DNA of 64,000 nucleotides from Phycisphaerae bacterium (lineage in GTDB: Bacteria; Planctomycetota; Phycisphaerae; UBA1845; Fen-1342). Below, piece by piece: positions 1 to 64,000 of the stretch. The stretch covers positions 64,001 through 128,000 of the forward strand of contig JASFQK010000014.1 of the NCBI GenBank assembly GCA_050115495.1, given 5' to 3'. How positions within the stretch are numbered: position 1 is the first letter of the stretch; each line of letters opens with the position of its first letter. The position numbers were made by a program, and so were the translations under genes. The notes beneath the pieces were generated by a model. The model did not search any database. It was not told the origin of the DNA and saw nothing but the letters and a program-made list of their open reading frames with translations.

Positions 1-229
1 GCCCATCAGCCGACATGCCCGGAAGCGTTCCTGGCGGCGTAACTCATTGCCGCCGATTGGTTTACAGATTGGCCCCAACGGCCACAGCCAGACTCTCGTC
101 CGCGAAGCGCGGGCCGCGTTGCCATCGACGACGGTGCGTCCCGGGCTTTGCCGATGGTCACCGAGGGCCGTCCGGCGCAGCGGAGCTGCGAGCGAGTGCC
201 CGGGCGGAGAGCGCCAACAGGAGATACCC

Positions 230-3200
230 ATGTGTGATTCGAGCCTCAAGCGTGCGTTTCTGGTGGCGGTCGGGCTGATCGCGGTCACGGCCGCGGCGGT
301 CGCCGACGTCCAACAGGCCGGGGGCTATTACTACACGTACTTCGATGAGCAGATCCCGCTCGGACTGGATCCGGGGCGGGTGGCGGTGTGGATGGACGGT
401 CCGACGACGGACGCCACGCTGGCGGCGTTCGGCCTGGCCGCGGACGATCTGCGCCCGTACACCAACGACGGCTGGCAATTCGCCGAGCTGTCTGAGCCGG
501 TCCGCGACGCCACCCCGGTGCCCGTCCTGGTGCCGGCGCTGGCCAACGCGCAGGCGGCGGACTTCGTATCGCCGGTGCTGCTCGATAAGCGCGGCGACCC
601 AGTGATCATCACGCCGGTGCTGCTGATCGGGTTCGAGCCGGACCTGCCGACGACGCAGGCGGAGACGGTCCTGTCCGGGTACGTGGACGGCGAGGTTCTG
701 GAGCGTGACTGGGCGGACATGGACAACGTGTACCGCGTGCAGTGCCGGAGCCGCGACGGCTTCGAGGTCCTGGCGTTGGCGAACCTGCTGGCCGAACTGC
801 CGGAGGTGCTCTACGCCGAGCCGGACATGATCATGACCGTGCACAAGACGTTGATCCCGAACGACCCGTACTTCTCGTCGCTGTGGGGCATCCGCAACAC
901 GAGCAACGACATGGACATGGACGGTGACGAGGCCTGGGACAAGACGACGGGCTCGTCCTCGATCGTGATCGCCGTACTCGACGACGGTGTCCAGCAGAAT
1001 CACCCGGACATCAACCAGTACTCGGGGGCCGACTTCACCGGCGAGGGTTCGGGTGGCGGACCGGGGAACCAGTGTGATAACCATGGCACGGCCTGTGCCG
1101 GCTGCGTGTCCGCCATCATCAATAACAACACCGGTGTCGTGGGTATCGCGCCCGAGTGCAGGATCCGTTCGGCGAAGTGGAGTGTCTCAAACGTGCCCTG
1201 CGACGGTGCCGGGTACTATTACACGAGCTGGTTGGTAAGCGCGCTGAACTGGGCACAGAACATTGGGGCGCGCGTAACCACAAACAGCAACGGGCTGAAT
1301 CCCGCCAGCTCGGTTACCAACAAGTACAACAGCACGCGCAATGCGGGCCTGGTGCACTTCGCCGCCACCGGCAACGAGGGCAGCAGCTCCATCACGTATC
1401 CGGCCAGCCTCTCCTCGGTGAACGGGATCGGGGCGGTCAACAGCAACGGCAACCGGGCCTCCTTCAGCAACTACGGCACGGGCATCGCCTTCGTGGCTCC
1501 CGGCGTCAACATCCGCACGACCGACCGCACGGGCAGCTCCGGTTACGAATACGGTGACTACGCCTGGGTGGACGGCACGTCTTTCTCGTCGCCGTACGCC
1601 GCCGGCGTGGCTGCGCTGGTGCTCTCGATGGACAACTCGCTGACGCCGGCCCTGGTCGAGCAAGCGCTGTACAACACCTGCATGGACCGTGGGTCCAGCG
1701 GGTACGACACCGTGTACGGCTACGGCATCGTCAACGCCCGGGCGGCGGTCGATTACGTCGACAACACGCAGTACTACACGCTTACGATCAACACGAGCGG
1801 CCAGGGCAGCGTGACGCTGGATCCGTCCGGGGGAATCTACGCCTCCGGCACGAGCGTCCAGCTCACCGCCGAGCCCACGTACGGTTGGGTCTTCGACCAC
1901 TGGGAGGGCTCGCTGAGCGGCTCGTCCAACCCGGCGTCGATCACGATGAACAGCAACAAGACGGTCACGGCGGTCTTCGTGGAAGAGGTGTACACACTGA
2001 CCGCCATGACCCAGGGCAGCGGGACCATCACGCTCGATCCGCCCGGCGGCGCGTATCCCGTGGGCACAGTCGTGCAGTTGATGGCGCGGCAGGATATCGG
2101 CTGGCACTTCGACCACTGGTCGGGCCACCTGGATGGCTCGGGCAACCCCGAGTATCTAACGATGGACGGCGACAAAACGGTTGTTGCCGTCTTCGAGGAA
2201 ACCAGCTACTTCATCTCGATCACGATCGAGGGCCAGGGCAGCGTGACGCTCGATCCGCCGGGCGGCACGTACGCGTTCGGCACCGTCGTGGAACTCACGG
2301 CGGAAGGCGAATCCGGTTGGGTCTTCGATCACTGGGCAGGCGCGCTGAGCGGGGCGGAGAATCCGAAGTCGATCACGGTGAACGGTAACAAGCTGATCAC
2401 CGCGGTCTTCGTCGAGGAGCAGCAGCAGTACACGCTGACGGTCAACGTCACCGGCAATGGCGACGTGACACTCAACCCGCCGGGCGGTACGTACGACTCC
2501 GGCACGACCGTGCAGTTGACCGCGGATGCAGACGCGGATTGGTCGTTCGATCACTGGGAAGGAGCGCTCAGCGGCGCCACGAATCCGACGACGATCTACA
2601 TGGACAGCGACAAGACGGTCACCGCTGTCTTCGAGCCGACGAACGACTGCAACGGCAACGGCGTACCCGACGAGGACGACCTGTCCGCCGGCACGAGCTA
2701 TGACTGCAACGGCAACGGCATTCCGGACGAGTGCGATATCGGCGGCATCAGCCTGGACTGCAACACCAACGGCGTCCCTGATGAGTGCGAACTCGGCAGC
2801 GTCAGCGGCCTGGCGGCGGCGTACTACGACGGCGTGAGCCTCAGCGGGACGGTGCACGGCCGCGTGGATGCCACGGTTGACTTCAACTGGGCCAGTGGTG
2901 AGGCGTGGTCGGGCCTCGGCGTCGACACGTTCAGCGTTCGCTGGACCGGCTGGGTGCATACGCCGGCAGCCGCCGGGACGTACACGTTCTACACCACGAC
3001 CGACGACGGTGTGCGGTTGTGGGTCGGCGGGCAACTGCTGATCGACCAGTGGATCGACCAGTCGGCCACCGAGTGGTCGGGGACGATCAGCCTCGAAGCC
3101 GACGAGGACTACCGGCTGGTGATGGAGTACTACGAGAACGGCGGCAGCGCGGTGGCCGAGCTGCGCTGGGAGCCACCGGGAATGTCGAAGGTGATCATCC

Positions 3201-3526
3201 CGTCGTCGAACCTGGCCGCCGGCCGGGACTGCAACGAGAACGGTGTGCCGGACGCATGTGACATCGCCGGCGGCACGAGCACCGACACGAACGGCAACGG
3301 CGTTCCGGACGAGTGCGAGGCGAGCATTCTGGTCGGCGACATCAATGGTGACGGTCTGGTGGACAACTTCGACATCAGCCCGTTCGTGTACGCCGTCACG
3401 CACAGCGAGGTGGAGTTCGTGACGCAGTACCCCGCCGGCCAATACGGGGCGGCGGATATCAACCAGGACGGGCAGGTGGATAACTTCGATATCAGCCCGT
3501 TCGTGAGCCTGCTGACCGGCGGGTAA
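230..3526 (+). CDS. Secreted S8 subtilisin-like serine protease with 4 InlB B-like repeats, DCNxNGxPDEC repeats, PA14 domain and C-terminal dockerin-like module
   Basis: AGGAG before ATG 230; signal peptide; triad motifs AVLDDG, NHGTACAG, GTSFSSP and oxyanion ATGNEG; four YTLT..G.G.VTL.P.GG.Y..GT.V.L.A...GW.FDHW.G.L repeats; PA14 FSVRWTG/TDDGVRLW; dockerin 3335-3523. Confidence 0.92.
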   Translation: MCDSSLKRAFLVAVGLIAVTAAAVADVQQAGGYYYTYFDEQIPLGLDPGRVAVWMDGPTTDATLAAFGLAADDLRPYTNDGWQFAELSEPVRDATPVPVLVPALANAQAADFVSPVLLDKRGDPVIITPVLLIGFEPDLPTTQAETVLSGYVDGEVLERDWADMDNVYRVQCRSRDGFEVLALANLLAELPEVLYAEPDMIMTVHKTLIPNDPYFSSLWGIRNTSNDMDMDGDEAWDKTTGSSSIVIAVLDDGVQQNHPDINQYSGADFTGEGSGGGPGNQCDNHGTACAGCVSAIINNNTGVVGIAPECRIRSAKWSVSNVPCDGAGYYYTSWLVSALNWAQNIGARVTTNSNGLNPASSVTNKYNSTRNAGLVHFAATGNEGSSSITYPASLSSVNGIGAVNSNGNRASFSNYGTGIAFVAPGVNIRTTDRTGSSGYEYGDYAWVDGTSFSSPYAAGVAALVLSMDNSLTPALVEQALYNTCMDRGSSGYDTVYGYGIVNARAAVDYVDNTQYYTLTINTSGQGSVTLDPSGGIYASGTSVQLTAEPTYGWVFDHWEGSLSGSSNPASITMNSNKTVTAVFVEEVYTLTAMTQGSGTITLDPPGGAYPVGTVVQLMARQDIGWHFDHWSGHLDGSGNPEYLTMDGDKTVVAVFEETSYFISITIEGQGSVTLDPPGGTYAFGTVVELTAEGESGWVFDHWAGALSGAENPKSITVNGNKLITAVFVEEQQQYTLTVNVTGNGDVTLNPPGGTYDSGTTVQLTADADADWSFDHWEGALSGATNPTTIYMDSDKTVTAVFEPTNDCNGNGVPDEDDLSAGTSYDCNGNGIPDECDIGGISLDCNTNGVPDECELGSVSGLAAAYYDGVSLSGTVHGRVDATVDFNWASGEAWSGLGVDTFSVRWTGWVHTPAAAGTYTFYTTTDDGVRLWVGGQLLIDQWIDQSATEWSGTISLEADEDYRLVMEYYENGGSAVAELRWEPPGMSKVIIPSSNLAAGRDCNENGVPDACDIAGGTSTDTNGNGVPDECEASILVGDINGDGLVDNFDISPFVYAVTHSEVEFVTQYPAGQYGAADINQDGQVDNFDISPFVSLLTGG

Positions 3527-3557
3527 GCGGTGGTGCGCTTGCCGTTTGGCGTTAGAC

Positions 3558-3878
3558 GTCGGCCGCGGGGGGGCGACGCTACCGGATGAGCGCGTGCCGA
3601 CCCACCGGTGTGTGGCATGCTGAAGCGCAGCGCCGGCATGTCGATCGTTCGAAGTGGCGACGACATGCCCGCGCCTTGGAGCCTGGACATGCCACACTGC
3701 GTGTCGGGTGTTGTGAGCGAGAGACGTTCGCTTCTGGGGCGATCGAAGAGCACTGCTCAAAAGCAGTGGCACACCGTGGGGGTTGTCGGGGTTCGACGTC
3801 GGCCGCGGGGGGCCGACGCTACGGCGTGGATCGTGCGATTCCCCGTATTCGACGGCCGGCACGGAGCCCGGACGCTAC
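3558..3878. repeat. Mosaic REP/BIME-like cluster 1
   Basis: GTCGGCCGCGGGGGG(G/C)CGACGCTAC at 3558-3582 and 3798-3822; GTGGCATG..CATGT types at 3612-3641 and 3663-3695; CACTGCTCAAAAGCAGTGGCACAC 3751-3774; GGCCGGCACGGAGCCCGGACGCTAC 3854-3878; all recur elsewhere in the window. Confidence 0.85.
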
Positions 3879-3968
3879 CCGACGGGGCGAAGCGGGTTTA
3901 AGATATGCCGTGCGGGCTGCGTTCGGCGACGGCGGCCCGGTCGCACCGCGGTTGCGGAGGCGCTCGGC

Positions 3969-4478
3969 ATGCAGATCCCCTCCGATTTCGACACGGCCAT
4001 CAGACGGAAATACCCCGAGGGCGTGGCCATCGTCATTGCTAAGGACCCCGACGGAAAACACAACCCCATCACCCTCTGCTGGGTCATGCGCACGTCGCTC
4101 GACCCGCCGATGCTGGCCATCTCCATCGGATTGGCGCGGCACTCGCTGTCCGCCATCCGCCACGCCCGTGAATTCGTCGTCGCCATCCTCGCCAGCGACA
4201 TGGCCGAGGACGCCCTCTTCCACGGCACGAAGTCCGGACGCGATCTCGACAAGCTGGCGGCGGCGGGCACCAAGATCCAGCCGGCCACCGTCATCGACAG
4301 CGTGCTGCTGGCCGACGCCGTAGCGAACTTCGAGTGTCGGGTCGAAGGCGAACTGCACACCGGCGACCACGTCATCTTCGCCGGCCGCGTCGTCGCCGCC
4401 CACCAGAGCACCAATCCCGAAGCACGCGGGCTATACGCCCTGGGCAATGATCAGTTCGGCGGGGTCGTGGCCCGTTGA
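3969..4478 (+). CDS. Flavin reductase family protein
   Basis: GGAGG RBS before ATG 3969; S.DPPMLAISI, G.KSGRD.DK and C-terminal GDHVIF.GRV motifs. Confidence 0.88.
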   Translation: MQIPSDFDTAIRRKYPEGVAIVIAKDPDGKHNPITLCWVMRTSLDPPMLAISIGLARHSLSAIRHAREFVVAILASDMAEDALFHGTKSGRDLDKLAAAGTKIQPATVIDSVLLADAVANFECRVEGELHTGDHVIFAGRVVAAHQSTNPEARGLYALGNDQFGGVVAR

Positions 4479-4529
4479 GCGTGAGCCCGGCGCTGGACGG
4501 AACCGCCGGAATGGGGTATCAGGCGCTGG

Positions 4530-6128
4530 ATGTTGGCCAGCCTGCTTGAATCTGTGCGCGTCGAACATCCGGCGGGAATCCTCGCCGTGCTGCTGGGTGT
4601 GCTGGCCGTCATCTTCTGGCTGGTACAACATGCCGTCTTCGGGCGGATCTTCAAGGTCGTGCCTGCGCTCGTCTTCTGCTACTTCGTACCCACGGCCCTG
4701 ACGACCGCCGGCATCCTGCCCGCCGAATCCCCGCTGTATAGCTGGATCAAGAGCTTCGTGCTGCCGGCGGCGTTGTTGCTGCTGATTCTGGCGCTGGACC
4801 TGCCGGGGATCATGCGGCTGGGTCCGAAGGCACTGATCATGGTGCTGGCGGGCACAACGGGCGTCGTGCTGGGTGGGCCGCTGGCGCTGTGGATCTGCCG
4901 GGGGCTGCTGCCGGCGAACGCCTGGCAGGGAATGACGGCACTGGCGGGAAGCTGGATCGGCGGCGGAGCGAACTTCGTGGCGCTGGGCGATATCGCCGGC
5001 GCGTCGAGCACGATGATGGCCATCATGGTGGTGCCGGACGTACTGGTGGCCAACATCTGGATGGGCGTGCTGCTGTACCTGTCCGCACACCAGCATCGCA
5101 TCGACGGCTGGACCGGGGCGAACGCCCAGGCCATCCGCGAACTCGAGCGGCGGCTGAGCGACTTCCAGGAGCGGGTCCGGCGTGTGACCACCCTGCCCGA
5201 TCTGATGATGATCGTGGCCCTGGGTTTCGTCGTGAGCTGGGTGAGCTACGTGGGCGGACAGAAGCTGTTCGCGACGACGTCCGGCGTGGTACGTGAGGTG
5301 GGTCACCGGACGCTGAGCGCTCCCGGAGTAATGGACGACATCCCGCTGCGCGACGTGCGGCACATGCTCGATGCCGCCTTCGAGGCCGATGTAGACGTGC
5401 TGGCCGCCGGGCCCACGGTGCACACACTGGGTTACGGTGCGTGCCGGCTGACGGCGGAGTGTCCGGTCTTCAACGTCGGCGACACGATCTACGAGACGCA
5501 CGAAGACGTGATCCGCGAGGCGGCAACGGCGGTCTTCGCCGAGCCGTCGACGTTCGCCGCGCTCGACGTAATGGACATCGTGCACGGTATCGACGTGGCT
5601 GAGCGGGCAGTGCCGAGCGTGGTGGCAGCGGCGCGGTCCGGAAGCACGTGGTACCCCATCGGGCGGTTTCTCAGCGAAACGCTCGGGGCCTCGACGTGGA
5701 AGTACGTGCTGGTGACGACCATCGGCATTCTGCTGTCGCTGACCGCCGCACGCAACCTGGAGGGGGCAGGCGCCTCGCGCGTCGGCTCCGTGCTGCTCTA
5801 CCTGCTGGTGGCGTGCATCGGCGCATCGGCGAACTTCCAGGAGGTTCTGAAACAGCCGGCGTTTTTCCTGATGGGCTTCGTGTGGATGTCGGTGCACATC
5901 GCCTTCATCCTGGGCGTGGGCTACCTGATCCGGGCGCCGATCTTCTTCGTCGCCGTCGGCTCTCAGGCGAATATCGGCGGGGCGGCGAGTGCCCCGGTCG
6001 TGGCGGCAGCGTATCATCCATCTCTGGCGCCGGTCGGGGCGCTGCTGGCGATCCTGGGGTATGTGCTGGGGACGTACGCCGGCCTGGTGTGCATGCACAT
6101 GCTGAAGGCGGTGGCCGGCGCGAGCTAG
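4530..6128 (+). CDS. DUF819-family multi-pass membrane protein with a soluble insertion
   Basis: GSWIGGGANFVA and SQANIGGAASAPVVAAAY motifs; about 11-12 hydrophobic segments. Confidence 0.82.
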   Translation: MLASLLESVRVEHPAGILAVLLGVLAVIFWLVQHAVFGRIFKVVPALVFCYFVPTALTTAGILPAESPLYSWIKSFVLPAALLLLILALDLPGIMRLGPKALIMVLAGTTGVVLGGPLALWICRGLLPANAWQGMTALAGSWIGGGANFVALGDIAGASSTMMAIMVVPDVLVANIWMGVLLYLSAHQHRIDGWTGANAQAIRELERRLSDFQERVRRVTTLPDLMMIVALGFVVSWVSYVGGQKLFATTSGVVREVGHRTLSAPGVMDDIPLRDVRHMLDAAFEADVDVLAAGPTVHTLGYGACRLTAECPVFNVGDTIYETHEDVIREAATAVFAEPSTFAALDVMDIVHGIDVAERAVPSVVAAARSGSTWYPIGRFLSETLGASTWKYVLVTTIGILLSLTAARNLEGAGASRVGSVLLYLLVACIGASANFQEVLKQPAFFLMGFVWMSVHIAFILGVGYLIRAPIFFVAVGSQANIGGAASAPVVAAAYHPSLAPVGALLAILGYVLGTYAGLVCMHMLKAVAGAS

Positions 6129-6179
6129 ACGCGGGAATGACGGGCGACATCCGGCGGGCGGAAACGAAAGGGATCAGCG

Positions 6180-7340
6180 ATGATGCGGCGAATTGGACGG
6201 GACTGGGCGTTTGGATGGGGCCTGATGGCGACGGTCATCGCCGGGGTGCTGCTGCTGGGGCTGTCCGCCTGTGACCGGCAGCCGGAGAAGCCGGCACCGA
6301 TCCCCTTCTCACCGACCTCGGCCCCGGCCGCCAGTCCGCACGCACCCGTTGTGAAGCTCACACCGGCGATGACCGCGCGGGCCGCCGAGCCGGCCGGCAT
6401 TCCCACCGGCCTGTTCATCGACCGTCCCGAGCCCGGCGACCTGCGGGTCATGTCGTACAACATTCACTGGGACGACATCTTCCCCGACGTCAACGCCGAC
6501 TGCGCCGAGAAGTTCCAGCGCGTCGTGAAGGCCCTGGCGCCTGACGTGCTCGCCCTCCAGGAGATCGGCGACAGGCACCGCACGCCGCAGAAAGACGGCG
6601 CGGACGTCAAGGCCCTGATGGACGCCATCGACCCGCGTCCCGGCGGCGAGACGTGGCACGTTTTCAAGGGGCACAGCAACGTCATCGTCAGCCGGTACCC
6701 GCTCAGCCATACCAGCGATCACACCGTCCCCGGCGCGTACCGCGACCCGGCGTGCGCCCTGGTCGATCTGCCGGACGAGCGTTTCGCCTTCGACCTGTAT
6801 GTCCTGAATAACCACTTCAAGTGCTGTAGCCGCCAGGGTGACCAGAAGAAGCGCCAGGCTCAGGCCGATGCCCTGGTTAACTGGATCCGCGACGCCCGCA
6901 CGCCCGGCGGCGAGATCGACCTGCTGGAGGGCACGCCGATCATCCTGGTCGGCGACTTTAACCTGGTCGAGGGCCTCGAACCGCTGAACACGATCCTCAG
7001 TGGCGACATTTCCGACAAGAAGACGTACGGGCCGGACTTCGTCCCGGACTGGGACGACTCCGAGCTGACGGCGGCCCACCCTCTGCACAACCTCATCGGG
7101 CCGGACGACTATACCTGGCGGGACGACGGCAGCGACTATCAGCCCACGCGTATGGACTGGGTCATCTACACCGACAGCCTGCTGGACGTCGCCCAGGCCT
7201 TCATCCTGAACACGACGACGCTGTCGAAGGAGGAGCTGGCCCAGGGCCGGTTGGAGCCCTACGACGTGACGCTGGACATGACGGGCGTCCATTTCGACCA
7301 CCTGCCGGTCGTCGTCGATTTTCGACCCCACCAGCCCTGA
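6180..7340 (+). CDS. Endonuclease/exonuclease/phosphatase (EEP) family lipoprotein
   Basis: Lipobox-like LSAC; MSYNI, ALQE, GDFN, RMDWV and DHLPV motifs; start uncertain. Confidence 0.85.
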   Translation: MMRRIGRDWAFGWGLMATVIAGVLLLGLSACDRQPEKPAPIPFSPTSAPAASPHAPVVKLTPAMTARAAEPAGIPTGLFIDRPEPGDLRVMSYNIHWDDIFPDVNADCAEKFQRVVKALAPDVLALQEIGDRHRTPQKDGADVKALMDAIDPRPGGETWHVFKGHSNVIVSRYPLSHTSDHTVPGAYRDPACALVDLPDERFAFDLYVLNNHFKCCSRQGDQKKRQAQADALVNWIRDARTPGGEIDLLEGTPIILVGDFNLVEGLEPLNTILSGDISDKKTYGPDFVPDWDDSELTAAHPLHNLIGPDDYTWRDDGSDYQPTRMDWVIYTDSLLDVAQAFILNTTTLSKEELAQGRLEPYDVTLDMTGVHFDHLPVVVDFRPHQP

Positions 7341-7528
7341 GGCGGGGTGGCTTGTTTGCCTCCCCGGCAGCGGGTAGATTACGAAACCCGGTTGCCTGCC
7401 TTCCGGGACGGTCTTGGCGGCGGGCATACCGGGCGTGCCACAGGCGCGTTGGCAACCATTAGACATGGTCACGTGACGGTCCGCCGCGGGCCGGTGCGGC
7501 CGTCCAATCCAGAGTGGAGTCCAAGTCC

Positions 7529-7753
7529 ATGGCAAAGTACAAGATCGAGATCGACCGGGACCTGTGCGTCGGTGATGGAGCGTGCGTCAACGAGGCGCCG
7601 CAGGCGCTCGAGATGGACGACGAGACCATCGCGGTCGTCACCAACCCCGACGGCAACACGCCGGAGGAGCTCCTCAACGCGGCGCAGGCCTGCCCCGTCG
7701 ACGCGATCAAGCTCATCGACGAGAACGGCAACCAGGTCTGGCCGGAGGCCTAG
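7529..7753 (+). CDS. Single-cluster ferredoxin (CxxDxxC...CP)
   Basis: GGAG RBS; CVGDGAC and CPVDAI. Confidence 0.92.
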   Translation: MAKYKIEIDRDLCVGDGACVNEAPQALEMDDETIAVVTNPDGNTPEELLNAAQACPVDAIKLIDENGNQVWPEA

Positions 7754-7910
7754 GCCACGACTCGGTCGGCCGGCCGGCCGGCCTCAATGAACGACGAAGT
7801 GCCCTGGGCCACAGCCGATCGAGCGGCTGTGGCCCAGATCGGTTTACCCGCGCTCCATCGGGGAGGGCGTCCTGTCTCGGGGGGCGAGTGCTCAATCGGA
7901 GGATGAATCC

Positions 7911-10040
7911 ATGTTGCGACGTGCGTTGTGGTCGCTCGTGCTGGTGTGCGGACTGGCCGCCCCTGCGGTAGCCCAGTCGGCGGATGCCCTCGATGAAGCC
8001 CTGGCCCTCGTGGGCCTCCGGCGGGCGGACCTGGGCTGGTCGCCCAAAGGCTGGTGGCCGCGTTTCCCGGCGGATATCCCGCACAAATTGCGGGCCTTCG
8101 ACGCCCTGTTCAACGAGCCGCTGGACACGGTCACCTTCACCCGCTCACTCGGCGAGACCGCCTGGGAGAAGCTCGACCCGGCTCAGCTCGACGCTGACCA
8201 GGGCCGCCACAGCCGCAACCTCTTCCAGGCCGTGCAGCGTCTCGGCATCGACCCCAAGTTCGGCGGGTTCCGGGGCTACACGGCCAATACGCTCGCCCCG
8301 CGGGTGCCGCTGGACGAGGCGATTCTCCGGCTGACCGAGGCCGCCCACGGCGCGACGCGGATCTCTACGTTCGGCATGGACCTCCCCTACCCGACGCCAC
8401 AGAAAGACCTCGCCGAGATGACCGCCCCCCTGCCGGCCGAGGTCAGCGAGATTCTGGGTCAGCTCGTGCTGAACGTCGCCGTGGCACACCACTGGGCTGA
8501 CCTGGCGTTCCGCAAGGTCGACGGGAACGACCGCCTCGTGGTCGGCACGCGGTACAACCTGACGGAAGAGATGATCGACGCGTTCGATTACTGCCCGCAG
8601 GTGGACGACGTCGCTCACTCGCTCGACGAGGCCAGCCTGTGGTACGCCGGCCAGCAGTGCGTACAGGCGCTGGACGATACCCGGGTGGCGCTCGCGGCTC
8701 TGGAGCTCGAAGAAACGCCGGTGTGCGCGGTGGATTGGCGAACGCCGTGGGGTTGGATCCACGTTCACGGCGGCGGCGACGATCAGATCGACGGCACCGA
8801 CGCCCTGCTGATCGTCGACCTCGGCGGTAACGACCAGTACACCGGCGGCGTCGCGGCCAGCACGCCGGACCGACCGCTCGGCCTGCTGCTGGATATGGGC
8901 GGGAACGACCGCTACGCGTCCACGGTGCCCGCGATGGGGGCCGGGCTATGTGGTGCGGGCATCCTGCTCGACGCCGGCGGAAACGATACGTACGACGCCG
9001 AACGCGTGGCACAGGGTGCCGGGCAGTTCGGCCTGGGCGTTCTGGCTGACCTCGGCGGCGACGACCGCTACAACATGAAATACTGCGGGCAGGGTGCCGG
9101 CTACTTCGGCGTCGGCCTGCTGTTCGATTGTGCCGGCACCGACACGTACAACCTCTATGCCGACGGGCAGGGGTTCGGCGGCGCGGCGGGCGTGGGTGTC
9201 CTGGCCGATCGCACGGGCAACGATCGTTACACCGCGGAACGGAAGAACTCGGTGACCCGCCGGCCGTCGTATCACTCGCCGGAACTGGACGTCGGCGTGT
9301 CGAACTGCCAGGGCACGGGCGCGGGCCGCCGCGGCGATGGCTCCGACGGGCACTCCTGGGCCGGTGGGCTCGGCGCTCTGCTCGACGGTGAGGGCGACGA
9401 CGTCTACACCGCCGGCAACTGGGCGATGGGCACCGGCTACTGGTACGGCATCGGCGTGCTGCACGATCGTAGCGGCAACGACGAGTACCACGGCGTGGTT
9501 TATTCGCAAGGCACCGGGGCCCACTTCTGCATCGGGGCCTGCATCGACGAGGCCGGCGACGACAAGCATCTCGCCGAGGAGAACTCGCACAGCTCCATCG
9601 CCTGGGCCCACGATTTCACGATCGGCATCCTGCTCGACGTGGCGGGCGACGACCTGTACCACGTGAATCGCGGCGGGCTGGGCTACTCCGTCAACCGCAG
9701 TGTGGCTCTGTTCATGGACCTGGCCGGCGACGACCGCTACGAAAGCGTCGAGATCGAACGGCCGGGCTACGCCTTGAATAGCGAAGCCTTCCGGGCCCGG
9801 GGTGGCGTCGGCACGTACTTCGCCGACACGACCTCGCTCGGCCTGTTCCTGGACGTCGGCGGCGCGGATTCGTACTGGTCGGACGAGTTCGGCGACAACC
9901 GGCAGTGGCTGGACCCGGCCGACTCGCCCAACTGGGCCGACCGGAACTTCAGCGTCGGCGTGGACCGGGCCGAGGGCACGGTGAGCTTCACGCCGCGGCC
10001 GGTGAAGGTGCCGACGGGGCCTACCCCGGCGGTGCCCTAA
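7911..10040 (+). CDS. Secreted hypothetical protein with tandem Gly-rich DxxGxDxY repeats
   Basis: GGAGG RBS; signal peptide ending AVA; about 11 L.D..G.D.Y repeats in the C-terminal half. Confidence 0.8.
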   Translation: MLRRALWSLVLVCGLAAPAVAQSADALDEALALVGLRRADLGWSPKGWWPRFPADIPHKLRAFDALFNEPLDTVTFTRSLGETAWEKLDPAQLDADQGRHSRNLFQAVQRLGIDPKFGGFRGYTANTLAPRVPLDEAILRLTEAAHGATRISTFGMDLPYPTPQKDLAEMTAPLPAEVSEILGQLVLNVAVAHHWADLAFRKVDGNDRLVVGTRYNLTEEMIDAFDYCPQVDDVAHSLDEASLWYAGQQCVQALDDTRVALAALELEETPVCAVDWRTPWGWIHVHGGGDDQIDGTDALLIVDLGGNDQYTGGVAASTPDRPLGLLLDMGGNDRYASTVPAMGAGLCGAGILLDAGGNDTYDAERVAQGAGQFGLGVLADLGGDDRYNMKYCGQGAGYFGVGLLFDCAGTDTYNLYADGQGFGGAAGVGVLADRTGNDRYTAERKNSVTRRPSYHSPELDVGVSNCQGTGAGRRGDGSDGHSWAGGLGALLDGEGDDVYTAGNWAMGTGYWYGIGVLHDRSGNDEYHGVVYSQGTGAHFCIGACIDEAGDDKHLAEENSHSSIAWAHDFTIGILLDVAGDDLYHVNRGGLGYSVNRSVALFMDLAGDDRYESVEIERPGYALNSEAFRARGGVGTYFADTTSLGLFLDVGGADSYWSDEFGDNRQWLDPADSPNWADRNFSVGVDRAEGTVSFTPRPVKVPTGPTPAVP

Positions 10041-10071
10041 GGACCGGTAATCACTACCTGGCGAGTCCGCT

Positions 10072-10100
10072 TTGACAGGCGCCCTGGTTTGCCAAACAAT
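10072..10100 (+). promoter_or_regulatory. Sigma70-like promoter for the OPT gene
   Basis: TTGACA-17 nt-AACAAT. Confidence 0.5.
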
Positions 10101-10177
10101 GGCGGATGTTGGCGCGGTTGGACGGCGGGCGCGCCAGTGGCGTACATCTGGCCCGGACCCGACTGGGTGGAGCGCGC

Positions 10178-12121
10178 ATGGCCATCAAACAACTGACCGA
10201 AGAACAGATCCACACCATGACGGTCGAGGAGAAGGACCGCTGGTGGCTGGAGAACGTCTACCAGGGTGACGTCCCGCAGATGACCGTGCGGGTCGTCATC
10301 ATGGGCTTCTTCCTCGGCGGACTGCTGTCGATCACCAATCTCTACGTGGGTGCCAAGGCCGGCTGGTCGCTGGGCGTGGCCATCACGGCGGTGATCCTGG
10401 CGTTCGTCTTCTTCAAGGCTTTGGCCAGCGTCGGCCTAGTGGGCAGGTACCACGTGCTGGAGAGCAACATTCTCCAGTCGATCGCCTGCTCCGCCGGCTA
10501 CATGAACGGCCCGCTGATCGCCAGCATGGCTGCCTACATGATGATCACCAACCACGTGATCCCGTGGTGGCAGATGCTCATGTGGCTGCTGGGTATGGCG
10601 CTGCTGGGCGTGCTCTTCGCCTTCCCGCTCAAACGGCGGTTCATCAACGAGGAGCAGCTCCCCTTCCCCGAGGGCCGCGCCGCCGGCGTGGTCATGGACA
10701 CACTGCACAGCGAAGGCGAAGGTGAGGACGCCCGCAAGTCGGTACTGCCGGCCCAGATGCTCGTGATCTTCACGGCCATCGCCGGCCTGTTGAAGTTCCT
10801 GCAGTGGGAACACCTCAAGGTGTTGCTGACCAAGGTGCAACTGAGCTTTCTGCACGTGCCGGAGTATCTCGACGCGTGGTACTACGAGAAGGTCAAGAAC
10901 GCTGGCTGGTGGATGCCGCACATCATGGGCACGCCGCTGCGGGACCTGACGATCCAGCCGCAGTTGGACATCGCCATGGTCGGCGCCGGCGGCCTGATGG
11001 GCATCCGCACCGGCGTGTCGCTGATGATCGGTGCCGTCGTCAACTACTGTATTTTGGCCCCGATCATGATCAACCGCGGCGACCTGCTCGGCACCGTGAA
11101 TGCAGACGGCGTGCTGTCGTTTGGTTTCCGCGCTATCACGACGTGGTCGCTGTGGTGCGGCGTGGCCATGATGACGACCGCCTCGCTGTACTCGTTCTTC
11201 GCCAAGCCGCAGATGTTCCTCAATGCTTTCAAGGGGCTCACCCGCAGGAAGCAGCGCTCGGTCGACTGCCTGAAGCAGATCGAGTTCCCCCTCTGGATCT
11301 CGCTGATCGGGGTGCCGATCGTCGGCGCCTACATGGTGTGGATCGCCCACTGGTTCTTCGGCGTGGCGATCTGGATGGGCATCATCGCCGTGCCGATGGT
11401 CTTCGTCTTCAGCCTGATCGCCGTGAACTCGACGGCGCTGACCTCGATCACGCCGACGGGACCGCTGGGGAAAATCACGCAGCTCGTCTACGGCGGGCTC
11501 GCCCCGGGCAACATCACCACGAATATCGCCACCGCGGGCATCAGCGCCGAGGTCGGCGGCCAGGCCTCCAACCTCATCCAGAACATCAAGCCCGGCTACA
11601 TGCTCGGCGGGAAGCCGCGTCTCCAGGCCATCGGCCACGTGATCGGTGCATTCGCCGGCTCGATCTTCTCCGTGCTCGTCTTCTACCCCCTGTTTCTGAG
11701 AAACAACCCCGCCGGGCTCATCAGCACCGAGTATCCCTATCCGGCGGCGACGATTTGGAAGGCAGTGGCCGAAATCCTCACGCGCGGGCTGGACGAGCTG
11801 ATGATGAGTGCCGTGTGGGCGGCCGTCATTGGCGCGGCCCTGGGCGTCGTCTTCGAGATGATCCGGACGGCCACCAAGGGCCGCTTCTGGATCTCGGGCG
11901 TGGGCATCGGCCTGGCTTTCGTTATCCCGCTCTCACTCTGCTTCGCCATGTTCATGGGCTCCTTCATCTTCTGGGTCGTGCAGCGCTTCTGGCCCCGGCG
12001 CGAGCAGTGGATGAACGAGGTCTTCGTGCAGAACCAGGAATCCATCTGCGCCGGGATCATCGCCGGTGCCGCTCTCGTCGGCGTCGGCCTGATGGCTCTC
12101 GACTTGTGGCTGGGAGGATAG
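10178..12121 (+). CDS. OPT-family oligopeptide transporter
   Basis: NLYVGAKAGW, LPFPEGRAA, KPGYMLGGKPR, YPYPAATIWKAVA; many TM helices; GGAG before ATG 10178. Confidence 0.92.
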   Translation: MAIKQLTEEQIHTMTVEEKDRWWLENVYQGDVPQMTVRVVIMGFFLGGLLSITNLYVGAKAGWSLGVAITAVILAFVFFKALASVGLVGRYHVLESNILQSIACSAGYMNGPLIASMAAYMMITNHVIPWWQMLMWLLGMALLGVLFAFPLKRRFINEEQLPFPEGRAAGVVMDTLHSEGEGEDARKSVLPAQMLVIFTAIAGLLKFLQWEHLKVLLTKVQLSFLHVPEYLDAWYYEKVKNAGWWMPHIMGTPLRDLTIQPQLDIAMVGAGGLMGIRTGVSLMIGAVVNYCILAPIMINRGDLLGTVNADGVLSFGFRAITTWSLWCGVAMMTTASLYSFFAKPQMFLNAFKGLTRRKQRSVDCLKQIEFPLWISLIGVPIVGAYMVWIAHWFFGVAIWMGIIAVPMVFVFSLIAVNSTALTSITPTGPLGKITQLVYGGLAPGNITTNIATAGISAEVGGQASNLIQNIKPGYMLGGKPRLQAIGHVIGAFAGSIFSVLVFYPLFLRNNPAGLISTEYPYPAATIWKAVAEILTRGLDELMMSAVWAAVIGAALGVVFEMIRTATKGRFWISGVGIGLAFVIPLSLCFAMFMGSFIFWVVQRFWPRREQWMNEVFVQNQESICAGIIAGAALVGVGLMALDLWLGG

Positions 12122-12123
12122 CC

Positions 12124-13173
12124 GTGGCCCATCGCGCTGCCTGCGGTCGGTTCTACCTGTGTCTGAGCACTCTGGCCGGGGCGTTGCTGGCGATCGGCCT
12201 GCCGGGCTGTTCTCCGCCGCCGCCCAGCCAGGACGCCCTCTTCTACTACCTCAGCGTCACGCGCTACGGCGGCAGCGTCCGTCGGGCCTGGCCGGCGGGA
12301 CAGGCCTACCTCGACGGCGTCATGACGCAGTACCGCGCGCTGGAGAAGGCGATGCGACCGCTCGACGACCAGCTCGTGGTCGAGTCGCTCTGGCCGGCGG
12401 AGGACCCGCGCTGGACGAACGCCGAAGCCCTCGCCGAGCACATCAAGGAGCTCGACGAGCTGCTCAAGGAAGACGGCGAGCGGGCCAAGTCGCAGACCAA
12501 GGCCGTGGAAGAGCTGACCAAGGCCTTCGACAACCTGCCGAAGGACCTGCCGTTCAACAGCAACCAGGCCCGCGCTGAGTTCGTCGGCCGGTTGTGGACA
12601 GCGCTGGTCGGCAGCCGCCAGCGTTTCGACCAGTACCTGGAAGGCGCGCCGATGCTCGTAGCCGAGCGCCGGGCGCTCTACGCCACGGCCCAGGCCGCAC
12701 TCACGGCCGCCACGCAGCCGGCTTCGCAGCCTACGACGACGCAACCCGACTTCGCGGCGCAGCACGCGGCACTGCTGGACATCCTGAAGAGTTACCGCGC
12801 GTCCCGGGTCGACTACGCGAAACACCGCCTCCCGATGCTGGCCCGCTTCCTCCGCGACATCAACAAGCGCGAAGAGCGGCAGGAGTACGAGCTGCTCTCC
12901 GCCGAGCGGGACAGCCTGCGCAAGGGACTCGAGTCGATCCCCAAATCGCTGCGTGACCGGGCCGAGGCGTTGGCGAAGGAGGTCAGGAAGCTGGAAGACT
13001 CCGTGGGCGAGCCGGGCGCCGACGCAGCCTACGTCCAACGCCGGATCGACTTCGGCAGGAAGTACGCCGAGACGCTGCGGACTCAGGCTACCGACTGGAC
13101 CGCCCGCGTCACTCAGATCGTCAGCAAGGCAGCGGAGAGCGCCGGGCCCGCCGTACGGTCACCCGAAGACTAA
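12124..13173 (+). CDS. Hypothetical helical lipoprotein
   Basis: GGGAGG RBS in the end of the OPT gene, GTG 12124; hydrophobic stretch then LPGC; the 10804 start in the track is a frame shadow over OPT. Confidence 0.7.
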   Translation: MAHRAACGRFYLCLSTLAGALLAIGLPGCSPPPPSQDALFYYLSVTRYGGSVRRAWPAGQAYLDGVMTQYRALEKAMRPLDDQLVVESLWPAEDPRWTNAEALAEHIKELDELLKEDGERAKSQTKAVEELTKAFDNLPKDLPFNSNQARAEFVGRLWTALVGSRQRFDQYLEGAPMLVAERRALYATAQAALTAATQPASQPTTTQPDFAAQHAALLDILKSYRASRVDYAKHRLPMLARFLRDINKREERQEYELLSAERDSLRKGLESIPKSLRDRAEALAKEVRKLEDSVGEPGADAAYVQRRIDFGRKYAETLRTQATDWTARVTQIVSKAAESAGPAVRSPED

Positions 13174-13259
13174 CGCGTCCTCCTCTGCGGCACGCGGTTG
13201 CCATGCGCCGTCGCCTCCGTGATGATACGTGCGCAGCCGCGTAACAGGAGATTTCCTCG

Positions 13260-13760
13260 ATGAAGCATGCATTGCCTCGCGCCGTCGTGGACGCGCCGAC
13301 GCACATGCTGCTGCTTCTGCCCGGCGACGCCACCGTCACCTTCTACCTCCGTGAAGATGAGTTCACCGCGGCCCGTTATCCGAAGGGCTGCCGTGTCGAG
13401 TATATGTTCCCGGTCTGGGATGACGGGCAGGTGATGTGCCCGGTCCTGCTGGCGCAGCTCGCCGGTCGCCACATCGGCACGTTCGATCGCTGGATTAACG
13501 CCGCTGAACCGGAGGGGCTGCGCCTCGTGCAGCTTCTCGCTTCGCAGAAGTCGCTCGACTTGCACCTGGTGACCGATCGCATGCTCCGCTCGTTCTCGCA
13601 GGCCAACTACCTCGCCGGTAAGGCCGCCGGTCTCGTCGCGACGCTGCGCGTCCGCCGCTCGTGGACGTGTGAGGAGTACAACGAGCGCCGCCAGCGGCTG
13701 GAAACGCTGTATCCCTCGCCGGAGCGACTTTGGCGGGCCGCCCGCGAAATGAAGCAATGA
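13260..13760 (+). CDS. Hypothetical protein
   Basis: AGGAG RBS; GC3-biased codons; no motif recognised. Confidence 0.7.
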   Translation: MKHALPRAVVDAPTHMLLLLPGDATVTFYLREDEFTAARYPKGCRVEYMFPVWDDGQVMCPVLLAQLAGRHIGTFDRWINAAEPEGLRLVQLLASQKSLDLHLVTDRMLRSFSQANYLAGKAAGLVATLRVRRSWTCEEYNERRQRLETLYPSPERLWRAAREMKQ

Positions 13761-13816
13761 AGCACTGATCCCCGGCGCCCCGCAGCAGGACCCCAGCCCA
13801 TGCGAGCATCATCGCC

Positions 13817-15781
13817 ATGAGTCGCGCGTGGCGGTTCTGGACGGCGACGGTACTGCTGGCCCTGGCGGGCACGGGCCTGGTGCTGTGGCGAGCCTGGGGC
13901 TGCGACGACGCCTTCATCACCTTCCGCTATGTGCAGAACACGCTCGCCGGCTACGGCCCGGTGTTCAACGTCGGCGAGCGCGTGCAGGGCTTCACGCACC
14001 CGCTGTGGTTCGTGCTGCTGCTGGCTGGCGGATTCTGCGCCGATGTGTATGCGGTCGCCGTTGTGCTCGGCCTCGCCGCCACGGCCGCCCTGTTCCTCAT
14101 CGTCGCTCGCACGTGGCGCGAACGGCTGAACGGCTGGTGGCAACTGCTGGTGGTCGCCGCCCTGCTGCTGAGCTCACGCGCATTCGTCGAGTACCAGACG
14201 TCCGGGCTGGAGACGTCGCTGACCAGCCTGCTCGTGGCGTCGCTGACGCTGACCGTGCTGTGCCGGCCGCAGTCAATTCTGCTGCCGAGCGTGCTGTGCG
14301 GTCTGCTGGTGTTCAACCGGGCGGATCTTGTCGTTCTTTGTGGCCCGATCGCCGGCTGGCTCGTCTGGCGAGCCTGGACCGAAGGCAGGTGGCGAGCGCT
14401 GCTGGCCGGAGCCGTACTGCCGGCGGCATGGTTCGGCTTCGCCACGATCTACTACGGCAGCCCCCTGCCCAACACGGCGTACGCCAAGGTCGCCTTCCCG
14501 CTGGCCGTCGCCCTGCGGCACGGTGCGGCGTACATCGCCGACTACGCTCTGCATGAACCGCTGCACGCCCTGCTGATCGCGATTGTGCTCGTCGCGGGCA
14601 CCGGCATCGCCATTCGGGACGTTCGCCAGCGACAGCGTGGCGCCGGGGCGCTGACCGCCGTCATAGTCGGTCTGTGGCTGAATCTCGCCTACGTTGCTTT
14701 CGTCGGCGGCGATTTCATGCGCGGGCGGTTCATGCTGCCGGCGCTCGTCGTCAGTGCGGTCGCCGCGGCCTGGCTGCTCGGCCAGGGGTGGCAGGAGCGT
14801 GATCCCGCCAGCCCGCTGACACTCGCCATCGGCACGCTTCTGCCGATCGTCTGCTGTCTGAAGATACTGCTCGAAGGCGGGGAGCACCTGTTCCAGGCGA
14901 CGCTCGATGACACGCAATCGCGGTCCCTGATCGTCGGCGGCGTGGTCTGTCTCCTGCTGCTGATCGGGGGCTTGAGCCGGATTCGGCGGTCGCGACTCCG
15001 GGGTGTGCTCCCCGGTCTGGCCGCCGCCCTGCTGTGCGTTATCCTGGCCCGGAGCTACGACAAGCTGCCGCGGGAGGCCGCGACGATCCTCGGGTTGAGC
15101 TGCGCGGCCGGCGCGATTTGCCTCGCGCGTTGGGTCCAGGGCCGACCGGTGCGGTCGCCGGCGCTGGCGGGGCTCGTGGCGCTCCTGCCCGCCGTGGTGC
15201 TCGCCGGTTTCGATCTTCCGGGCCGGGCCACGCCGCCGGCCCGTGCGACGGTCATCGCCGACGAGTGGATCTGCTACGCCGGCGGGTGGGACGAGAACCC
15301 GTTCCGCGAGCCGGTCCAGCGGACGAACGCCACCGTGCACGTCTGGGTGCAGCAGGGTCTGGCCGCCGCCCGCTACGCCGAGACGTACGGACCGATCGCC
15401 GTCACGCAGCGTTCGATCGGTCTGTTCGGCTATCACGCCGGCCCCCGCGTCCACGTGATCGACCGCCACGGGCTCACCGACGCATACATCGCCCGCTGTC
15501 CGGCAGATCCGGCGTCACGCGTCGGCCATCTGCGTCATGAAATCCCCACCGGCTACCTCGAATCGCTCGGGGCCATCGACCTGCTGCCACACGGATTCGA
15601 ACGGATGGAGCGGCTCGACCCCAGCCTGCGCCCCCAGGCTCTCGCCATGCAGCGCAACGCCCGCTGGGCCGACGACGACGCCCGCGAGCGGGCCCAACGC
15701 GTACACGACATGATCGCCGGCGGAATCTGGCGGGTTGAGCGACTCTGGCGCATACCGGCGTATGCTGGCGGCGGCTGGTAG
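13817..15781 (+). CDS. GT-C type integral membrane glycosyltransferase (AftB-like)
   Basis: DDAFITFRY..N..AG.GPVFNVGERVQGFTHPLW; YYG..LPNTAYAK; GGDFMRGRF; GLTD..IAR..RVGH. Confidence 0.75.
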   Translation: MSRAWRFWTATVLLALAGTGLVLWRAWGCDDAFITFRYVQNTLAGYGPVFNVGERVQGFTHPLWFVLLLAGGFCADVYAVAVVLGLAATAALFLIVARTWRERLNGWWQLLVVAALLLSSRAFVEYQTSGLETSLTSLLVASLTLTVLCRPQSILLPSVLCGLLVFNRADLVVLCGPIAGWLVWRAWTEGRWRALLAGAVLPAAWFGFATIYYGSPLPNTAYAKVAFPLAVALRHGAAYIADYALHEPLHALLIAIVLVAGTGIAIRDVRQRQRGAGALTAVIVGLWLNLAYVAFVGGDFMRGRFMLPALVVSAVAAAWLLGQGWQERDPASPLTLAIGTLLPIVCCLKILLEGGEHLFQATLDDTQSRSLIVGGVVCLLLLIGGLSRIRRSRLRGVLPGLAAALLCVILARSYDKLPREAATILGLSCAAGAICLARWVQGRPVRSPALAGLVALLPAVVLAGFDLPGRATPPARATVIADEWICYAGGWDENPFREPVQRTNATVHVWVQQGLAAARYAETYGPIAVTQRSIGLFGYHAGPRVHVIDRHGLTDAYIARCPADPASRVGHLRHEIPTGYLESLGAIDLLPHGFERMERLDPSLRPQALAMQRNARWADDDARERAQRVHDMIAGGIWRVERLWRIPAYAGGGW

Positions 15782-15785
15782 CGCC

Positions 15786-16925
15786 TTACTCCAATTGCTG
15801 CAATTCGTCGAGGAACGCCTTCGGGTGATTGGCCCACTTCTCGGCTTCCATGGGCGTGATCTCGCCGGCGAGGGCCAGCTTGGCCAGCGATCGCTCCAGC
15901 GTGATCATGCGCTCTTCGGGGATGTCCTTCGTGCGGCTCTGCAACTGCGTGTAGATCTGCTCGAGCTTGACCAGCCGAATGAGGTTCGAGACGGCGTACG
16001 TGTTGTTCAGCACCTCCATCGCCACGACGCGCCCGTTCCCGTCGGCTCGCGGCACGAGCTTCTGGGCGATCACGTGGCTCAGACCGAGCGAGAGCTGGTT
16101 GGAGACCTCGTCCTGCTGCCCCTCGGGGAACATGTCCAGAATACGCGTGATCGTGCCGCGTACGTCGCGGGTGTGCAGCGTCGAGAACACCAGGTGCCCC
16201 GTCTCGGCTGCGGTCAGCGTCCACGCGGTCGCCTCGCGGTCGCGCATCTCGCCGACGAAGATGACGTCCGGGTCCTCGCGCAGGCAGTCGCGCAGGCCAC
16301 GCTCGAAGCTGGGCACGTCGCGGCCGACCTCGCGCTGCGAGATGAGCGCCTGCTTGCTGTGCAGGACGTACTCGATCGGGTCCTCCAGCGTGAAGATGCG
16401 GCAGGGCCGCGTTTCGGCGATGCGGTTGATGAGCGAGGCGATCGTCGTCGATTTGCCCGCGCCGGTGATCCCCGTCACCAGCACCAGGCCGTGCTGCTTC
16501 CTAACGATGTCCTGCCAGACGGCGTTCGGGAAGCCGATGTCCTCGACCTTGGGCGGGTCGCTGTCCAGGGCCCGCACCGCCAGGGCCAGCCCGTCGCTCT
16601 CATGAAAGCAGTTCAGCCGGAACTGCATGCCCGCGCCCAGGTACGAGCTGTCCACCGAACGACTCGTGTCCAGCGTCGCCCATTCGGCGTCGCTGAGCAG
16701 CGTTCGCGCCAGGGCGGCGACCGTCTCCGGCTCCATCGGCGGGCCTTTGAGCTTCTGGAGGTTGCCGTCGATGCGGTAGATCGGCGGGCTGCCCGCCTTC
16801 AAGTGCAGGTCGGAGACGCGCAACGAGCCGTGGCGGGCGAAGTACTCGAGCAGGTCCCGCATGCTCAGCTTCTTCTGCTCGCTGATCGCGTACAGCTTGG
16901 TGTCCTGGTCGGGGCGGTCGCTCAT
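15786..16925 (-). CDS. pilT: PilT/PilU-family type IV pilus retraction ATPase
   Basis: SDLHLKAG, Walker A GITGAGKST, TLEDPIEY, LREDPDVIFVGEMRD, AETGHLVFSTLHT; start overlaps upstream stop. Confidence 0.88.
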   Translation of the reverse strand: MSDRPDQDTKLYAISEQKKLSMRDLLEYFARHGSLRVSDLHLKAGSPPIYRIDGNLQKLKGPPMEPETVAALARTLLSDAEWATLDTSRSVDSSYLGAGMQFRLNCFHESDGLALAVRALDSDPPKVEDIGFPNAVWQDIVRKQHGLVLVTGITGAGKSTTIASLINRIAETRPCRIFTLEDPIEYVLHSKQALISQREVGRDVPSFERGLRDCLREDPDVIFVGEMRDREATAWTLTAAETGHLVFSTLHTRDVRGTITRILDMFPEGQQDEVSNQLSLGLSHVIAQKLVPRADGNGRVVAMEVLNNTYAVSNLIRLVKLEQIYTQLQSRTKDIPEERMITLERSLAKLALAGEITPMEAEKWANHPKAFLDELQQLE

Positions 16926-17239
16926 GCTGACTCCTTCGACGACTTCCCGTAGCACATCGGGCACAGTCGCTCACCAGAAGGCAGATGGTACACCTTGCCC
17001 GGCTGCCCGCAACGATGGCACAGGCCACTGCCCGTGGGTGGCAGACGCTTGCCGCCGGGCCCGACCCGCCCGCGCTCGGCCTCGGCCTGCCCGCGGCGCA
17101 TCCGCATGTGCCAGAACCACATCTTGATACCGGTCCAACCCACCAGCAAAACCACGAGCAGGAAGCCCAGTACAATCAGCGCCCCGATAATCAGGTAGAT
17201 GTTCATGCCGAACATCCGCAGTTGTGCGAGCATGTACAT
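16922..17239 (-). CDS. Small single-TM protein with C-terminal CxxC...CxxC zinc ribbon
   Basis: GGAGG RBS; TM helix; CHRC and CPMC; ATGA overlap with pilT. Confidence 0.7.
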   Translation of the reverse strand: MYMLAQLRMFGMNIYLIIGALIVLGFLLVVLLVGWTGIKMWFWHMRMRRGQAEAERGRVGPGGKRLPPTGSGLCHRCGQPGKVYHLPSGERLCPMCYGKSSKESA

Positions 17240-17307
17240 GAGGGGACCTCCACTTACCCAGATGGTGCACCGAATTGTACCGGCCCGGGGAAGAGAGCTG
17301 AGCTTTC

Positions 17308-17454
17308 AGATCTCAGATTTGAGACCTCAGACTGGCGGGCGAGACGCCCGCCCCACCCCAGTTGGAGGCTGTCCCCCCGCCGGATGTCGGCGGCCCTACC
17401 GTCTCGCCGGACCAGCCCCCGCCGGCAAAATCTGAAATCTCAAATCTGAGATCT
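17308..17454. repeat. Inverted-repeat element bounded by heptamer-repeat arms (MITE/REP-like)
   Basis: AGATCTCAGATTTGAGACCTCAGACT (17308-17333) vs AATCTGAAATCTCAAATCTGAGATCT (17429-17454), 23/26 complementary; related arm at 21068-21091. Confidence 0.65.
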
Positions 17455-17490
17455 TCCCCTGTCAGCCTTTGTCGAATCCGGGATTCCGGC

Positions 17491-17537
17491 TTGACAGCCC
17501 GGCCCGGCTGGTCGATACTGTAAGTGAATACTTACAG
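17491..17537 (+). promoter_or_regulatory. Sigma70 promoter plus palindromic TetR operator
   Basis: TTGACA(17491)-17 nt-GATACT(17514); CTGTAAGT-GAAT-ACTTACAG at 17518-17537. Confidence 0.8.
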
Positions 17538-17567
17538 TTGCGGCGGATGGCCGCCGCGAGGTTCCGC

Positions 17568-18161
17568 ATGGCCCGACCCAGCAATACGGATGAGCGACGC
17601 AAGGCCCTGGTGCCCGTGGTCGCCCACACCTTCGCCGAGCTCGGCTACCGCCGAACGACCACGGCGGTGCTCGCCCGCCGGTGCGAGGTGCAGGAGAACA
17701 TCCTCTATCGTCTCTGGGCCGACAAGAAGGCCATGTTCATCGCCGCCATCGAGTACGTGTACGAGATGTCGGTCGCCATCTGGCGGAAGATGCTCCAGGC
17801 CCAGGACGACGGCCGGACGACGGCCGAGCGGCTGCTGGCGTACGAGGCGGAGCACTTCGGCGAGTTCGGGCACTACCGCATCGTCTTTGCCGGGCTGAGC
17901 GAGACGGATGATCCCGACATCCGGGCCGCCCTGGCCGACATGTACCGTCGCTACCACCGCTTCATCCAGCGGGAGATCCGGGCCCACCGCGAGGAGCGGG
18001 GCTGCGACGGCGCCCCGGAGGCGACACTGGCCGCCTGGGCGGTGATCGGGCTCGGCACGGTGACCGGTATCGCCCGCGAGCTGACCCTGCTCGGCGACCG
18101 ACAACGGCGGCGGGCCTTCGGCGAGATCGGACGAACGTTACTGGAGGGCGCGACGGACTGA
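17568..18161 (+). CDS. TetR/AcrR family transcriptional regulator
   Basis: MARP start; FAELGYRRTTTAVLARRCEVQENILYRLWADKKAMF helix-turn-helix; GAGG RBS. Confidence 0.9.
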   Translation: MARPSNTDERRKALVPVVAHTFAELGYRRTTTAVLARRCEVQENILYRLWADKKAMFIAAIEYVYEMSVAIWRKMLQAQDDGRTTAERLLAYEAEHFGEFGHYRIVFAGLSETDDPDIRAALADMYRRYHRFIQREIRAHREERGCDGAPEATLAAWAVIGLGTVTGIARELTLLGDRQRRRAFGEIGRTLLEGATD

Positions 18162-18190
18162 GGACGCCCGCCCCGTTTTTTTGAACATCG

Positions 18191-18208
18191 TGTAAGTGAA
18201 TGCTTACA
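18191..18208. promoter_or_regulatory. Second copy of the TetR operator
   Basis: TGTAAGTGAATGCTTACA, 17/18 identical to 17519-17536. Confidence 0.8.
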
Positions 18209-18237
18209 ATTGGCCGGACCGCAAGCAGGAGGATGAC

Positions 18238-19815
18238 ATGAGACCCCTACCGTACATCTCGATCGCGGCTGTCGGAGTGATGCTACTGCTCGCCCTGAGC
18301 GTCGTCGGTTGCCAGAGCGCCGTCGATCGCCAGGCCGCCGAGCTGTTCGAAGCCAAGCTCGGCAACACGTCCATCACCGTTTTCGCCACCTATGTCCGGG
18401 ACGGCGAAACACCCACGTACGATCCGGCGTCCGCCGGCGAGATCGGCGATCTGCTCGCCAACGACGGCGTGGCCACGGTCACGCAGGACGCCAGCGAGGT
18501 TCCGATCACCAGCGAGTGGGGTATGAACGAGGCTCGCATGTTCCAGGAAAGCCTCGCCAACTTCACCGCCTATCTCGGCGAGCACCCGCTCACGACGGAG
18601 TACGGCCTGCTCGCCGAGTACCTCATCGGCGGACAAGGCGTGCCCGTCGGCGTGCACATCTACGTGGTCGACGGCGAGGGCCGCTGTGCCTACGGCACGG
18701 GCGTGAATTCGCACCACGACGCGTTCAACAGCGTCAATCCGCAGAACGTCGCGGACTGCACCACGATCGCACTCAACGTCCTAAATGACGACCTCGTCGC
18801 CAAGCTGGCCGCGAAGCCGGCGGCTGCCGCCGGCAACCTGGGACCGGACACGTCGGTGACGGTTCTGCCCATCGCGATGGCGGGCAATGCGTCGAAGGAT
18901 GTGGCGGACGTCGTCGGCCTGATCCTCGAGCGGGACGGCATGCCGAACGTGTGGACGACCGCGACGACCTACGCGCCGGCGGCCGAGGCCGTCTGGGAAG
19001 ACGTCATCACCGGCTTCGGCGAGTTCATCGTCGCCAATCCGATCGACACCGACGTCGCCGTCTACGGCCAATATCTCGGCAAACCGGGCGTGGGCGTCGA
19101 CGAAGTCCGCGCCGTCATCGTGGACCGGGCGGGGAATGTGCTGTGGTCCGACCGCCAGACGCCCGACGACGCCGACTTCCAGCGGATCAACCCGCGAAAC
19201 CCGATGACCTGCTGCATGCTGCTGGGCGAGCGGCTGCACACGCCGTTCGGGCTGTCGTCGGCGACGGCCGGCCGCGTCGGCGAAGGTCGCATGGCCCGGC
19301 TGTGGAAAGAGAAGTCCGGCACGCCGACAGACGAAGAGCAGTCGGCGATCCGTGCCCGGCAGCAGACGATGAAGGCGGCCCGAGCCACGACGACGCTCAG
19401 CGTATACCCCGTGCTCGCCGGTCCCGAGCCGAACCGGGCGCAGGCGGAGAATCTGGCCGGGCTGCTGGCCACGGACCTGTCGATGACGACGGTCGTCGCC
19501 GACCGGGACGTGCGGCTGCAAGTACCGCCGAACAGCAACGAGCAGCGCCGGTTATGGGACCTCGCCCGCGCGTTCCAGGCGGAGGTTCGCGAGAATCCCC
19601 CCGCCGGCGATTACGCCCTCTACGCCGAGTACGTCATTCGCACCAGCGATCAGAAGGTCTGGTCGGTGCACTTCGTGGTGTGCGACAAGGCCGGCGAGCT
19701 GGTGGTCGTCGATTTCCAGAACGAGTACCAGCCGGACTTCGTCGCCCTGCGTCCGCGGACCGTCGAGGACTGCAACAAACTGGTGGCCGTGCGTCTGGCC
19801 CACTGTCTGGAGTAG
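18238..19815 (+). CDS. Lipoprotein with three internal repeats of about 150-190 aa
   Basis: AGGAGG RBS; lipobox VVGC; three aligned repeats. Confidence 0.8.
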   Translation: MRPLPYISIAAVGVMLLLALSVVGCQSAVDRQAAELFEAKLGNTSITVFATYVRDGETPTYDPASAGEIGDLLANDGVATVTQDASEVPITSEWGMNEARMFQESLANFTAYLGEHPLTTEYGLLAEYLIGGQGVPVGVHIYVVDGEGRCAYGTGVNSHHDAFNSVNPQNVADCTTIALNVLNDDLVAKLAAKPAAAAGNLGPDTSVTVLPIAMAGNASKDVADVVGLILERDGMPNVWTTATTYAPAAEAVWEDVITGFGEFIVANPIDTDVAVYGQYLGKPGVGVDEVRAVIVDRAGNVLWSDRQTPDDADFQRINPRNPMTCCMLLGERLHTPFGLSSATAGRVGEGRMARLWKEKSGTPTDEEQSAIRARQQTMKAARATTTLSVYPVLAGPEPNRAQAENLAGLLATDLSMTTVVADRDVRLQVPPNSNEQRRLWDLARAFQAEVRENPPAGDYALYAEYVIRTSDQKVWSVHFVVCDKAGELVVVDFQNEYQPDFVALRPRTVEDCNKLVAVRLAHCLE

Positions 19816-19852
19816 CTGACCGAACGGGCCGGTTGCCGTGAGGCACACGAGC

Positions 19853-20833
19853 ATGAATACCCAGGTCATCGAAACGCCGGGCCGTCTCTCGTTCAAGCGG
19901 CTCATGCTGCGAGCCCTGGTGGTGTCGCTCGCCACCTGCGCCCTTGTGGCGGTCGGGGCTTTGCTGCTGGGTAAGTTTGACGAGACGACGGTCCGCATTT
20001 TGCTGACCCTCGGGGCGCTCGCCCTGCACAGCGGCGTGGCGATGGCCTGCGCCGCCTCACTGGAACGACGGCTGTGGCCACGGCTGAGCCTGCTGGGCCT
20101 CCTGGCCTTTGGGATCAACTTCTGTGTGCTCATCTCCTGTATCTGGTGGCCCGGGGGCCTGGACACGCCGGCGGTGAGAGCTTTCCTCACTACCGGCGTT
20201 GTCCTCGCTACGTACATCGTGGCGATTCCTTCCGCCGATCTGTACGACCGGCGGTACGCGCAGCCGGTGGCGATGGCCGGCATGGCGGCCTGCGTCGCGG
20301 CGTTGGTCATGACGCTGGTCTGCATCTGGAGCGAGTGGACGGATGATCTCACTTTCGCCAAGGCGACGGGCATCGTCGCCGTGGGGGCGTTCTCGCTCGC
20401 GCATACGTGCATCGTGGTGCGTGTTCCCCGCGACGGTGCGCTGATCTGGCTGGTGGGCGGCACGCTGGTCTTCATCTGGACGCTGGCGGCGATGTGGTCG
20501 ACCGCCATCGTCATCGAGCCTACCGACGAGATGTTCTTCCGCGTGTTCGGCGCGGTGGGCGTGCTGGACGCCACCGGTTCGCTCGCCCTGCTCATTCTGG
20601 CCAAGCTTCGGCGGATGGCCAGGCCGGAGCTGATGCAGTCGACGGCTGTCACGCTCGAGCTGCACTGCCCGCGCTGTCGGCTGGAGCAGGTCGTGCCCGC
20701 CGGGAAGTCGCAGTGTTCGGCGTGCGGCCTGAAGTTCACGGTCGAGATCGAGGAGCCGCGCTGCCCGAAGTGTGACTACCTGCTCTGGCAACTTCCCGAG
20801 CGGCGCTGCCCGGAGTGCGGGACACCGTTTTGA
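19853..20833 (+). CDS. Multi-pass membrane protein with C-terminal double zinc ribbon
   Basis: About 8 TM helices; CPRC, CSAC, CPKC.Y.L..L...RCPECG; start 19838 or 19853. Confidence 0.78.
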   Translation: MNTQVIETPGRLSFKRLMLRALVVSLATCALVAVGALLLGKFDETTVRILLTLGALALHSGVAMACAASLERRLWPRLSLLGLLAFGINFCVLISCIWWPGGLDTPAVRAFLTTGVVLATYIVAIPSADLYDRRYAQPVAMAGMAACVAALVMTLVCIWSEWTDDLTFAKATGIVAVGAFSLAHTCIVVRVPRDGALIWLVGGTLVFIWTLAAMWSTAIVIEPTDEMFFRVFGAVGVLDATGSLALLILAKLRRMARPELMQSTAVTLELHCPRCRLEQVVPAGKSQCSACGLKFTVEIEEPRCPKCDYLLWQLPERRCPECGTPF

Positions 20834-20837
20834 CGGC

Positions 20838-21182
20838 GTAGCGTCTCCCGGCGCGCCGGGATGCTGGACGTCGTGGTAGCGTCCGGGCTCCGTACCGGAC
20901 GTCTTCGGCGAGCCATGAGCCGGAGGGTGGCATGCTGAAGCCTTAGGCGCCGGCATGTGCGGGTTGCGAAAGTCTGTTCGTTCCCCGGCAAAGCAGCAGC
21001 ACTGCTCAAGAGCAGTGGCACACCGGTGGTGGGTGCGCGTTCGGGAGCGGGGGCTCATGCGGTGGGGATCTGCAATTTCAAATCTGAGATTGGGCTGCAG
21101 GGGGCTGACCCGCTCGCTACCGCTCGGGGCTCGGACTGGCGCCTGTGCGGAGCGACCCGCTCGCTGCCGCTCGGGGCTCGGA
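20838..21182. repeat. Mosaic REP/BIME-like cluster 2
   Basis: GTAG-footed palindromes 20838-20861 and 20876-20900; GTGGCATGCTGAAG..GGCATG 20927-20957; CACTGCTCAAGAGCAGTGGCACAC 21000-21023; direct repeat GACCCGCTCGCT(A/G)CCGCTCGGGGCTCGGA at 21107 and 21154. Confidence 0.85.
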
Positions 21183-21244
21183 GGGGGTGGCGGTGTGCCC
21201 CTGCCCGCTGTCGCTGATCCCCCGCTGCCATCTCGGGGTCGACC

Positions 21245-21253
21245 TGCTATAAT
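21245..21253 (+). promoter_or_regulatory. Extended -10 promoter for the mutase gene
   Basis: TGCTATAAT about 90 nt upstream of ATG 21342. Confidence 0.55.
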
Positions 21254-21341
21254 GACGGGACTCGATTCGTTGGCGCATGAACGCGCCTGGACCGGCCATT
21301 CGAGCGCTCGGTCCCCCGTTTCATCCCGGAGACCTCGGAAC

Positions 21342-22994
<1,653 letters not shown>

Positions 22995-23009
22995 CCCCCG
23001 CCGGCGTTG

Positions 23010-24434
23010 CTACGCGTTTCCGCGCGACGCGTTGCCTGCTCCGCCGAGCTCGTGCAGCTTCACGAAACGCATGCCGACTTCGTACCAGCCGTCGACATAG
23101 TCCTCGCAACGAACGATGTCCGCTTCGAGGTACTCGAGGTTCCACGAGCGGGCCAGCAGGTACACGTGCACGCGCTGGCCGAGGCGGACCGGCTTCTGAC
23201 TGAGCACGCCCAACCCCGCACGGGAGATGTTGTACGCCACCACCGGTTGCGCCGGGCCCTCCTGCTGCGGACCCGCCGGCCCCTCGCCCACGGCGTGCAG
23301 CCGGGCCGGGCAGTTGAAGCAGTAGCGTTTGTGCTCACGCTGATCGGCCCACTGTTCCTCATCGGGCGGCGCTGGCGGATGCGGCGTCACGGTGCTCCGG
23401 GCCGCGCGGACCATCCCGACCCAGGCCTCCATGACTTCGCCGTCGTGCTTTGCCGGCGTCTCGCTCTTGAGAATCTCCAGGGCCTGGTCCACGCCGATCG
23501 TGCGCTGCTTGAAGGGCCGGAAGGCCGTCATCGCGTCAAACGCGTCCACGACCGCGCACATGCGGCTGATCGGATGGATGTCCTGATCGCGCAGGCCGTC
23601 CGGATAGCCGCTGCCATCCAGCCGTTCGTGGTGCTGCCGGATCACGGTCGTGACGAGCGGATCGATGTCGGCGTAGGCGGCGATGTGCTCGCAGCCCATT
23701 TCCGGGTGCCGCCGCAGCAGCCACCAATCGTCCTCGGTCAGCTTGCCCTGCTTGTTGAGCACTTCCTCGGGCACGTACAGCTTGCCGATGTCATGGAGCA
23801 GGCCGGCCTCGCAGATGTGCGTCAGATCCTCGGTGCTGCGGTAGCCCAACTGGTAGGCCAGCGGCACGAGGCTCGTGGCCACGTTCACCAGGTGCGTCGC
23901 GGTGTAGAAATCGTGATGGGAAGCGGTAAACAGGTGTGAGAAGGACGACGGGTCGCTGAGCACCATGGTGGCGATGCTGCGAGCCACGCCCTCCATCCGC
24001 CGCGGCATGTTCGCCCGATCCGGGTCGGTGAGCACCTCGTTCACCAGTTCGAGACCCGTTTCGTAGATAATCGTCGCCTTCGACGAAATGGCCATGCGCG
24101 GATCCGCGGCCACGTGCCGAATTTCGGACTCCGCCTGGTCGTGGAACTGCCGCTGGTCGGCCATTCGGACGTAGACCAGCTCCACGCCACTGTGGAGCAA
24201 CCGCTCCCGATCCTCTTCGTTCAGCGGTCGCTCGCCGTTCAGATACGGAGCGTAGAGCGGTTCGGCATCTGCTCCGGCGCGATCCGGCTGAACACGCAGG
24301 AATATCGGGATGTTCGTGAAAGCCCCCGCGGGAATGTGAGTCAGCGGAACCGGCAGATACCCGGCTCGTGTCGAGGTGGACTTGCCGATGGCTGTCCGCT
24401 CGTCAATACTCGCCGCTCCGACTGACTCACTCAC
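23010..24434 (-). CDS. HD-GYP c-di-GMP phosphodiesterase with C-terminal PilZ domain
   Basis: LLHDIGK, HHERLDGSGYP, DAFDAMT..RPFK; PilZ REHKR and NISRAG; GTG 24434 after GGAGGAGG. Confidence 0.87.
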   Translation of the reverse strand: MSESVGAASIDERTAIGKSTSTRAGYLPVPLTHIPAGAFTNIPIFLRVQPDRAGADAEPLYAPYLNGERPLNEEDRERLLHSGVELVYVRMADQRQFHDQAESEIRHVAADPRMAISSKATIIYETGLELVNEVLTDPDRANMPRRMEGVARSIATMVLSDPSSFSHLFTASHHDFYTATHLVNVATSLVPLAYQLGYRSTEDLTHICEAGLLHDIGKLYVPEEVLNKQGKLTEDDWWLLRRHPEMGCEHIAAYADIDPLVTTVIRQHHERLDGSGYPDGLRDQDIHPISRMCAVVDAFDAMTAFRPFKQRTIGVDQALEILKSETPAKHDGEVMEAWVGMVRAARSTVTPHPPAPPDEEQWADQREHKRYCFNCPARLHAVGEGPAGPQQEGPAQPVVAYNISRAGLGVLSQKPVRLGQRVHVYLLARSWNLEYLEADIVRCEDYVDGWYEVGMRFVKLHELGGAGNASRGNA

Positions 24435-24703
24435 GGCCGTGCTCCGCAGCCTCCTCCCCCCAAGCTCCAGAGCTCTGTTGCATCCATGGCGCCCCGCCCA
24501 CCCGTATGGCCGACGCCTCCGGTCGTTCATCGACGTGCAGGCGGTCCCTCTTGAGGATGACCTCTCATCCGTGTACAGGCGGGCGCGCACGGCGAGATTC
24601 CCGTGCGCACGGAAACCCCGCCGCGGATTATCAGCCGCCGGTTGGGCCTTCGCCCCCAAGCATCAGGCATCGACACGCAACGTCCGTCGCAACCGTTCCC
24701 GGC

Positions 24704-27226
24704 CTACGGAGGTGGCAGCAGCAGGTCCACGAACGGACCAATGTCGAAGTTGTCCACGTTGCCGTCACCGTTCACATCCGCCAGCATTCGGTTACAGCCG
24801 GGGTAGGCCGCGTAGTATTCGAGATAATCCGGCGGCGTGGCGGTGAGGGCCTTGATGAACGCGTTGACGTCGAAGTTGTCGATCGCTCCGTCGCAGTTGA
24901 GGTCGCCGATGGCTTGCTCCGGCTGGAACCAGTCGAGGATGTGCTCAAGCATGGTGGCCCGAGCTTCCGCCGTCGGCAGCGCCTCGAACGGGAAGCCCCA
25001 GAACGTTGTCCGATAAGCGCCGGTGTCCTTATTCACGGCCGCATTGCCGGCGTTGCCGGTGAACGCCACCTCAGCGTCCGGGTCGGCGTTGATCGTGTCG
25101 CTGTAGTTCGAAAACGGGTAGCTCAGGCTATACGGCCCCATCCCGCCGAACACCGAGCCGGTACCGGTCACGGTCGTCTGTGACACGTCGCTGGTCGCGC
25201 TGGATACACCCAGATAGGTGCTCATGAAGTTCGTCAGCCCGCGGTCGTAGTAGTAGTCCTGCCCGCTGATGAACAGGCATCTCCCGCTATCCAGGTAGGT
25301 TGCCAGAGCCATTTCGCCCGCGGCACCCGGGCCAGCCGCGCCACCGTACTCCACACCGGTGAACCAGATCACGACTTCGTACGGGGCCAGTTCGATCGCA
25401 CTGGGCTCGTTGTCCGAGTTATTCGTGTCCCAGAGGTCGTAGTCGTAGCCCAGCGTGGCCAGCGCTGTCGTGTAGTAGGACCGCACGTCCGGGTTGTTGT
25501 CGTCGTCATCGACGAGAAGGATGCTCGGCGTGTCCCGGGTCGTGAAGCTGAACGTCTCCGAGAACTCGCCGTCGCCACACCCGTTCTCCGCCCGCACGTG
25601 CCAGTAGTACGTCCGAAGCGGCTCCAGGGCGACACCGACTCTGTGGCTGGTCCCCGGCCCGCCGGCCGCGTCGAGGATGTACGTGAACGAGCTGTCCGCG
25701 GCCACCTCCACGTAGTATTCCAGAGCCCCGCTCGCGGCGTTCCACACGAGTTCCGGCGCCAGCGTCACGTTCGTCTCGCCGTTACCGGGCGATACGAGCG
25801 TCACCGTCCCCGGCAGGTCGTTCGACAAGTTGAGCCCGACGAACGCCGAACGCTGTCGCGACGCCGACGTCCCGCGCACCTCGACATCGTACTCACCGGC
25901 CGGAGCCATCGACAGGTCACTCACCGTCAACACCGTCGTGAACGGCGGCACCTGCCCGTTCACACTGAACTGGGCCGCCGCCCCCGCCGGCAGCGACTTG
26001 GCCGACAGCGTCACCGTTTCGGCGAACTCGCCGACCGGCTTCACCTGGATCGTGTACACCGCCTCGTCATCGCCCGGCAGGCACAGGTCCTGCGTCGCCG
26101 GCGTCGCGACCATCTTGAACCCATGGCCACCCGGCAAATACAGCGCGGGATCACCCATCAGGTTGAACATCTCCGCCATGTTCCGCCGCACGTCCTCCGT
26201 GAAGTAGGTGTCGTTGATCAGGCGGTAGATGCCCGCCTGCCAAGCCGGCCCCACCTCCCAGATGTCGTCAACGAAGAAGGACTCGAAGAAATACTTCTCC
26301 AGTCGGCGTGAGGACTCCCATTGATCCCCGCCGTAGTAGATGAACGTCGAGGCCGAGATGTAGGCCGCGGCTCCCTTCCCGATCGCCCGCTGCCACGTCT
26401 CCGCGTAGCACTCCGGGTACTCGAAGTGCGTCGTGCTGCACGAGAAACCGAAGACCAGGCCGTACAGGTTCTCGTTGTCCAGGGCGTTCACGTTGCCCTG
26501 CTCGAAGGACGGCGCCCACCAGCCCTCGCTACCGCTGTGCCCGAAGTACACCGTGAACAGGCAGCCCTCGTTCACGGCGTTGGTGACATCGCTCGTGTTT
26601 CCACCCAGCCGGGCGTAGATCTTCACGCTCTCGAATTCGGCAGGGTCCAGGTAGTTGGCGATTACCCAGTTGTGCGTCTCTTCGGCCCCGCTGCCGGTGT
26701 CGTTGGTGGCCAGCAGCGCCGCCCGACGCACGTAGTCCGGATTCGGGTAAATGCCGCTCTCCACCACCATGATCTTGTCGACGATGTATTCGAGCATGTC
26801 CGGGTCGGTGGCGGAAAGCCGCCCGATGAAGACGTCCGGATACCAGTCGTCGCCCGGATCCATGCAGGCGTACGGCAGGTCAGTCGTCGCGTGCTTCGTT
26901 GCGCCGCCCGACCAGTGCGGAATGGTGTACGTGTCCGAGGTCGAACCGCTCGTGTCGCCCACGAGCACGATGTAGTCCGGCGCGTCGGGCGTTCCCCATG
27001 ACTCCTGGATTGTCTCTTTGATCGTCGTGTTGCTCGTCCCGGACGGAACCAGGTACAATGTCACGTTGAAGCCGGTCCCGTTGCGCAGCGCGATCAGATT
27101 GTTGAGGCCGGTCGAGTTGTTGTAGCCCTCGGCGGCCACGATCAGGTAATTGCCCCCGCCCGCGCTCGCCGCCATCACGACGCCCGCGGCCAGGCATACG
27201 GCCAACAACCTCTTCACTCCCTGCAT
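24704..27226 (-). CDS. Secreted C25 (gingipain-like) cysteine peptidase with FN3-like domain and dockerin-like C-terminus
   Basis: AAGGAG RBS; YIVLVGD, TDLPY, PDVFIGRL, YFGHSG (His), FSCST (Cys), NLMGDPAL; YYWHVRA.N.CG; dockerin. Confidence 0.88.
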   Translation of the reverse strand: MQGVKRLLAVCLAAGVVMAASAGGGNYLIVAAEGYNNSTGLNNLIALRNGTGFNVTLYLVPSGTSNTTIKETIQESWGTPDAPDYIVLVGDTSGSTSDTYTIPHWSGGATKHATTDLPYACMDPGDDWYPDVFIGRLSATDPDMLEYIVDKIMVVESGIYPNPDYVRRAALLATNDTGSGAEETHNWVIANYLDPAEFESVKIYARLGGNTSDVTNAVNEGCLFTVYFGHSGSEGWWAPSFEQGNVNALDNENLYGLVFGFSCSTTHFEYPECYAETWQRAIGKGAAAYISASTFIYYGGDQWESSRRLEKYFFESFFVDDIWEVGPAWQAGIYRLINDTYFTEDVRRNMAEMFNLMGDPALYLPGGHGFKMVATPATQDLCLPGDDEAVYTIQVKPVGEFAETVTLSAKSLPAGAAAQFSVNGQVPPFTTVLTVSDLSMAPAGEYDVEVRGTSASRQRSAFVGLNLSNDLPGTVTLVSPGNGETNVTLAPELVWNAASGALEYYVEVAADSSFTYILDAAGGPGTSHRVGVALEPLRTYYWHVRAENGCGDGEFSETFSFTTRDTPSILLVDDDDNNPDVRSYYTTALATLGYDYDLWDTNNSDNEPSAIELAPYEVVIWFTGVEYGGAAGPGAAGEMALATYLDSGRCLFISGQDYYYDRGLTNFMSTYLGVSSATSDVSQTTVTGTGSVFGGMGPYSLSYPFSNYSDTINADPDAEVAFTGNAGNAAVNKDTGAYRTTFWGFPFEALPTAEARATMLEHILDWFQPEQAIGDLNCDGAIDNFDVNAFIKALTATPPDYLEYYAAYPGCNRMLADVNGDGNVDNFDIGPFVDLLLPPP

Positions 27227-27438
27227 GGGTTTTCTCCTTTCGGCCTTCCCATCCCATCGAATCGAGGACCTGCCGGCAGACAACCTCTCTTCCTGCGCGG
27301 TTGACGTGGTGCCGTCGCGCACAACCTCCTCCTCACCCGAACGCCCCCACCGCCCGGGGTTGCCGGCATTTCACGTTCAGTTTACACAGATTACCCCCCG
27401 GCGCCCCTCCCTTTTTTGGCCCCTTTCCCGCACCCGTG

Positions 27439-27669
27439 CTAGTCGAACCAGTCCTCGATGTCGTCGAGTACGTCGTCCAGCCAGTCGTCCACGTCGTGGC
27501 GACGGTGGTGATGGTCGTTGACGTCGTCGGCCCAGTCGTCGAGCGTGTCCGACGCGTTATCCAGGAAGTCCGCCGCCTCCCGCAGATAGTCGTCGCACCC
27601 CACGTTCATCGACAGGAGCAAAGCGGCCACAGCGAACAGGGCGGCAAGCGGCACGGCTTGGCGGCGCAT
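27439..27669 (-). CDS. Small Asp-rich lipoprotein with His cluster
   Basis: Signal peptide and NVGC lipobox; 19 Asp in the 51 residues after Cys; HHHRRH. Confidence 0.65.
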   Translation of the reverse strand: MRRQAVPLAALFAVAALLLSMNVGCDDYLREAADFLDNASDTLDDWADDVNDHHHRRHDVDDWLDDVLDDIEDWFD

Positions 27670-27822
27670 GGCGGTTACCCTCGATGACGGCGCCTGCGGA
27701 ACACACTGCGAGCCACCCCGGCTCGACAGCCGTTCCACGGATTCCATTCTGCTAGACACAGTCTTCCCCCCGGCGTTAGCGGACCGCCCCCGCCGCCGGT
27801 CAACAGCCCCGCGAACAGGCGC

Positions 27823-28053
27823 TCACGGCGTCCCGACGAGGCCCGAGGTCGCTCCCTTCTCGATGCCCGATAACTCAGCCTCCGGTCCGCCAAATAGGTT
27901 TTGCAGGCTACGCAGCGCCCGCCGTTCCTGCTTCAGGGCGTCCTTGTAAGTGCTGGTCATCGTGTGGCGAATCTCGGGGCCGATCTCGCGGAGGGCCGCC
28001 TCGACGAGTTGAAGCACCAGTGTCTGTTGTTCTGAGGTCAGCTCAACCTTCAT
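27823..28053 (-). CDS. Small hypothetical protein
   Basis: AAGGAGG RBS; MKVELTSEQQ..L..L.EI.HT....YK..LK helical pattern. Confidence 0.65.
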   Translation of the reverse strand: MKVELTSEQQTLVLQLVEAALREIGPEIRHTMTSTYKDALKQERRALRSLQNLFGGPEAELSGIEKGATSGLVGTP

Positions 28054-28135
28054 GCCTGATCCTCCTTGCATCTATCTCAATTATACAGCATGATTTGCGC
28101 CCCTCATGCCCGAGTTGCGGAAGGGAGCGCCTTAT

Positions 28136-28807
28136 ATGGCGAGCTACTACGACGAGCACCTCGCCGCCGACCATTTGAAGCGGTGCTACGACCTCGCCCC
28201 GCCGCGCGTGCGGCGGTATCTCGCCGCGGAAATCCGGCATGTCGTGTCCCGGATTCGACGCACCGACGCGGTCCTGGAGCTCGGCTGCGGCTATGGACGC
28301 GTTCTGCGTGAGCTGTCGCCACACTGCGCAACCGTCACAGGCATCGACACGTCGGCGTCGAGCATCGCCCTCGCCCGCGATACGCTTCGCGATCTCGCGA
28401 ACTGCCGAGTTATTGAGATGAACGCCGCGGCGCTCGAGTTCTCGGACCACGCCTTCGACGTGACCTGCTGCATCCAGAACGGCGTGTCGGCGTTCAAGGT
28501 CGATCCCCCCCTGCTGCTCGCCGAGTGCATGCGTGTCACTCGCCCTGGCGGGCGCGTGCTGCTGTCGAGCTACGCCGAGCGGTTCTGGCCGGACCGGCTC
28601 GCGTGGTTTGAGCTTCAGGCGGACGCCGGCCTGCTCGGCCCAATCGACCGCGAGGCCACGGGCGACGGGGTCATCGTGTGCAAGGACGGGTTCCGGGCCA
28701 CGACCTTCAGCCCCGACCAGTTTCGTGCGCTGGTCGCGGCGGCGGGCCTGGCGGCCCACGTCGAGGAAGTGGACGAATCAAGCGTGTTCTGTGAGGTGCA
28801 ATGCTGA
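28136..28807 (+). CDS. Class I SAM-dependent methyltransferase
   Basis: VLELGCGYG, GIDTS, FDVTCC, RVTRPGG; GGGAG RBS. Confidence 0.9.
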   Translation: MASYYDEHLAADHLKRCYDLAPPRVRRYLAAEIRHVVSRIRRTDAVLELGCGYGRVLRELSPHCATVTGIDTSASSIALARDTLRDLANCRVIEMNAAALEFSDHAFDVTCCIQNGVSAFKVDPPLLLAECMRVTRPGGRVLLSSYAERFWPDRLAWFELQADAGLLGPIDREATGDGVIVCKDGFRATTFSPDQFRALVAAAGLAAHVEEVDESSVFCEVQC

Positions 28808-28810
28808 GGG

Positions 28811-30799
28811 CTACGGCCGTCGTCGGCGAAGCGTGAGGAACGCGCCGAAACCGATCACGGTGACGCCGTACGTGCTCATCCCGAGGGGGCCGCACGCACC
28901 ACAGCTTATCGGAAGCGTCACGCCCCCGTCGGCGTCATCACCGCCGGTGCTGTCGGTCGTGCCATCGGCGTCGTCCTGCGGCAGGCCGCTGGTGCCGTCG
29001 GCATCGTCGTCACCGCCGTCGGCGCCGCCGGTGTCTTCGCACACGTCGCCGATGCCGTCGCCGTCCGAGTCGGTCTGGTCGGCGTTCTCGATGTACGGGC
29101 AATTGTCGTCGCAATCGAGCACGCCGTCGCCGTCGGTGTCGATGTCGGGCGTGCCGCAGCCGCAGTCGCCGGGAGCGGTCTTGCCGGGATCGTTCGGGCA
29201 ATCGTCGGCGCTGTCGGGCGTACCGTCGTTGTCGGCGTCGGGCACGAGGCCGGCGTCGCGCGTGTTGTCGGTCGCGTGCGAGGCGACGGTGAATATGGCC
29301 GTCCGACCGGTGTCGGCGTTTGCATCCGAGTCGAGTCCGTCATCGCCGCCCTGGTCCTGAAGCGTGAGGGCGTACCCGACGGGCGTAACGAAGCGCAGGT
29401 AGTAGTCGCCGGCCACGACGCTTAGGCTGTACGCGCCGCTGTTGTCGGTGGTCGTGTTGCTGATCAGCTCGTCATCGGCGTCGCCGGCGGTTCCATTGGC
29501 ACCGGGGTAGTACACGAGCACGAGCGCGTTGGCCACGCCCGTCTCACCGCCGTCCTGGACACCGTCCTCGTCGGTATCGCCGAAGACAAGGTCGCCGATC
29601 GTGGAGAACACCGCCATACCCGCATCGACGTTCTCCGCATCCTCGCCCGAGGCGACCCAGAACGGGTTTGTCTTGCCGGTGGACGGCTCGGCGTCGCTGT
29701 CGACGGTGTCGTCGCTGCCGCGATCCCGCTGCGTGAGCGAGAGGTTCGACGCGCCCGGCGGCGTGAAGCTCACGTAGTACCGGCCGGGGACGAGGTTCGT
29801 GAAGCTGTACGTCCCGCTGGTGGACTGATCGCCGCCGACCTGCGTTGGCGTGCCGTCGTCGGCCACGCGGTACAACTTCACGGTGGCGTTGCCCGTGATG
29901 TCGCCTTCGCTGTTGTCCTGGAGGCCGTCGCCGTCCTCGTCGTGGAAGACGCGGCCGGAAACGCCGGCGTACTCGTAGAGGCCGGCGTCACGCTCGGTGT
30001 CATCCTCGCCGACGGTCACTTCGAAGCGCGCGGTGCGGCCGGTGCCGGTGTCCACGTCGCTGTCCACAGTCGTGTCGCTGCCCTGGCTCTGCGCCGTGAA
30101 GTGGTAGCCCGTGGGCAGATCGACCTGCACGTAGTAGAAGTCGTGGAGCACGTTCGTGAACGTGTACTTGCCGTCGTCGTCGGTGGTGGTGACGTCCATC
30201 TGCACGTCGTCGCCATCGCCGACCGTGGTGTTCACCGGGTCGATGAGGCGCACGGTCACGTCGGCCAGGCCGGTCTCGCCGGAATCCTGGATACCGTCGC
30301 CATCGTCATCGATGAAGACGAAGTCGCCGATCGACGCCGGCAGCACGAGGCCGCAATCGACTGTGTCGTCGAGTTCGCCGGCGGTCGCCAGGGTAATCGT
30401 GGCGGTGCGGCCGTCGTGGTCGGCGACGCTGTCACCGCCGGTGATGGTGAAGATCCGCCCGGTCGGGGCGGTGAAGATGACGTAGTAGGTGCCGGTAGCG
30501 AGGCCGGAGAAGAGGTACGCGCCGGAGTTGTCGGACGTCGTCGTGCTGATCAGGTTGTCGTCGCCGTTGTAGGCGGTGCCGTCGGCGCCGCGGTCGTAGA
30601 GGCGGATGGTCACGGCGGACACGCCGGTCTCGCCGTCGCCGGGCTCGTAGTTGCCATCGCCGTCGACGTCGTAGAAGACCAGATCGCCGATGGAGGCCGC
30701 CTGGGCGCTCCCGCCGGGAACAAGGAGTAGCGCCACGAGCAACAACACGGTGGCCCAGCTCATGCCCATCCAGCCAGTCGATCGCGTTCCCTGCTGCAT
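28811..30799 (-). CDS. Surface protein with four SdrD B-like domains, TSP3-like Ca-binding repeats and a CG-TM-RRRR C-terminus
   Basis: IGD.VF.D.DGDG.QD.GE.G...V.V.L...TTTD..G.Y.F repeats; DNCP...NADQ.DSDGDGIGD.C; tail CGACGPLG-hydrophobic-RRRRP. Confidence 0.85.
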   Translation of the reverse strand: MQQGTRSTGWMGMSWATVLLLVALLLVPGGSAQAASIGDLVFYDVDGDGNYEPGDGETGVSAVTIRLYDRGADGTAYNGDDNLISTTTSDNSGAYLFSGLATGTYYVIFTAPTGRIFTITGGDSVADHDGRTATITLATAGELDDTVDCGLVLPASIGDFVFIDDDGDGIQDSGETGLADVTVRLIDPVNTTVGDGDDVQMDVTTTDDDGKYTFTNVLHDFYYVQVDLPTGYHFTAQSQGSDTTVDSDVDTGTGRTARFEVTVGEDDTERDAGLYEYAGVSGRVFHDEDGDGLQDNSEGDITGNATVKLYRVADDGTPTQVGGDQSTSGTYSFTNLVPGRYYVSFTPPGASNLSLTQRDRGSDDTVDSDAEPSTGKTNPFWVASGEDAENVDAGMAVFSTIGDLVFGDTDEDGVQDGGETGVANALVLVYYPGANGTAGDADDELISNTTTDNSGAYSLSVVAGDYYLRFVTPVGYALTLQDQGGDDGLDSDANADTGRTAIFTVASHATDNTRDAGLVPDADNDGTPDSADDCPNDPGKTAPGDCGCGTPDIDTDGDGVLDCDDNCPYIENADQTDSDGDGIGDVCEDTGGADGGDDDADGTSGLPQDDADGTTDSTGGDDADGGVTLPISCGACGPLGMSTYGVTVIGFGAFLTLRRRRP

Positions 30800-31000
30800 T
30801 GTTCGTCCCTCGCCAATCCGGGCGCCCGGTGAGGCGATCCGGGTAAGCCACTGCCCGAAGACACTGCCGCCCGCGCCCGCCGAAGCGCGGACGCGGTCCG
30901 CCCGCTGGTGGTTATCGGCACCAGTCGTCGGGTCGGTTTAGCCGTTCGCACGGACTGCGCGGACGATGCCGGGCGAGGCCCGCCTGCCTACAATCCCCGC

Positions 31001-31801
31001 ATGCCCGAATTGCCCGAAGTCGAGACGATCGTGCGCACGTTCGCCCCCGACGTGGAGGGGCGGCGGATCGTGGGTTTCGCCTCACGCTGGCCCCGGCAGG
31101 CCACGCCCAGCGTCGGGGCCATCCGCCGGGGTGTGGTGGGCAGGACGGTCGTTCGGCTGGCCCGCCGCGGCAAGTTCATCGTGTTTCATCTGGATCCACC
31201 GGGCTATCTGCTGCTGCACCTGCGGATGAGCGGGCGGCTGGAGTGGCAGCCGGCGAAGGGGCGGCCGCCGCGGCATGTCCGAACCACGTGGGACCTCGAT
31301 AACGGCCGGCGGCTGCTGCTCTGTGATGCCCGGAAGTTCGCCCGGCTCACGTACGTCGACGACCTCGCGGCGGCCACGGCGGAATTGGGGATTGAGCCGC
31401 TTGGCCGGCTGTTTACGGCGGCCCGGTTACACCAGCTTCTCGACGGCCGGAACCGCCAGCTCAAAGCCCTGCTGCTAGATCAGTCTGTCATCGCCGGCCT
31501 GGGCAATATCTACACGGATGAGGCCCTGTTCCGGGCAGGGTTGCACCCGCTGGCCCGGGCGGGCGAGGTGACACCGGCCCAGGTCGCCAGCCTGCACGGG
31601 GCCATTCGCGATGTCCTCCGCGAGGCCATCCGCCGACATGGCACGACTATCGATTGGATCTACCCCGGCGGCTGGATGCAGAACCACCTGAACGTGTACG
31701 GCCGAGCGGGCGAACCCTGCCGCCGATGTGGGACGCCGATCGAGGCCCTCCGCGCCGCCGGCCGGGGGACGCATGTCTGCCCGCGGTGCCAGCCGCGCTG
31801 A
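31001..31801 (+). CDS. mutM: Formamidopyrimidine-DNA glycosylase/AP lyase
   Basis: MPELPEVET, RRGK, HLRMSG, GLGNIYTDE, C-terminal zinc finger CRRC..CPRCQ. Confidence 0.96.
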   Translation: MPELPEVETIVRTFAPDVEGRRIVGFASRWPRQATPSVGAIRRGVVGRTVVRLARRGKFIVFHLDPPGYLLLHLRMSGRLEWQPAKGRPPRHVRTTWDLDNGRRLLLCDARKFARLTYVDDLAAATAELGIEPLGRLFTAARLHQLLDGRNRQLKALLLDQSVIAGLGNIYTDEALFRAGLHPLARAGEVTPAQVASLHGAIRDVLREAIRRHGTTIDWIYPGGWMQNHLNVYGRAGEPCRRCGTPIEALRAAGRGTHVCPRCQPR

Positions 31802-31878
31802 ATCAGCGAACCACGGGGCCACTCCCTCAGTATGACCCGATAGCCAGCCTCCGAGACCGCGGCTATTCTGGACCGCTC

Positions 31879-33777
31879 ATGTGCGGCATCGCCGGCATTC
31901 TGTCGCTCTCGCCCGACGCGCCCGTCGATCCGGACGCGCTGCGCTTCATGGCCGCCCAGATCACGCACCGCGGTCCCGACGATGAGGGCTACTACGTCGA
32001 CCCGCAGCGGCGTTGCGGCCTCGCGTTCCGCCGGCTGGCCATCATCGATCTCGACACCGGCAACCAGCCGCTGGCGAACGAGGATCGCACGATCTGGTCG
32101 GTCTTCAACGGCGAGATCTACAACTTCCGCGGGCTGCGTGAAGAGCTCAGCGAGCAGGGCCACCGACTGGCCACCCGTACGGATGGCGAAGTGCTGGTGC
32201 ACCTGTACGAACGCGACCCGGCCCGAGTCTGCGAGCAACTGGCCGGCATGTTCGCGATCGCCATCTGGGACCAGACGCGCGGCCGGCTCCTGCTCGCCCG
32301 CGATCGGCTGGGCAAGAAGCCGCTCGTCTACGCCATCGCCGACCGGCGGCTCTACTTCGCCAGCGAGGCCAAAGCGATTCTGGCGGTGCCGGGCATCTCC
32401 CCGCGGCTCGATCCGCAGTCGCTGCACCGCTACCTGCTGTACCAGTACGTTCCCGCGCCGCATTCGATCTACGTCGACTTTCACAAGCTGCCGCCCGGGA
32501 CGTGCCTTCAGCTCGACGCCGACCGCCCGTGCGATTCGATCCCGGTCCCCTACTGGCGCGTTCCCCAACCGCCCCCCTTCGCCGGCACGTACGAAGACGC
32601 CAAGCAGCAGCTCGGCGAACTGCTCACGCGGGCCGTCGAGAAACGCCTCATCGCCGACGTGCCGCTGGGTGCCTTTCTCTCCGGCGGCGTGGATTCGTCG
32701 ATCGTTGTGGCCCTGATGCGGCGGCTGGGCGTGTCGCCCTTGCGGACGTTCTCCATCGGCTTCCCGGATCGGCGATACGACGAAACCGCTCACGCCCGCC
32801 AAGTCGCCGAGCGTTTTCAGACCGAGCATCACGAGCACGTCGTCACGCCACAGGCCCGCGAGATCCTCGATACGCTCGCGTGGCACTACGATGAACCCTT
32901 CGCCGACTCGTCCGCGATTCCGACGTACTACCTGTCGCGGTGGACGCGTGAATCGGTCACGGTTGCGCTCACGGGCGACGCCGGCGATGAGTGCTTCGCG
33001 GGGTATGACCGCTATCGCGCCGTCCAGTTGGCGGCGCGGCTCGACGTGCTGCCGCGAGGGTTGCGGCGCGGGCTCGTTCGGGCGGCGGCGTGGCTGCCAC
33101 ACGGCCGGCCGAAGACGCTCGGCCGGCGGCTGTACCGGTTCCTGACGGCGATGGGCGAGCCGGCCGCGCGCCGCTATCTCGCGTGGATCAACATCTTCAC
33201 ACCCGAGATGCTCGCCGCCGGCTATCACCCCGATTTCGCCCGGCAGATCGATTTCGACGAGCCGATCGCGTGGTTCGAGAACCTGTACGAGGCCGCTCCC
33301 GGGCCGCCGGCGAATCAGGCCGTGCACGTCGATTTCCACAGCTATCTGCCGTACGACCTGCTCACGAAGGTGGACATTGCGTCGATGGCCTGTGGCCTGG
33401 AATGCCGCTGCCCGTTGCTCGACCACGAGGTCGTCGAGTTTGCCCTGTCGCTGCCGCTGGAATGGCGGCTCGGCCCCGGCGGCGGCAAACGGATCCTCAA
33501 GGACTGGGCGGCCGACCTGCTCCCGCCGGAGATCCTGAATCGGCCGAAGATGGGATTTGGCGTGCCGATCGGGGAGTGGTTCCGCGGGGAGCTGCGCGAT
33601 CTGGTCGAGGAGACGATCCTCGGGCCGCATGCCCTGGCCCGGCGGGTGTTCCGGGGGGAGTGGTTGGAGGGGTTGGCGGCGGCGCACTTATCGGGCCAAG
33701 CGAACCATGAACATGCTCTTTGGGCCCTGCTGATGCTCGAATTGTGGGCCCGACGGTGGCGGCCGGCGGGGGTGTAA
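31879..33777 (+). CDS. asnB: Asparagine synthase (glutamine-hydrolysing) family amidotransferase
   Basis: MCGIAG, HRGPD, RRLAIID, NGEIYN, LSGGVDSS, RPKMGF. Confidence 0.93.
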   Translation: MCGIAGILSLSPDAPVDPDALRFMAAQITHRGPDDEGYYVDPQRRCGLAFRRLAIIDLDTGNQPLANEDRTIWSVFNGEIYNFRGLREELSEQGHRLATRTDGEVLVHLYERDPARVCEQLAGMFAIAIWDQTRGRLLLARDRLGKKPLVYAIADRRLYFASEAKAILAVPGISPRLDPQSLHRYLLYQYVPAPHSIYVDFHKLPPGTCLQLDADRPCDSIPVPYWRVPQPPPFAGTYEDAKQQLGELLTRAVEKRLIADVPLGAFLSGGVDSSIVVALMRRLGVSPLRTFSIGFPDRRYDETAHARQVAERFQTEHHEHVVTPQAREILDTLAWHYDEPFADSSAIPTYYLSRWTRESVTVALTGDAGDECFAGYDRYRAVQLAARLDVLPRGLRRGLVRAAAWLPHGRPKTLGRRLYRFLTAMGEPAARRYLAWINIFTPEMLAAGYHPDFARQIDFDEPIAWFENLYEAAPGPPANQAVHVDFHSYLPYDLLTKVDIASMACGLECRCPLLDHEVVEFALSLPLEWRLGPGGGKRILKDWAADLLPPEILNRPKMGFGVPIGEWFRGELRDLVEETILGPHALARRVFRGEWLEGLAAAHLSGQANHEHALWALLMLELWARRWRPAGV

Positions 33778-33785
33778 GAGCCCCG

Positions 33786-33982
33786 GTGTGCCACTGCTCT
33801 TGAGCAGTGCTTCTGGTCTGCTGGGGAAACGTGCGTTTGTCGGGAGTCCACGTCGGCCACGGGGGGCCGACGCTACGGGGATGGCGAGGTCAGGCGGGGG
33901 TTGGCGGACAACGTCCGACACGGAGGTCGGACGCTACGGCGTGCCGTCGGACATGCCGGCGCCTTCGGCTTCGGCATGCCAC
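33786..33982. repeat. Mosaic REP/BIME-like cluster 3
   Basis: GTGTGCCACTGCTCTTGAGCAGTG 33786-33809; GTCGGCCACGGGGGGCCGACGCTAC 33852-33876; GTCCGACACGGAGGTCGGACGCTAC 33913-33937; ACATGCCGGCGCC..CATGCCAC 33951-33982. Confidence 0.85.
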
Positions 33983-34068
33983 GCTTGCGCGGTCTCCAGT
34001 CGCCCTACCGTGCGATCCGATGAAGGATATGGGAAGTCCCCTAGCCGGGATGTCCCCAGCGATTTGCT

Positions 34069-34461
34069 ATGCTGATTGACCAGAGCGAAATTGACGCCCT
34101 ACTCTCCCAGGCGGACGACCTGGCCACCGAGGCCGCGCTCGTTGCGCCACCCCCACCGCCGCCCCCCAAGCGGACGCGCGAGCTGTACGTCCCCAACGAT
34201 CCCGAGGTCAAGCGACTTCTGCGCATCCGGGTGCCGGTGATCGTGCGGCTGGCGAATCGGGCGATGGCGGTGCGGGCCGTCCGCCGGCTGGCCCCCGGCT
34301 CTATCATCGAGTTCGAGAAGAGCGTGGACCGCCCGCTCGATCTGCTGATCAACAACCGGCCCATCGGGGGCGGCGTGTGCGTCAAGATTGGCGAGCACTT
34401 CGGCCTGCGCCTGACGCAGGTCGAGGACCGGGTGAAGCGCATCCAGTCGATGGGCGCCTGA
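34069..34461 (+). CDS. FliM/FliN SpoA-domain protein with N-terminal EIDALL motif
   Basis: IDQSEIDALL; C-terminal L.PGSIIEFEK....LDLLINN..IG.G..V.IGE.FG.R. Confidence 0.85.
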   Translation: MLIDQSEIDALLSQADDLATEAALVAPPPPPPPKRTRELYVPNDPEVKRLLRIRVPVIVRLANRAMAVRAVRRLAPGSIIEFEKSVDRPLDLLINNRPIGGGVCVKIGEHFGLRLTQVEDRVKRIQSMGA

Positions 34462-36144
34462 TCAATCCCCGCCGGAATCGCCTCTTCCGCCCCGAATCCT
34501 CTCACGCATTCGACCGAGTAGCAGCCCGATTTCCTCCAATCCCAGCAGCTTTGCGGCGAGCAGGTATACGCCGCTGCCGACGCTGAGCAGGCCGAGCGTC
34601 TCGACGGCTCGCGACGGCAACGTCCAGGGAATGGCCGACACGAGCGGCGCCACCACAGGGCGCAGCGCAGCGAGCGCCGCCACCGTCACGCCGGCCGCGA
34701 TGAGCATGCGAGTGAGTGCGGCGAGTGTGGACCGGTCCAGCAGCTTCACCGGGGCACGGCGTCTGAGCAGGACCAGCCCGACGACGACCGACAGGCTGAA
34801 CGTGATCGCCGAGCTGATCGCGAAGGCGGCCTCGCGAATTCCGTCGAACCAAACCATCGTCAGCGTCAGGACGACGTTGAGCGGCAGCACGGCGGCGCTG
34901 ATCTTCAGCGGCGTCCACACGTCGCCCAGGCTGTAGTACCCCCGGAGCACGATGTGCTGCGCGCAGTACGCCCACATCGCCACGCCGTAGAAGATGAGCA
35001 CGTACGCCGCCCGCGCCGTGTGCGCGGGCGTGAACCGGCGGTATTCGAACAGCAGGCGGATGATCGGCTCGGCCAGGATCATCATCACCGCCCCGGTGAG
35101 CAGCCCCTCAAAGATCGCCAATCGCAGCGTGCGACGGACCTCGGCCGACCAGGCGGGCCAGTTACCGCGAGCGGCCTGTCGGCTGAACGCGGGCATCGCC
35201 GCCGTTGCCAGTGAAATGACGAGCACGCCGAGCGGAAACTGGTAGAGCCGCTGGGCGTACGTGACGGCGGAGAGGGCCCCTTCTTCGAGCGGATAGGCGA
35301 CGGCGCCGCCGAGCCAGCCGATGCGTTCGGGCGCGCCGGCTTCGTGCGTGAGCAGGATGCAGATCTGGGCGTCGAGATACACGCCGAAGGCGAGCACACC
35401 CTGGCCGAGGGCGACGGGCACGAGCAGGCGAAGCATGCGTTTGACGGCGGGATCGGAAGGCTCCCACCGCCAGCCGAGCTTCACGCCACAAGAGCGCAAC
35501 ACGGGCCGGAGGAAGAGAATCTGCAACACGCCGGCGACGACCACCGAGACGGCGATGACGTACACCTGCTTCGCGGGCTGAGCTGGGTAGAGTCCCGGTC
35601 CGACGCCGGCGATGGCGGCGATCATCGCGATGTTAAGCAGGATCGGCGCCAGGGCCGCCGGCACGAAGCTCCCCACGCAGTTGAGAATCGCCGACAGCAG
35701 GGCCACGACACAGATGGTCAGCATGAACGGCAGCATGAGGGCCGTCAGCGACAGCAGGAGTCGACGGGCGGCGGCCTGCTCGGGATCGTCGGGGCCGAGG
35801 ATCCAGACGAGGAGGATCACGGCCTCGATGACCAGGACGATGACGGTGAGGGTTACGGACAGGAGGGCCAGCGTGCGGGCCAGCAGCCGCCAGGCGGGCT
35901 CGTGTCCGTCACGTTCGAGGCACTGCGTGAACGACGGCACAAACACCGCGGCCATCGCCCCCTCGCCCAGCAACCGGCGGAACAGGTTCGGGATCTGAAA
36001 CGCGTAGACGAACGCATCCTGAACCCAGCGCAGACCGAACGCCTGCGCGAGCAGAACGTCGCGGACAAGTCCGGTAATGCGAGAAAGCAGGGTACAGATG
36101 GCGATGAGCTTCGCCGACCCGACGACGCTGCGCTGCTCGGACAT
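34462..36144 (-). CDS. murJ: Lipid II flippase MurJ (MviN)
   Basis: SRITGLVRD, AFQIPNLFRRLLGEGA, YAQRLYQFPLG; about 14 TM helices. Confidence 0.93.
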   Translation of the reverse strand: MSEQRSVVGSAKLIAICTLLSRITGLVRDVLLAQAFGLRWVQDAFVYAFQIPNLFRRLLGEGAMAAVFVPSFTQCLERDGHEPAWRLLARTLALLSVTLTVIVLVIEAVILLVWILGPDDPEQAAARRLLLSLTALMLPFMLTICVVALLSAILNCVGSFVPAALAPILLNIAMIAAIAGVGPGLYPAQPAKQVYVIAVSVVVAGVLQILFLRPVLRSCGVKLGWRWEPSDPAVKRMLRLLVPVALGQGVLAFGVYLDAQICILLTHEAGAPERIGWLGGAVAYPLEEGALSAVTYAQRLYQFPLGVLVISLATAAMPAFSRQAARGNWPAWSAEVRRTLRLAIFEGLLTGAVMMILAEPIIRLLFEYRRFTPAHTARAAYVLIFYGVAMWAYCAQHIVLRGYYSLGDVWTPLKISAAVLPLNVVLTLTMVWFDGIREAAFAISSAITFSLSVVVGLVLLRRRAPVKLLDRSTLAALTRMLIAAGVTVAALAALRPVVAPLVSAIPWTLPSRAVETLGLLSVGSGVYLLAAKLLGLEEIGLLLGRMRERIRGGRGDSGGD

Positions 36145-36295
36145 GGGGAGGATGATATCCCTGCCGGCGGCGGCTGACTATGCGGGCGATGGGAGCGCAA
36201 GAACGACCCGGCAGGCCCCAGTGCGAGGCACGCCGGGTCGTCCGATAAGCAGCACCCGCCTAGCCCCCACGGCTGTGCGAGTGTCCCCTCGTTCC

Positions 36296-36544
36296 CTACG
36301 CGAAGATCTGCGGGAGTTGCTCCAACACCGCCTTGACAACGGTGCCCGTGTCCTCAGTGGCGTCGTTCAGCAATCCCTGGAAAAACGCTCCAATGAACGT
36401 CGAGGCGAGCGACGTCGCCGCATCGCCCACGCCCGTGAGCACACTTTCGCGGACGTCCGGATCACAGCCGGTCAGGACGAACGTCGTACCCCCGGTCACC
36501 AGGCCAAGCCACCACAGGCGGCAGCGGGTCAATGTCGCACGCAT
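36296..36544 (-). CDS. Small putative lipoprotein
   Basis: AAGGAG RBS; LTGC lipobox-like motif; amphipathic tail. Confidence 0.65.
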   Translation of the reverse strand: MRATLTRCRLWWLGLVTGGTTFVLTGCDPDVRESVLTGVGDAATSLASTFIGAFFQGLLNDATEDTGTVVKAVLEQLPQIFA

Positions 36545-36692
36545 CGGGTTCTCCTTGGACTCCTGTTCCGGTGACCGCCGCGCCAGGGCGTGCCGCCGGC
36601 GAAAAACGTCTCTGCCATTTATCATCGGACGTAGACCGGTCCGAGTTCATCAGGACTCGGGACCTTCCCCGCCGACGGCCCCCGCGGGGCGG

Positions 36693-37889
36693 CTACTTAT
36701 TGCCCCCTTCGTCCTTTCTGGAGCCGCTCTCGGCGGCCTCACGCTGCGACCGCGTGGGCAGCTTCTCGAGGCGGGGCTTGAGCTGGCGTTCGAAGATCAG
36801 GCCGATCGGGCTGAGGAGCTTCTCCCGGGCCTCACGGAGCTTGGCAACTTCCTGCTTCTGGGCGTCGTCGGTGGGGTTCTTCAGCTCTGCCAGCCGCTGG
36901 TCCATGCGCTCGATCTGTTTCTGCCGGCTGCGCATGTAGCGGGCGGCCTGGTTCTGGCAGCTCTTCAGGATCTTGTTCGCCTGGTTCTGCTGATCCTCGT
37001 TGAGCTGGTACTTCTCGATGAACTTGCGGACATACGCCTCCCATTCGCTTTCGAAGTTGGTCTGCCCCGCCGGAGTCTTCGACGGGCGGCGCTCGACCTT
37101 CCGCCCCCGCGGGTCCGCGGGGGTTTTCGTCTCCGGCGTGCGGCGTGGCGTTGGCTGCACGTTGGCCGGCTGTTGGGTGGCCCGGCGCTCCGCGGTCATC
37201 GGCGGCGTGCGGTGAACGTCCGTGGGCACGACCGAGCGGCGCGGCTGGACTTGCGCCCGCTTGGCGGGCGTGACGGCCTGCGGCGCGGCCTGTACCACGA
37301 TCGGTTCCGCGGTTCGCACGCGAGCTTCACGCTGCCGGGCGGCCCGGTACCGGTACGGATTGCGGAACTCGTCCACCGTCATCTGGCCGGTGATCACCCG
37401 CTGAAGCTGGTCCTCCGTCGTCGCGAAGCTCTCGTTCATGAGGCGGAGGTCCTCGTCGTGGATGATCCGCTGATCGTCGGTGAGGATGTTGCGCCACTCC
37501 GAGTTCGCGTCGACGATGATGATCTTCGCTTCCTGGTACAGCGGCATTACTTCACGGCCCCAGGCGACCAGCTCTTCCGCCGAGATCTCCGCCGCCCCGC
37601 TGCGAACCTCGAAGAGGCGGTCGACGACGTCGGCCAGCTCATCGTGATGGCTGTCGAGGAAAGCGTCGACGCGGTCGCGGACGAACTGCTCGGTATAGGC
37701 GCGCTGCTCGTCGGAGAGGTCGTACTTGCGGGCCAGGACGCGGAGGTAGTTGTCCATCAGCGCGTCGACGTTCAGCATGGTGCTGAACGGCCGGCGTTGT
37801 CGCTGGCTGTCCTGGGCGAGGGCAGACCCGGCGCAGACGGCCAGGGTCAGCAATACGACCGCCGAGCGAGTAAACGTCCGAGAAGCCAT
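36693..37889 (-). CDS. Secreted helical hypothetical protein with Pro/Thr/Arg-rich linker
   Basis: Signal peptide ending ALA; two helical domains each with KY.L.E.Q; GGGAG RBS. Confidence 0.78.
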   Translation of the reverse strand: MASRTFTRSAVVLLTLAVCAGSALAQDSQRQRRPFSTMLNVDALMDNYLRVLARKYDLSDEQRAYTEQFVRDRVDAFLDSHHDELADVVDRLFEVRSGAAEISAEELVAWGREVMPLYQEAKIIIVDANSEWRNILTDDQRIIHDEDLRLMNESFATTEDQLQRVITGQMTVDEFRNPYRYRAARQREARVRTAEPIVVQAAPQAVTPAKRAQVQPRRSVVPTDVHRTPPMTAERRATQQPANVQPTPRRTPETKTPADPRGRKVERRPSKTPAGQTNFESEWEAYVRKFIEKYQLNEDQQNQANKILKSCQNQAARYMRSRQKQIERMDQRLAELKNPTDDAQKQEVAKLREAREKLLSPIGLIFERQLKPRLEKLPTRSQREAAESGSRKDEGGNK

Positions 37890-38020
37890 GGCAACGCTCC
37901 CAGCACGAACCACATGGACCCGCCGCTCATTGAGCGGCCTGACACCCAGAAGTATTATACTTCTTTTCGGCCATCCGGTTGCGAGCGGTTTGGCCGGCCC
38001 GCCCCAGCCCCGGAGTGAGC

Positions 38021-38677
38021 ATGAGTCTGCCGGCGCAGCCGCCGCCTGCCTGTATCTTCGACCTCGACGGGACGCTTGTCGACTCTTTGCCCGACATCGC
38101 CGGCGCTCTGAACGATTGTCTCGACCTGCTGGGGCTGTCGGTTCGGCCGGTCGAGGATTATCGGTACATGGTCGGCGAGGGGATCCCGATGCTTTGCCGG
38201 CGGGCCATTGGGGGGACGCACCCGCACCTCGTCAATCGGCTTGCTGAGCTGGCCCGTGCGCGGTACCGGATCCGCCCGCTCGGGAATACCAAGCCCTATC
38301 CCGGTGTGACGGAGATGCTCGATCGGCTGCGGTCCGGCGGAACGCGGCTGGCCGTCCTGTCCAACAAACCCCACGAGCTGACGACCCGGATCGTCCGCAC
38401 CCTCTGGCCCGACGACCGCTTCGCCTGCATCCAGGGCTACGTCGAGGAGCACCTCCGCAAGCCCAATCCCCACCACGTCCTGGAGATCTGCGAAAACCTG
38501 GGCGTTCCGCCGGCGGACACTTGGTTGGTCGGCGATACGCCCACGGACGTGGAGACTGCGGTGCGAGCCGGGGCCCACTGCCTCGGCGTGACTTGGGGAT
38601 TCCGCACACGAGCCGATCTCGAAGCCGGCGGCGCCACGCACATCGTCGACCGGCCGGACGAGGTCGTCCCGGGCTGA
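38021..38677 (+). CDS. HAD hydrolase, phosphoglycolate phosphatase-like
   Basis: IFDLDGTLVDS, LSNK, RKPNP, VGDTPTD. Confidence 0.9.
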   Translation: MSLPAQPPPACIFDLDGTLVDSLPDIAGALNDCLDLLGLSVRPVEDYRYMVGEGIPMLCRRAIGGTHPHLVNRLAELARARYRIRPLGNTKPYPGVTEMLDRLRSGGTRLAVLSNKPHELTTRIVRTLWPDDRFACIQGYVEEHLRKPNPHHVLEICENLGVPPADTWLVGDTPTDVETAVRAGAHCLGVTWGFRTRADLEAGGATHIVDRPDEVVPG

Positions 38678-38775
38678 AGCGGCGGGAGAGCTTCCGCGAG
38701 GCGGCGGCTCGTGGTACGCTGTCGAATCTGGCGCCGCTTGGCGCCCAACCACGGAACCCACCTTGGGAATCACGT

Positions 38776-40278
38776 ATGAACGACAACGGAACCCGGTTTG
38801 AATTCGTCAGCGGAGCCGGCGCAGCCCCCCAGGCCACCGTCCTGCTCGTGCCCCTCCTGGCCAAGCCACAGACGCCGCTCGAACTGGTCACGCGCGTGGA
38901 CACGATCTGCGACCAGGCCGTCTCCGACCTGATCGCGGTGAAGGCCGTCGGCGACGACGTCGGCCAATTGGCGCACACGACGCGGTCGGCGACATACCGG
39001 CGGGTGATCGTGGTCAGCCTGGGCGAAGCGGAGAAGCTCACGCCCGAAACGGTTCGCAAGGCTGCTGCGGTGGCGGCGCGGTGGCTGATCTCGGCGAAGA
39101 TCGCCCGGGCGGCCCTGTGGGTGGACACGCTGGTGGCGACGGGTGTTACTGGTGCGGTGGCCGAATGGGCGGCGGGCATGACCGTGGCCGGTTTCCGTTT
39201 CAACGAGTACAAGAAGCCCGATAAGGACGTTCCGGCGAAGATCCGGATGCACGTCTGTTCGAGCGAGGCGGAACACATCCGCCGACTCCTGCCGCAGATC
39301 CGCGAAGAGGTCACCGTCGCCGAGGCTGTCAACTATACGCGGCGCCTGGCGCACCTGCCGGGGAACGTCATCAATCCGGCGACGCTGGCTGCGGAGGCTC
39401 GGAAGCTCACGGAGAAGTCACGGCTGAAGTGCACGGTGCTGGAGGCGGCACAGGTCAAGAAGCTGGGGATGGGCGGGCTGGTCGCGGTCGGAGCGGGAGC
39501 GACGCCGGGACCGTGCCTCATCCAGATTGAATACAAGGCGGCACCGCGTTCGCGGCGGCTGGTGGTGCTCGTCGGGAAAGCCATCACGTTCGATACGGGC
39601 GGCTACTCGATCAAGCCGTCGGCCAACCTGGATGCGATGAAGTTCGACAAGTGCGGCGGGACCACCGTGCTGGGCATCATGAAGGCCATTGCCGACCTCA
39701 AGCTGAAGTGCAACGTAATCGGCCTGGTGCCGGCGGCGGAAAACGCCGTCTCGGACCGCGCCTATCGTCCGGGCGACATCGTGACCATGCTGAGCGGCAA
39801 GACGGTCGAGATCATCAGCACGGACGCAGAGGGCCGGCTGGTGCTGGCCGACGCCCTGACGTACGCGCAGAAGAAGTTCAAGCCGACAGAGATCATCGAC
39901 CTGGCCACGCTGACGGGCGGTGTGACGGTCGCCCTGGGCAAGGAAGCCGCCGGCCTGATGAGCAACAACGACGAGCTGGCCGCCGAGCTGGGTGAATGCG
40001 GCCGGCGGACGCGTGAGCGGCTGTGGCGCCTGCCGCTGTGGGACGAGTATCGCGAGTTGATCCGTGGCACGGAGGCGGACATCAAGAATTCGTCCACCAA
40101 GCGCGAGGCGCACGCCATCGTTGGGGGCATGTTCCTGAAGGAATTCGTGGCCGACGCCGTGGCCTGGGCCCACCTGGACATCGCCGCCGTCGCCACGAGT
40201 GACGAGAACGGCGGGCTGACCGGCAAGGGCGCCACCGGTTTCGGGGTGCGGTTGCTGGTGGATTACCTCCGGCGATAA
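38776..40278 (+). CDS. pepA: Leucyl aminopeptidase (M17)
   Basis: VGKAITFDTGG, MKFDKCG, STDAEGRLVLAD, DLATLTG, WAHLDIA. Confidence 0.95.
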   Translation: MNDNGTRFEFVSGAGAAPQATVLLVPLLAKPQTPLELVTRVDTICDQAVSDLIAVKAVGDDVGQLAHTTRSATYRRVIVVSLGEAEKLTPETVRKAAAVAARWLISAKIARAALWVDTLVATGVTGAVAEWAAGMTVAGFRFNEYKKPDKDVPAKIRMHVCSSEAEHIRRLLPQIREEVTVAEAVNYTRRLAHLPGNVINPATLAAEARKLTEKSRLKCTVLEAAQVKKLGMGGLVAVGAGATPGPCLIQIEYKAAPRSRRLVVLVGKAITFDTGGYSIKPSANLDAMKFDKCGGTTVLGIMKAIADLKLKCNVIGLVPAAENAVSDRAYRPGDIVTMLSGKTVEIISTDAEGRLVLADALTYAQKKFKPTEIIDLATLTGGVTVALGKEAAGLMSNNDELAAELGECGRRTRERLWRLPLWDEYRELIRGTEADIKNSSTKREAHAIVGGMFLKEFVADAVAWAHLDIAAVATSDENGGLTGKGATGFGVRLLVDYLRR

Positions 40279-40311
40279 GGCGGCGCCGGCGGGTGCCGCG
40301 GGAGTCATAGC

Positions 40312-40902
40312 ATGTCTGACGACGCTGCTCGTCCGCCGGACGCGGTTGATCTGCCGCGCATCGAGCGGGCGGTGCGTGAGATTCTGATCGCGGTCGGCGA
40401 GGATCCGGAGCGGGAGGGATTGCAGGATACGCCGCGGCGGGTGGCCCGCATGTACGCGGAGCTGTTCGACGGCCTGCGCCGCGACGCCGAGGAGCATCTG
40501 CGGGCGATGTTCGACGAGGATCACCACGAGATGGTGGTCCTGCGTGATATCCCCTTCAACAGCATGTGCGAGCATCACCTGTTGCCGTTCACCGGGCACG
40601 CGCACATCGCGTATATCCCGGGCGGCAAAGTGCTGGGGCTCTCGAAGCTGGCCCGCATCGTGGATGTGTTCGCCCACCGGCCGCAGGTGCAGGAGCGGTT
40701 GACGTCGCAGATCGCAGACCTGCTGGCTCAGCGGCTGCGGGTGAAGGGCTGCGCGGTGGTGCTGGAGGCGGTGCACACGTGCATGACGACGCGCGGCGTG
40801 AAGAAGCCGGGCAGCGTCATGGTCACGTCGGCGCTGCGCGGGCTAATGCAGACCAGCCAGAGCACACGAGCCGAGGCGCTGGCCCTGCTGTACAAACAGT
40901 AG
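40312..40902 (+). CDS. folE: GTP cyclohydrolase I
   Basis: [36 protein letters not shown]. Confidence 0.97.
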
Positions 40903-41001
40903 GCTCGCGGGCGGGGCACGCGGGCATGTCGTTGGACAGTCGCGCGGGGGCCTGTTAACCTCTGCGCTATGGCATCCACTCGGATGCGGAGGAGGCTCAT
41001 C

Positions 41002-42336
41002 ATGATGCGTCTGATTGCTGCGCTCACGCTGGTCGCATTAGTGGCTGTCGGCCCGGCCATCGCGGGCGACCCACCCCGGCCCAATCTCGAAAAGCCGGTG
41101 GATTACATCAAGTGGTACAACGACGAGTTCGGCAAAGGGCTTCGCGAAAACGCGGCAGACCTGTACCGCGAAGCGGTGGCCGACTTCGAAGTTGACGAGG
41201 AAACCTCCGACCTGCTCGCCGCCGGCGCGGACGGCACGTGGACGGAGGAGCAGGTCGAGCCGCTGCGGGAGCTGATCAACGAACACGAAGAGAACCTGAG
41301 GAAGCTCGCGGAGGGCGCTCGTCTCAGCGATTGCCATTTCCACCTCGAGTCGGAGTCGGGCGTAGCGTTCGAGATTGAGCTGCCGGAGTTCCGGCTGCTT
41401 CGGGCCTTGGCGCGGCTGGCTGCGACCCGCGCCCGTTTCCGGTTCGCCGAGGGCCGGATCGACGAGGGTATGGACGACGTATGCGCTATGCTTGGCCTAG
41501 CCGAGCATCTGCGGCAGCAGCCCCTGGTGATCTCATATCTCTTCGGCCTCGCTTGCAGCGCGACAGCGTACGATGTGCTGTACGACCTGCCGCTCGTTGC
41601 GACCGGGCTGGTGGACTACGAGAAGCAGGTGCTCAGCAAGCTGAACGCGGTGGACCGCGCGCCGCGTTCACCCACGAAGCAGATCAGCGGAGAGAGGGCC
41701 TGCGCCTTCGATTTCGCCCAGCGGTTCCTGCGCGATATGGACAGCGACGGGCGAATTGACTACCTGGCGGCGCCCAACATCCCCGGCATGAGCAATCAGA
41801 GCGTCCCCGTCGCTCCGCCGCAGAGGTTCGACGAGATCATCAAGGAAGTGGACGCCATGTACACGCGAATAGGCAAGCTCTACGACGGGGACTACGCCGT
41901 CGCTCGCAAGCGGGCCGATACGCTGGAGCGGGACCTTGCCGCCAAGAAAGGCACAATAGTCGGCATCCTCGTCCCCGGGCTGACCGAGGTGATGCGGCTC
42001 TATTACCGGGTGCGCACCGAGCGTAACGCCTGCCGCGTCATGTTCCATCTGCACGCCTGGCACGCCGAGCACGGCCGCTGGCCCGAGACGCTTGCCGAGG
42101 CTCTGTCCAAGCGCGTGCTCCGCAGGTTCTCGGACCCGTTCTCCGATAAGCCGTTCGGTTATCGGCTCCAGGACGGCAAGCCCGTGGTCTACTCGGTCAG
42201 CCTGGACGGCGTCGACAACGACGGCGACGCCGGTGGCAAAGACAAGCCAGACTGGCATGACGCCCCCGACTACGTCTTCTGGCCCCGCCCGAAACCCTCA
42301 ACGATCCCGCAGCCGGCCTCACAGCCCGGGGAGTAG
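41002..42336 (+). CDS. Secreted hypothetical helical protein with GspG-like C-terminal motif
   Basis: GGAGG RBS; signal peptide; G..P..L..L...DPF...F.Y....YSV..DG.DN.G; alternative start 40969. Confidence 0.75.
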   Translation: MMRLIAALTLVALVAVGPAIAGDPPRPNLEKPVDYIKWYNDEFGKGLRENAADLYREAVADFEVDEETSDLLAAGADGTWTEEQVEPLRELINEHEENLRKLAEGARLSDCHFHLESESGVAFEIELPEFRLLRALARLAATRARFRFAEGRIDEGMDDVCAMLGLAEHLRQQPLVISYLFGLACSATAYDVLYDLPLVATGLVDYEKQVLSKLNAVDRAPRSPTKQISGERACAFDFAQRFLRDMDSDGRIDYLAAPNIPGMSNQSVPVAPPQRFDEIIKEVDAMYTRIGKLYDGDYAVARKRADTLERDLAAKKGTIVGILVPGLTEVMRLYYRVRTERNACRVMFHLHAWHAEHGRWPETLAEALSKRVLRRFSDPFSDKPFGYRLQDGKPVVYSVSLDGVDNDGDAGGKDKPDWHDAPDYVFWPRPKPSTIPQPASQPGE

Positions 42337-42591
42337 TCCCACCCGCCGGTGCTGAGCGCCTCCGTTCGGCGGTCCGTTTCAGACGGTCGGCGTCCGATTG
42401 CGCCAGGACCCCGGAAAAGCTGTCCTGCCCGCCCGTCACACCTGTTGTTCCAGGATGAAGCCCCCCTGCGCGCAAGACGATAACTACTGCGTGTAGCCGG
42501 CTGCCGCTGCCGCGCAGACCCTGCGCTCGGCGCGGCGGTGCCGGCGAGCCTCGATACAGGAAAACCGCAGCAACGAACGAGAGGTTGCCCC

Positions 42592-44211
42592 ATGTATGCC
42601 ATCCCAGCGCCGCACCGCGGAACGCCCTGGATCGCCCTACTCGTCCTGGCCCTGCTCACCGGACCGGCCTATGCCCAGGACATCGTCTACCAGGCTGTGC
42701 AGCTCGGCACGCTCGGCGGCGGCTCCGGCGACAGCGAAGGCTGGGCCATCAACGACTACGGCCAGATCGTCGGCCGCTCGCACAGCTCCGCCGGCGAGCC
42801 GCACATGTTCCACTGGGAAAACTACGAGATGCTCGATCTGAACATCGAGCTCCAGTGGGATCGGCGGATCCAACAGCTCATCTACGGCGTGGGCTTCGAC
42901 ATCTCGAACACCGACCTGATCGCCGGTGCGACGCAGTGCTCGCCGATGTGCCCGCCCGATGAGCTGGACTCGGACGTCCCCGGTGGCAAGTACGTCCACG
43001 CCTGCCTCTTCCGCCCGGCCGTCATGAGCGATCTGGGCACGCCCTATCCCGGCGACGGACTGACGATTCTCGGCACGCTCGGCAGCGGCCTGTACAGCGC
43101 GGCCACCGGCGTGTCGCCCGGCGGGCTCTACGTCGTCGGTTGGTCCGACACGAACACGTATGGGAGCTTCCACGGCTTCCTGGTCACGCCCGTCAACGGC
43201 GAGTGGAGCGACCGCTGCGTGATCTGCGACGACCCGGCGAACACGCTGCTGAAAGATCTGGGCACGCTGCGCACGCCGGACGAGGTTAGCAGCGCCACCG
43301 CGGTCAACGACGCCGGCCAGGTCGTCGGCTGGTCCTACACCGAGTTCCCCGGCGACACCGCCAAGAGCGGATACTCCGCGTTCCTCATCGAGTTCCCCGG
43401 CGACACGAACGCTGACGGCGTCCTCGACCAGTGGTCGGTCGATGCCAACAGCGACGGGGCCAACGACCTGATGATCGATCTGGGTACGCTCGGCGGGCAC
43501 AATAGCTGGGCCCGCGACATCAACAGCGACGCCATCGTCGTCGGGGAGTCGGACGTCGGTGACTGGATGACGCAGGCGTTCCTCTGGCACCCGGACACGC
43601 GGACGATGCTGCCGCTCGGTACGCTGGGCGGCGAGAACAGCAGCGCCTGCGCCGTCAACAACGTCGGCCAGGTCGTCGGCTGGGCCATGAACGCCGACGA
43701 TGACAAGCGGGCCTTCATCGTCAATCCGCAGGATACCGACGGCAACGGTCTGCCCGACCGTTGGTTCGTCGACGAGGACAACGACGGCGTCAACGATCTC
43801 ATGACCGACCTGAACTCGCTGCTGCCCAGCGGCTTCGGCGTGCGTCTCACCGAGGCACGCGGCATCAACGACAGCGGCCAGATCACCGGCTGGGGCACGA
43901 TCGGCGCCGGCGACAACGTGCAGCGCATGGCCGTCCTGCTCATGCCCGTTCCGGCGAGCGGAGCCGGCGGCGGCGGTGGCAGCACGGGCGTTCGCCAGGA
44001 CGCCGTCCTCGAACCCATCGAAGCCGACGTCAACGGCGGCGGCGACGACGACAACACGGTCGATACCAGCGACGGAACCAGCGCGCCGCTGACGTTCGGA
44101 CCGCTGCACTTCCTGTGCGGCATGGGTCTGAACAGCATGGTGCCGCTGGCGCTCGCCGGCCTGTGCGGCCTGAAGCTCGGCTTCGGCCGGCCGCGTCGCC
44201 GGCTGCGCTGA
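42592..44211 (+). CDS. Secreted HAF-repeat protein with CG-TM-RRR C-terminus
   Basis: Repeated DLGTLGG..S.A..IN..GQVVG.S......AF; tail LCGMG-hydrophobic-RPRRRLR. Confidence 0.85.
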   Translation: MYAIPAPHRGTPWIALLVLALLTGPAYAQDIVYQAVQLGTLGGGSGDSEGWAINDYGQIVGRSHSSAGEPHMFHWENYEMLDLNIELQWDRRIQQLIYGVGFDISNTDLIAGATQCSPMCPPDELDSDVPGGKYVHACLFRPAVMSDLGTPYPGDGLTILGTLGSGLYSAATGVSPGGLYVVGWSDTNTYGSFHGFLVTPVNGEWSDRCVICDDPANTLLKDLGTLRTPDEVSSATAVNDAGQVVGWSYTEFPGDTAKSGYSAFLIEFPGDTNADGVLDQWSVDANSDGANDLMIDLGTLGGHNSWARDINSDAIVVGESDVGDWMTQAFLWHPDTRTMLPLGTLGGENSSACAVNNVGQVVGWAMNADDDKRAFIVNPQDTDGNGLPDRWFVDEDNDGVNDLMTDLNSLLPSGFGVRLTEARGINDSGQITGWGTIGAGDNVQRMAVLLMPVPASGAGGGGGSTGVRQDAVLEPIEADVNGGGDDDNTVDTSDGTSAPLTFGPLHFLCGMGLNSMVPLALAGLCGLKLGFGRPRRRLR

Positions 44212-44309
44212 AGACGTTCCCACTCTGCAACGGTCATTCCGCGACAGCGTGCGCGCGACTATAATCGCGCGCCGCGCTGACGCGCCGACAGCCGCGCCGC
44301 GGCCGATGA

Positions 44310-44852
44310 ATGACCATGCGTCCCACCGCCCCGAACAACCTGATCGCCGGCTTGCCTCAGGACGAAGTCGCCCTGGCCTCGCCCCTGTGCCCGGTAGACC
44401 GCCTACCCCGTCGGCGGCGTAACCAGATCTGCATCCTCATTATCGCCGTCGGCCTGGTGAACTTCCTGGCGTACACGCTGGGCTACGCGATCATCGGCGG
44501 CGACGCACACAACGGCTACCGCCGGCAGGTCACGGCGACCGACGGGACCACGCGGCAGGCGTACTTCGTGCGGGGCGATCATGTGCGGAGCCTCGCCGGC
44601 CGCGAGACGCAGGTCAGCCGCAGCCTGTGGATCTACAGCTACCTGCACTCGATCACGGTGCCGCTGACGTCGGGGGCGCTGATCATCAGCATGCTCGTGC
44701 TGGCCCGCCCGCACATCATCGCCACGATGCGGCACGGGTGGATCAGCGGACAGACGTTCGTGACGGCGTTCGGCACGATCGTCATCCTGGCGACGGTCTC
44801 GGCCACGGTGCTGCTCGTGGGACATTTCGTCGCCGAAATGGGTGGGTCGTAG
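44310..44852 (+). CDS. Hypothetical membrane protein (3 TM)
   Basis: Three hydrophobic segments; GGDAHNG; TATAAT at 44260. Confidence 0.7.
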
Positions 44853-46819
44853 TGGTGGACGGGGTGGCAATCGCCGACTGGCTGGCCGAAGAGGGCCCTC
44901 TCGCCCAGCGTTTGCCGGGCTTTGAGGTTCGGCCCGAGCAGCGTGAGATGGCGATGGTCGTCGCCAAAGCCTTCGAGGACGGCAGACACCTAGCCGTCGA
45001 GGCCGGAACGGGTATCGGCAAGACGTTCGCCTACCTTCTGCCGGCGATCGAGCAGGTCGCCCGGAACAAACGCCGGGTTGCCATCAGTACGCACACCATC
45101 GCGCTACAGGAGCAGATCTTTCAGAAGGATCTGCCGTTTCTGCAGGAGGCGCTGGGCGTGCCGTTCAAGGCGGAGCTGGTCAAGGGCCGCACGAACTACG
45201 TCGCCCTTCGCCGGCTGAAGCAGACGAGCGAGCGGCAGAAAGCGTTGTTCAGCGATCGCAAGCTGCTGACTGCGCTGCACGCGATCGAGGATTGGGCGTA
45301 CGAGACGGAGGACGGCTCGCTGAGCGATCTGCCGACGTCGCCGCCGGCGGAGTTGTGGGACAAGGTGCGCAGCGAGCACGGCAACTGCCTGGGGCGGCGG
45401 TGCCCGACGTACCTGGCGTGCTTCTATCAGCGGGCTCGCCGGCGGGCCGAGGCGGCCGACATTCTCGTGGTCAACCACGCCCTGCTGGTGGCCGATCTGC
45501 TGCTCCGCCGGGAGGGGGCGAGCGTGCTGCCCGATTACGATCTGGCGGTCATCGACGAGGCGCACACGCTCGAACAGGTGGCGACGGATCATCTGGGCAA
45601 CAGCGTCTCAAACGCCAACGTGCAGCACGTGCTGGCGGGGCTGTTCAACGAACGGACGGGCAAGGGGCTCTTGGGCAGTGTCGGCGATGATGGGCAGCGC
45701 AAGGCGGTGACCACGGCGCAGTCGGCGGCCACGCGGTTTTTCAACGACCTGGCGGCGTGGCAGCAGCACCGCGGGCGGGCCAATGGGCGGCTCGTCGCGC
45801 CGCGACCGGTGCCCAACCCGCTATCGCCGGCGCTGGCCGAGATGGCCAAAGGGCTGCGCGGGTTGCAGAAGAGCCTGCCGCGAGAGGAGGATCAGCGCGA
45901 GCTCGGTGCGCAGCTCGACCGGGCCGAGGGGCTCGGTCAATCGCTCGAAGCCCTGCTCGAACAGAATTACGAGGAGCACGTCTACTGGATCGAGCATGAT
46001 GCGGCCCGGACGCGGCGGATCGCGGTCTGCGGGGCGCCGCTCGACGCCGGGGCGTTTCTGCGGGAGATGCTGTTCGAACGGGTGAAGAGCGTCGTGCTGA
46101 CCAGCGCGACGCTGACCACCGCCGGCGATAGCAGCTTTTCGTATTTGCTGTCGCGGCTGGGGACTCCGCCGGCGGAAGCGGTGCAGCTCGGCTCGCCGTT
46201 CGATTTTGCCAGGCAGGTGGTCGTGCACGTGGAGGCGGGGATGCCGGACCCGTCCAGCGGTCGGCGGTTCGTGGAGGCGGCGGCCACGGCCGTCACGAGC
46301 TATCTTCGCCAGACGGAGGGGCGGGCGTTTGTGCTATTCACGAGCTACCAGATGCTGGGTGAGGTCGCGGCGATCGTGCGTGCAGACCTGGAGGCCGACG
46401 GCTACACGATTCTGGCGCAGGGGGAGGAACTGTCGCGCTCGCGCATGCTGACGGCGTTGCGCGAGACGCCGCGAACGGCCATCTTCGGCACGGACAGCTT
46501 CTGGCAGGGTGTGGACGTGGTCGGGTCGGCGCTGTCGAACGTGACGATTGTGAAGCTGCCCTTCGCGGTGCCGGATCGGCCGATGGTCGAGGCCCGCGTC
46601 GACCTGATCCGCCGGCGCGGCGGCAACCCGTTCAACGATTACCAGCTTCCCGAGGCGGTGCTGAAGTTCCGCCAGGGGTTCGGCCGCCTGATCCGCAGCC
46701 GGAACGACACCGGCATCGTGGTCATTCTCGACCCGCGGGTGGTGACGAAGCATTACGGGCGGCGGTTCCTGGACAGCCTACCCCCCTGCCCGCAGGAGGT
46801 TTCCCAGCAGCCTTGGTGA
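44852..46819 (+). CDS. DinG/YoaA-family Fe-S DEAH helicase
   Basis: [15 protein letters not shown], Cys-rich C...CP....[32 protein letters not shown]; start approximate. Confidence 0.93.
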
Positions 46820-46830
46820 GGCGCCGGCGC

Positions 46831-46866
46831 AGAAAAGAGCGGGAGGACGCCGAAGCATCCTCCCGC
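46831..46866 (-). terminator. Intrinsic terminator after the Cys paralog
   Basis: Minus strand GCGGGAGGATGC-TTCG-GCGTCCTCCCGC-TCTTTTCT. Confidence 0.8.
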
Positions 46867-46890
46867 ATCGAGGTCGCGTGTGCGCTGCGA

Positions 46891-48867
46891 CTAGCGTGAG
46901 ATCAACTGCACGAACGGCCCAATGTCGAAGTTGTTGAGCTGGCCGTCCTCGTTGACATCACCGAACATCGGATCGCACTCCGGGTATTGCTCGGCGTAGC
47001 CCTCGGGGTTGGTCAGGGCCAGCACGAACGGGGCGATATCGAAGTTGTCGACGACACCGTCACAGTTCAGGTCGCCGGTGCCGGACAGCGTCGCGATGCA
47101 GCCCCACTGGCTGAGGCTGGTCGTCACCAGGTCAACGTTTCGCGCCATGACGCCGAAGCAGTAGGTTATTTCCGGCTGCAAGCCGTACACGACGAGGTCG
47201 TCCCAGTCGCCCAACTGCTGCCAGACGGCGTCTTCGTCATTCGTACCGGTGGCGTAACCGAGCTCGTCGATCCACTGACCGTCCATCGCCGGGTCGCCGG
47301 TGGTGTAGGCGCACTGGATGGCGAACTCGGTGGTGGCCGGGTTGCTGGCGGGATCGATCGTGACGGCGATCGTCTGGGCGCCGGTGGCGACAAGGGTCGG
47401 GCGGCCGGGGCGCATGGCCAGTGTGTAGGCCGAGGCCGGGTCGCTGTAGCCGGTCTCGTTGCCCGAGCCGTCACGCGCCTTGACCTCGTACGTGTAGGCC
47501 GTGTTGGGCTGGAGACCGGTATTGGCGTAGCCACGCGTGGGCTGCCAGCCGCTGTCGGCGCCGCCCGAGCCGCCGGAGACGAGGTGGAAGTAGTACTCGA
47601 TCGCGGGCGAACCGCTGTCCGAGGCCTCGACCGCACTCATGGTGACCTGCGTGTCGCTGGTCGCGGCCGGAAACAGTTCGAACTCCATCGGATCGGGCGT
47701 GGGCGGCGTCACATCGGCCGGGCCGAGAACGTTGAGGTAGAACTCGCCGGTCGCAGCATCGTTGCCGGCAACGCGGATGTAGTACGTCTCGGCCTCATAC
47801 ACGTCCACGTCCAGGCAGGACTGGAGGGAACCGACGTCGCAGATGTCGCTATCGTCGTTGCAGGCAAGCTGGTTGGCCGCAGTGCCCGGACACCCGGTGT
47901 GCACGGACAGGACGGTGTCCAGAGTTGAGCCGCAGGTGTCGAGGTAGAGCGTGCCGTCGGCCTTGGCGGTGTAAGTGTACCAGACGTCGGGGGAGGAGTT
48001 GGACGAGCCGCAACTGGCGGAGCCGTCATTGGTGGCGTCGCTGGTGTGGCCCTCTTCCGTGCCGTCCTCCACGTCGCGAGCGTCGGAGCAGTCGTCGGCC
48101 GGTCCCGAGGGCGGGAAGGGCCAGAGCATCGTATGCGACTGGAAGACTTCGGCGCGGTTGCTGGGTCCGCCGGTCGATTGGGGCTCCTGGGCCCAGATGA
48201 TGATCTTGATGTTGCTCTGGTGGGACCAGCTATACGAATCGAACGTGAACTGCCGCTCCACGGTCTGGCACTGACCGGGACTGAGGTAGATGTCCTGGGT
48301 GGCAGCGGCCTGCTTGAAGCCGTTGCGGCAATAGCTGGGGCTGGTCGGCCAGTGGTCGAGAACCTGCACCATGTAGATGCGCATGCTCTTGGCCGTGCCA
48401 CCGGCCTCCATGCAGATGGTGGCTTCGACGTTGTAGGTGGTGCCGCTGACGAAATCGCCGGTGGCGGTGATGATCACGTCCGTCGGCAGGACGGCTCGGC
48501 TGTTAAACTCGTTGTAGTAAAGGGCATACGTGTGGCTGCCGCTGTGCTTGACCGTACCGTCGAAGTAGGTCGTCGGATACCCGGTGGCATCCTGGTAGAA
48601 GCTCCAGCGGGCGTTGGCCCAGGAGGTTTCGTAGTCGTCGCCGCGGTGAATCTGGACAAACGAGAACGTGGTCGGGTAGTTCTCCATCAACTGGGCCAGG
48701 ATCGGGCCGGCCTGTGCGCAATAGCTGCACCAGGTCGCGGTGAATTCCTCCCCCAGCACTGTCCGCGTCGCTCCGGAGGCGGTTACGGGCATCGCTGCGA
48801 GAACCACGATCGCCAGGATCCCCCCGAGCCACAAGCTTCTCCGTGTGTAGCTACAACAGCCTTCCAT
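46891..48867 (-). CDS. Secreted thioredoxin-fold (CxxC)/Omp28-like multidomain protein with PPC-like, FN3-like and dockerin-like domains; Cys isoform
   Basis: Signal peptide; EEFTATWCSYC; GYPT cis-Pro-like motif; PDVWY..DTVLSV..CNDD; FN3 Y.Y.VKARD; dockerin; AAGGAG 6 nt before ATG 48867 (alternative 48873). Confidence 0.85.
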   Translation of the reverse strand: MEGCCSYTRRSLWLGGILAIVVLAAMPVTASGATRTVLGEEFTATWCSYCAQAGPILAQLMENYPTTFSFVQIHRGDDYETSWANARWSFYQDATGYPTTYFDGTVKHSGSHTYALYYNEFNSRAVLPTDVIITATGDFVSGTTYNVEATICMEAGGTAKSMRIYMVQVLDHWPTSPSYCRNGFKQAAATQDIYLSPGQCQTVERQFTFDSYSWSHQSNIKIIIWAQEPQSTGGPSNRAEVFQSHTMLWPFPPSGPADDCSDARDVEDGTEEGHTSDATNDGSASCGSSNSSPDVWYTYTAKADGTLYLDTCGSTLDTVLSVHTGCPGTAANQLACNDDSDICDVGSLQSCLDVDVYEAETYYIRVAGNDAATGEFYLNVLGPADVTPPTPDPMEFELFPAATSDTQVTMSAVEASDSGSPAIEYYFHLVSGGSGGADSGWQPTRGYANTGLQPNTAYTYEVKARDGSGNETGYSDPASAYTLAMRPGRPTLVATGAQTIAVTIDPASNPATTEFAIQCAYTTGDPAMDGQWIDELGYATGTNDEDAVWQQLGDWDDLVVYGLQPEITYCFGVMARNVDLVTTSLSQWGCIATLSGTGDLNCDGVVDNFDIAPFVLALTNPEGYAEQYPECDPMFGDVNEDGQLNNFDIGPFVQLISR

Positions 48868-48901
48868 CTCCATCTCCTTGAACGGTGTCCCAAAGCTGCT
48901 T

Positions 48902-48995
48902 CACCGGCATCGATTTGGGGTAGTCCCACCCCAATCGACCGGAACGGTCGCCGGTGCCTCCATGAGACAGCGTACTCAATTGATGGAAGGGTTGC
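48902..48995 (-). promoter_or_regulatory. Conserved promoter-like motif and structured 5' leader, copy 1
   Basis: GCAACC-N9-ATTGAGTACGCTGTCTCA then a three-stem structure (48956-48902), homologous to 51120-51218. Confidence 0.6.
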
Positions 48996-49111
48996 TACCT
49001 TTTTCGGCCCCTTTTGCGCGCACAACATCCCTGTGGACCCTCAGAGGGGCCTGAAGAGGCCCGGGTGGGGGGCGCCGCAGCGTCCCCCACTCAGGGGGCT
49101 TTGCGCTGCGC

Positions 49112-51088
49112 CTAGCGCGAGATCAACTGCACGAACGGCCCAATATCGAAGTTATTGAGTTCACCGTCCTCGTTGATGTCGCCAAACAGGCGGTCGCAGT
49201 CTGGGTACCGCTCGGCGTAGCCCTCCGGGTTGGTCAGGGCCAGCACGAACGGGGCAATATCGAAGTTGTCGACGGTACCGTCGCAGTTCATGTCGCCGAG
49301 GCCGGACAGCGTCGCGGCACAACTCCACTGACTGAGACTGGTCATCACCATATCCACGTTCCGCGCTTTCACGCCGAAGCAGTACGTGATTTCCGGTTGC
49401 AAGCCGCGCACCGTGAGGGTGCCCCACGCATCCAACGACTGCCAGACAGCATCCTCGTCATTGGTCCCGTGGGCGTAGCCGAACTCGTCGATCCACTGGC
49501 CTTCCATCGCCGGGTCGCCGGTGGTGTAGGCGCACTGGATGGCGAACTCGGTGTAGGCCGGGTTGCTGGCCGGATCGATCACGAGGTCCATGTTCCGGCC
49601 GCTCAAGGGGGTGAGCGTCGGGCGACCGGGGCGCATGGCCAGCGTGTTAGCCGAGGCCGGATCGCTGTAGGCCGTCTCGTTGTCCGAGCCGTCGCGCGCC
49701 TTCACCTCGTAGGTGTAGGCCGTGTTGGGCTGGAGACCGGTGTCGATGTAGCCACGGTCGGGCTGCCAGCCGCTGTCGGTGCCACCCGACCCGCCGGAGA
49801 CGACGTGGAAGTAGTACTCGATGGCCGGTGAGCCGTTGTCCGAGGCCTCGACCGCACTCATGGTGATCTGCGATTCGCTGGTCGCGAACGGAAGCAGCTC
49901 GAACTCCATCGGATCGGGCGTGGGCGGCGTCACGTCGGCCGGGCCGAGCACGTTGAGGTAGAACTCGCCCGTCGCGCCGTCGTTGCCGGCGATGCGGATG
50001 TAGTACGTCTCGGCCTCATACACGTCCACCTCCAGGTAGGACTGGAGGGAGCCGGTGCCGCAGACGTCGCTGTCGTCGTTGCAGCCGAGCTCGTTGGCCG
50101 CGGTGCCCGGGCACCCGGTGTGCACGGACAGGACGGTATCCAGCGCCGAGCCGCAAGTGTCGACGATGAGCGTGCCGTCGGCCTTGGCGGTGTAGGCGTA
50201 CCACACGTCCGGGGACGAGTTGGACGAGCCGCAACTGGCCGAGCCGTCATTGGTAGCGTCATTGGTATGACCGTCTTCGGTGCCATCCTCGATATCGCGG
50301 GCGTCACTGCAGTTGTCCGCCGGTCCCGAGGGCGGGAAGGGCCAGAGCATGGTGTGCGACTGGAAGACCTCAGCGCGGTCGCTGGGTCCGCCGGTCGATT
50401 GAGGCTCCTGGGCCCAAATGATAATCTTGATGTTGTTCTGGTTGGCCCAACTGGTGCTGTCGAACGTGAACTGTCGTTCGACGGTCTGGCACTGGCCGGG
50501 GGTGAGGTAGATGTCCTGCGTCGTGGCGCCCTGCTTGAGCCCGTTGCGGTGGTAGTTGGGGCTGCTCGGCCAGTAGTCGAGCACCTGCACCATGTAGATG
50601 CGCATGCTCTTGGCCGTGCCACCGGACTCCATGCAGATGGTCGCCGTGACGTTGTACGTCGTACCGCTGATGTAATCACCGGTCGCCTCGATCAACACGT
50701 CGGTGGGGAGCACTTGGCGGCTGTGAAATTCGTTGTAGTAGAGGCTGTAAACGTGACTGCCGCTGTGCCGCACCGTGGCGTCAAAGAACGTGGTGGGGTA
50801 GCCGGTGAGGTCAACGTAGAAGTTCCACCGGGCATTACCCCAGCTCGTGCCGTAAGAGTCGTTGTAGTGGATTTGAACGAACGAGAAGGTGTTGGGATAG
50901 TTGTTGAGTAGTTGGCTTAAGACGGGACCCGCCTGAGAACAATAGCCTCAGCCGGTGTTGGTGAACTCTTCGCCCAGGACGACACGGGTAGCCCCGGAAG
51001 CCGTCATGGGCGTCGCTGCCACGAGCGCGGCGCCCAGGATCCCCCAGAGCCAGAGGCTTCTCCTTCGGTCGCTGCTACAGCCTTGCAT
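49112..51088 (-). CDS. Predicted selenoprotein: UxxC paralog of the adjacent gene, in-frame TGA at 50950-50948
   Basis: Reading through TGA gives MQGCSSDRRRSLWLWGILGAALVAATPMTASGATRVVLGEEFTNTG-U-GYCSQAGPVL..., collinear with and equal in length to the Cys paralog; SECIS-like hairpin follows. Confidence 0.88.
50914..50947 (-). promoter_or_regulatory. Bacterial SECIS-like stem-loop
   Basis: UGA-GGCUAUUGUUCUC-AGGCGG-GUC-CCGUCU-UAAGCC; G-led loop starts after 19 nt; basal GGCU/AGCC pairing. Confidence 0.75.
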
Positions 51089-51119
51089 CTCCATCTCCTT
51101 AAACAGTGTTTAGATGGCA

Positions 51120-51218
51120 GCGCCGGCGCAACAAGACATGGGGCAGACCGGCCCCACCCTGCCGAAACAGCCACCGGCGCCTTCTTGAGATAGCGTACTC
51201 AATCCATATGGCGGTTGC
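51120..51218 (-). promoter_or_regulatory. Conserved promoter-like motif and structured 5' leader, copy 2
   Basis: GCAACC-N9-ATTGAGTACGCTATCTCA then three stems with compensatory changes relative to copy 1. Confidence 0.6.
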
Positions 51219-51354
51219 CAGACCTTTTCCCCCCCCTTACCATCCGCCCCAAACGGACCTCGCCTGTCGGCGGGGATCGTTGACGTAACATGCTCGACCG
51301 AAACGGTTTACGGCCGTCACGTGCGGACCGCTCTCTTCGCGGGTAAACGCCTGT

Positions 51355-52452
51355 ATGACGCCAGTCGCGACTGCGTCCGACGCCCCCTGCCGGCTCCTGG
51401 TCGTCGTCCCCAACTGGGTCGGTGACGTCGTGCTGGCCTCACCCACACTGGCCGCCCTCCGAGCCGGGATGCCCCGGGCGCGGATCACCTACCTCCTGCG
51501 GCGGTACGTCGGCGAGATCGTCGATGGCTGCGGCTGGCACGACGAGTGCGTCTACTGGTCCCAGCGCGGCGGCAAACGGGAGGGCGGGTTGCTCCGCCTG
51601 GCCGGCCGGCTGCGGGCCGGGCGCTTCGATCTGGCGGTGCTGCTGACGAACTCGTTCCGGTCGGCGTTGACGGTCCGGCTCGCCGGCATCCCCCGTCGAG
51701 TCGGCTACGCCCGGGAACTGCGGGGCTGGCTGCTGACGGACCGGCTCCGTCCGCTACGACGTGACGGCGTGTTCGTGCCGGCCAGCGTGCTCCCCTACTA
51801 CGCGAAGCTGGCCGAGCACGTGCGTTGCCCCGTGACCGATTACGGCCTGCGGCTGGCGGCCAGCCCCGAACAGCAGCGCCAAGGGGCGGCGCTCCTCGCC
51901 CACTACGGCCTGGACGACGGCCGGCCGTACGCCGTCGTTAACCCCGGGGCGAAGTTCGGCGCGGCCAAGTGCTGGCTGCCGGAGCGCTTCGCCGAGCTGT
52001 GCGACCGGCTGCACCGCGAGCACGATCTGCGGCCGGTCCTGGTCGGTAGCCCGGACGAGGCCCCCCTGATGCGGCAGATCGCCGAGGCGACGACCGAGCC
52101 CACCGTCTGCTGTGTTGAGCCGGGAACGACGCTCGGCTCGCTGAAGGTCGTGATCGGCGGGGCGGCCCTGCTCGTCTGCAACGACACCGGCCCGCGGCAT
52201 TACGGGCTGGCTTTCGGCGTGCCGACGGTCACGCTCTTTGGACCGACGCACCAGGAGTGGACAGACACCGGCTCTTCGGCTGAAATCAAGCTTCAGGTGT
52301 CCGTCGACTGCGGCCCGTGCCAGTTGCCCCGCTGCCCGCTCGACCACCGCTGCATGACCCGGCTGACCACCGACATGGTCATGCAGGCCGTGGCGGAGTT
52401 GCTCGGCCGCCGGGCCTCGGTTCCGTCGCCGACGGACGTGACGACGCATTGA
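51355..52452 (+). CDS. waaF: Lipopolysaccharide heptosyltransferase II (GT9)
   Basis: PNWVGDVV, NSFRSA, NPGAKFGAAKCW, NDTGPRH, LFGPT, C.PC..CP..H.CM. Confidence 0.9.
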   Translation: MTPVATASDAPCRLLVVVPNWVGDVVLASPTLAALRAGMPRARITYLLRRYVGEIVDGCGWHDECVYWSQRGGKREGGLLRLAGRLRAGRFDLAVLLTNSFRSALTVRLAGIPRRVGYARELRGWLLTDRLRPLRRDGVFVPASVLPYYAKLAEHVRCPVTDYGLRLAASPEQQRQGAALLAHYGLDDGRPYAVVNPGAKFGAAKCWLPERFAELCDRLHREHDLRPVLVGSPDEAPLMRQIAEATTEPTVCCVEPGTTLGSLKVVIGGAALLVCNDTGPRHYGLAFGVPTVTLFGPTHQEWTDTGSSAEIKLQVSVDCGPCQLPRCPLDHRCMTRLTTDMVMQAVAELLGRRASVPSPTDVTTH

Positions 52453-52463
52453 CTACCAGGGCC

Positions 52464-53390
52464 ATGGCCATGCCGGCAGTGGATTACATCAGTGTCGATC
52501 CCGCCTACCGCGAGGTGCTGCACGCCGCCGGGCTGACCTCGGTGGACAGCATCCTCTCGCGGTTGGACGGCGATGTGGCCGCCTGGAGCCGCAGCACCGA
52601 CACGCTGCATGTTCCCGGGCCCGCGGGCGGCCCCGGCTTCTACCTCAAACGCTACTACTACGCGACGTGGCGGAAACGCTTCCGAACGATGCTCCGCGGC
52701 ACGTTCTTCGGCGTACACCGCGGTGAGGCCGAGTATGCCGCGTTGCAGGCGATGCGGAACCTGGGCATTAACGCGGCGCGACCGGTCGCGTACGGAGCGC
52801 GGCGACTCGCCCATTTCGTCACGGCCTGCTTCCTCATCACCGAGGAAGTCCCCGGCAGCACCAACCTCACGACGTTCGCAAGTGACGTGGCGGCCGGGCG
52901 GCGAGCGCTGACCCGCGCCGAGCGGCTGGCGATGATCGCCCGCCTCGCCCGCCAGGTCACCGAGATGCACGCCGCCGGCTTCTGCCACGGGCAAATGTTC
53001 TGGCGGAACATCCTCGTTCGGCGGGGGCTCGACGGGCAGCCCGAGTTCTTCTTCCTCGACGCGCAGCCGCCGCCATCGTGGCGACGCGTGAGCCCCACCG
53101 CGGCGTGGTGGCACCGCGAACTGGCCAATCTCCTCATCTCCGCCCTGCCGTTCACGACGCGCACGGACCGGTTGCGTTTCCTGCGGCACTATCTCGGCGG
53201 CCGGCTCAAGCCCGAGATCAAGGCTCACGTCCACGCCATCGAGGCCTGCTCGCGGCAGTGGCACCGTCACGAGCTGCAACGCATCAAGATGAACGACCTC
53301 TTCGAACGCTGGCGGCGTCAGCTCGACCTGGAGCACACTCCCGCAGCTCAGACCGAGGTGAATGCGGCCCGCGACGGAGCGTCGCCTTGA
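52464..53390 (+). CDS. LPS kinase (Kdo/WaaP family)
   Basis: FYLKRY, E...L..M..LGI....VAYG, LITEE, HGQMFWRNIL, FFFLD. Confidence 0.8.
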   Translation: MAMPAVDYISVDPAYREVLHAAGLTSVDSILSRLDGDVAAWSRSTDTLHVPGPAGGPGFYLKRYYYATWRKRFRTMLRGTFFGVHRGEAEYAALQAMRNLGINAARPVAYGARRLAHFVTACFLITEEVPGSTNLTTFASDVAAGRRALTRAERLAMIARLARQVTEMHAAGFCHGQMFWRNILVRRGLDGQPEFFFLDAQPPPSWRRVSPTAAWWHRELANLLISALPFTTRTDRLRFLRHYLGGRLKPEIKAHVHAIEACSRQWHRHELQRIKMNDLFERWRRQLDLEHTPAAQTEVNAARDGASP

Positions 53391-54241
53391 CCTCCGGCCA
53401 GTGGACCGCCCCCGAGTGGGAGGACCGTCTGCGCCGGGCCGGTCTGAATGCCGCCACCGATCTGCTCGACCGCGCCCCCGATCAGCTTTCTCTCGCCGGC
53501 ACGTGCGAATTGTTGAGCAAGCCGGGTCTGGCCGAGCGGCAACGGTGGCGCTGGACGCTGCCCGAGGGCGATGCCGTTCTCTACATCAAGCGGTACGGCC
53601 GCGCACCGTCTCGCATGCAGTGGGACCGCATCGTCCGGCAGAGCTCCCGGCACAGCCGCGGCTGGTGGGAACACACGCAGGGCAAACGGCTCGCCGGGGC
53701 GTACGTGCCGGCGGCCGGCGCCGTCGCCTGCGCCGAACGCATGAACGGGCTGATCGAGCAGCGCAGCGTTGTCGTGCTGGCCGCCGTCGCCGGCGATGGT
53801 CTGGACCGTGTGTGGACGCGGCTGTCGGCGGAAGGCGCTCCACTGACACGCGGCCTGGCCCGGCACGATCTGGCCGTTCGCCTGGGACGCTTCGTCTCGG
53901 CGTTTCATCAGACCGGGTTGTGTCACCGCGATCTGTACCTGTGCCACGTCTTCGCCGAACTCGATCCGGCCGGCACCCGCCCGCCGACGTTCACGCTCAT
54001 CGACCTGGCGCGCACATTTCAGCCACGCTTGCGGCGGACGCGCTGGCTGCTAAAGGACCTGGCACAGCTCGACTGCTCGGCCCGGCAGGTCGGCGTGTAC
54101 CGCACGGATCGGCTGCGTTGCCTGCGGGCTTACCTGGGGCTGCAAACACGGGCCGCCCGGCTCCGCTGGTACGCTCGCCGGGTGCTACGCCGAAGTGACG
54201 CCATTCTGCGGCGCATCGCGAGGAAGAGTGCATTGGCATGA
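53387..54241 (+). CDS. LPS kinase (WaaP-like)
   Basis: TTGA overlap start; LYIKRY, HRDLYLCHV, LIDLAR, KDLAQL. Confidence 0.82.
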   Translation: MTSGQWTAPEWEDRLRRAGLNAATDLLDRAPDQLSLAGTCELLSKPGLAERQRWRWTLPEGDAVLYIKRYGRAPSRMQWDRIVRQSSRHSRGWWEHTQGKRLAGAYVPAAGAVACAERMNGLIEQRSVVVLAAVAGDGLDRVWTRLSAEGAPLTRGLARHDLAVRLGRFVSAFHQTGLCHRDLYLCHVFAELDPAGTRPPTFTLIDLARTFQPRLRRTRWLLKDLAQLDCSARQVGVYRTDRLRCLRAYLGLQTRAARLRWYARRVLRRSDAILRRIARKSALA

Positions 54242-55431
54242 AGGTCGCCATCGTCCAGGAGACTGTGGACGCGCGTCGCGGCGGTGCGGAGACGTCGACG
54301 CTGGAGATGGCCCGCGGACTGGCCAGCCTCGGACTCGACGTGAGCATTCTGTGCCGCGCGGCACCGCCGGATGTCGTCGATGAGCCGCGGCTGCGCGTGG
54401 TTCGGCTGCGGGCCGGCGGGCTGTCGCGGACGCTGCGGACGTTCAGCTTTCTCCGTGCCGTGCTTCGGCAGCGGCTCAGGGAGCACTTCGATATCATCCA
54501 CGCTGTCACGCCGTGCCTCGCGGCGAATGTCTATCAGCCGCGCGGCGGCACATACCATGAGACGATCGAACGCAACCTGGCCCTCATCGACTCGGATGGG
54601 CTGCGAGCTCTGAAGCGCTTCGCCTCGCATTTCAACCTACGCCGCCGGTTCCTGCTGAACATGGAAGAGACATTACTCCGCAAGCGTCGGCACCGCGTGT
54701 TCGTCGCCGCCCTGTCGGCGTACGTCCAGCGGCAGGTGATCGAAGGTTACGGCTTCCCCGCCGAACGCACGCCGATTGTGTTCAACGGCGTGGATATTGC
54801 GCCATTGTCGGATGAGGAGATCGGGGCAGCCTGCGTTGCTGTGCGGACGCGCCTGCACCTGGAGCCGAACACGCCGGTCGTGCTCTTCGCGGCGCACAAC
54901 TTCAAGCTGAAGGGGCTCGCTGAGCTGATACGGGCGTGGTCGCTGCCGGCCGCGGGGGCGACTGCGGGCCGCCATCTCATCGTCGCCGGCCGCGATCGAC
55001 AGGGCTCCTACCGCCGGCTCGCTAGCAAGCTGGGCGCGGCAGAGACGATCCACTTCGTCGGCGCCGATCTGCCAATCCGTGAGCTCTACGCTGGCGCGGA
55101 TGCGCTGGCTCATCCGACTTGGTACGACCCGTGCTCGCGCGTCGTGCTCGAGGCGCTTTCGCTGGGCCTGCCGGTCGTCACGACTCGCCACAATGGGGCC
55201 GCGGAGGTCATGCAGGCGGACCATCATGGCGTCGTCGTGGAGAGTGCGGCGGACGTGCCGGCGCTGGCGGCGGCGATCGACCGCGTGCTGGATCCGGGCG
55301 TCCGGGCAGCATGTTGGGCAGACGCGGAACGCTTGCGGGAGCAGGTGTCGATGGCGCGGCACGTCCGAGAACTGCGCCAGCTCTACACGACCGTCGTCGC
55401 CACGGAGAGACAACGGCTTCGGGAGCGGTAA
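54238..55431 (+). CDS. GT4 glycosyltransferase (WaaG-like)
   Basis: GGAE, NGVD, NFKLKG, HPTWYDPCSRVVLEA..GLPVVTT; ATGA overlap. Confidence 0.9.
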   Translation: MKVAIVQETVDARRGGAETSTLEMARGLASLGLDVSILCRAAPPDVVDEPRLRVVRLRAGGLSRTLRTFSFLRAVLRQRLREHFDIIHAVTPCLAANVYQPRGGTYHETIERNLALIDSDGLRALKRFASHFNLRRRFLLNMEETLLRKRRHRVFVAALSAYVQRQVIEGYGFPAERTPIVFNGVDIAPLSDEEIGAACVAVRTRLHLEPNTPVVLFAAHNFKLKGLAELIRAWSLPAAGATAGRHLIVAGRDRQGSYRRLASKLGAAETIHFVGADLPIRELYAGADALAHPTWYDPCSRVVLEALSLGLPVVTTRHNGAAEVMQADHHGVVVESAADVPALAAAIDRVLDPGVRAACWADAERLREQVSMARHVRELRQLYTTVVATERQRLRER

Positions 55432-55518
55432 CGAACACGTCCGTCCCGTCGTGAGCGAGGCACGTCATCCGCGTCCGGATAGCGACCGTGCGCGGCTCGC
55501 CATTCAGGGCAAAACGCG

Positions 55519-55547
55519 TTGACTTGCCTGTTTCGGCCGCATAGGCT
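55519..55547 (+). promoter_or_regulatory. Sigma70-like promoter
   Basis: TTGACT-17 nt-TAGGCT. Confidence 0.45.
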
Positions 55548-55772
55548 GGACGATACCTACATGTGCAAGAGAGGCATACGAGTCCTTTGGGGACGCGGTG
55601 CGCCGCCTGCGCTGGGCAGGCTTTGGCGGCCGGTGGTTTGCGGCGTGTAGGCGGCGCTGGCGGGAGAGGGACGAGCCTGCGACTGCGGAGTCGCACCAAC
55701 ACGAACTCGCGATCCGTGTCGTCCCAATTCCAGACACGGTTCACAGACAGGCCTTAGCGGAGGTAAAGGAAG

Positions 55773-57245
55773 ATGAGCAAGGGACTTGTGTCGATTCGCC
55801 TGCTTCTGGTCGCCGCAATCGCGGTCGGCTTGTTGGGATCACTCTCGACCTACGCTGACGGCGTGTACTTCACCGAGCTCTTCGACGCCGCCGACAACGA
55901 CCTCGACAACCTCAGCATTACCTTCACGCCCAACGGCTCGGGCGATTACTACGGCGGCTGCGTGACGCCGATCACCGCCCTGCCGACGGATCCCGCCGGC
56001 GGGACGCCGATCACGCTCTCCGACAACGGCGCGAAGCGGATTGCGCTGGACTTCAGCCAGGCGGTCGAACTGTACAACCTCGCCTACACCGAGTTCTACG
56101 TCGGCAGCAACGGGTACGTCACGTTCGGCGACGCAGACACCGGGTCGGTCGAGTCGCTGGCCGATCACTTCGACCTGCCGCGCATCTCGGCCCTGTTCGA
56201 CGACCTCGATCCTACTCAGGGCGGCAGCGTGAGCTGGATGCAACTGGGCGATCGCGCCGTGGTCACGTTCCAGAACGTGCCCCAGCATGACGCCGGTGAC
56301 AGCAACACGTTCCAGTACGAGATGTACTACGACGGCCGCATCGTGCTGAGCTACCTGGGTGTCGATGCCGATGACGGGCTCGCCGGCCTCTCGCAGGGCT
56401 TCGGTACCCCGGGCGACTACAGCGAGACCAATCTGTCCGGCCTGGACCCCTGCCCGGACTACTTCACCGAGTGGTTCGACGCGGCGGACAACGATCTCGA
56501 CAACCTCATGGTCATCTTCACGCCGGACGGTTCGTCCAACTACTACGCCGGCTGCGTAACGCCGATCCTGGCCCTGCCGACGGATCCCGTTGGCGGGACG
56601 CCGATCACGCTTTCGGACAATGGTTCGAAGCGGATCACGCTGGACTTCAGCCAGACGGTCGAGCTGTACAACCTCGGCTACACCGAGTTCTACGTCGGCA
56701 GCAACGGGTACATCACGTTCTCCGCCGGCGACAGTGAGTCGGCCGAGTCGCTGGTCAACCACTTCGATCTGCCGCGTATCTCGGCCCTCTTCGATGATCT
56801 CGATCCGGGCCAGGGCGGCAGCGTGAGCTGGATGCAACTGGCCGACCGCGCCGTGGTCACGTTCCAGAACGTGCCCCAGCACGACATGGGTGACGCGAAC
56901 ACGTTCCAGTACGAGATGTACTACGACGGCCGCATTGCGCTGGCTTACCTGGGCATCGATGCTGACGACGGGCTCGCCGGCCTCTCGCAGGGCTTCGGTA
57001 CGCCGGGCGACTTCGAGGAGAGCAACCTGTCTGAGATGCCAGCCTGCTACGCCATCGGCGACATGAACTGCGACGGCACGGTCAACAACTTCGACATCGC
57101 CCCGTTCGTGATGGCGCTCAGCAACCCGACCAACTACGAAACGCAGTACCCGACGTGCGACCGCTACCTGGCGGACGTCGATGGTGACGGGTCGGTCAAC
57201 AACTTCGACATCAGCCCGTTCATCGCCCTGCTGCTCGGCAAGTAA
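55773..57245 (+). CDS. Secreted protein with two 198-aa nidogen(NIDO)-like repeats and dockerin-like C-terminus
   Basis: Signal peptide; repeats begin at 55866 and 56460 (YVGSNGY.TF, ISALFDDLDP, NTFQ..MYYDGRI); dockerin. Confidence 0.85.
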   Translation: MSKGLVSIRLLLVAAIAVGLLGSLSTYADGVYFTELFDAADNDLDNLSITFTPNGSGDYYGGCVTPITALPTDPAGGTPITLSDNGAKRIALDFSQAVELYNLAYTEFYVGSNGYVTFGDADTGSVESLADHFDLPRISALFDDLDPTQGGSVSWMQLGDRAVVTFQNVPQHDAGDSNTFQYEMYYDGRIVLSYLGVDADDGLAGLSQGFGTPGDYSETNLSGLDPCPDYFTEWFDAADNDLDNLMVIFTPDGSSNYYAGCVTPILALPTDPVGGTPITLSDNGSKRITLDFSQTVELYNLGYTEFYVGSNGYITFSAGDSESAESLVNHFDLPRISALFDDLDPGQGGSVSWMQLADRAVVTFQNVPQHDMGDANTFQYEMYYDGRIALAYLGIDADDGLAGLSQGFGTPGDFEESNLSEMPACYAIGDMNCDGTVNNFDIAPFVMALSNPTNYETQYPTCDRYLADVDGDGSVNNFDISPFIALLLGK

Positions 57246-57335
57246 TCGCTGGGTCGCTCGGGTTAGCGCGAGAAACGGGACAAACCTCGGGGCCGTCCGG
57301 CGACGGGCGGCCCCGCTCTCTGCGCTGAATGAGCG

Positions 57336-58028
57336 TTACGCTGCCTGTATTTGCCGGACCAGGGCGGTCAGCTCGAGCAGGTCGGCGAATTCGTGGTCGG
57401 GGGTGTGATTGCCGACGTCGTGAATGCGGTGGATGCGGTTGACCCAGCCGCTGCGCAGGCCGACGGCGCGGGCGCCGCCGACGTCGCTGTGCAGCGAATC
57501 GCCCACGTGGATCACGCGTTGCGGCCGCCAGCCGCTGCGGGCCAGGGCTTCGTGGAAGATGCGCGGGGCCGGCTTGTACGAGCGGACGTCCTCCGACGTG
57601 ATGACACCGGCGACCTCGATGCTGTGCCGCCGCAACGCCGCGTCGAGATCGGCGCGGTCCGCATTCGACACGATCCACACCGGCAGCGGGAACGTCGCCA
57701 GGAACTCAGGGACCTCGGGCTGAAGTGGCGGGTCACGCCAATACGCGGTCAGACGCGTCACGTAGTCGTCGGCGTCGACGGTGCGTTCCAGCGCGGTCAT
57801 GGTTTCGCGCAGGGTGCGGACCTCCACCTCGAAGAGCGTCTCGAAGCGATCATCGTTCGACGTGTCCATCGCGTGGAAGAAACGTTCGCCCCAGATCAGG
57901 CTGAGCTCGCGAGCGCTCAGCGGCAGTGCGGTTTCGGCGATGACCTCGGCGCAGACGCTCTCCACGGCCGCCCGGTCGCCGGTCGTCAGCGTGCCGTACA
58001 TGTCGAGGAACACACCGTCGAAACCCAC
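57336..58028 (-). CDS. HAD hydrolase, haloacid dehalogenase type II-like
   Basis: FLDMYGTL, VSNAD, YKPAPRIF, HVGDSLHSDV; AGGAGG RBS. Confidence 0.9.
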   Translation of the reverse strand: MGFDGVFLDMYGTLTTGDRAAVESVCAEVIAETALPLSARELSLIWGERFFHAMDTSNDDRFETLFEVEVRTLRETMTALERTVDADDYVTRLTAYWRDPPLQPEVPEFLATFPLPVWIVSNADRADLDAALRRHSIEVAGVITSEDVRSYKPAPRIFHEALARSGWRPQRVIHVGDSLHSDVGGARAVGLRSGWVNRIHRIHDVGNHTPDHEFADLLELTALVRQIQAA

Positions 58029-58058
58029 AGAGAACCTCCTGCCCGCGCGGTCGCTCCG

Positions 58059-58661
58059 CTATACGCCGGGGTAGCGCTGCCCCCAGCTTCCCGTGAACAC
58101 GATCTCACTGAGCGGTCGGCGTTCGCGCGGCGTCTCTTCCCGCTTCCTCAACTCGTCCGGCAGCGTCGCCGCCTCGCCCATGTAGCCCAGGGCCAGCGCC
58201 GCCACGGGCTGGTGGTCGGCGGGGATGGTGTACGTCTGGCGGGCCACGTCGGCGTCGAAGCCGGCCATGGCGTGCGCGTACAGGCCGAGCGCGGTCGCCT
58301 GCACGAGCATATTCTGCGTGGCCAGGCCGACGTCGTGCCAGGCGTGCACATTGCCCTGGCCGTTGTGGGCGAACTTCATGCGGGCCACGGAAAGGATCAG
58401 CACGGGGGCCGGCGCGGCCCACGAGCGGTTGAATTCGATCAGGCACTTTAGCAGCCGGGCGTGCTCCGCCGGTTGCTCGCGGGTGGCGACGATAAAACGC
58501 CACGGCTGGTCGTTGTAAGCCGATGGGGCCCAGCGGGCGGCTTCGAGAATGCTGGCCAGCTTCGCCGGTTCGACGGGGCGGTCGGCAAAGGCGCGGGGAC
58601 TCCAACGCTTGCTCAGCAAGTCGTGGATTGGGTGGTCGGGGTGAGCGGTTTTGTCGATCAT
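58059..58661 (-). CDS. Nitroreductase family protein
   Basis: RWSPRAF, ARWAPSAYNDQPWRF, HAMAGFD, RRPLSE; ATGA overlap with upstream gene. Confidence 0.93.
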   Translation of the reverse strand: MIDKTAHPDHPIHDLLSKRWSPRAFADRPVEPAKLASILEAARWAPSAYNDQPWRFIVATREQPAEHARLLKCLIEFNRSWAAPAPVLILSVARMKFAHNGQGNVHAWHDVGLATQNMLVQATALGLYAHAMAGFDADVARQTYTIPADHQPVAALALGYMGEAATLPDELRKREETPRERRPLSEIVFTGSWGQRYPGV

Positions 58662-60316
58662 GGCTTCGCTCGCAGTTCGTTCGGCTCGTTGCGGTCGCGC
58701 CAGGGATGAAGGAACGGGGCGTCGGACCAGTCCCACAGACGCTCCGGGGCGAGGTCGATATCCACCGGTGACTTCATCCAGCGCTGCGCTGCCGGACTAT
58801 ATACGCCGAATCCTTGAAGGCCAACCGACCAGGCGGCCAGCACGATGAGCAGCACGCGTGCGGGGCGGACTCGCCACAGTGCGGCTACGACGCCGGACAT
58901 GAGGACGATTACCGCCGGCATAAGTTCGGTCAGGAAGCGCGGGCCCCAGGCGTGCCCGCCCCACCAGTGGCGGTAGCAAGAGACGACGATGAGATGTACG
59001 AGCAGCCAGGCGAGCAGGGCCGCGGACAGCCGGCCGCCGATGCGTTTGTGCCATGCGGGCACGCATGCCCCGATAACCAGCAGGCTCAGCGGCACGTAGA
59101 CGAGCAGGCCACGGGCGGGGCTGATGAGGTTGCCGGGCAGCGAGACGGCGAGGTCGGCACCCCACCGGCCCGGCTCGCCGGCGAAGGCGTAGGGACCGAG
59201 CACGCTGCCGTAGATGCTGAGGTGCAGGGTCAGGAATGGGGCGTAGGCCAGGGCGGCGCCGGCAACGAGCGTCGCCAGACGACACCAGTTGCGGCCAGTT
59301 GTCGCCAGGATGTACGCCGCGGCGAAGAGGGCTGCTGTTGGTCGGCAGGCGACGGCGAGGCCGAGGAAGACACCCTGAAGCAGCGCCGCGAGCAGGAACT
59401 CACGCTCGTGGCGGCTGTCCGCTGACGAAGCGCACTGCTCAAGAGCAGTGGCACACTGGGGCCGTGTTGCGCCGTCGGCGCGCGGTCGGGCATAGTGGAG
59501 CCATAGTACCGCCGCCACGCATAGGGCGACGGGGCCGTGCTGCCACAACGCCTGACTCGCGATGCTCCAGGTTGGGGTGGCCAGGGCGAAGACGATCATG
59601 AGAAATGCGGTGGGGCCGAGGTCGGTGATGCGCAGCAACACGAGGAACATCACCGCCACCGTCGCGGCCGCCAGGACGGAGGCGATGACCTTCTCCATCC
59701 GCTGCCGCATGGTCGGGTCGCTGAGGTCGCCGCCGATGACCTGGTTCAGCGCGACCCAGGGCACGGCCAGCACCGCCGGCCCGAGGCTGAATCGTGAGTA
59801 GTGGTGCCCGTCCAAGTCGCAGACGTAGTACGGCGGGTGGTTCACGTCGATGAACTCGTCCAGGGCGAGGTCGCCGTCGTGGACGATGCTCAGTGCAGTC
59901 TGCACCATCGGGGCTGTGTCGCCGGAGCCAAGCGTACGGCCGTTGCTCTGGTAGATCACGAGCACCGGTACGAACACCCACCAGAAGGCCGCTCGCCACG
60001 CCGGCGCCCGCTGCCCTGCGGCGTACGCCCGCACGTCGGCCGTCTGCCGGCGGATCGCCGCCATGCACCGGTCGCGGAACCGCGGGCTCAGCAGCCAACG
60101 CAGCCACGCACCAGCCAGCAGTACGGCCAGGCCGGCGGCTGGATGTCGCCAGTCGGCGATCGCCTGCGTGCCCCAATGCAACGTGAACCCCACGGCCAGC
60201 ATGACGTGCAGGCCAAGGAGGCTCAGCGCGACCTGCACGATCAGTCCGGCGACGTCGCGAACGGCCCACGGCGTCGGCGGGTGCACGGCCTCGGGCTGGT
60301 CGTCTGGGGTGGTCAT
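58658..60316 (-). CDS. GT-C-like integral membrane glycosyltransferase carrying an in-frame REP
   Basis: SGDTAP, SQALWQHG, SPARGLLVY.P, WWGGHAWGPRFLTE; many TM helices; start approximate. Confidence 0.72.
   Translation of the reverse strand: MTTPDDQPEAVHPPTPWAVRDVAGLIVQVALSLLGLHVMLAVGFTLHWGTQAIADWRHPAAGLAVLLAGAWLRWLLSPRFRDRCMAAIRRQTADVRAYAAGQRAPAWRAAFWWVFVPVLVIYQSNGRTLGSGDTAPMVQTALSIVHDGDLALDEFIDVNHPPYYVCDLDGHHYSRFSLGPAVLAVPWVALNQVIGGDLSDPTMRQRMEKVIASVLAAATVAVMFLVLLRITDLGPTAFLMIVFALATPTWSIASQALWQHGPVALCVAAVLWLHYARPRADGATRPQCATALEQCASSADSRHEREFLLAALLQGVFLGLAVACRPTAALFAAAYILATTGRNWCRLATLVAGAALAYAPFLTLHLSIYGSVLGPYAFAGEPGRWGADLAVSLPGNLISPARGLLVYVPLSLLVIGACVPAWHKRIGGRLSAALLAWLLVHLIVVSCYRHWWGGHAWGPRFLTELMPAVIVLMSGVVAALWRVRPARVLLIVLAAWSVGLQGFGVYSPAAQRWMKSPVDIDLAPERLWDWSDAPFLHPWRDRNEPNELRAKP
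59433..59456. repeat. Single REP copy inside a CDS
   Basis: CACTGCTCAAGAGCAGTGGCACAC, identical to 21000-21023 and the reverse complement of 33786-33809. Confidence 0.85.
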
Positions 60317-60349
60317 GGTGTGCGTAACGTATGCGAAGTGGGGAAGACG

Positions 60350-60751
60350 AGGCAACGAGGGCGGGAAAGGCAACCAGGCAACCCCTTCGACTCCGCTCAG
60401 AGTGCCGAGGCAACGAGGCAACAAGGCGTTGCGGACCTGGGTTGGTTGGCGAGGCGGGGGGTTCTCGACGATCGATGTCTGCGTGGCATGCCCAAGCGAT
60501 AAGGCGCGGGCATGTCCCTCCCGATACACGGAAAAGACATGCCGGCGCCTGAGGCTTCAGCATGCCACACCAGCGACCTGGGCAGGCCACACGCTGTTGC
60601 GAGGTCGAACGTCTGCCAACGATCACCGTCGGCCACGGGGGGCCGACGCTACCAAGATCGCGGGAACGAACGTGCGACGGCGATCGACGTCCGGTACGGA
60701 GCCCGGACCCTACGAGGACGTTCGGTGTCCCGGCGCGCCGGGAGGCGCTAC
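60350..60751. repeat. Mosaic REP/BIME-like cluster 4 with AGGCAACN octamer run
   Basis: AGGCAACN x5 (60350-60423); GTGGCATG types 60483-60515 and 60537-60568; CTAC-footed palindromes 60628-60652, 60689-60713, 60728-60751. Confidence 0.85.
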
Positions 60752-60754
60752 CGG

Positions 60755-61237
60755 TTAGCCCATGCGGCTGACGGCGCTTTCCACGAGCAGCATGTTCTGG
60801 CCAGCCATGCGGGCAACGTCGAGGAGGTACGACATGCTCGCCTCTTCCTCCACCTGCTCTTCGACATACCAGTTCAGGAAGTTGCGCGTGGCGTAGTCCT
60901 TGTCCTGCTCGGCCTGGGCGACGAGGGCATTGATCTGGCCGGTGACCTTCTTCTCGTGTCCGAGCGCCGCCTCGACCGCCGCCACCACGGACGGCCACTC
61001 GGTCGTCGGCGCGGGCAGGGCCTGGAGCGTCACCTTGCCGCCGGTCTCGAGCACGTAGTCGAGGATCTTCATGGCGTGCTGGCGTTCCTCGTCGACCTGC
61101 TTGCGGAAACGGGCGGAGAGCATCTTCAGGCTCATCGAGTCGAACTGGCAGGCCATCGCCAGGTAGAGCTGGGCGGCGAAGAACTCGTTGGTGATCTGCT
61201 CGTTGAGCTTGGCTTTCATCGCGTCGGACATCGTCAT
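60755..61237 (-). CDS. ftnA: Non-heme ferritin
   Basis: LNEQITNE, LYLAMA, EERQHAMK, HEKKVT..IN, FLNWYVEEQVEEE ferroxidase residues. Confidence 0.93.
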   Translation of the reverse strand: MTMSDAMKAKLNEQITNEFFAAQLYLAMACQFDSMSLKMLSARFRKQVDEERQHAMKILDYVLETGGKVTLQALPAPTTEWPSVVAAVEAALGHEKKVTGQINALVAQAEQDKDYATRNFLNWYVEEQVEEEASMSYLLDVARMAGQNMLLVESAVSRMG

Positions 61238-61420
61238 GGTCGGTCACCTCTCGTGGTTGAGGACTCTCGTCAGGCCACCCCGGCCCGGGGGGACAGGTCC
61301 AACTGCACGTGTTCGGAACGAGAACTGCAGAACTCCGGCCCGATGCGTCGGCCCCGCGCCGAGCCAGTTCCGGATTCTAGGCGCCTGGTTTCCGCCCGGC
61401 CACGCTGCCCCCGACGCCGG

Positions 61421-62257
61421 CTAGAACGAGAAGAGAAACTTTGCCACCCACCCCTGGGCACTGGCCATTCGTGACGTGTCGCGTTCGAGTCGCGCGGCCG
61501 CCGCCCGGTGTGGCCCGGCCCGCTCGGCGACGCCGCGGAGATCCACCGCCGCACAACGCCGGCCAACGCCGTCGAGCAGTTCCGCCGACCACACCGTGCT
61601 TTCCTTCACCGCGACGCCCGCCGGCCACTGCCCACAAAGCTGGAGCAGCGGCACGAGCCCCAGCGTCAGGGCTGCGCTCGCGGCGTGTTGCTGGTCCTTG
61701 TCGCCGGCCCGGGCCCAGTGCAGCAGGGTCTCCACCCCGCGAGGATCGCCGATCTGAAGCCAGCCGCGAGCCAGGCCGATCTGGTCCCACGGGTCCTCCG
61801 CCGCCGGCTGGGCGGCAGCCAACTCGGCGAAGCGGGTCGGGTCGATCCGCGCCGCCGCGAGCCAGGCGGCTTGGCGAACGGCTCCGATGTCGTCCGAGCA
61901 CGCCAGCCTCGCCACGAGCGGGAAGTCGCCCGTCCGCCCGGCGCTGCCCAGCGTCTGCACGAAGCTCTCCCGGGCGCGGGCGTCGGCCTCGCGACCGGCG
62001 GTGAGCTGCTCGGCGATGTACTCGATGGCCCGTGGGAACTGCCCCTCGGCGGTCTTCCACGCCCCCAGCGACCGCTCACCCGGCCTTCTGTCCCGCAATT
62101 GCGACAGCACCGCTGCTTCTTCGCGGCCGGCCAGCACGACCCAGGTGGCAATCGCCACCGCCGGCACGGCGACGGCCAGCAGCACCAGCCCCCCCCACCG
62201 CCGCGACGACCTGCGGCCGGCTTCCGCTTTGTTCTCGGGCGTTAACGCCACGTACAC
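61421..62257 (-). CDS. Membrane-anchored HEAT-repeat-like hypothetical protein
   Basis: GGAG RBS; N-terminal TM helix; helical VRQAA..A repeats. Confidence 0.65.
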
Positions 62258-62371
62258 ATCTCCCGCCGGCGGCTGTGCCGGCCCGCGTATCCTAGGCCCC
62301 CGGATTGCCCGCGACTACCGGCACCGTTACACTACCGTGTTGATTTCACTGGCCCGAAGCGGATCGATCCC

Positions 62372-62842
62372 ATGGCCAAGACGCTGTCCGCGAAGCTGGA
62401 TGCCGCCCCGCACCGTTTCGCCCTCATCGTGTCCCGTTTCAACGAGTTCATCACATCGCGTCTGCTGAGCGGCGCGATCGACGCTCTCGTTCGGCACGGA
62501 GCGAGCGAGGACAACCTCACGCAGGTCTGGGTGCCGGGAGCATGGGAGGTCCCGCTGGCCGCCCGCCGGCTGGCCGAAGGCGGCCAATACGCCGGCATCA
62601 TCTGCCTCGGCTGCGTCATCCGCGGCCAGACGCCGCATTTTGAGTACGTGGCAACCGAGGTCTCGAAGGGTATCGCCCACGTCTCGCTGGAAACGGGCGT
62701 GCCCATTTCCTTCGGCGTCATCACCGCCGACTCGCTCGAACAAGCCGTCGACCGGGCCGGTACCAAGGCGGGCAACAAGGGCGCCGACGCCGCGTTGGCG
62801 GCGATCGAAATGGCCAACCTGCTGCCTCTGCTCTCGTCTTAG
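62372..62842 (+). CDS. ribH: 6,7-dimethyl-8-ribityllumazine synthase
   Basis: [40 protein letters not shown]. Confidence 0.97.
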
Positions 62843-62882
62843 GAGGCTCTCCGAGTAGTCCGCCGTGCGTCCTGCCCCCTCC

Positions 62883-63389
62883 ATGCCCCGTGGACGTTCC
62901 CAGGCTCGCGTGCTGGCCTTGCAGGCCTTGTGCGTGCATGAAGCCGTCGGCGAGCATTTCGCCGAAGAGCTGAGCACGTTCCTGCACGACCACAAGACGC
63001 ATCTCGACCTCGGCCTGCCCCGGGCGCCGCGGCCGGAGGTGCTCTCGTTCGCTCGGCGGCTGGTAGAGGGTACGTGGCGGAACCGCGCCCGGTACGACCA
63101 GATCCTGACCGAGACGGCCTCTGACTGGTCGATTGCCCGCATGCCGCCGGTGGATCGCAACATCCTCCGTCTCGGGCTGCACGAATTGCTCGAAGAGCCC
63201 GACACGCCGCCCGAGGTCGTCATCAACGAAGCCATCGAGCTCGCCCGCCTCTTCGCCGCCGAGGACTCCCCCGGCTTCGTCAACGGCGTGCTCGATGCGG
63301 CTCGCCGGCGGTTCGGCGTGCCCGCCAGCGCGGACGCGACGCCGCCACCGACCGCCAAAACAGAAGAAACCGGCGCGTCCTCGGTCTGA
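62883..63389 (+). CDS. nusB: Transcription antitermination factor NusB
   Basis: R..ARVLALQAL, W...RM..VDRNILRLG, VVINEAIELA, FVNGVLD; follows ribH. Confidence 0.95.
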   Translation: MPRGRSQARVLALQALCVHEAVGEHFAEELSTFLHDHKTHLDLGLPRAPRPEVLSFARRLVEGTWRNRARYDQILTETASDWSIARMPPVDRNILRLGLHELLEEPDTPPEVVINEAIELARLFAAEDSPGFVNGVLDAARRRFGVPASADATPPPTAKTEETGASSV

Positions 63390-63424
63390 CCGACCCGCGC
63401 CGCCAGCCCCGCACGAGGGACATC

Positions 63425-64000
63425 ATGGGATTGTTCGATCTCTTCAAGAAGGGCCTGAAGAAGACGCGCGAGAAAATCGTCTCCGGTCTGCGCTCGATCC
63501 TGTCCGTCGGCCGCAAGATCGACGACGCCCTGCTCGACGAGCTCGCCGATGCGATGCTGACGGGCGATATGGGCCCGCGGGCGGTGATGAGCCTTCAGGA
63601 AGAGATCCGCAACGCCTGGAAAGGCGGGCAGATCAAGGAAGCGCAGGAGATCCTTCCGTTCCTCAAGCAGCGCATCGTCGATACGTGGAAAGAAGGCGAT
63701 CGCGCCGTGCGGTTCGCACCCGCGCCCCCTACCGTCATCTTCGTCGTCGGCGTGAACGGCTCGGGCAAGACGACCAGCGTCGCCAAGCTCGCCCACCATC
63801 TTCGGCAGCAGGGTCATACCGTCCTCCTGGCGGCGTGCGATACGTTCCGGGCGGCGGCGATCGAGCAACTGGGCATCTGGGCCGAACGCGTCGGCGTCGG
63901 GCTCGTCAAGCATCAACCCAACAGCGATCCGGCGGCGGTGGCGTTCGACGCGTGTGAGGCCGCGATCGCCCGCAAGATCGACGTTCTGCTCATCGACACC
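63425..64000 (+). CDS. ftsY: Signal recognition particle receptor FtsY (partial, runs off the window; absent from the ORF track)
   Basis: MGLFDLFKKGLKKTR..., GVNGSGKTTSVAKLA, DTFRAAAIEQL, DPAAVAFDA, DVLLIDT. Confidence 0.95.
   Translation, partial: MGLFDLFKKGLKKTREKIVSGLRSILSVGRKIDDALLDELADAMLTGDMGPRAVMSLQEEIRNAWKGGQIKEAQEILPFLKQRIVDTWKEGDRAVRFAPAPPTVIFVVGVNGSGKTTSVAKLAHHLRQQGHTVLLAACDTFRAAAIEQLGIWAERVGVGLVKHQPNSDPAAVAFDACEAAIARKIDVLLIDT

Follow-up and report, generated by a model that had tools for sequence, protein, structure and literature searches.

Our analysis identifies two adjacent genes of a Phycisphaerae bacterium, located in a window of 64,000 nucleotides (the whole stretch of DNA analysed), as an old tandem duplicate in which the upstream copy very likely contains selenocysteine (Sec) and the downstream copy cysteine (Cys) at the same position of a redox motif. 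We suggest to view the two genes as co-expressed paralogues, the Cys copy serving as a passive hedge under selenium shortage, a reading to which we give an even chance. Pairs of Sec and Cys isoforms have been described for a handful of enzymes of core metabolism; the present pair occurs in tandem and in a likely secreted redox protein, and offers a natural comparison of Sec and Cys in near-isogenic form. The family to which it belongs bears on both gain and loss of Sec, with at least 15 changes in this one family to be set against the published rarity of such events: in the accessible parts of the sources, Sec-to-Cys changes are called rare and, for the most part, confined to FdhA and SelD (PMC1794560, PMC13188914).

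The duplication comprises two minus-strand coding sequences of 660 codons each, offset by 2,221 bp, along with leaders offset by 2,223 bp (Table 1). The encoded proteins are collinear and align without gaps (81% amino-acid identity, with 82% nucleotide identity between the genes), and the duplicated unit of ~2.2 kb described in the earlier note is thus confirmed by the offsets of coding sequences, leaders and upstream motifs. The UGA at codon 49 of the Sec copy stands opposite a TGC in the Cys copy, and the loop G of the SECIS lies 21 nt from the first base of the UGA, in a stem-loop that is missing in the Cys copy. Contigs of one DNA run, possibly the source sample itself, cover the intergenic region (48375-49250) and the UGA (50596-51800) without other letters. 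Rfam and ARAGORN searches over the window returned no matches.

Table 1. Features of the duplicated locus (window coordinates).
Feature	Position	Strand	Remarks
Promoter-like motif, Sec copy (GCAACC-N15-TACGCT)	51192..51218	-	function inferred
Inferred 5' leader, Sec copy	51095..51185	-	GC-rich hairpin 51157-51138; AAGGAG ribosome site 51100-51095
Sec copy CDS	49112..51094	-	660 aa, U49-G-Y-C52
In-frame UGA, codon 49 of Sec copy	50948..50950	-	aligned with first Cys of CxxC in sister and relatives
SECIS apical stem-loop, Sec copy	50920..50934	-	5 bp around GGU-containing loop
3' hairpin of Sec copy	49065..49090	-	terminator-stem homologue, without U-tract, -25 kcal/mol
Promoter-like motif, Cys copy	48969..48995	-	core identical to that of Sec copy
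Inferred 5' leader, Cys copy	48874..48963	-	hairpin; AAGGAG 48879-48874
Cys copy CDS	46891..48873	-	660 aa, C49-S-Y-C52, architecture as Sec copy, without SECIS
Intrinsic terminator-like site after Cys copy	46829..46866	-	12-bp stem, UUCG loop, U-rich tail

Decoding of the UGA as Sec is very likely because the host genome contains selA, selB, selD (itself with a UGA) and tRNA-Sec, and because a hairpin follows the codon in the UGA copy only. (ARAGORN also called a second tRNA-Sec, C3, but its pairing is poor and it is absent from the Rfam matches listed; only C24 was counted.) Of 124 family genes, 69 have UGA at this position, and a test for a SECIS-type hairpin is passed by 66 of the 69 Sec genes (mean of the resampling null, 1.9) versus 7 of 51 Cys genes (null: mean 1.0, at most 6 in 2,000); within the pair, the Sec copy passes and the Cys copy fails. 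The hairpin's Gly codon in Sec genes is GGT in 60/67 cases, compared with 127/866 elsewhere, the closing pair is CG in 48, GC in 17 and TA in 2 genes, and the hairpin is conserved beyond protein constraint, with compensatory wobble pairs across the family. A genome-wide scan for UGA plus hairpin was swamped by chance hits. Alternatively, the UGA might represent a nonsense mutation or an assembly error, which would make the upstream copy a pseudogene. Apart from the codon itself, this explanation can draw on a fold z-score that, for the 55 nt following the UGA, is only -0.5 and uninformative by itself. It is highly improbable and effectively refuted by the recurrence of the UGA within the family, by the compensatory pairs of the family SECIS, by the agreement of the codon in DNA and RNA contigs, and by dN/dS values of 0.14-0.35 in each domain past the signal peptide.

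Both products are likely secreted thioredoxin-fold oxidoreductases. Each comprises a likely signal peptide (residues ~1-34, by eye), a thioredoxin+Ig domain of Omp28/HBP35-like type with the redox motif (35-255), a galactose-binding-like domain (~260-385), an FN3-like region and a dockerin-like domain (600-660). The two-domain thioredoxin+Ig fold is common to HBP35 of Porphyromonas gingivalis (PDB 5Y1A; Z 23.1, rmsd 2.9 over 218 residues, Foldseek TM 0.76), described in the accessible text as a surface protein with CxxC-dependent thioredoxin activity (PMC2907840). However, HBP35, a hemin-binding protein, is only 13% identical, has Cys only and carries a Bacteroidetes C-terminal sorting domain. 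The closest NCBIfam match of the pair is NF045500, ‘Omp28-related selenoprotein’ (E 5e-10 and 3e-9), with scores of 39.3 and 36.7 bits that lie under the curated cut-off of 200; two relatives score 113 and 50 bits. Judged by sequence, the family of the pair appears to be a divergent Phycisphaerae branch related to the GOS_C/Omp28-related selenoproteins, and is not filed here as a member. Both share a UxxC in a thioredoxin-like fold, and Sec and Cys forms of GOS_C are likewise on record in the accessible parts of the sources (PMC2398784; table in PMC13188914). The Phycisphaerae branch differs in that it (i) adds the galactose-binding-like, FN3-like and dockerin-like domains, and (ii) is multi-copy with tandem Sec/Cys arrays, of which those same parts make no mention. 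A literature search covering mainly openly accessible main texts found no published description of the pair or of the branch.

Both open reading frames are intact and both copies are under purifying selection (dN/dS 0.22, dS 0.56); in trees, they are sisters with support 100. The earlier note had the proteins differing most visibly around the redox motif; the motif indeed differs, but the 124 amino-acid differences span the whole protein, with 12 in residues 1-34, 30 in 35-147, 15 in 148-255 and 67 in 256-660. Since 123 residues other than the Sec/Cys position differ, including 67 in the passenger domains, the copies are possibly not interchangeable. Such protein-wide divergence, including UGYC versus CSYC and the residues preceding it, favours the alternative of an ordinary paralogue expansion with functional tuning (of dosage, substrates or redox potentials) to which selenium supply is incidental, an explanation we consider distinctly possible, if less than probable. 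What speaks against it is the distribution of synonymous divergence, which, by a post hoc finding based on few non-independent pairs, peaks around the active site of the window pair (31/57 versus 94/416) and, immediately before the codon, exceeds expectation in the other Sec/Cys pairs (36 observed versus 19.4 expected) but not in Sec/Sec pairs (22 versus 22.7), the pattern to be expected were homogenisation to leave out the Sec/Cys site. The conserved promoter core of the two copies (see below) likewise argues against mere expansion. Codon preferences of Sec and Cys genes differ mildly at some upstream positions (p 0.02-0.04), and low GC3 does not suffice to explain why the N-terminal part diverges. 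An origin of the active-site patch by import from a distant paralogue was rejected, the copies being mutually nearest in four of five segments; the exception, residues 155-205 of the Cys copy, is 84% like a G020 gene and 82% like its sister.

The two copies are probably transcribed together from matching putative promoters. Their upstream motif is shared amid diverged flanks, its core occurs as a leader match at these two genes only in the genome, and the leader hairpin of the Cys copy shows compensatory changes against that of the Sec copy. The proposal that each copy has its own promoter stands as regards a conserved motif before each; a sigma-70 scan found no minus-strand site. Searched for as a conserved RNA family in the genomes of 71 relatives, the leader gave only two weak short hits (E 0.004-0.008). 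A terminator-like hit in the Sec leader was disregarded, as 3 sites were found versus 2.8 expected. It could be confirmed that a UUCG terminator with U-tract follows the Cys copy (tail UCUUUUCUGC, 46866-46829; fold z -3.8) and that no U-tract follows the Sec copy. The terminator faces a convergent DinG-like helicase gene. Contigs of an RNA run (alignments at least 97% identical) lie on both genes and cover the UGA and the Cys leader, those listed being without other letters; coming from one study, unstranded and maybe partly DNA, they are uninformative for starts, strand and levels. A contig end at 48954, near the inferred Cys start, and the gap 48954-49031 were not counted as evidence.

In our preferred reading of the Cys copy as a passive hedge, SelB would read the hairpin when selenium is present, and the cell would make both proteins, of which the Sec form presumably catalyses faster. 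When selenium is absent, ribosomes would halt at codon 49 of the upstream copy, perhaps with a polar effect like that seen for Treponema primitia fdhFSec, and the Cys protein would still be produced via the downstream promoter. UGA decoding alone would then make the Sec:Cys protein ratio follow selenium, with no sensor inducing the Cys gene. Of this reading, the following parts are observed: the duplication, the Sec and Cys codons, the hairpin in the Sec copy only, the Sec machinery and the purifying selection. It is also favoured by the shared promoter core, the RNA contigs on both genes, the sister pairs in other lineages (see below) and the peak of synonymous divergence at the active site.

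The earlier note had gone further and suggested reciprocal, selenium-dependent expression. An active switch, in which selenium would lead to repression of the Cys copy, is in our judgement unlikely. It might work through a regulator, or else transcription of the fully translated Sec gene might run on through the hairpin that lacks a terminator, so that the Cys promoter is occluded and the Cys ribosome site folded over. The missing U-tract and an RNA-run contig (49031-49255) that spans the hairpin are consistent with read-through. Opening the Cys ribosome site is predicted to cost 10.7 kcal/mol when calculated from its own inferred start and 13-16 when 60-250 nt from further upstream are included, but 8.4 with 20 nt included, and the folding effect is thus unstable. 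Precedents exist as well. T. primitia fdhFSec/fdhFCys is likewise a bacterial Sec/Cys paralogue pair with a Sec copy needing UGA decoding, for which the accessible text reports Sec-gene transcripts truncated near the SECIS at low selenium (PMC3892789); there, however, the enzyme belongs to central metabolism and the Cys transcript rises measurably under selenium limitation. Methanococcus maripaludis, an archaeon, also holds Sec and Cys isoforms in one genome, in separate operons repressed by the LysR-type HrsM with changes of 4-11 log2, as far as the available portion of the report goes (PMC11097638). The pair described here has instead one shared promoter motif, and no HrsM-like LysR (NF040786, E 0.001) was found in the 92%-complete genome. 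In E. coli selAB-type control, the SECIS resides in the leader. No such element was found in the Cys leaders: SECIS-like hairpins upstream are absent at both window genes and no commoner before Cys genes (5/52) than before Sec genes (6/67). The near absence of the leader from the other family genomes also argues against a switch, as does gene order, which is Cys-then-Sec in 5 of 7 mixed adjacent pairs and Sec-then-Cys in 2. Moreover, the other Sec-then-Cys pair, in G005, has a U-tract terminator between its copies, read by eye since the scripted finder missed long-loop hairpins. Hence, the regulatory claim is not supported by our sequence analysis.

A Sec/Cys paralogue pair was correctly recognised in the earlier note, and the survey of related genomes shows that it is not unique in kind. 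With both copies under purifying selection, the refuting case named in that note, a unique pair with one copy decaying, does not apply. Among 14 tandem arrays, 6 are mixed Sec/Cys, 6 Sec-only and 2 Cys-only, with up to 6 copies per genome, and other lineages likewise have Sec/Cys sister pairs (G005, G090, G094/G095, G002/G003, G026), two of them persisting across species pairs. A backup is not obligatory, since 13 of 46 genomes hold Sec copies only and just 7 of 68 Sec genes are accompanied in their own genome by a Cys paralogue of at least 60% identity. Neither does loss of the Sec copy track loss of sel genes, as had been envisaged: selA or selB is retained in each of the 13 genomes that lack a Sec copy. 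A further result against the passive hedge is that mixed adjacent pairs (7/18) are not above the 43-49% expected by chance. Sec/Cys discordance at 6 of 15 duplication nodes versus 2 of 19 between-genome sister pairs points in its favour but is not significant (p 0.10). This trend also counts against the paralogue expansion introduced above, to which the copy numbers, the Sec-only and Cys-only arrays and the chance-level mixing lend weight. So do the 27 Sec/Cys changes, 15 of them forced by starred branches, on a 119-row tree (both family trees being quick searches), and the single Cys gene of G091, the nearest same-architecture relative found. Among the 31 between-genome sister pairs listed, 3 are discordant. 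The 7 of 51 Cys genes retaining a SECIS-type relic hairpin suggest repeated Sec loss in organisms still making Sec. A scenario joining these strands, in which Sec and Cys would have flipped dozens of times, the twins would be held by selection, gene conversion would spare the active-site patch, and read-through from UGA decoding would silence the Cys copy without a regulator, strikes us as quite improbable. Finally, one family member is a nine-heme fusion adjoining a hydrogenase.

The two genes, flanked by a DinG-like helicase gene and a heptosyltransferase gene in a genome of 5.97 Mb (92% complete), constitute a real tandem Sec/Cys pair; their branch is divergent but has kinship with an established selenoprotein family. 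The duplicated unit of ~2.2 kb proposed in the earlier note is borne out: the 660-codon genes, with TGA in the upstream copy at the position of TGC in the downstream copy, are offset by 2,221 bp, and the GCAACC-N15-TACGCT motif and the hairpin leader with AAGGAG are present at each of them, the leader having no further match anywhere in the genome. The proteins are indeed collinear and highly similar (81% identity, gap-free alignment), but their 124 differences are scattered along the whole protein and not, as had been claimed, most visible around the redox motif. The reported terminator contrast also holds, with a strong terminator-like site 3' of the Cys copy and a homologous hairpin without U-tract 3' of the Sec copy. 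The Sec leader hairpin contains GGUC in its loop and has a weakly U-rich tail, neither of which is found in the Cys leader hairpin; it ranks at chance level in a terminator scan.

Coordinates of the gene pair and of further features
Feature	Location	Strand	Remarks
Sec copy CDS	window 49112-51094	minus	660 codons, UGA at codon 49
Cys copy CDS	window 46891-48873	minus	660 codons, TGC at codon 49
Sec copy SECIS-type hairpin	window 50934-50920		
Sec leader hairpin	window 51157-51128		
Likely secreted protein	window 55773-57245		490 aa; internal duplicated domain, same dockerin-like C-terminus as the pair
Protein with HAF-like repeats (DUF3466)	window 42538-44211		557 aa; possible C-terminal sorting tail
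Nine-heme fusion locus L199	1904-6944		same genome (G000), contig C4
Nine-heme fusion locus L157	644-5504		relative G090, contig C8

The UGA of the upstream copy very likely encodes selenocysteine. The genome contains selA, selB, selD (itself carrying a UGA) and tRNA-Sec, and neither DNA nor RNA contigs offer an alternative letter at the UGA codon. Among 124 family genes from 46 genomes (one weak match in G011 left out), 69 have UGA, 52 Cys and 3 are other or cut, one gene having been relabelled. A SECIS test worked out on an initial set of 70 genes (hairpin with 4 bp or more, GU-containing loop, 18-27 nt past the codon) is passed by 66/69 UGA genes vs 7/51 Cys genes, and by 28/31 vs 2/19 of those gathered after the design set; synonymous resampling yields on average 1.9 passes for Sec and 1.0 for Cys genes. 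The loop Gly codon is GGT in 60/67 Sec genes, compared with 127/866 for Gly codons elsewhere, and the closing wobble pair covaries (CG 48, GC 17, TA 2). The window Sec copy passes the test, whereas the Cys copy fails. The N-terminal domain is present in 27/61 relatives and 44/72 family genomes.

Elsewhere in the genome (contig C3, about 61923; L200), a third paralogue has UGA at the corresponding position; its SECIS is strong (-25 kcal/mol), but the resolving Cys at +3 is missing. Of the 69 Sec genes, 6 have Cys at neither +3 nor +4. Ser or Gly replaces the first Cys/Sec at L064 (G003, C108) and L191 (G079, C477), and in G005 a Sec-Cys-Sec array (L062) and the tRNA-Sec gene share a contig (C77), ~8 kb apart.

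Residues 35-255 are predicted to fold into a thioredoxin and an Ig-like domain (pLDDT 96). The closest structure is that of HBP35 (Z 23.1; rmsd 2.9, 218 residues; TM 0.76), reported to be a surface protein whose thioredoxin activity depends on CxxC (PMC2907840). The best family match of both copies, NF045500 (39 and 37 bits, below the cut-off of 200), is listed as GOS_C in a 2026 review (PMC13188914), GOS_C having first been predicted from ocean metagenomes (PMC2398784). Weak profile matches suggest galactose-binding-like, FN3 and dockerin domains; of the C-terminal dockerin-like domain the genome contains well above 100 instances. Judging by eye from an N-terminal hydrophobic segment, both proteins are probably secreted, and their role is likely extracellular thiol-disulfide exchange.

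Both copies are maintained: dN/dS between them, a check proposed earlier, is 0.22 (dS 0.56; 0.14-0.35 per domain), with no decay of either, and it is highly improbable that the UGA copy is a pseudogene. They are sisters in the tree (support 100); nearest to them are one Sec gene, from G070, and a lone Cys gene, from G091, that shares their architecture. Synonymous divergence is greater in codons about 31-147 than further on (break near codon 147, 0/5,000 permutations; SECIS excluded, 31/57 around the active site vs 94/416), which suggests that homogenisation after the duplication spared the active-site region. RNA contigs from one run lie on both genes, on the Cys leader and across the Sec 3' hairpin, and likewise on other window genes, allowing no ranking of levels.

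Across the family, a quick tree search (119 rows, after removal of 5 that were short or unclassified) requires 27 Sec/Cys changes, 15 of them forced by starred branches. A SECIS-type hairpin survives in seven Cys genes, a number exceeding each of 2,000 resamplings, which suggests that Sec-to-Cys changes occurred. These genes lie at L062, L012, L037, L075, L008 and L157, and two use TGT, a single step from TGA. Surveys describe such changes as rare and mainly affecting FdhA and SelD, where SECIS remnants have been noted (PMC1794560, PMC13188914); our literature search found no paper on this Phycisphaerae branch or pair.

The favoured reading, at about even odds, is a passive selenium hedge, both copies being transcribed together so that the Cys protein would still be made at low selenium. 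In its favour, (i) mixed Sec/Cys arrays recur in the survey proposed by the earlier note (6/14, G094 and G095 being one lineage), (ii) Sec/Cys sisters are retained across two species pairs, (iii) tree-read duplication nodes are discordant in 6/15 cases vs 2/19 comparable between-genome sister pairs (p 0.10; 5/14, p 0.11, without the window pair), and (iv) post hoc, excess divergence shows up over the 14 codons preceding the site in six other Sec/Cys pairs (36 observed, 19.4 expected) but is missing from seven Sec/Sec pairs (22 observed, 22.7 expected). Against it, adjacent pairs are mixed in 7/18, not above chance; 20 genomes have both forms, 13 Sec only and 13 no Sec, many being incomplete; and a close Cys paralogue accompanies only 7/68 Sec genes. 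Nor does absence of the U copy go with absence of sel genes: 13/13 genomes without the Sec form keep selA or selB. Functional divergence or dosage is a less probable explanation for the retention of both copies.

The reciprocal, selenium-driven expression envisaged earlier is unlikely. There are precedents for regulation: Cys genes of M. maripaludis are reported to be repressed by HrsM (PMC11097638), and in T. primitia without selenium, truncated fdhFSec and raised fdhFCys transcripts are described (PMC3892789). However, the two copies have the same putative promoter core, no HrsM-like gene was found in the 92% complete genome and no leader SECIS at either copy, gene order elsewhere is mostly Cys-then-Sec, and a terminator sits in the other Sec-then-Cys pair. 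At low selenium, moreover, UGA polarity would reduce read-through into the Cys gene, so that read-through cannot provide backup; it could possibly only silence the Cys promoter at high selenium, the sole support being an unstable folding prediction.

Finally, the members of a subfamily of ~785 aa (22/124 genes, 8 with UGA) are fusions in which nine heme motifs (CxxCH) accompany the (U/C)xxC domain. At both loci examined the fusion directly precedes genes for [NiFe]/NiFeSe-like hydrogenase small and large subunits, suggesting a relay from H2 via the heme chain to the thiol/selenol; in six genomes a second family gene lies ~6.3 kb downstream of the fusion.

What the first reader, a model, noticed from the sequence alone, without database searches (positions are those of the whole stretch)
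49112..51094. Hidden secreted selenoprotein (UxxC thioredoxin/Omp28-like domain with dockerin tail)
Seen: the track starts this gene at 50773, but the frame continues upstream through a single TGA (50950-50948) to AAGGAG-ATG-GAG-ATG with a full signal peptide. The TGA aligns exactly with the first Cys of the neighbour's motif (EEFTNTG-U-GYC vs EEFTATW-C-SYC). Both genes span 1983 nt from the first ATG, with no other stop or frameshift. Established: UxxC in thioredoxin folds is the commonest bacterial selenoprotein motif. Inference: a ~660-aa exported, multidomain, dockerin-tailed selenoprotein, an unusual location and architecture that gene callers would truncate or call a pseudogene. I cannot confirm novelty without a search.
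Basis: partly seen in the sequence, partly recalled or inferred. Interest (0 to 1): 0.95.

Follow-up and report, generated by a model that had tools for sequence, protein, structure and literature searches.

The report
Unannotated secreted thioredoxin-like selenoprotein gene
A gene that annotation cuts short at a TGA codon almost certainly encodes an exported redox protein with selenocysteine in its active site; it is a new branch of a selenoprotein superfamily that has been predicted since 2008.

Summary
On the minus strand, 51094..49112 is one 660-codon frame with a single in-frame TGA (50950-50948). That TGA aligns with the first Cys of the CxxC motif in the tandem paralog 48873..46891 (81% identity, no gaps).

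The selenocysteine reading is strongly supported:
- The genome has selA, selB, tRNA-Sec and a selD that itself carries TGA.
- Of 70 homologous loci from related Phycisphaerae genomes, 38 have TGA at exactly this codon, 31 have Cys, 1 has Ser, and none has a stop elsewhere in the domain.
- A 5-bp hairpin with a GGU loop lies 18 nt after the TGA. It is intact in 35 of 38 Sec forms and 6 of 32 Cys/Ser forms, with compensatory changes at wobble positions.
- Codons upstream of the annotated start are under purifying selection.

The N-terminal module is a thioredoxin fold plus beta-sandwich. Its closest solved structure is P. gingivalis HBP35. PPC-like, FN3 and dockerin-like domains follow.

Novelty is modest. 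The closest curated family, NCBIfam NF045500 ("Omp28-related selenoprotein", GOS_C of Zhang & Gladyshev 2008), is a known UxxC selenoprotein family, but this protein scores far below its cut-off. It is best filed as a new Phycisphaerae member.

The parts
49112..51094 (-). Full selenoprotein CDS: 660 codons plus TAG, with Sec at codon 49. The likely true start is the second ATG at 51088.
   Evidence: single TGA, otherwise an open frame; 81% identity, without gaps, to the paralog over the full length; pN/pS 0.29 in codons 1-107.
51095..51100 (-). AAGGAG Shine-Dalgarno-like hexamer, 6 nt before the second ATG.
   Evidence: Read directly. The same AAGGAGATGGAGATG stands before the paralog.
50993..51094 (-). 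Signal-peptide-like N-terminus (residues 1-34): an RRR n-region, a hydrophobic core, and an A-S-G | A cleavage-like site.
   Evidence: Read from the sequence. Homologs all have a hydrophobic N-terminus ending in small residues just before the conserved (D/E/T)R-V-V-L. The AF2 model gives a low-confidence helix at 13-26. No dedicated predictor was run, so this is an inference.
50948..50950 (-). TGA codon 49, the selenocysteine codon (U of UxxC).
   Evidence: 38 of 70 homologous loci have TGA here, 31 have TGC/TGT and 1 has AGC. It aligns to the first Cys of the thioredoxin WCGPC motif.
50939..50941 (-). TGT codon 52, the resolving Cys of UxxC.
   Evidence: C52 is nearly invariant. It is replaced by Asp in a small UxxD subgroup.
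50920..50934 (-). bSECIS core hairpin: 5-bp stem AGGCG/CGUCU and loop GGUCC, with 18 nt between the UGA and the loop.
   Evidence: 85 of 85 cells are paired in 17 Sec forms, 3 of 5 pairs show compensatory change, and RNAalifold finds the same helix; intact in 35 of 38 Sec forms against 6 of 32 Cys/Ser forms; the 40-nt element folds at -9.7 kcal/mol; it meets the published bSECIS constraints.
50333..50992 (-). Omp28/HBP35-like module (residues 35-254): thioredoxin fold (about 37-127) plus beta-sandwich (about 130-250).
   Evidence: AF2 pLDDT 91.8. HBP35 (5Y1A), E 5.7e-11, TM 0.66; thioredoxins, E 4e-6. NF045500 at 39 bits, under its cut-off. Omp28 clusters.
49940..50317 (-). Cys-rich PPC / galactose-binding-like domain (residues about 260-385).
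   Evidence: GBD_T9SS_assoc 25.2 bits (cut-off 27) and PPC 16.6 bits (cut-off 25.9). Both are under their cut-offs.
49310..49927 (-). Two fibronectin type III-like domains (residues about 390-595).
   Evidence: fn3 27.4 bits (cut-off 25), two stretches.
49115..49309 (-). Dockerin-like double EF-hand tail (residues 596-660).
   Evidence: Dockerin_1 E 0.0018, 18.9 bits, under the 22.9 cut-off. PF00404 is on record for some homologs.
46891..48873 (-). Tandem Cys paralog (CSYC) with the same architecture. It lacks the GGU-loop hairpin.
   Evidence: It is sister to the Sec copy in the tree, with support 99.

Best explanation
**What the gene is.** The gene at 51094(51088)..49112 (minus strand) is a real selenoprotein gene.

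**How the TGA is decoded.** UGA at codon 49 is decoded as selenocysteine by the genome's own SelA/SelB/SelD/tRNA-Sec system. Decoding is directed by a small bacterial SECIS hairpin that lies inside the coding sequence, 18 nt downstream. The hairpin has a 5-bp stem and a GGUCC loop, and it is built from the codons for the conserved (Y)-A-G-x-A-L peptide.

**The product.** It has several parts:
- a cleavable signal peptide;
- an Omp28/HBP35-like module: a thioredoxin fold carrying the U49-x-x-C52 redox pair at the N-terminus of helix 1, packed against a beta-sandwich;
- a Cys-rich PPC-like domain;
- two FN3 domains;
- a Ca-binding dockerin-like tail.

**Proposed function (inferred).** The protein is exported and held at or outside the cell surface by its tail. 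There it acts as a thiol/selenol-disulfide oxidoreductase, with the selenolate of U49 as the attacking nucleophile and C52 as the resolving residue. This mirrors Cys48/Cys51 of the cell-surface thioredoxin-like protein HBP35.

**The Cys paralog.** The tandem Cys paralog is a sulphur isoform of the same enzyme.

**Shown and inferred.**
- Shown by computation: the TGA and its position, the Sec machinery, the Sec/Cys distribution among homologs, the covarying hairpin, purifying selection and the fold.
- Inferred: export, surface anchoring, the substrate, and actual Sec insertion.
For: **Sec machinery in the same genome**
- selD scores 367 bits (cut-off 125). It has its own TGA at the known G-U-x-x-K site.
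- selA scores 532 bits.
- selB scores 302 bits.
- tRNA-Sec has anticodon TCA.
- TGA is an ordinary stop in 4 of 7 genes in the window, so there is no genome-wide recoding.

**Position of the TGA**
- It aligns with Cys49 of the paralog.
- It aligns with the first Cys of the thioredoxin WCGPC motif.

**Comparative evidence**
- In one search, 27 of 61 genomes had matches. By my count of the 78 match rows, 38 carry exactly one TGA.
- After all of these were fetched, 70 distinct loci cover the site: 38 TGA, 29 TGC, 2 TGT and 1 AGC. None has a stop elsewhere in the domain.

**SECIS hairpin**
- In 17 Sec forms, 85 of 85 cells are paired.
  - 3 of 5 pairs show compensatory change.
  - The covariation score is 0.368 against 0.114 for shuffles (0 of 500 reach it).
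  - Slid controls pair in 22-49% of cells.
- RNAalifold finds the same helix.
- The strongest covarying pair joins two third-codon positions.
- 35 of 38 Sec forms have 5 of 5 pairs and a loop starting GGU. Among Cys/Ser forms the figure is 6 of 32 for each measure.
- GGT makes up only 48 of 342 Gly codons in seven genes of the window.
- The element meets the published bSECIS constraints on loop, stem, G position, spacing and MFE.

**Selection**
- pN/pS is 0.29 in codons 1-107, upstream of the table-11 start, the same as over the whole gene.

**Fold and function**
- The AF2 model has pLDDT 91.8.
- The best PDB match is HBP35: E 5.7e-11, TM 0.66 over 244 columns.
- HBP35 has measured thioredoxin activity that is lost in the C48S/C51S mutant (passages of PMC2907840).

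**Sequence data**
- An RNA-library contig from another study spans the SD/ATG, the TGA and the hairpin with no differences.
Against: - There is no protein-level evidence of selenium here or for any member of this branch.
- Folding energy of this sequence alone does not differ from shuffles: z is -0.42 and -0.43.
  - The Cys paralog forms an even more stable hairpin at about the same place, but without G in the first loop positions.
  - The SECIS call therefore rests on comparison, not on energy.
- The related genomes are kin, so the counts and the Fisher test overstate independence.
- The protein misses the curated cut-offs of NF045500 (39 of 200 bits), Omp28 NF033782 (18 of 150) and Dockerin_1 (18.9 of 22.9).
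- RNA-library contigs may be carried-over DNA, and contigs cannot show transcript ends.
- The signal peptide was judged by eye, not by a predictor.
- Neighbouring genes (a helicase and LPS-core enzymes) give no functional context.
- The substrate is unknown.
Confidence: 0.88

Rival explanations
1. Pseudogene: a nonsense mutation (TGC or TGG to TGA) inactivated one copy of a tandem duplicate, and the Cys neighbour carries the function.
For: A Cys paralog stands next door. A single base change suffices. Gene callers treat the gene as truncated.
Against: - 38 of 70 homologous loci across many genomes have TGA at this very codon, and none has a stop elsewhere.
- pN/pS is 0.29 on both sides of the TGA.
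- The hairpin is conserved and covaries in Sec forms only.
- There are no frameshifts or further stops in 660 codons.
Confidence: 0.03
2. The annotated model is right. Translation ends at TGA, giving a 48-residue peptide, and a separate N-terminally truncated protein starts at an internal GTG/ATG. That protein would lack the signal peptide and the active site.
For: Table 11 gives a 553-aa ORF from GTG 50773, and a 533-aa call is on record.
Against: - The internal start would cut the thioredoxin fold in the middle of the domain modelled at pLDDT 91.8.
- The upstream 107 codons are under purifying selection and are colinear with the paralog.
- The SD sequence and signal peptide stand at the upstream ATGs.
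Confidence: 0.03
3. The UGA is read through, but by a near-cognate tRNA (Trp or Cys) or by suppression rather than by Sec-tRNA.
For: UGA is the leakiest stop codon (established knowledge). Trp precedes the Cys in many homologs (the WC motif).
Against: - A complete Sec system is present, and selD is itself a selenoprotein.
- A hairpin that meets the bSECIS constraints sits at the correct spacing and is conserved only in the TGA forms.
- The TGA alternates with Cys at a redox-active site, which is the classic Sec/Cys pattern.
Confidence: 0.03
4. Sequencing or assembly error: the true codon is TGC or TGG.
For: The genome is a metagenome-type assembly of 85 contigs.
Against: - The TGA is read without difference in a DNA contig at word depth about 21. 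This is run X1, possibly the source sample, so it is not independent.
- It is also read without difference in a contig of an RNA library from another study, X2.
- The same codon is TGA in 37 other loci.
Confidence: 0.01

Closest known systems
NCBIfam NF045500 'Omp28-related selenoprotein', which is 'Hypothetical protein GOS_C' (Zhang & Gladyshev 2008, PMC2398784; Table 1 of PMC13188914)
   Same: - It is a predicted bacterial selenoprotein with a UxxC motif in a thioredoxin-like fold.
- It has many Cys homologs and a bSECIS-like element after the UGA.
- Its function is unknown (passages read).
- Both window proteins match the model over the N-terminal module: profile positions 33-256 for the Sec gene and 32-188 for its Cys paralog, E 5e-10 and 3e-9.
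   Different: - The scores are 39 and 37 bits against a cut-off of 200.
- No genome of 301 Planctomycetota searched reaches the cut-off.
- The C-terminal part of the model matches thrombospondin-type repeats, not the PPC/FN3/dockerin-like domains found here.
- I could not see the model's Sec column, so I assume the U is at the same position from the motif; I have not shown it.
HBP35 of Porphyromonas gingivalis (PDB 5Y1A)
   Same: - It is the best structural match to the two-domain N-module: E 5.7e-11, TM 0.66, 244 columns.
- It is a secreted cell-surface protein with a CxxC pair at residues 48 and 51.
- Thioredoxin activity was measured and is lost in the C48S/C51S mutant. The gene complements an E. 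coli dsbA mutant (PMC2907840, passages).
   Different: - It has Cys, not Sec.
- Sequence identity is only 13%.
- It carries a type IX secretion C-terminal domain rather than FN3 and dockerin-like domains.
- It binds haemin. Nothing here suggests haem binding.
Omp28 family (Pfam PF11551; NCBIfam NF033782)
   Same: The language-model and structure look-alikes of the N-module are mostly Omp28-annotated clusters, from Bacteroidota and other phyla. Many have surface-sorting tails. There is a weak NF033782 match around the active site.
   Different: - There is no PF11551 match at E <= 0.01.
- NF033782 scores 18-24 bits against a cut-off of 150.
- There is no lipoprotein Cys after the signal peptide.
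Other exported bacterial selenoproteins: DsbA-like, DsbG-like and thiol:disulfide interchange selenoproteins, and periplasmic MccSep
   Same: - The first three carry UxxC in Trx-like folds predicted to work outside the cytoplasm (Table 1 of PMC13188914).
- MccSep is a signal-peptide-bearing periplasmic selenoenzyme whose gene was also split by annotation at the UGA (bioRxiv 10.1101/2025.11.18.688581, passages).
   Different: These are different families and folds. None of them has the FN3/dockerin-like surface architecture.

Membership tests
Bacterial selenoprotein gene (Sec-decoded UGA) | A single in-frame UGA in an otherwise open, conserved frame | tested here: met
Bacterial selenoprotein gene (Sec-decoded UGA) | selA, selB, selC and selD present in the genome | tested here: met
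   All protein models score over their curated cut-offs. tRNA-SeC (anticodon tca) is found by ARAGORN and by Rfam RF01852 (66.7 bits).
Bacterial selenoprotein gene (Sec-decoded UGA) | UGA aligns with Cys in homologs, and with UGA in homologs of other Sec-using genomes | tested here: met
   of 70 loci, 38 have TGA, 31 Cys and 1 Ser at one codon. Sec and Cys forms are interleaved on the tree, which needs at least 18 changes (6 forced by well-supported branches).
Bacterial selenoprotein gene (Sec-decoded UGA) | bSECIS element: loop of 3-9 nt, stem of at least 4 bp, G in the first two loop positions, 16-37 nt from the UGA, MFE <= -7.5 kcal/mol (legend of Fig 2 in PMC13188914) | tested here: met
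   The element has a 5-bp stem, a GGUCC loop and 18-nt spacing, and folds at -9.7 kcal/mol. Covariation is shown. bSECISearch itself was not run.
Bacterial selenoprotein gene (Sec-decoded UGA) | Selenium demonstrated in the protein | not testable with these tools
   This needs 75Se labelling or mass spectrometry.
NF045500 Omp28-related selenoprotein (GOS_C) | HMM score at or above the curated cut-off (200 bits) | tested here: not met
   39.3 bits for the Sec gene and 36.7 bits for its Cys paralog. The best hit in this genome is the C4 paralog at 82.9 bits.
NF045500 Omp28-related selenoprotein (GOS_C) | UxxC motif in a thioredoxin-like fold | tested here: met
Thioredoxin fold | C/UxxC at the N-terminus of helix 1 after strand 1, a conserved cis-Pro loop, and a match to solved thioredoxins | tested here: met
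   - strand 39-45, U49, helix 52-65.
- P100 is invariant before strand 101-104. That it is a cis-Pro is inferred.
- thioredoxins match at E 4e-6 with the active sites aligned.
- Pfam PF00085 is under its cut-off, at 19.6 of 23.5 bits, and matches only the Cys paralog.
Omp28 (PF11551 / NF033782) | Family HMM match and a lipoprotein signal | tested here: not met
   No PF11551 hit at E <= 0.01. NF033782 scores 18.3 bits against a cut-off of 150. There is no lipobox Cys. The resemblance is only at the level of fold and features.
Dockerin type I (PF00404) | Pfam gathering score, and two Ca-binding EF-hand-like repeats | tested here: inconclusive
   18.9 bits against 22.9, E 0.0018, covering profile positions 1-49 of 57. 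Two D-x-N/D-x-D-G-x-x-x-N-x-x-D-like repeats are visible in the sequence.

The most novel reading that the evidence does not exclude
Phycisphaerae may run an unrecognised extracellular selenium-dependent redox system built on this Omp28-like U/CxxC module.

- **Electron supply.** In some paralogs the Sec module is fused, through thrombospondin-type repeats, to multihaem c-type cytochromes. This was seen in 3 of 4 long Sec forms examined. This genome has the Cys version on contig 4. Haem chains could therefore feed electrons to the selenol/thiol site.
- **Role of this gene.** Dockerin-tailed forms like this one would be docked at the cell surface as the terminal reductase. Possible substrates are disulfides, polysulfide or oxidised selenium/sulfur species outside the cell.
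- **The tandem pair.** The Sec/Cys pair has a mosaic divergence pattern. The thioredoxin core is near-saturated at silent sites, while the rest of the gene is homogenised. On this reading the pair is a maintained isoenzyme pair, selenium-replete and selenium-limited, analogous to the Sec/Cys hydrogenase pairs of methanogens. That analogy is from recall.
Probability: 0.15. Interest if true: 0.7.

Novelty: new member of a known kind. Interest (0 to 1): 0.42.

Why it matters
**Annotation.** This is a clear case, backed by 37 further TGA-bearing loci, of a selenoprotein that standard annotation truncates. Public records name the homologs 'hypothetical protein', 'thrombospondin type 3 repeat-containing protein' or 'multiheme c-type cytochrome'. 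The curated selenoprotein model NF045500 does not reach these proteins. The selenoproteome of Phycisphaerae is therefore probably undercounted.

**Biology.**
- The thioredoxin-fold selenoprotein superfamily extends into secreted, surface-anchored multidomain proteins of Planctomycetota.
- Sec and Cys forms switch unusually often: at least 18 changes on a 70-leaf tree.
- Sec/Cys copies sit in tandem.
- The fusions to multihaem cytochromes suggest what the electron donor of these otherwise function-less 'GOS_C-like' proteins may be.

**Limit.** None of this overturns known principles. UxxC in a thioredoxin fold with a GGU-loop bSECIS is the textbook bacterial pattern.

Tried and rejected
- **The search for related loci with the 34-row alignment A3.** A smaller alignment, A4, worked.
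- **Wrong-frame coordinates.** One search used them; one search corrected them.
- **First dN/dS script.** It failed on saturated dS and was redone with proportions.
- **NF045500 across 301 Planctomycetota genomes.** No true member was found to compare the Sec column with.
- **Literature searches.**
  - 'Omp28' with 'selenoprotein': 0 papers.
  - 'Phycisphaerae' with 'selenoprotein': 1 unrelated paper.
  - The BSepDB paper's main text mentions neither Planctomycetes nor GOS_C. Its database and supplements were not seen and may already list these genes.
- **Gene neighbourhood.** The neighbours are a DinG-like helicase, a heptosyltransferase, a Kdo/WaaP kinase, a GT4 enzyme and a DUF3466 protein. 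They give no functional link.
- **Single-sequence folding energy.** It does not separate the SECIS region from shuffles or from the Cys paralog.
- **Laid runs.**
  - X3, a DNA run from a third study, matched other parts of the gene without differences but has no contig over the TGA.
  - X4 has only a small share of the words.
  - The uncovered parts of the RNA runs say nothing.
- **Tat export.** I considered it because of the RRR in the n-region. I rejected it as unsupported, because homologs have KR, QR or no Arg pair there.
- **Earlier notes of this scan.** Look-ups by place and by sequence returned nothing.
- **Complex prediction.** Not used, because the report claims no binding partner.
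Full report
**Observation.**
- The minus-strand frame from ATG 51094 to TAG 49114-49112 is open for 660 codons, except for one TGA at 50950-50948, codon 49.
- Table 11 yields only a 553-aa ORF from GTG 50773. The public protein collection holds an even shorter 533-aa call of this gene (P0010).
- Upstream the sequence reads AAGGAG-ATG-GAG-ATG. The second ATG (51088) has the usual spacing from the AAGGAG. The Atlas record of the paralog starts at that residue.
- The neighbour 48873..46891 has the same length and 537/660 identical residues without a gap. It has Cys where this gene has TGA...TW-C-SYC against ...TG-U-GYC.

**Is the TGA selenocysteine? The machinery.**
- The window's genome has 85 contigs and is 92% complete.
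- It encodes selD (367 bits, cut-off 125), selA (532 bits, cut-off 268) and selB (302 bits, cut-off 242).
- It also encodes a tRNA-Sec: Rfam 66.7 bits, and ARAGORN calls tRNA-SeC with anticodon tca.
- selD itself has an in-frame TGA at the known G-U-x-x-K site, followed by a hairpin. The organism therefore already makes at least one selenoprotein.
- TGA ends 4 of 7 genes in the window, so it is not reassigned genome-wide.

**Is the TGA selenocysteine? Homologs.**
- A six-frame search of 60 related genomes with the Cys paralog's N-terminal 254 residues found matches in 27 of 61 genomes, counting this one.
- By my count of the 78 match rows, 38 carry exactly one TGA, 39 carry none, and one weak fragment carries a TAG.
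- I fetched the loci and located the stops by tblastn.
- Seventy distinct loci cover the active site. Of these, 38 have TGA, 29 TGC, 2 TGT and 1 AGC at the same codon. None has a stop anywhere else in the domain.
- This genome alone has four paralogs of the module:
  - the window pair, one Sec and one Cys;
  - a second TGA form on contig 3;
  - a Cys form on contig 4, fused to multihaem cytochrome domains.
- On a maximum-likelihood tree of 70 modules (37 with TGA, 33 without; quick search, SH-aLRT support only), Sec and Cys forms are interleaved.
  - At least 18 changes are needed, 6 of them forced by well-supported branches.
  - The window pair are sisters with support 99.

**SECIS.**
- In an alignment of 17 Sec forms anchored at the UGA, a 5-bp helix closes a 5-nt loop that always begins GGU. 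It lies 18 nt after the UGA, or 21 nt in forms with one extra codon.
- 85 of 85 cells pair, and 3 of 5 pairs show changes on both sides.
- The covariation score is 0.368 against 0.114 +/- 0.032 in shuffles (0 of 500 reach it). Sliding the 3' partner drops pairing to 22-49%.
- RNAalifold predicts the same five pairs on its own.
- The best covarying pair joins the third position of the Ala codon (GCC/GCG/GCU) to the third position of the variable codon two places on. The compensation is therefore at silent or near-silent sites, and points to RNA structure rather than protein constraint.
- In all 38 Sec forms, 35 have 5 of 5 pairs and 3 have 4 of 5. The loop starts GGU in 35 of 38.
- Scored the same way, 32 Cys/Ser forms have 5 of 5 pairs in 6 cases and GGT in 6 cases. 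In the 17-row tool count, 65.9% of their cells pair.
- GGT is a minority Gly codon here: 48 of 342 in seven genes of the window.
- The window's element (50934-50920: AGGCG / GGUCC / CGUCU) meets the published bacterial SECIS constraints on loop size, stem length, G position, 16-37 nt spacing and MFE <= -7.5 kcal/mol. The constraints are from the Fig 2 legend of PMC13188914. The 40-nt fold gives -9.7 kcal/mol.
- Against this, the energy is no better than shuffles (z about -0.4). [quoted passage not shown] The related genomes are not independent samples.

**Selection and sequence data.**
- Between the two window paralogs, pN/pS is 0.29 in codons 1-107. The annotated model leaves these codons untranslated. 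Over the whole gene it is also 0.29, with omega about 0.22.
- The TGA is read unchanged in a DNA contig of run X1, which may be the source sample.
- It is also read unchanged in a 209-nt contig (50896-51104) of a metatranscriptome library from a different study, X2. That contig spans the SD/ATG, the TGA and the hairpin.
- Contigs in an RNA library do not prove transcription.

**What the protein is.**
- A model of residues 1-254, built on a 34-row alignment, has pLDDT 91.8 and pTM 0.85.
  - It shows a signal-like helix, a thioredoxin fold (strand 39-45, U49, helix 52-65) and a beta-sandwich at about 130-250.
  - P100 is invariant before strand 101-104, as expected for the cis-Pro loop. That it is a cis-Pro is inferred.
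- A profile of the family matches solved thioredoxins (E 4e-6) with U49 aligned to the first Cys of WCGPC.
- The best structural match to both subdomains is HBP35 of Porphyromonas gingivalis: 5Y1A, E 5.7e-11, TM 0.66, 244 columns. Next is Atu2684 (2AXO).
- HBP35 is a secreted cell-surface protein.
  - Its recombinant form reduces insulin better than E. coli thioredoxin.
  - It loses that activity in the C48S/C51S mutant.
  - It complements a dsbA mutant (passages of PMC2907840).
- Language-model and structural look-alikes in the ESM Atlas are mostly Omp28-annotated clusters with surface-sorting tails, from several phyla.
- Downstream domains:
  - a Cys-rich PPC/galactose-binding-like domain, under the Pfam cut-offs;
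  - two FN3 domains (27.4 bits, cut-off 25);
  - a dockerin-like tail (18.9 bits, cut-off 22.9).
- I therefore read the product as an exported, surface-held thiol/selenol-disulfide oxidoreductase. Export, anchoring and substrate are inferences.

**Relation to what is known.**
- NCBIfam NF045500, 'Omp28-related selenoprotein', matches both window proteins over the N-module. The scores are only 39 and 37 bits against a cut-off of 200.
- No genome of 301 Planctomycetota searched reaches the cut-off.
- Table 1 of a 2026 review equates NF045500 with 'Hypothetical protein GOS_C', UxxC (PMC13188914; table passages read).
- The original paper reports 74 Sec and 312 Cys sequences in the GOS data, a Trx-like fold, a SECIS-like element and no known function (PMC2398784; passages read).
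- Exported bacterial selenoproteins are also on record:
  - DsbA-like, DsbG-like and thiol:disulfide interchange selenoproteins (same table);
  - periplasmic MccSep, whose gene was likewise split by annotation.
- The kind of thing is therefore known. What is new is the branch.
  - The 21 loci found in named genome records are all Planctomycetota MAGs, most of them labelled Phycisphaerae or Phycisphaerales.
  - The relatives in the protein collection are named only 'hypothetical', 'thrombospondin type 3 repeat-containing' or 'multiheme c-type cytochrome'.
  - Two searches of the held literature found nothing on it.
- The BSepDB database and its supplements, which I could not see, may already list these genes.
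- Earlier notes of this scan describe the same superfamily in three other genomes and name the same closest family. These are AI notes, not independent evidence.

**Verdict.**
- The selenoprotein reading is right, with probability about 0.9.
- It is a new Phycisphaerae member of a known UxxC thioredoxin-fold selenoprotein superfamily and not a new kind of system.
- Three side observations deserve follow-up more than the single gene does: the cytochrome fusions, the UxxD subgroup, and the mosaic Sec/Cys tandem pair.

Noticed in passing
L117 (G003:C189), L119 (G054:C1), L120 (G031:C324); Cys version in this genome at G000:C4:106092 onward (L025): In 3 of 4 long Sec forms examined, the Sec-bearing Omp28-like thioredoxin module is fused to a multihaem c-type cytochrome region through thrombospondin type 3 repeats. 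The cytochrome region matches Cytochrome_C554, Paired_CXXCH and MtrC/MtrF-like domains. Many Cys and truncated versions are in the protein collection. I found no description of such a fusion in the papers read.
   Followed up: partly
window 46891-48873 against 49112-51094 (minus strand): The divergence between the tandem paralogs is mosaic. Third-codon-position identity is 0.33-0.53 in codons 31-150, the thioredoxin core that carries U/C. It is 0.80 in codons 1-30 and 0.60-0.93 from codon 151 onward. pS is 0.82 in codons 37-107 against about 0.3-0.45 elsewhere. This suggests gene conversion of the flanks around two long-separated Sec and Cys cores, or a swap of the core.
   Followed up: partly
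L024 (G000:C3:61833-62555), L083 (G020), L101 (G009), L088 (G023): A subgroup of TGA forms has Asp instead of the resolving Cys (U-x-x-D), mostly with one extra residue before the conserved YAG. Three of them keep the GGU-loop hairpin. The fourth, L088, has a CGU loop and 4 of 5 pairs. It may be a single-selenol variant of the active site.
   Followed up: no
window about 51195-51175 and 48975-48955 (minus strand), upstream of both paralogs: A conserved block, ATTGAGTACGCT(A/G)TCTCA, and a GCAACC motif lie about 80-125 nt upstream of both start codons, in intergenic DNA that otherwise aligns poorly. They may form a shared promoter or regulatory site.
   Followed up: no
L098 (G005:C77:10600-13900); G028:C196; G054:C1:69877-71681; G019:C37: Tandem arrays of two or three module genes that mix Sec and Cys forms recur in other genomes. 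One example is Sec-Cys-Sec in G005. The Sec/Cys pairing in the window is therefore a recurring arrangement.
   Followed up: partly
G000:C36:5956-6891 (L001): selD of this genome is itself a selenoprotein. Its TGA stands at the G-U-x-x-K site, and a hairpin follows about 24 nt downstream.
   Followed up: yes
window 51355-55431 (plus strand): An LPS-core-type gene set lies divergent from the selenoprotein gene: a GT9 heptosyltransferase, a Kdo/WaaP-family kinase and a GT4 glycosyltransferase.
   Followed up: no

What the first reader, a model, noticed from the sequence alone, without database searches (positions are those of the whole stretch)
50914..50950. SECIS-like hairpin directly after the UGA, built from atypical codons
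Seen: UGA GGC UAU UGU UCU CAG GCG GGU CCC GUC UUA AGC C folds as AGGCGG/CCGUCU around a GUC loop, with basal GGCU/AGCC pairing. Codons here (TGT, TCT, GGT, TTA, CAA, CTA) are A/T-ending in a strongly GC3-biased gene, while the Cys paralog uses GCC GGC CCG ATC CTG and lacks the GGUC apex. Established: bacterial SECIS elements have a G early in a small apical loop a short distance 3' of the UGA, and E. coli fdhF has a GGUC-containing apex. Inference: synonymous sites are constrained by SelB binding.
Basis: partly seen in the sequence, partly recalled or inferred. Interest (0 to 1): 0.8.

Follow-up and report, generated by a model that had tools for sequence, protein, structure and literature searches.

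The report
Selenocysteine-insertion hairpin in thioredoxin-like gene
A small RNA hairpin just after an in-frame stop codon almost certainly tells the ribosome to insert selenocysteine into a thioredoxin-like protein; it is a well-supported but ordinary example of a known bacterial signal.

Summary
The hairpin is real and is almost certainly a bacterial SECIS. The TGA (50950-50948, minus strand) is codon 49 of a 660-aa gene, in a UxxC motif that is CxxC in the adjacent paralog. The genome has selA, selB, selD and tRNA-Sec. Alone the hairpin is no more stable than shuffles (z -0.26); homologs give the evidence. All 76 of 76 TGA copies keep GU at loop positions 2-3, against 9 of 52 Cys copies. 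The 5-bp stem is 90% paired with compensatory changes in TGA copies, 62% and at chance level in Cys copies. The GU follows TGA in about 11.5 of 13 independent tree pairs, never the reverse. It lies in the register of E. coli fdhF G23/U24, without the bulged U17. Corrections: the conserved form is 5 bp plus an NGUNN loop, not a GUC triloop; the basal GGCU/AGCC helix is not conserved; only GGT is clearly constrained among the rare codons. The protein is a distant relative of the known Omp28-related/GOS_C selenoproteins, which this scan has noted in other genomes. Read-through itself was not shown.

The parts
50948..50950 (-). In-frame TGA, codon 49, predicted selenocysteine of a UxxC motif (U-G-Y-C)
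   Evidence: aligned to TGC in the paralog and to the first Cys of thioredoxin WCxxC; contig 16 of RNA-library run X2 (another study) covers 50896-51104 with no differing letter
50920..50934 (-). SECIS upper hairpin, +14..+28 after UGA: 5-bp stem (+14..+18 with +24..+28) and 5-nt loop
   Evidence: 90.1% of cells paired and 52 compensatory cells in 67 distinct TGA copies, 0 of 500 shuffles as high; chance level in 51 Cys copies
50925..50929 (-). Apical loop GGUCC (+19..+23); G+20 and U+21 invariant in TGA copies, in the positions of E. coli fdhF G23 and U24
   Evidence: 76 of 76 against 9 of 52; register compared with fetched E. coli fdhF; numbering from PMC8659212
50914..50947 (-).
50927..50958 (-). 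Competing hairpin that pairs the UGA region with +10..+21 in naked RNA; role unknown, probably incidental
   Evidence: not general in the family (the SECIS core still wins in 42 of 76 TGA copies with upstream sequence)
49112..51094 (-). Host gene, 660 aa: probable signal peptide (by eye), Omp28/HBP35-like thioredoxin plus beta-sandwich domain with UxxC, weak GBD-like and fn3-like stretches, duplicated C-terminal repeat that looks dockerin-like (by eye)
46891..48873 (-). Tandem Cys paralog (CxxC, 80% identical in the N-terminal domain) without the GU apex and the stem: internal control
   Evidence: sister of the TGA gene in the tree

Best explanation
The hairpin is the SECIS of a selenoprotein gene. 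When the ribosome reaches UGA (codon 49), the first 11-13 nt after it lie in the mRNA channel and the 5-bp hairpin at +14..+28 stands just outside (inferred from the E. coli model). The C-terminal winged-helix domain of SelB binds the G and U at loop positions 2-3 (+20, +21) and delivers Sec-tRNA(Sec), so UGA is read as selenocysteine before RF2 terminates (inferred). The product has an active-site UxxC in a thioredoxin fold and is probably an exported thiol/selenol oxidoreductase (inferred). The element is written into the codons for x-Ala-Gly-x-Ala-Leu: Gly is forced to GGT and the third bases of the codons on either side must be complementary (shown by comparison).
For: Shown: NGT at the apex codon in 76 of 76 TGA copies (67 GGT, 5 CGT, 4 AGT) against 9 of 52 Cys copies; GGT is 12% of Gly codons in the genome and 17% elsewhere in the same domains. 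The +18/+24 pair is G-C 37, C-G 34, other 5 in TGA copies, and paired in 27 of 52 Cys copies. Stem 90.1% paired, 0 of 500 shuffles as high, against 61.6%, 189 of 500. On a tree built without the SECIS columns, 25 TGA/Cys changes; in 13 independent pairs on well-supported branches the GU goes with TGA in 11.5 and against it in 0 (median p 0.0005), the stem in 10.4 against 0.1. GU plus 5 of 5 pairs at this register: 58 of 76 TGA copies, 4 of 52 Cys copies, 146 of 135,875 TGA triplets in the genome. selA, selB, selD (itself with one TGA) and tRNA-Sec are over their cut-offs; SelB has the SelB-wing_3 domain and matches solved SelB C-terminal domains. All 37 other handle genomes with TGA copies have selA or selB (32 both); the only two of the 50 searched with neither hold Cys copies only. 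Same loop register as E. coli fdhF.
Against: The isolated fold is not more stable than shuffles and the upper hairpin alone (-5.9 to -6.5 kcal/mol) is above the -7.5 limit of the published model. With upstream sequence a competing fold wins in this gene. RNAalifold found a 4-bp stem with a 5-nt loop on 13 copies but not on 68 copies, where it returned two unrelated pairs at -0.14 kcal/mol. The compensatory +18/+24 change has only 3 independent well-supported pairs, too few for a test. The E. coli bulged U17 is absent. Nine Cys copies keep GGT, several with an intact stem. No read-through, binding or protein evidence.
Confidence: 0.95

Rival explanations
1. The hairpin is a true SelB-dependent signal, but UGA is decoded as cysteine by a tRNA(ReC)/SelC* rather than as selenocysteine.
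For: Such tRNAs are reported beside canonical SelC in some genomes (PMC13582414, passages). ARAGORN listed a second tRNA with UCA anticodon at C3:95769. The genome is 92% complete.
Against: The C24 tRNA matches RF01852 over its whole length (66.7 bits) and its discriminator base is G, the SelC criterion in that paper. The C3 call has broken stems and is not among the 8 RF01852 matches. selA and selD are present.
Confidence: 0.02
2. The hairpin is a by-product of the conserved protein sequence (Ala-Gly-x-Ala in GC-rich codons pairs by itself); recoding uses another signal.
For: Two stem pairs are also common in Cys copies (+17/+25 47 of 52, +16/+26 46 of 52) because the amino acids fix them. 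The z-score is near 0.
Against: The discriminating sites are synonymous: the third base of Gly, and third bases at +18/+24 and +15/+27. They are constrained only in TGA copies, and the G-U survives Gly-to-Arg and Gly-to-Ser changes.
Confidence: 0.02
3. The TGA is a real stop (pseudogene after duplication), a sequencing error, or a genome-wide reassigned codon.
For: A complete Cys paralog lies next door and could cover the function.
Against: TGA stands at the same site in 76 copies from 41 genomes or records and never TAA or TAG among 134 rows; the frame stays open for 611 codons; an RNA-library contig of another study has the same letters. TGA ends 738 of 1748 long coding ORFs and prfB is present, so it is a normal stop elsewhere.
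Confidence: 0.01

Closest known systems
Consensus bacterial SECIS model (as given in PMC13188914, Fig. 2 legend; passages read)
   Same: Small apical loop with G early, followed by G or U; 4-16 bp upper stem; loop 16-37 nt after UGA; inside the coding region.
   Different: Upper hairpin alone is weaker than the -7.5 kcal/mol limit; no conserved lower stem. In this family the first loop base is free (G 67, C 5, A 4) and only the G-U at positions 2-3 is fixed.
E. coli fdhF SECIS (NC_000913.3; numbering from PMC8659212, passage)
   Same: GGUC at +19..+22 after UGA in both; G23 and U24 correspond to the invariant +20 and +21; the lower region is reported to matter less there too.
   Different: No bulged U17 (+14 is a paired base in 60 of 76 copies); stem starts at +14, not +12; stem sequence unrelated.
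Omp28-related selenoprotein, NCBIfam NF045500 = hypothetical protein GOS_C (PMC2398784, passages; PMC13188914 Table 1)
   Same: UxxC in a thioredoxin-like fold, Sec and Cys forms side by side, SECIS-like hairpin after TGA; best NCBIfam hit over residues 31-232 (E 4.8e-10).
   Different: 39.3 bits against a cut-off of 200, so a divergent branch and not a member by the model; found here in Phycisphaerae-type genomes, often several copies per genome, with long and varied C-terminal parts; 8 of 76 TGA copies lack Cys at the +3 position.
Porphyromonas gingivalis HBP35 (PDB 5y1a) and Omp28 family PF11551
   Same: Best structural match of the predicted domain (E 4.2e-10, TM 0.71); nearest Atlas clusters are Omp28-domain proteins.
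   Different: 14% identity; Pfam did not call Omp28 on this protein; heme binding was not tested.

Membership tests
Bacterial SECIS (consensus model) | Follows an in-frame UGA that aligns with Cys in homologs | tested here: met
   77 TGA, 52 TGC/TGT, 5 other codons among 134 rows
Bacterial SECIS (consensus model) | 3-9 nt apical loop on a 4-16 bp upper stem | tested here: met
   5-nt loop on 5 bp (or 3-nt loop on 6 bp in this copy)
Bacterial SECIS (consensus model) | G in one of the first two loop positions, mostly followed by G or U | tested here: met
   G at loop position 2 and U at 3 in 76 of 76 TGA copies
Bacterial SECIS (consensus model) | 16-37 nt between UGA and the apical loop | tested here: met
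   18 nt (21 nt in 8 copies with a one-codon insertion)
Bacterial SECIS (consensus model) | MFE at or below -7.5 kcal/mol | tested here: inconclusive
   Upper hairpin -5.9 to -6.5; with the basal helix -8.2; best fold of +1..+45 -9.9. bSECISearch itself could not be run.
Bacterial SECIS (consensus model) | selA, selB with mRNA-binding domain, selC, selD in the genome | tested here: met
Bacterial SECIS (consensus model) | Binds SelB and directs Sec insertion | not testable with these tools
   Needs binding and reporter assays
E. coli fdhF-type SECIS | G23 and U24 in the apical loop | tested here: met
   +20 G and +21 U, same register
E. coli fdhF-type SECIS | Bulged U17 in the upper stem | tested here: not met
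   +14 is A paired with U here; paired in 60 of 76 TGA copies
Rfam RNA families | Match to a curated covariance model | tested here: not met
   No match up to E 10 in 50700-51200
NF045500 Omp28-related selenoprotein (GOS_C) | UxxC motif in a thioredoxin-like fold | tested here: met
   (pLDDT 95.9, strand then motif then helix)
NF045500 Omp28-related selenoprotein (GOS_C) | Score at or above the curated cut-off of 200 bits | tested here: not met
   39.3 bits for this protein, 36.7 for the Cys paralog, 94.3 for the C3 paralog, whose best stretch is the C-terminal repeats

The most novel reading that the evidence does not exclude
This is the SECIS of an undescribed, multi-copy Phycisphaerae branch of exported Omp28-like selenoproteins that has switched between Sec and Cys about 25 times. 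The family defines a minimal SelB signal, a 5-bp stem with an N-G-U-N-N loop, no bulged U and no lower stem, in which the G-U outranks the encoded amino acid and single synonymous changes mark its gain or loss. It would be a ready natural test set for how fast SECIS elements arise or decay.
Probability: 0.55. Interest if true: 0.42.

Novelty: new member of a known kind. Interest (0 to 1): 0.27.

Why it matters
It confirms that a gene which looks truncated at codon 49 is a whole selenoprotein gene, and that dozens of relatives in Phycisphaerae-type genomes are too. The mechanism is textbook, so the finding is not surprising. Its use is practical: a compact SECIS rule for this lineage (GU at +20/+21 on a 5-bp stem, background about 0.1% of TGA triplets) and a side-by-side Sec/Cys paralog pair that makes a clean reporter experiment.

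Tried and rejected
Thermodynamic z-scores: no signal for the TGA copy or the paralog. Rfam: no match. RNAalifold on 68 TGA copies did not recover the stem; on 13 it did. One search counted the basal helix one column off; redone. Basal helix and GUC triloop rejected as family features. A/T at the third bases flanking the stem (+12: 42 observed against 13.4 expected; +30: 30 against 10.8; Cys copies 9 against 8.3 and 5 against 7.1) looked like part of the signal but did not hold on independent tree pairs (median p 0.125 and 0.69): left open. The search for related loci could not use alignment A2; the metagenome scan gave no answer, so that collection was not searched; the genome-contig scan with one protein gave 4 loci. 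No plasmid match. No Sec form among 18 AhpC-TSA matches, 1 molybdopterin match and 1 FlpD match in the genome. The second ARAGORN tRNA-SeC call was rejected as poorly folded. Runs X3 and X4 do not cover the TGA; contigs cannot show transcription or its level. Paper searches for Omp28 with selenoprotein found nothing and Phycisphaerae with selenoprotein one unrelated paper (listing only); the library lacks most subscription journals. Rows dropped before counts: of 134 rows, one weak TGA row (38 bits, L083) and 5 rows with other codons were left out of the 76/52 counts; 8 TGA rows and 1 Cys row with a one-codon insertion were shifted by hand and left out of alignments A4 and A5; the tree used the 121 rows scoring 150 bits or more.

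Full report
Observation. The TGA at 50950-50948 (minus strand) is codon 49 of a 660-codon frame, 51094-49112, in the motif U-G-Y-C. A tandem paralog at 48873-46891 has C-S-Y-C at the same place and is 80% identical in this domain. The helix AGGCGG/CCGUCU forms with pair probabilities of 0.89-0.99 when only the sequence after UGA is folded, but it is no more stable than shuffles (z -0.26). With 30 or 60 upstream bases a competing hairpin that contains the UGA wins. The basal GGCU/AGCC helix has probability under 0.1. Seven of codons 50-62 end in A or T against 1.47 expected; the paralog has 2. From the single sequence, then, the hairpin is plausible but not shown.

Machinery. The genome has selA, selB, selD (with one in-frame TGA) and tRNA-Sec, each over its cut-off. 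SelB carries the SelB-wing_3 domain and matches solved SelB C-terminal domains. The tRNA ends in a G discriminator, the SelC criterion used in PMC13582414 (passages). TGA is otherwise a normal stop: it ends 738 of 1748 long coding ORFs, and prfB is present. A contig of an RNA-library run from another study covers 50896-51104 with no differing letter, so the TGA is not an assembly error; it does not prove transcription.

Homologs. Searches of 301 genomes of the class and 201 of the order found the domain in 15 and 63 genomes. Three of four named records that hold relatives are Phycisphaerae or Phycisphaerales. After removing identical contexts, 134 rows covered the active site: 77 TGA, 52 Cys codons, 5 other, no TAA or TAG. 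One weak TGA row was dropped; the 76 come from 41 genomes or records. All 37 other handle genomes with TGA copies have selA or selB; the two of 50 that lack both have Cys copies only.

The conserved element. The seventh codon after UGA (eighth in 8 copies with an insertion) is NGT in 76 of 76 TGA copies: 67 GGT, 5 CGT, 4 AGT. In Cys copies it is NGT in 9 of 52. GGT makes up 12% of Gly codons in the genome. The G-U is thus kept even when the amino acid changes. The flanking stem, +14..+18 with +24..+28, is 90.1% paired in 67 distinct TGA copies, with 52 two-sided changes and 0 of 500 shuffles as high; in 51 Cys copies it is 61.6% paired, like its shuffles. The closing pair is G-C in 37 and C-G in 34 of 76, both at third codon positions. 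Folding +12..+46 gives the core stem in 61 of 76 TGA and 9 of 52 Cys copies; the full pattern occurs after 146 of 135,875 TGA triplets in the genome. Relatives are not independent, so a quick IQ-TREE tree was built from the domain downstream of the element (121 rows). It shows 25 TGA/Cys changes; in 13 independent pairs on well-supported branches the G-U goes with TGA in 11.5 and against it in none, and the stem in 10.4 against 0.1. The tree is unrooted and cannot tell gain from loss. Against this: RNAalifold recovered the stem on 13 copies but not on 68, the compensatory closing pair has only 3 well-supported independent pairs, and 9 Cys copies keep GGT, several with the stem, which may be remnants or precursors.

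The sixth pair that makes a GUC triloop forms in 49 of 76 TGA and 29 of 52 Cys copies, so the family form is a 5-nt NGUNN loop. The basal helix is about 45% paired in both sets. Of the rare codons, GGT is clearly constrained. TCT and TTA sit at the two third positions that flank the stem, which are A/T-rich in TGA copies (42 against 13.4 expected, 30 against 10.8), but this did not hold on independent pairs. TAT, TGT and CAA show no family-wide excess, and the CTA position only a small one, 14 against 6.9.

Same genome. Seven other in-frame TGA genes were picked out by coding potential and motif scans (not an exhaustive list): selD, a SelW/Rdx protein over the NF041051 cut-off, a third Omp28-like paralog, two DUF1573 proteins and two CarboxypepD_reg-TlpA fusions. 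All seven fold a hairpin with G-U or G-G at the start of a small loop that begins 20-33 nt after UGA.

Mechanism. Shown: the codon, the machinery, and selection on the loop and stem in TGA copies only. Inferred from the E. coli model: the hairpin stands at the mRNA entrance while UGA is in the A site, SelB binds the loop G-U and delivers Sec-tRNA. In fetched E. coli fdhF the GGUC also lies at +19..+22, and a review names U17, G23 and U24 as the fixed bases and the lower region as less important (PMC8659212, one passage). G23 and U24 are exactly the invariant +20 and +21 here; the bulged U17 is missing. The competing hairpin needs the UGA unoccupied, so it should not exist during decoding (inference). 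The predicted domain (pLDDT 95.9) resembles HBP35 and thioredoxins, which puts Sec at the nucleophilic position; export is read by eye from the N-terminus.

Relation to what is known. The element meets the loop, stem, G and spacing rules of the consensus bacterial SECIS; the energy rule is borderline (PMC13188914, passages and parts 1-2 of 3 of section 7). It works like the fdhF SECIS but is not of that exact type. The protein's best NCBIfam hit is NF045500, Omp28-related selenoprotein, at 39.3 bits against 200; that model is the GOS_C family predicted in 2008 with UxxC, a thioredoxin-like fold and SECIS-like hairpins (PMC2398784, passages). Comparing SECIS loops in Sec and Cys homologs has also been done for hydrogenases (PMC13582414, passages). 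Searches found no paper on this branch; supplements were not read, and datasets of recent large selenoprotein screens could list it. Earlier notes of this scan report the same kind of gene in other genomes; a search by sequence found no look-alike note.

Verdict. Real, very probably functional, and an ordinary member of a known kind. Interest 0.27.

Noticed in passing
G000:C21:59077 (-) = L154/L161 and G000:C39:50968 (-) = L155: Two CarboxypepD_reg plus TlpA/redoxin (CxxC) proteins have an in-frame TGA in a G-U-G-P-x-P motif between the domains. Among the 19 best aligned rows it is TGA in 17 and TGC in 2, with a strong 7-10 bp hairpin whose loop does not always keep the G-U. No NCBIfam selenoprotein model covers that stretch, I could not recognise it in the 119-family table of PMC13188914, and one paper search was empty: a candidate undescribed selenoprotein family, more novel than the finding itself.
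   Followed up: partly
G000:C3:61923 (+) = L046/L157: Third Omp28-like paralog with TGA but no resolving Cys (U-T-A-D-P-P) and a one-codon insertion that moves the SECIS loop to +22. Eight of 76 TGA copies lack Cys at +3; in one or two of them it is only shifted.
   Followed up: partly
G000:C33:61942 (-) and C33:63531 (-) = L156: Two tandem DUF1573 / OS_HP2-like proteins with in-frame TGA and SECIS-like hairpins; below the NF041425 cut-off (51.4 and 46 against 100 bits).
   Followed up: partly
G000:C23:92950 (-) = L158: SelT/SelW/SelH (Rdx) CxxU selenoprotein gene with a 7-bp hairpin and GUC apex; NF041051 88.6 bits against a cut-off of 88.
   Followed up: yes
window 50927-50958 (-): A hairpin that pairs the UGA region with the 5' arm and loop of the SECIS outcompetes it in naked RNA; the rare TCT codon contributes to it.
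   Followed up: partly
L052, L054, L084, L150: Cys-codon copies that keep the GU loop and a complete stem, in genomes with selA and selB: possible recent Sec-to-Cys reversions or ready-made precursors.
   Followed up: no
76 TGA copies: The base right after UGA is never T (G 35, C 23, A 18), against T in 9 of 52 Cys copies; may reflect avoidance of a strong termination context (recalled, not tested).
   Followed up: no
G000:C6:149700-153583: prfB (RF2) lies about 1.5 kb upstream of selA on the same strand.
   Followed up: no
G209:C21, G421:C16, G233:C13: A family member lies within about 7-14 kb of selA or selB in these genomes; may be chance.
   Followed up: no
G000:C29:41263 (+): In-frame TGA in a frame that looks like an IS transposase piece by eye; probably a broken gene, not a selenoprotein.
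   Followed up: no
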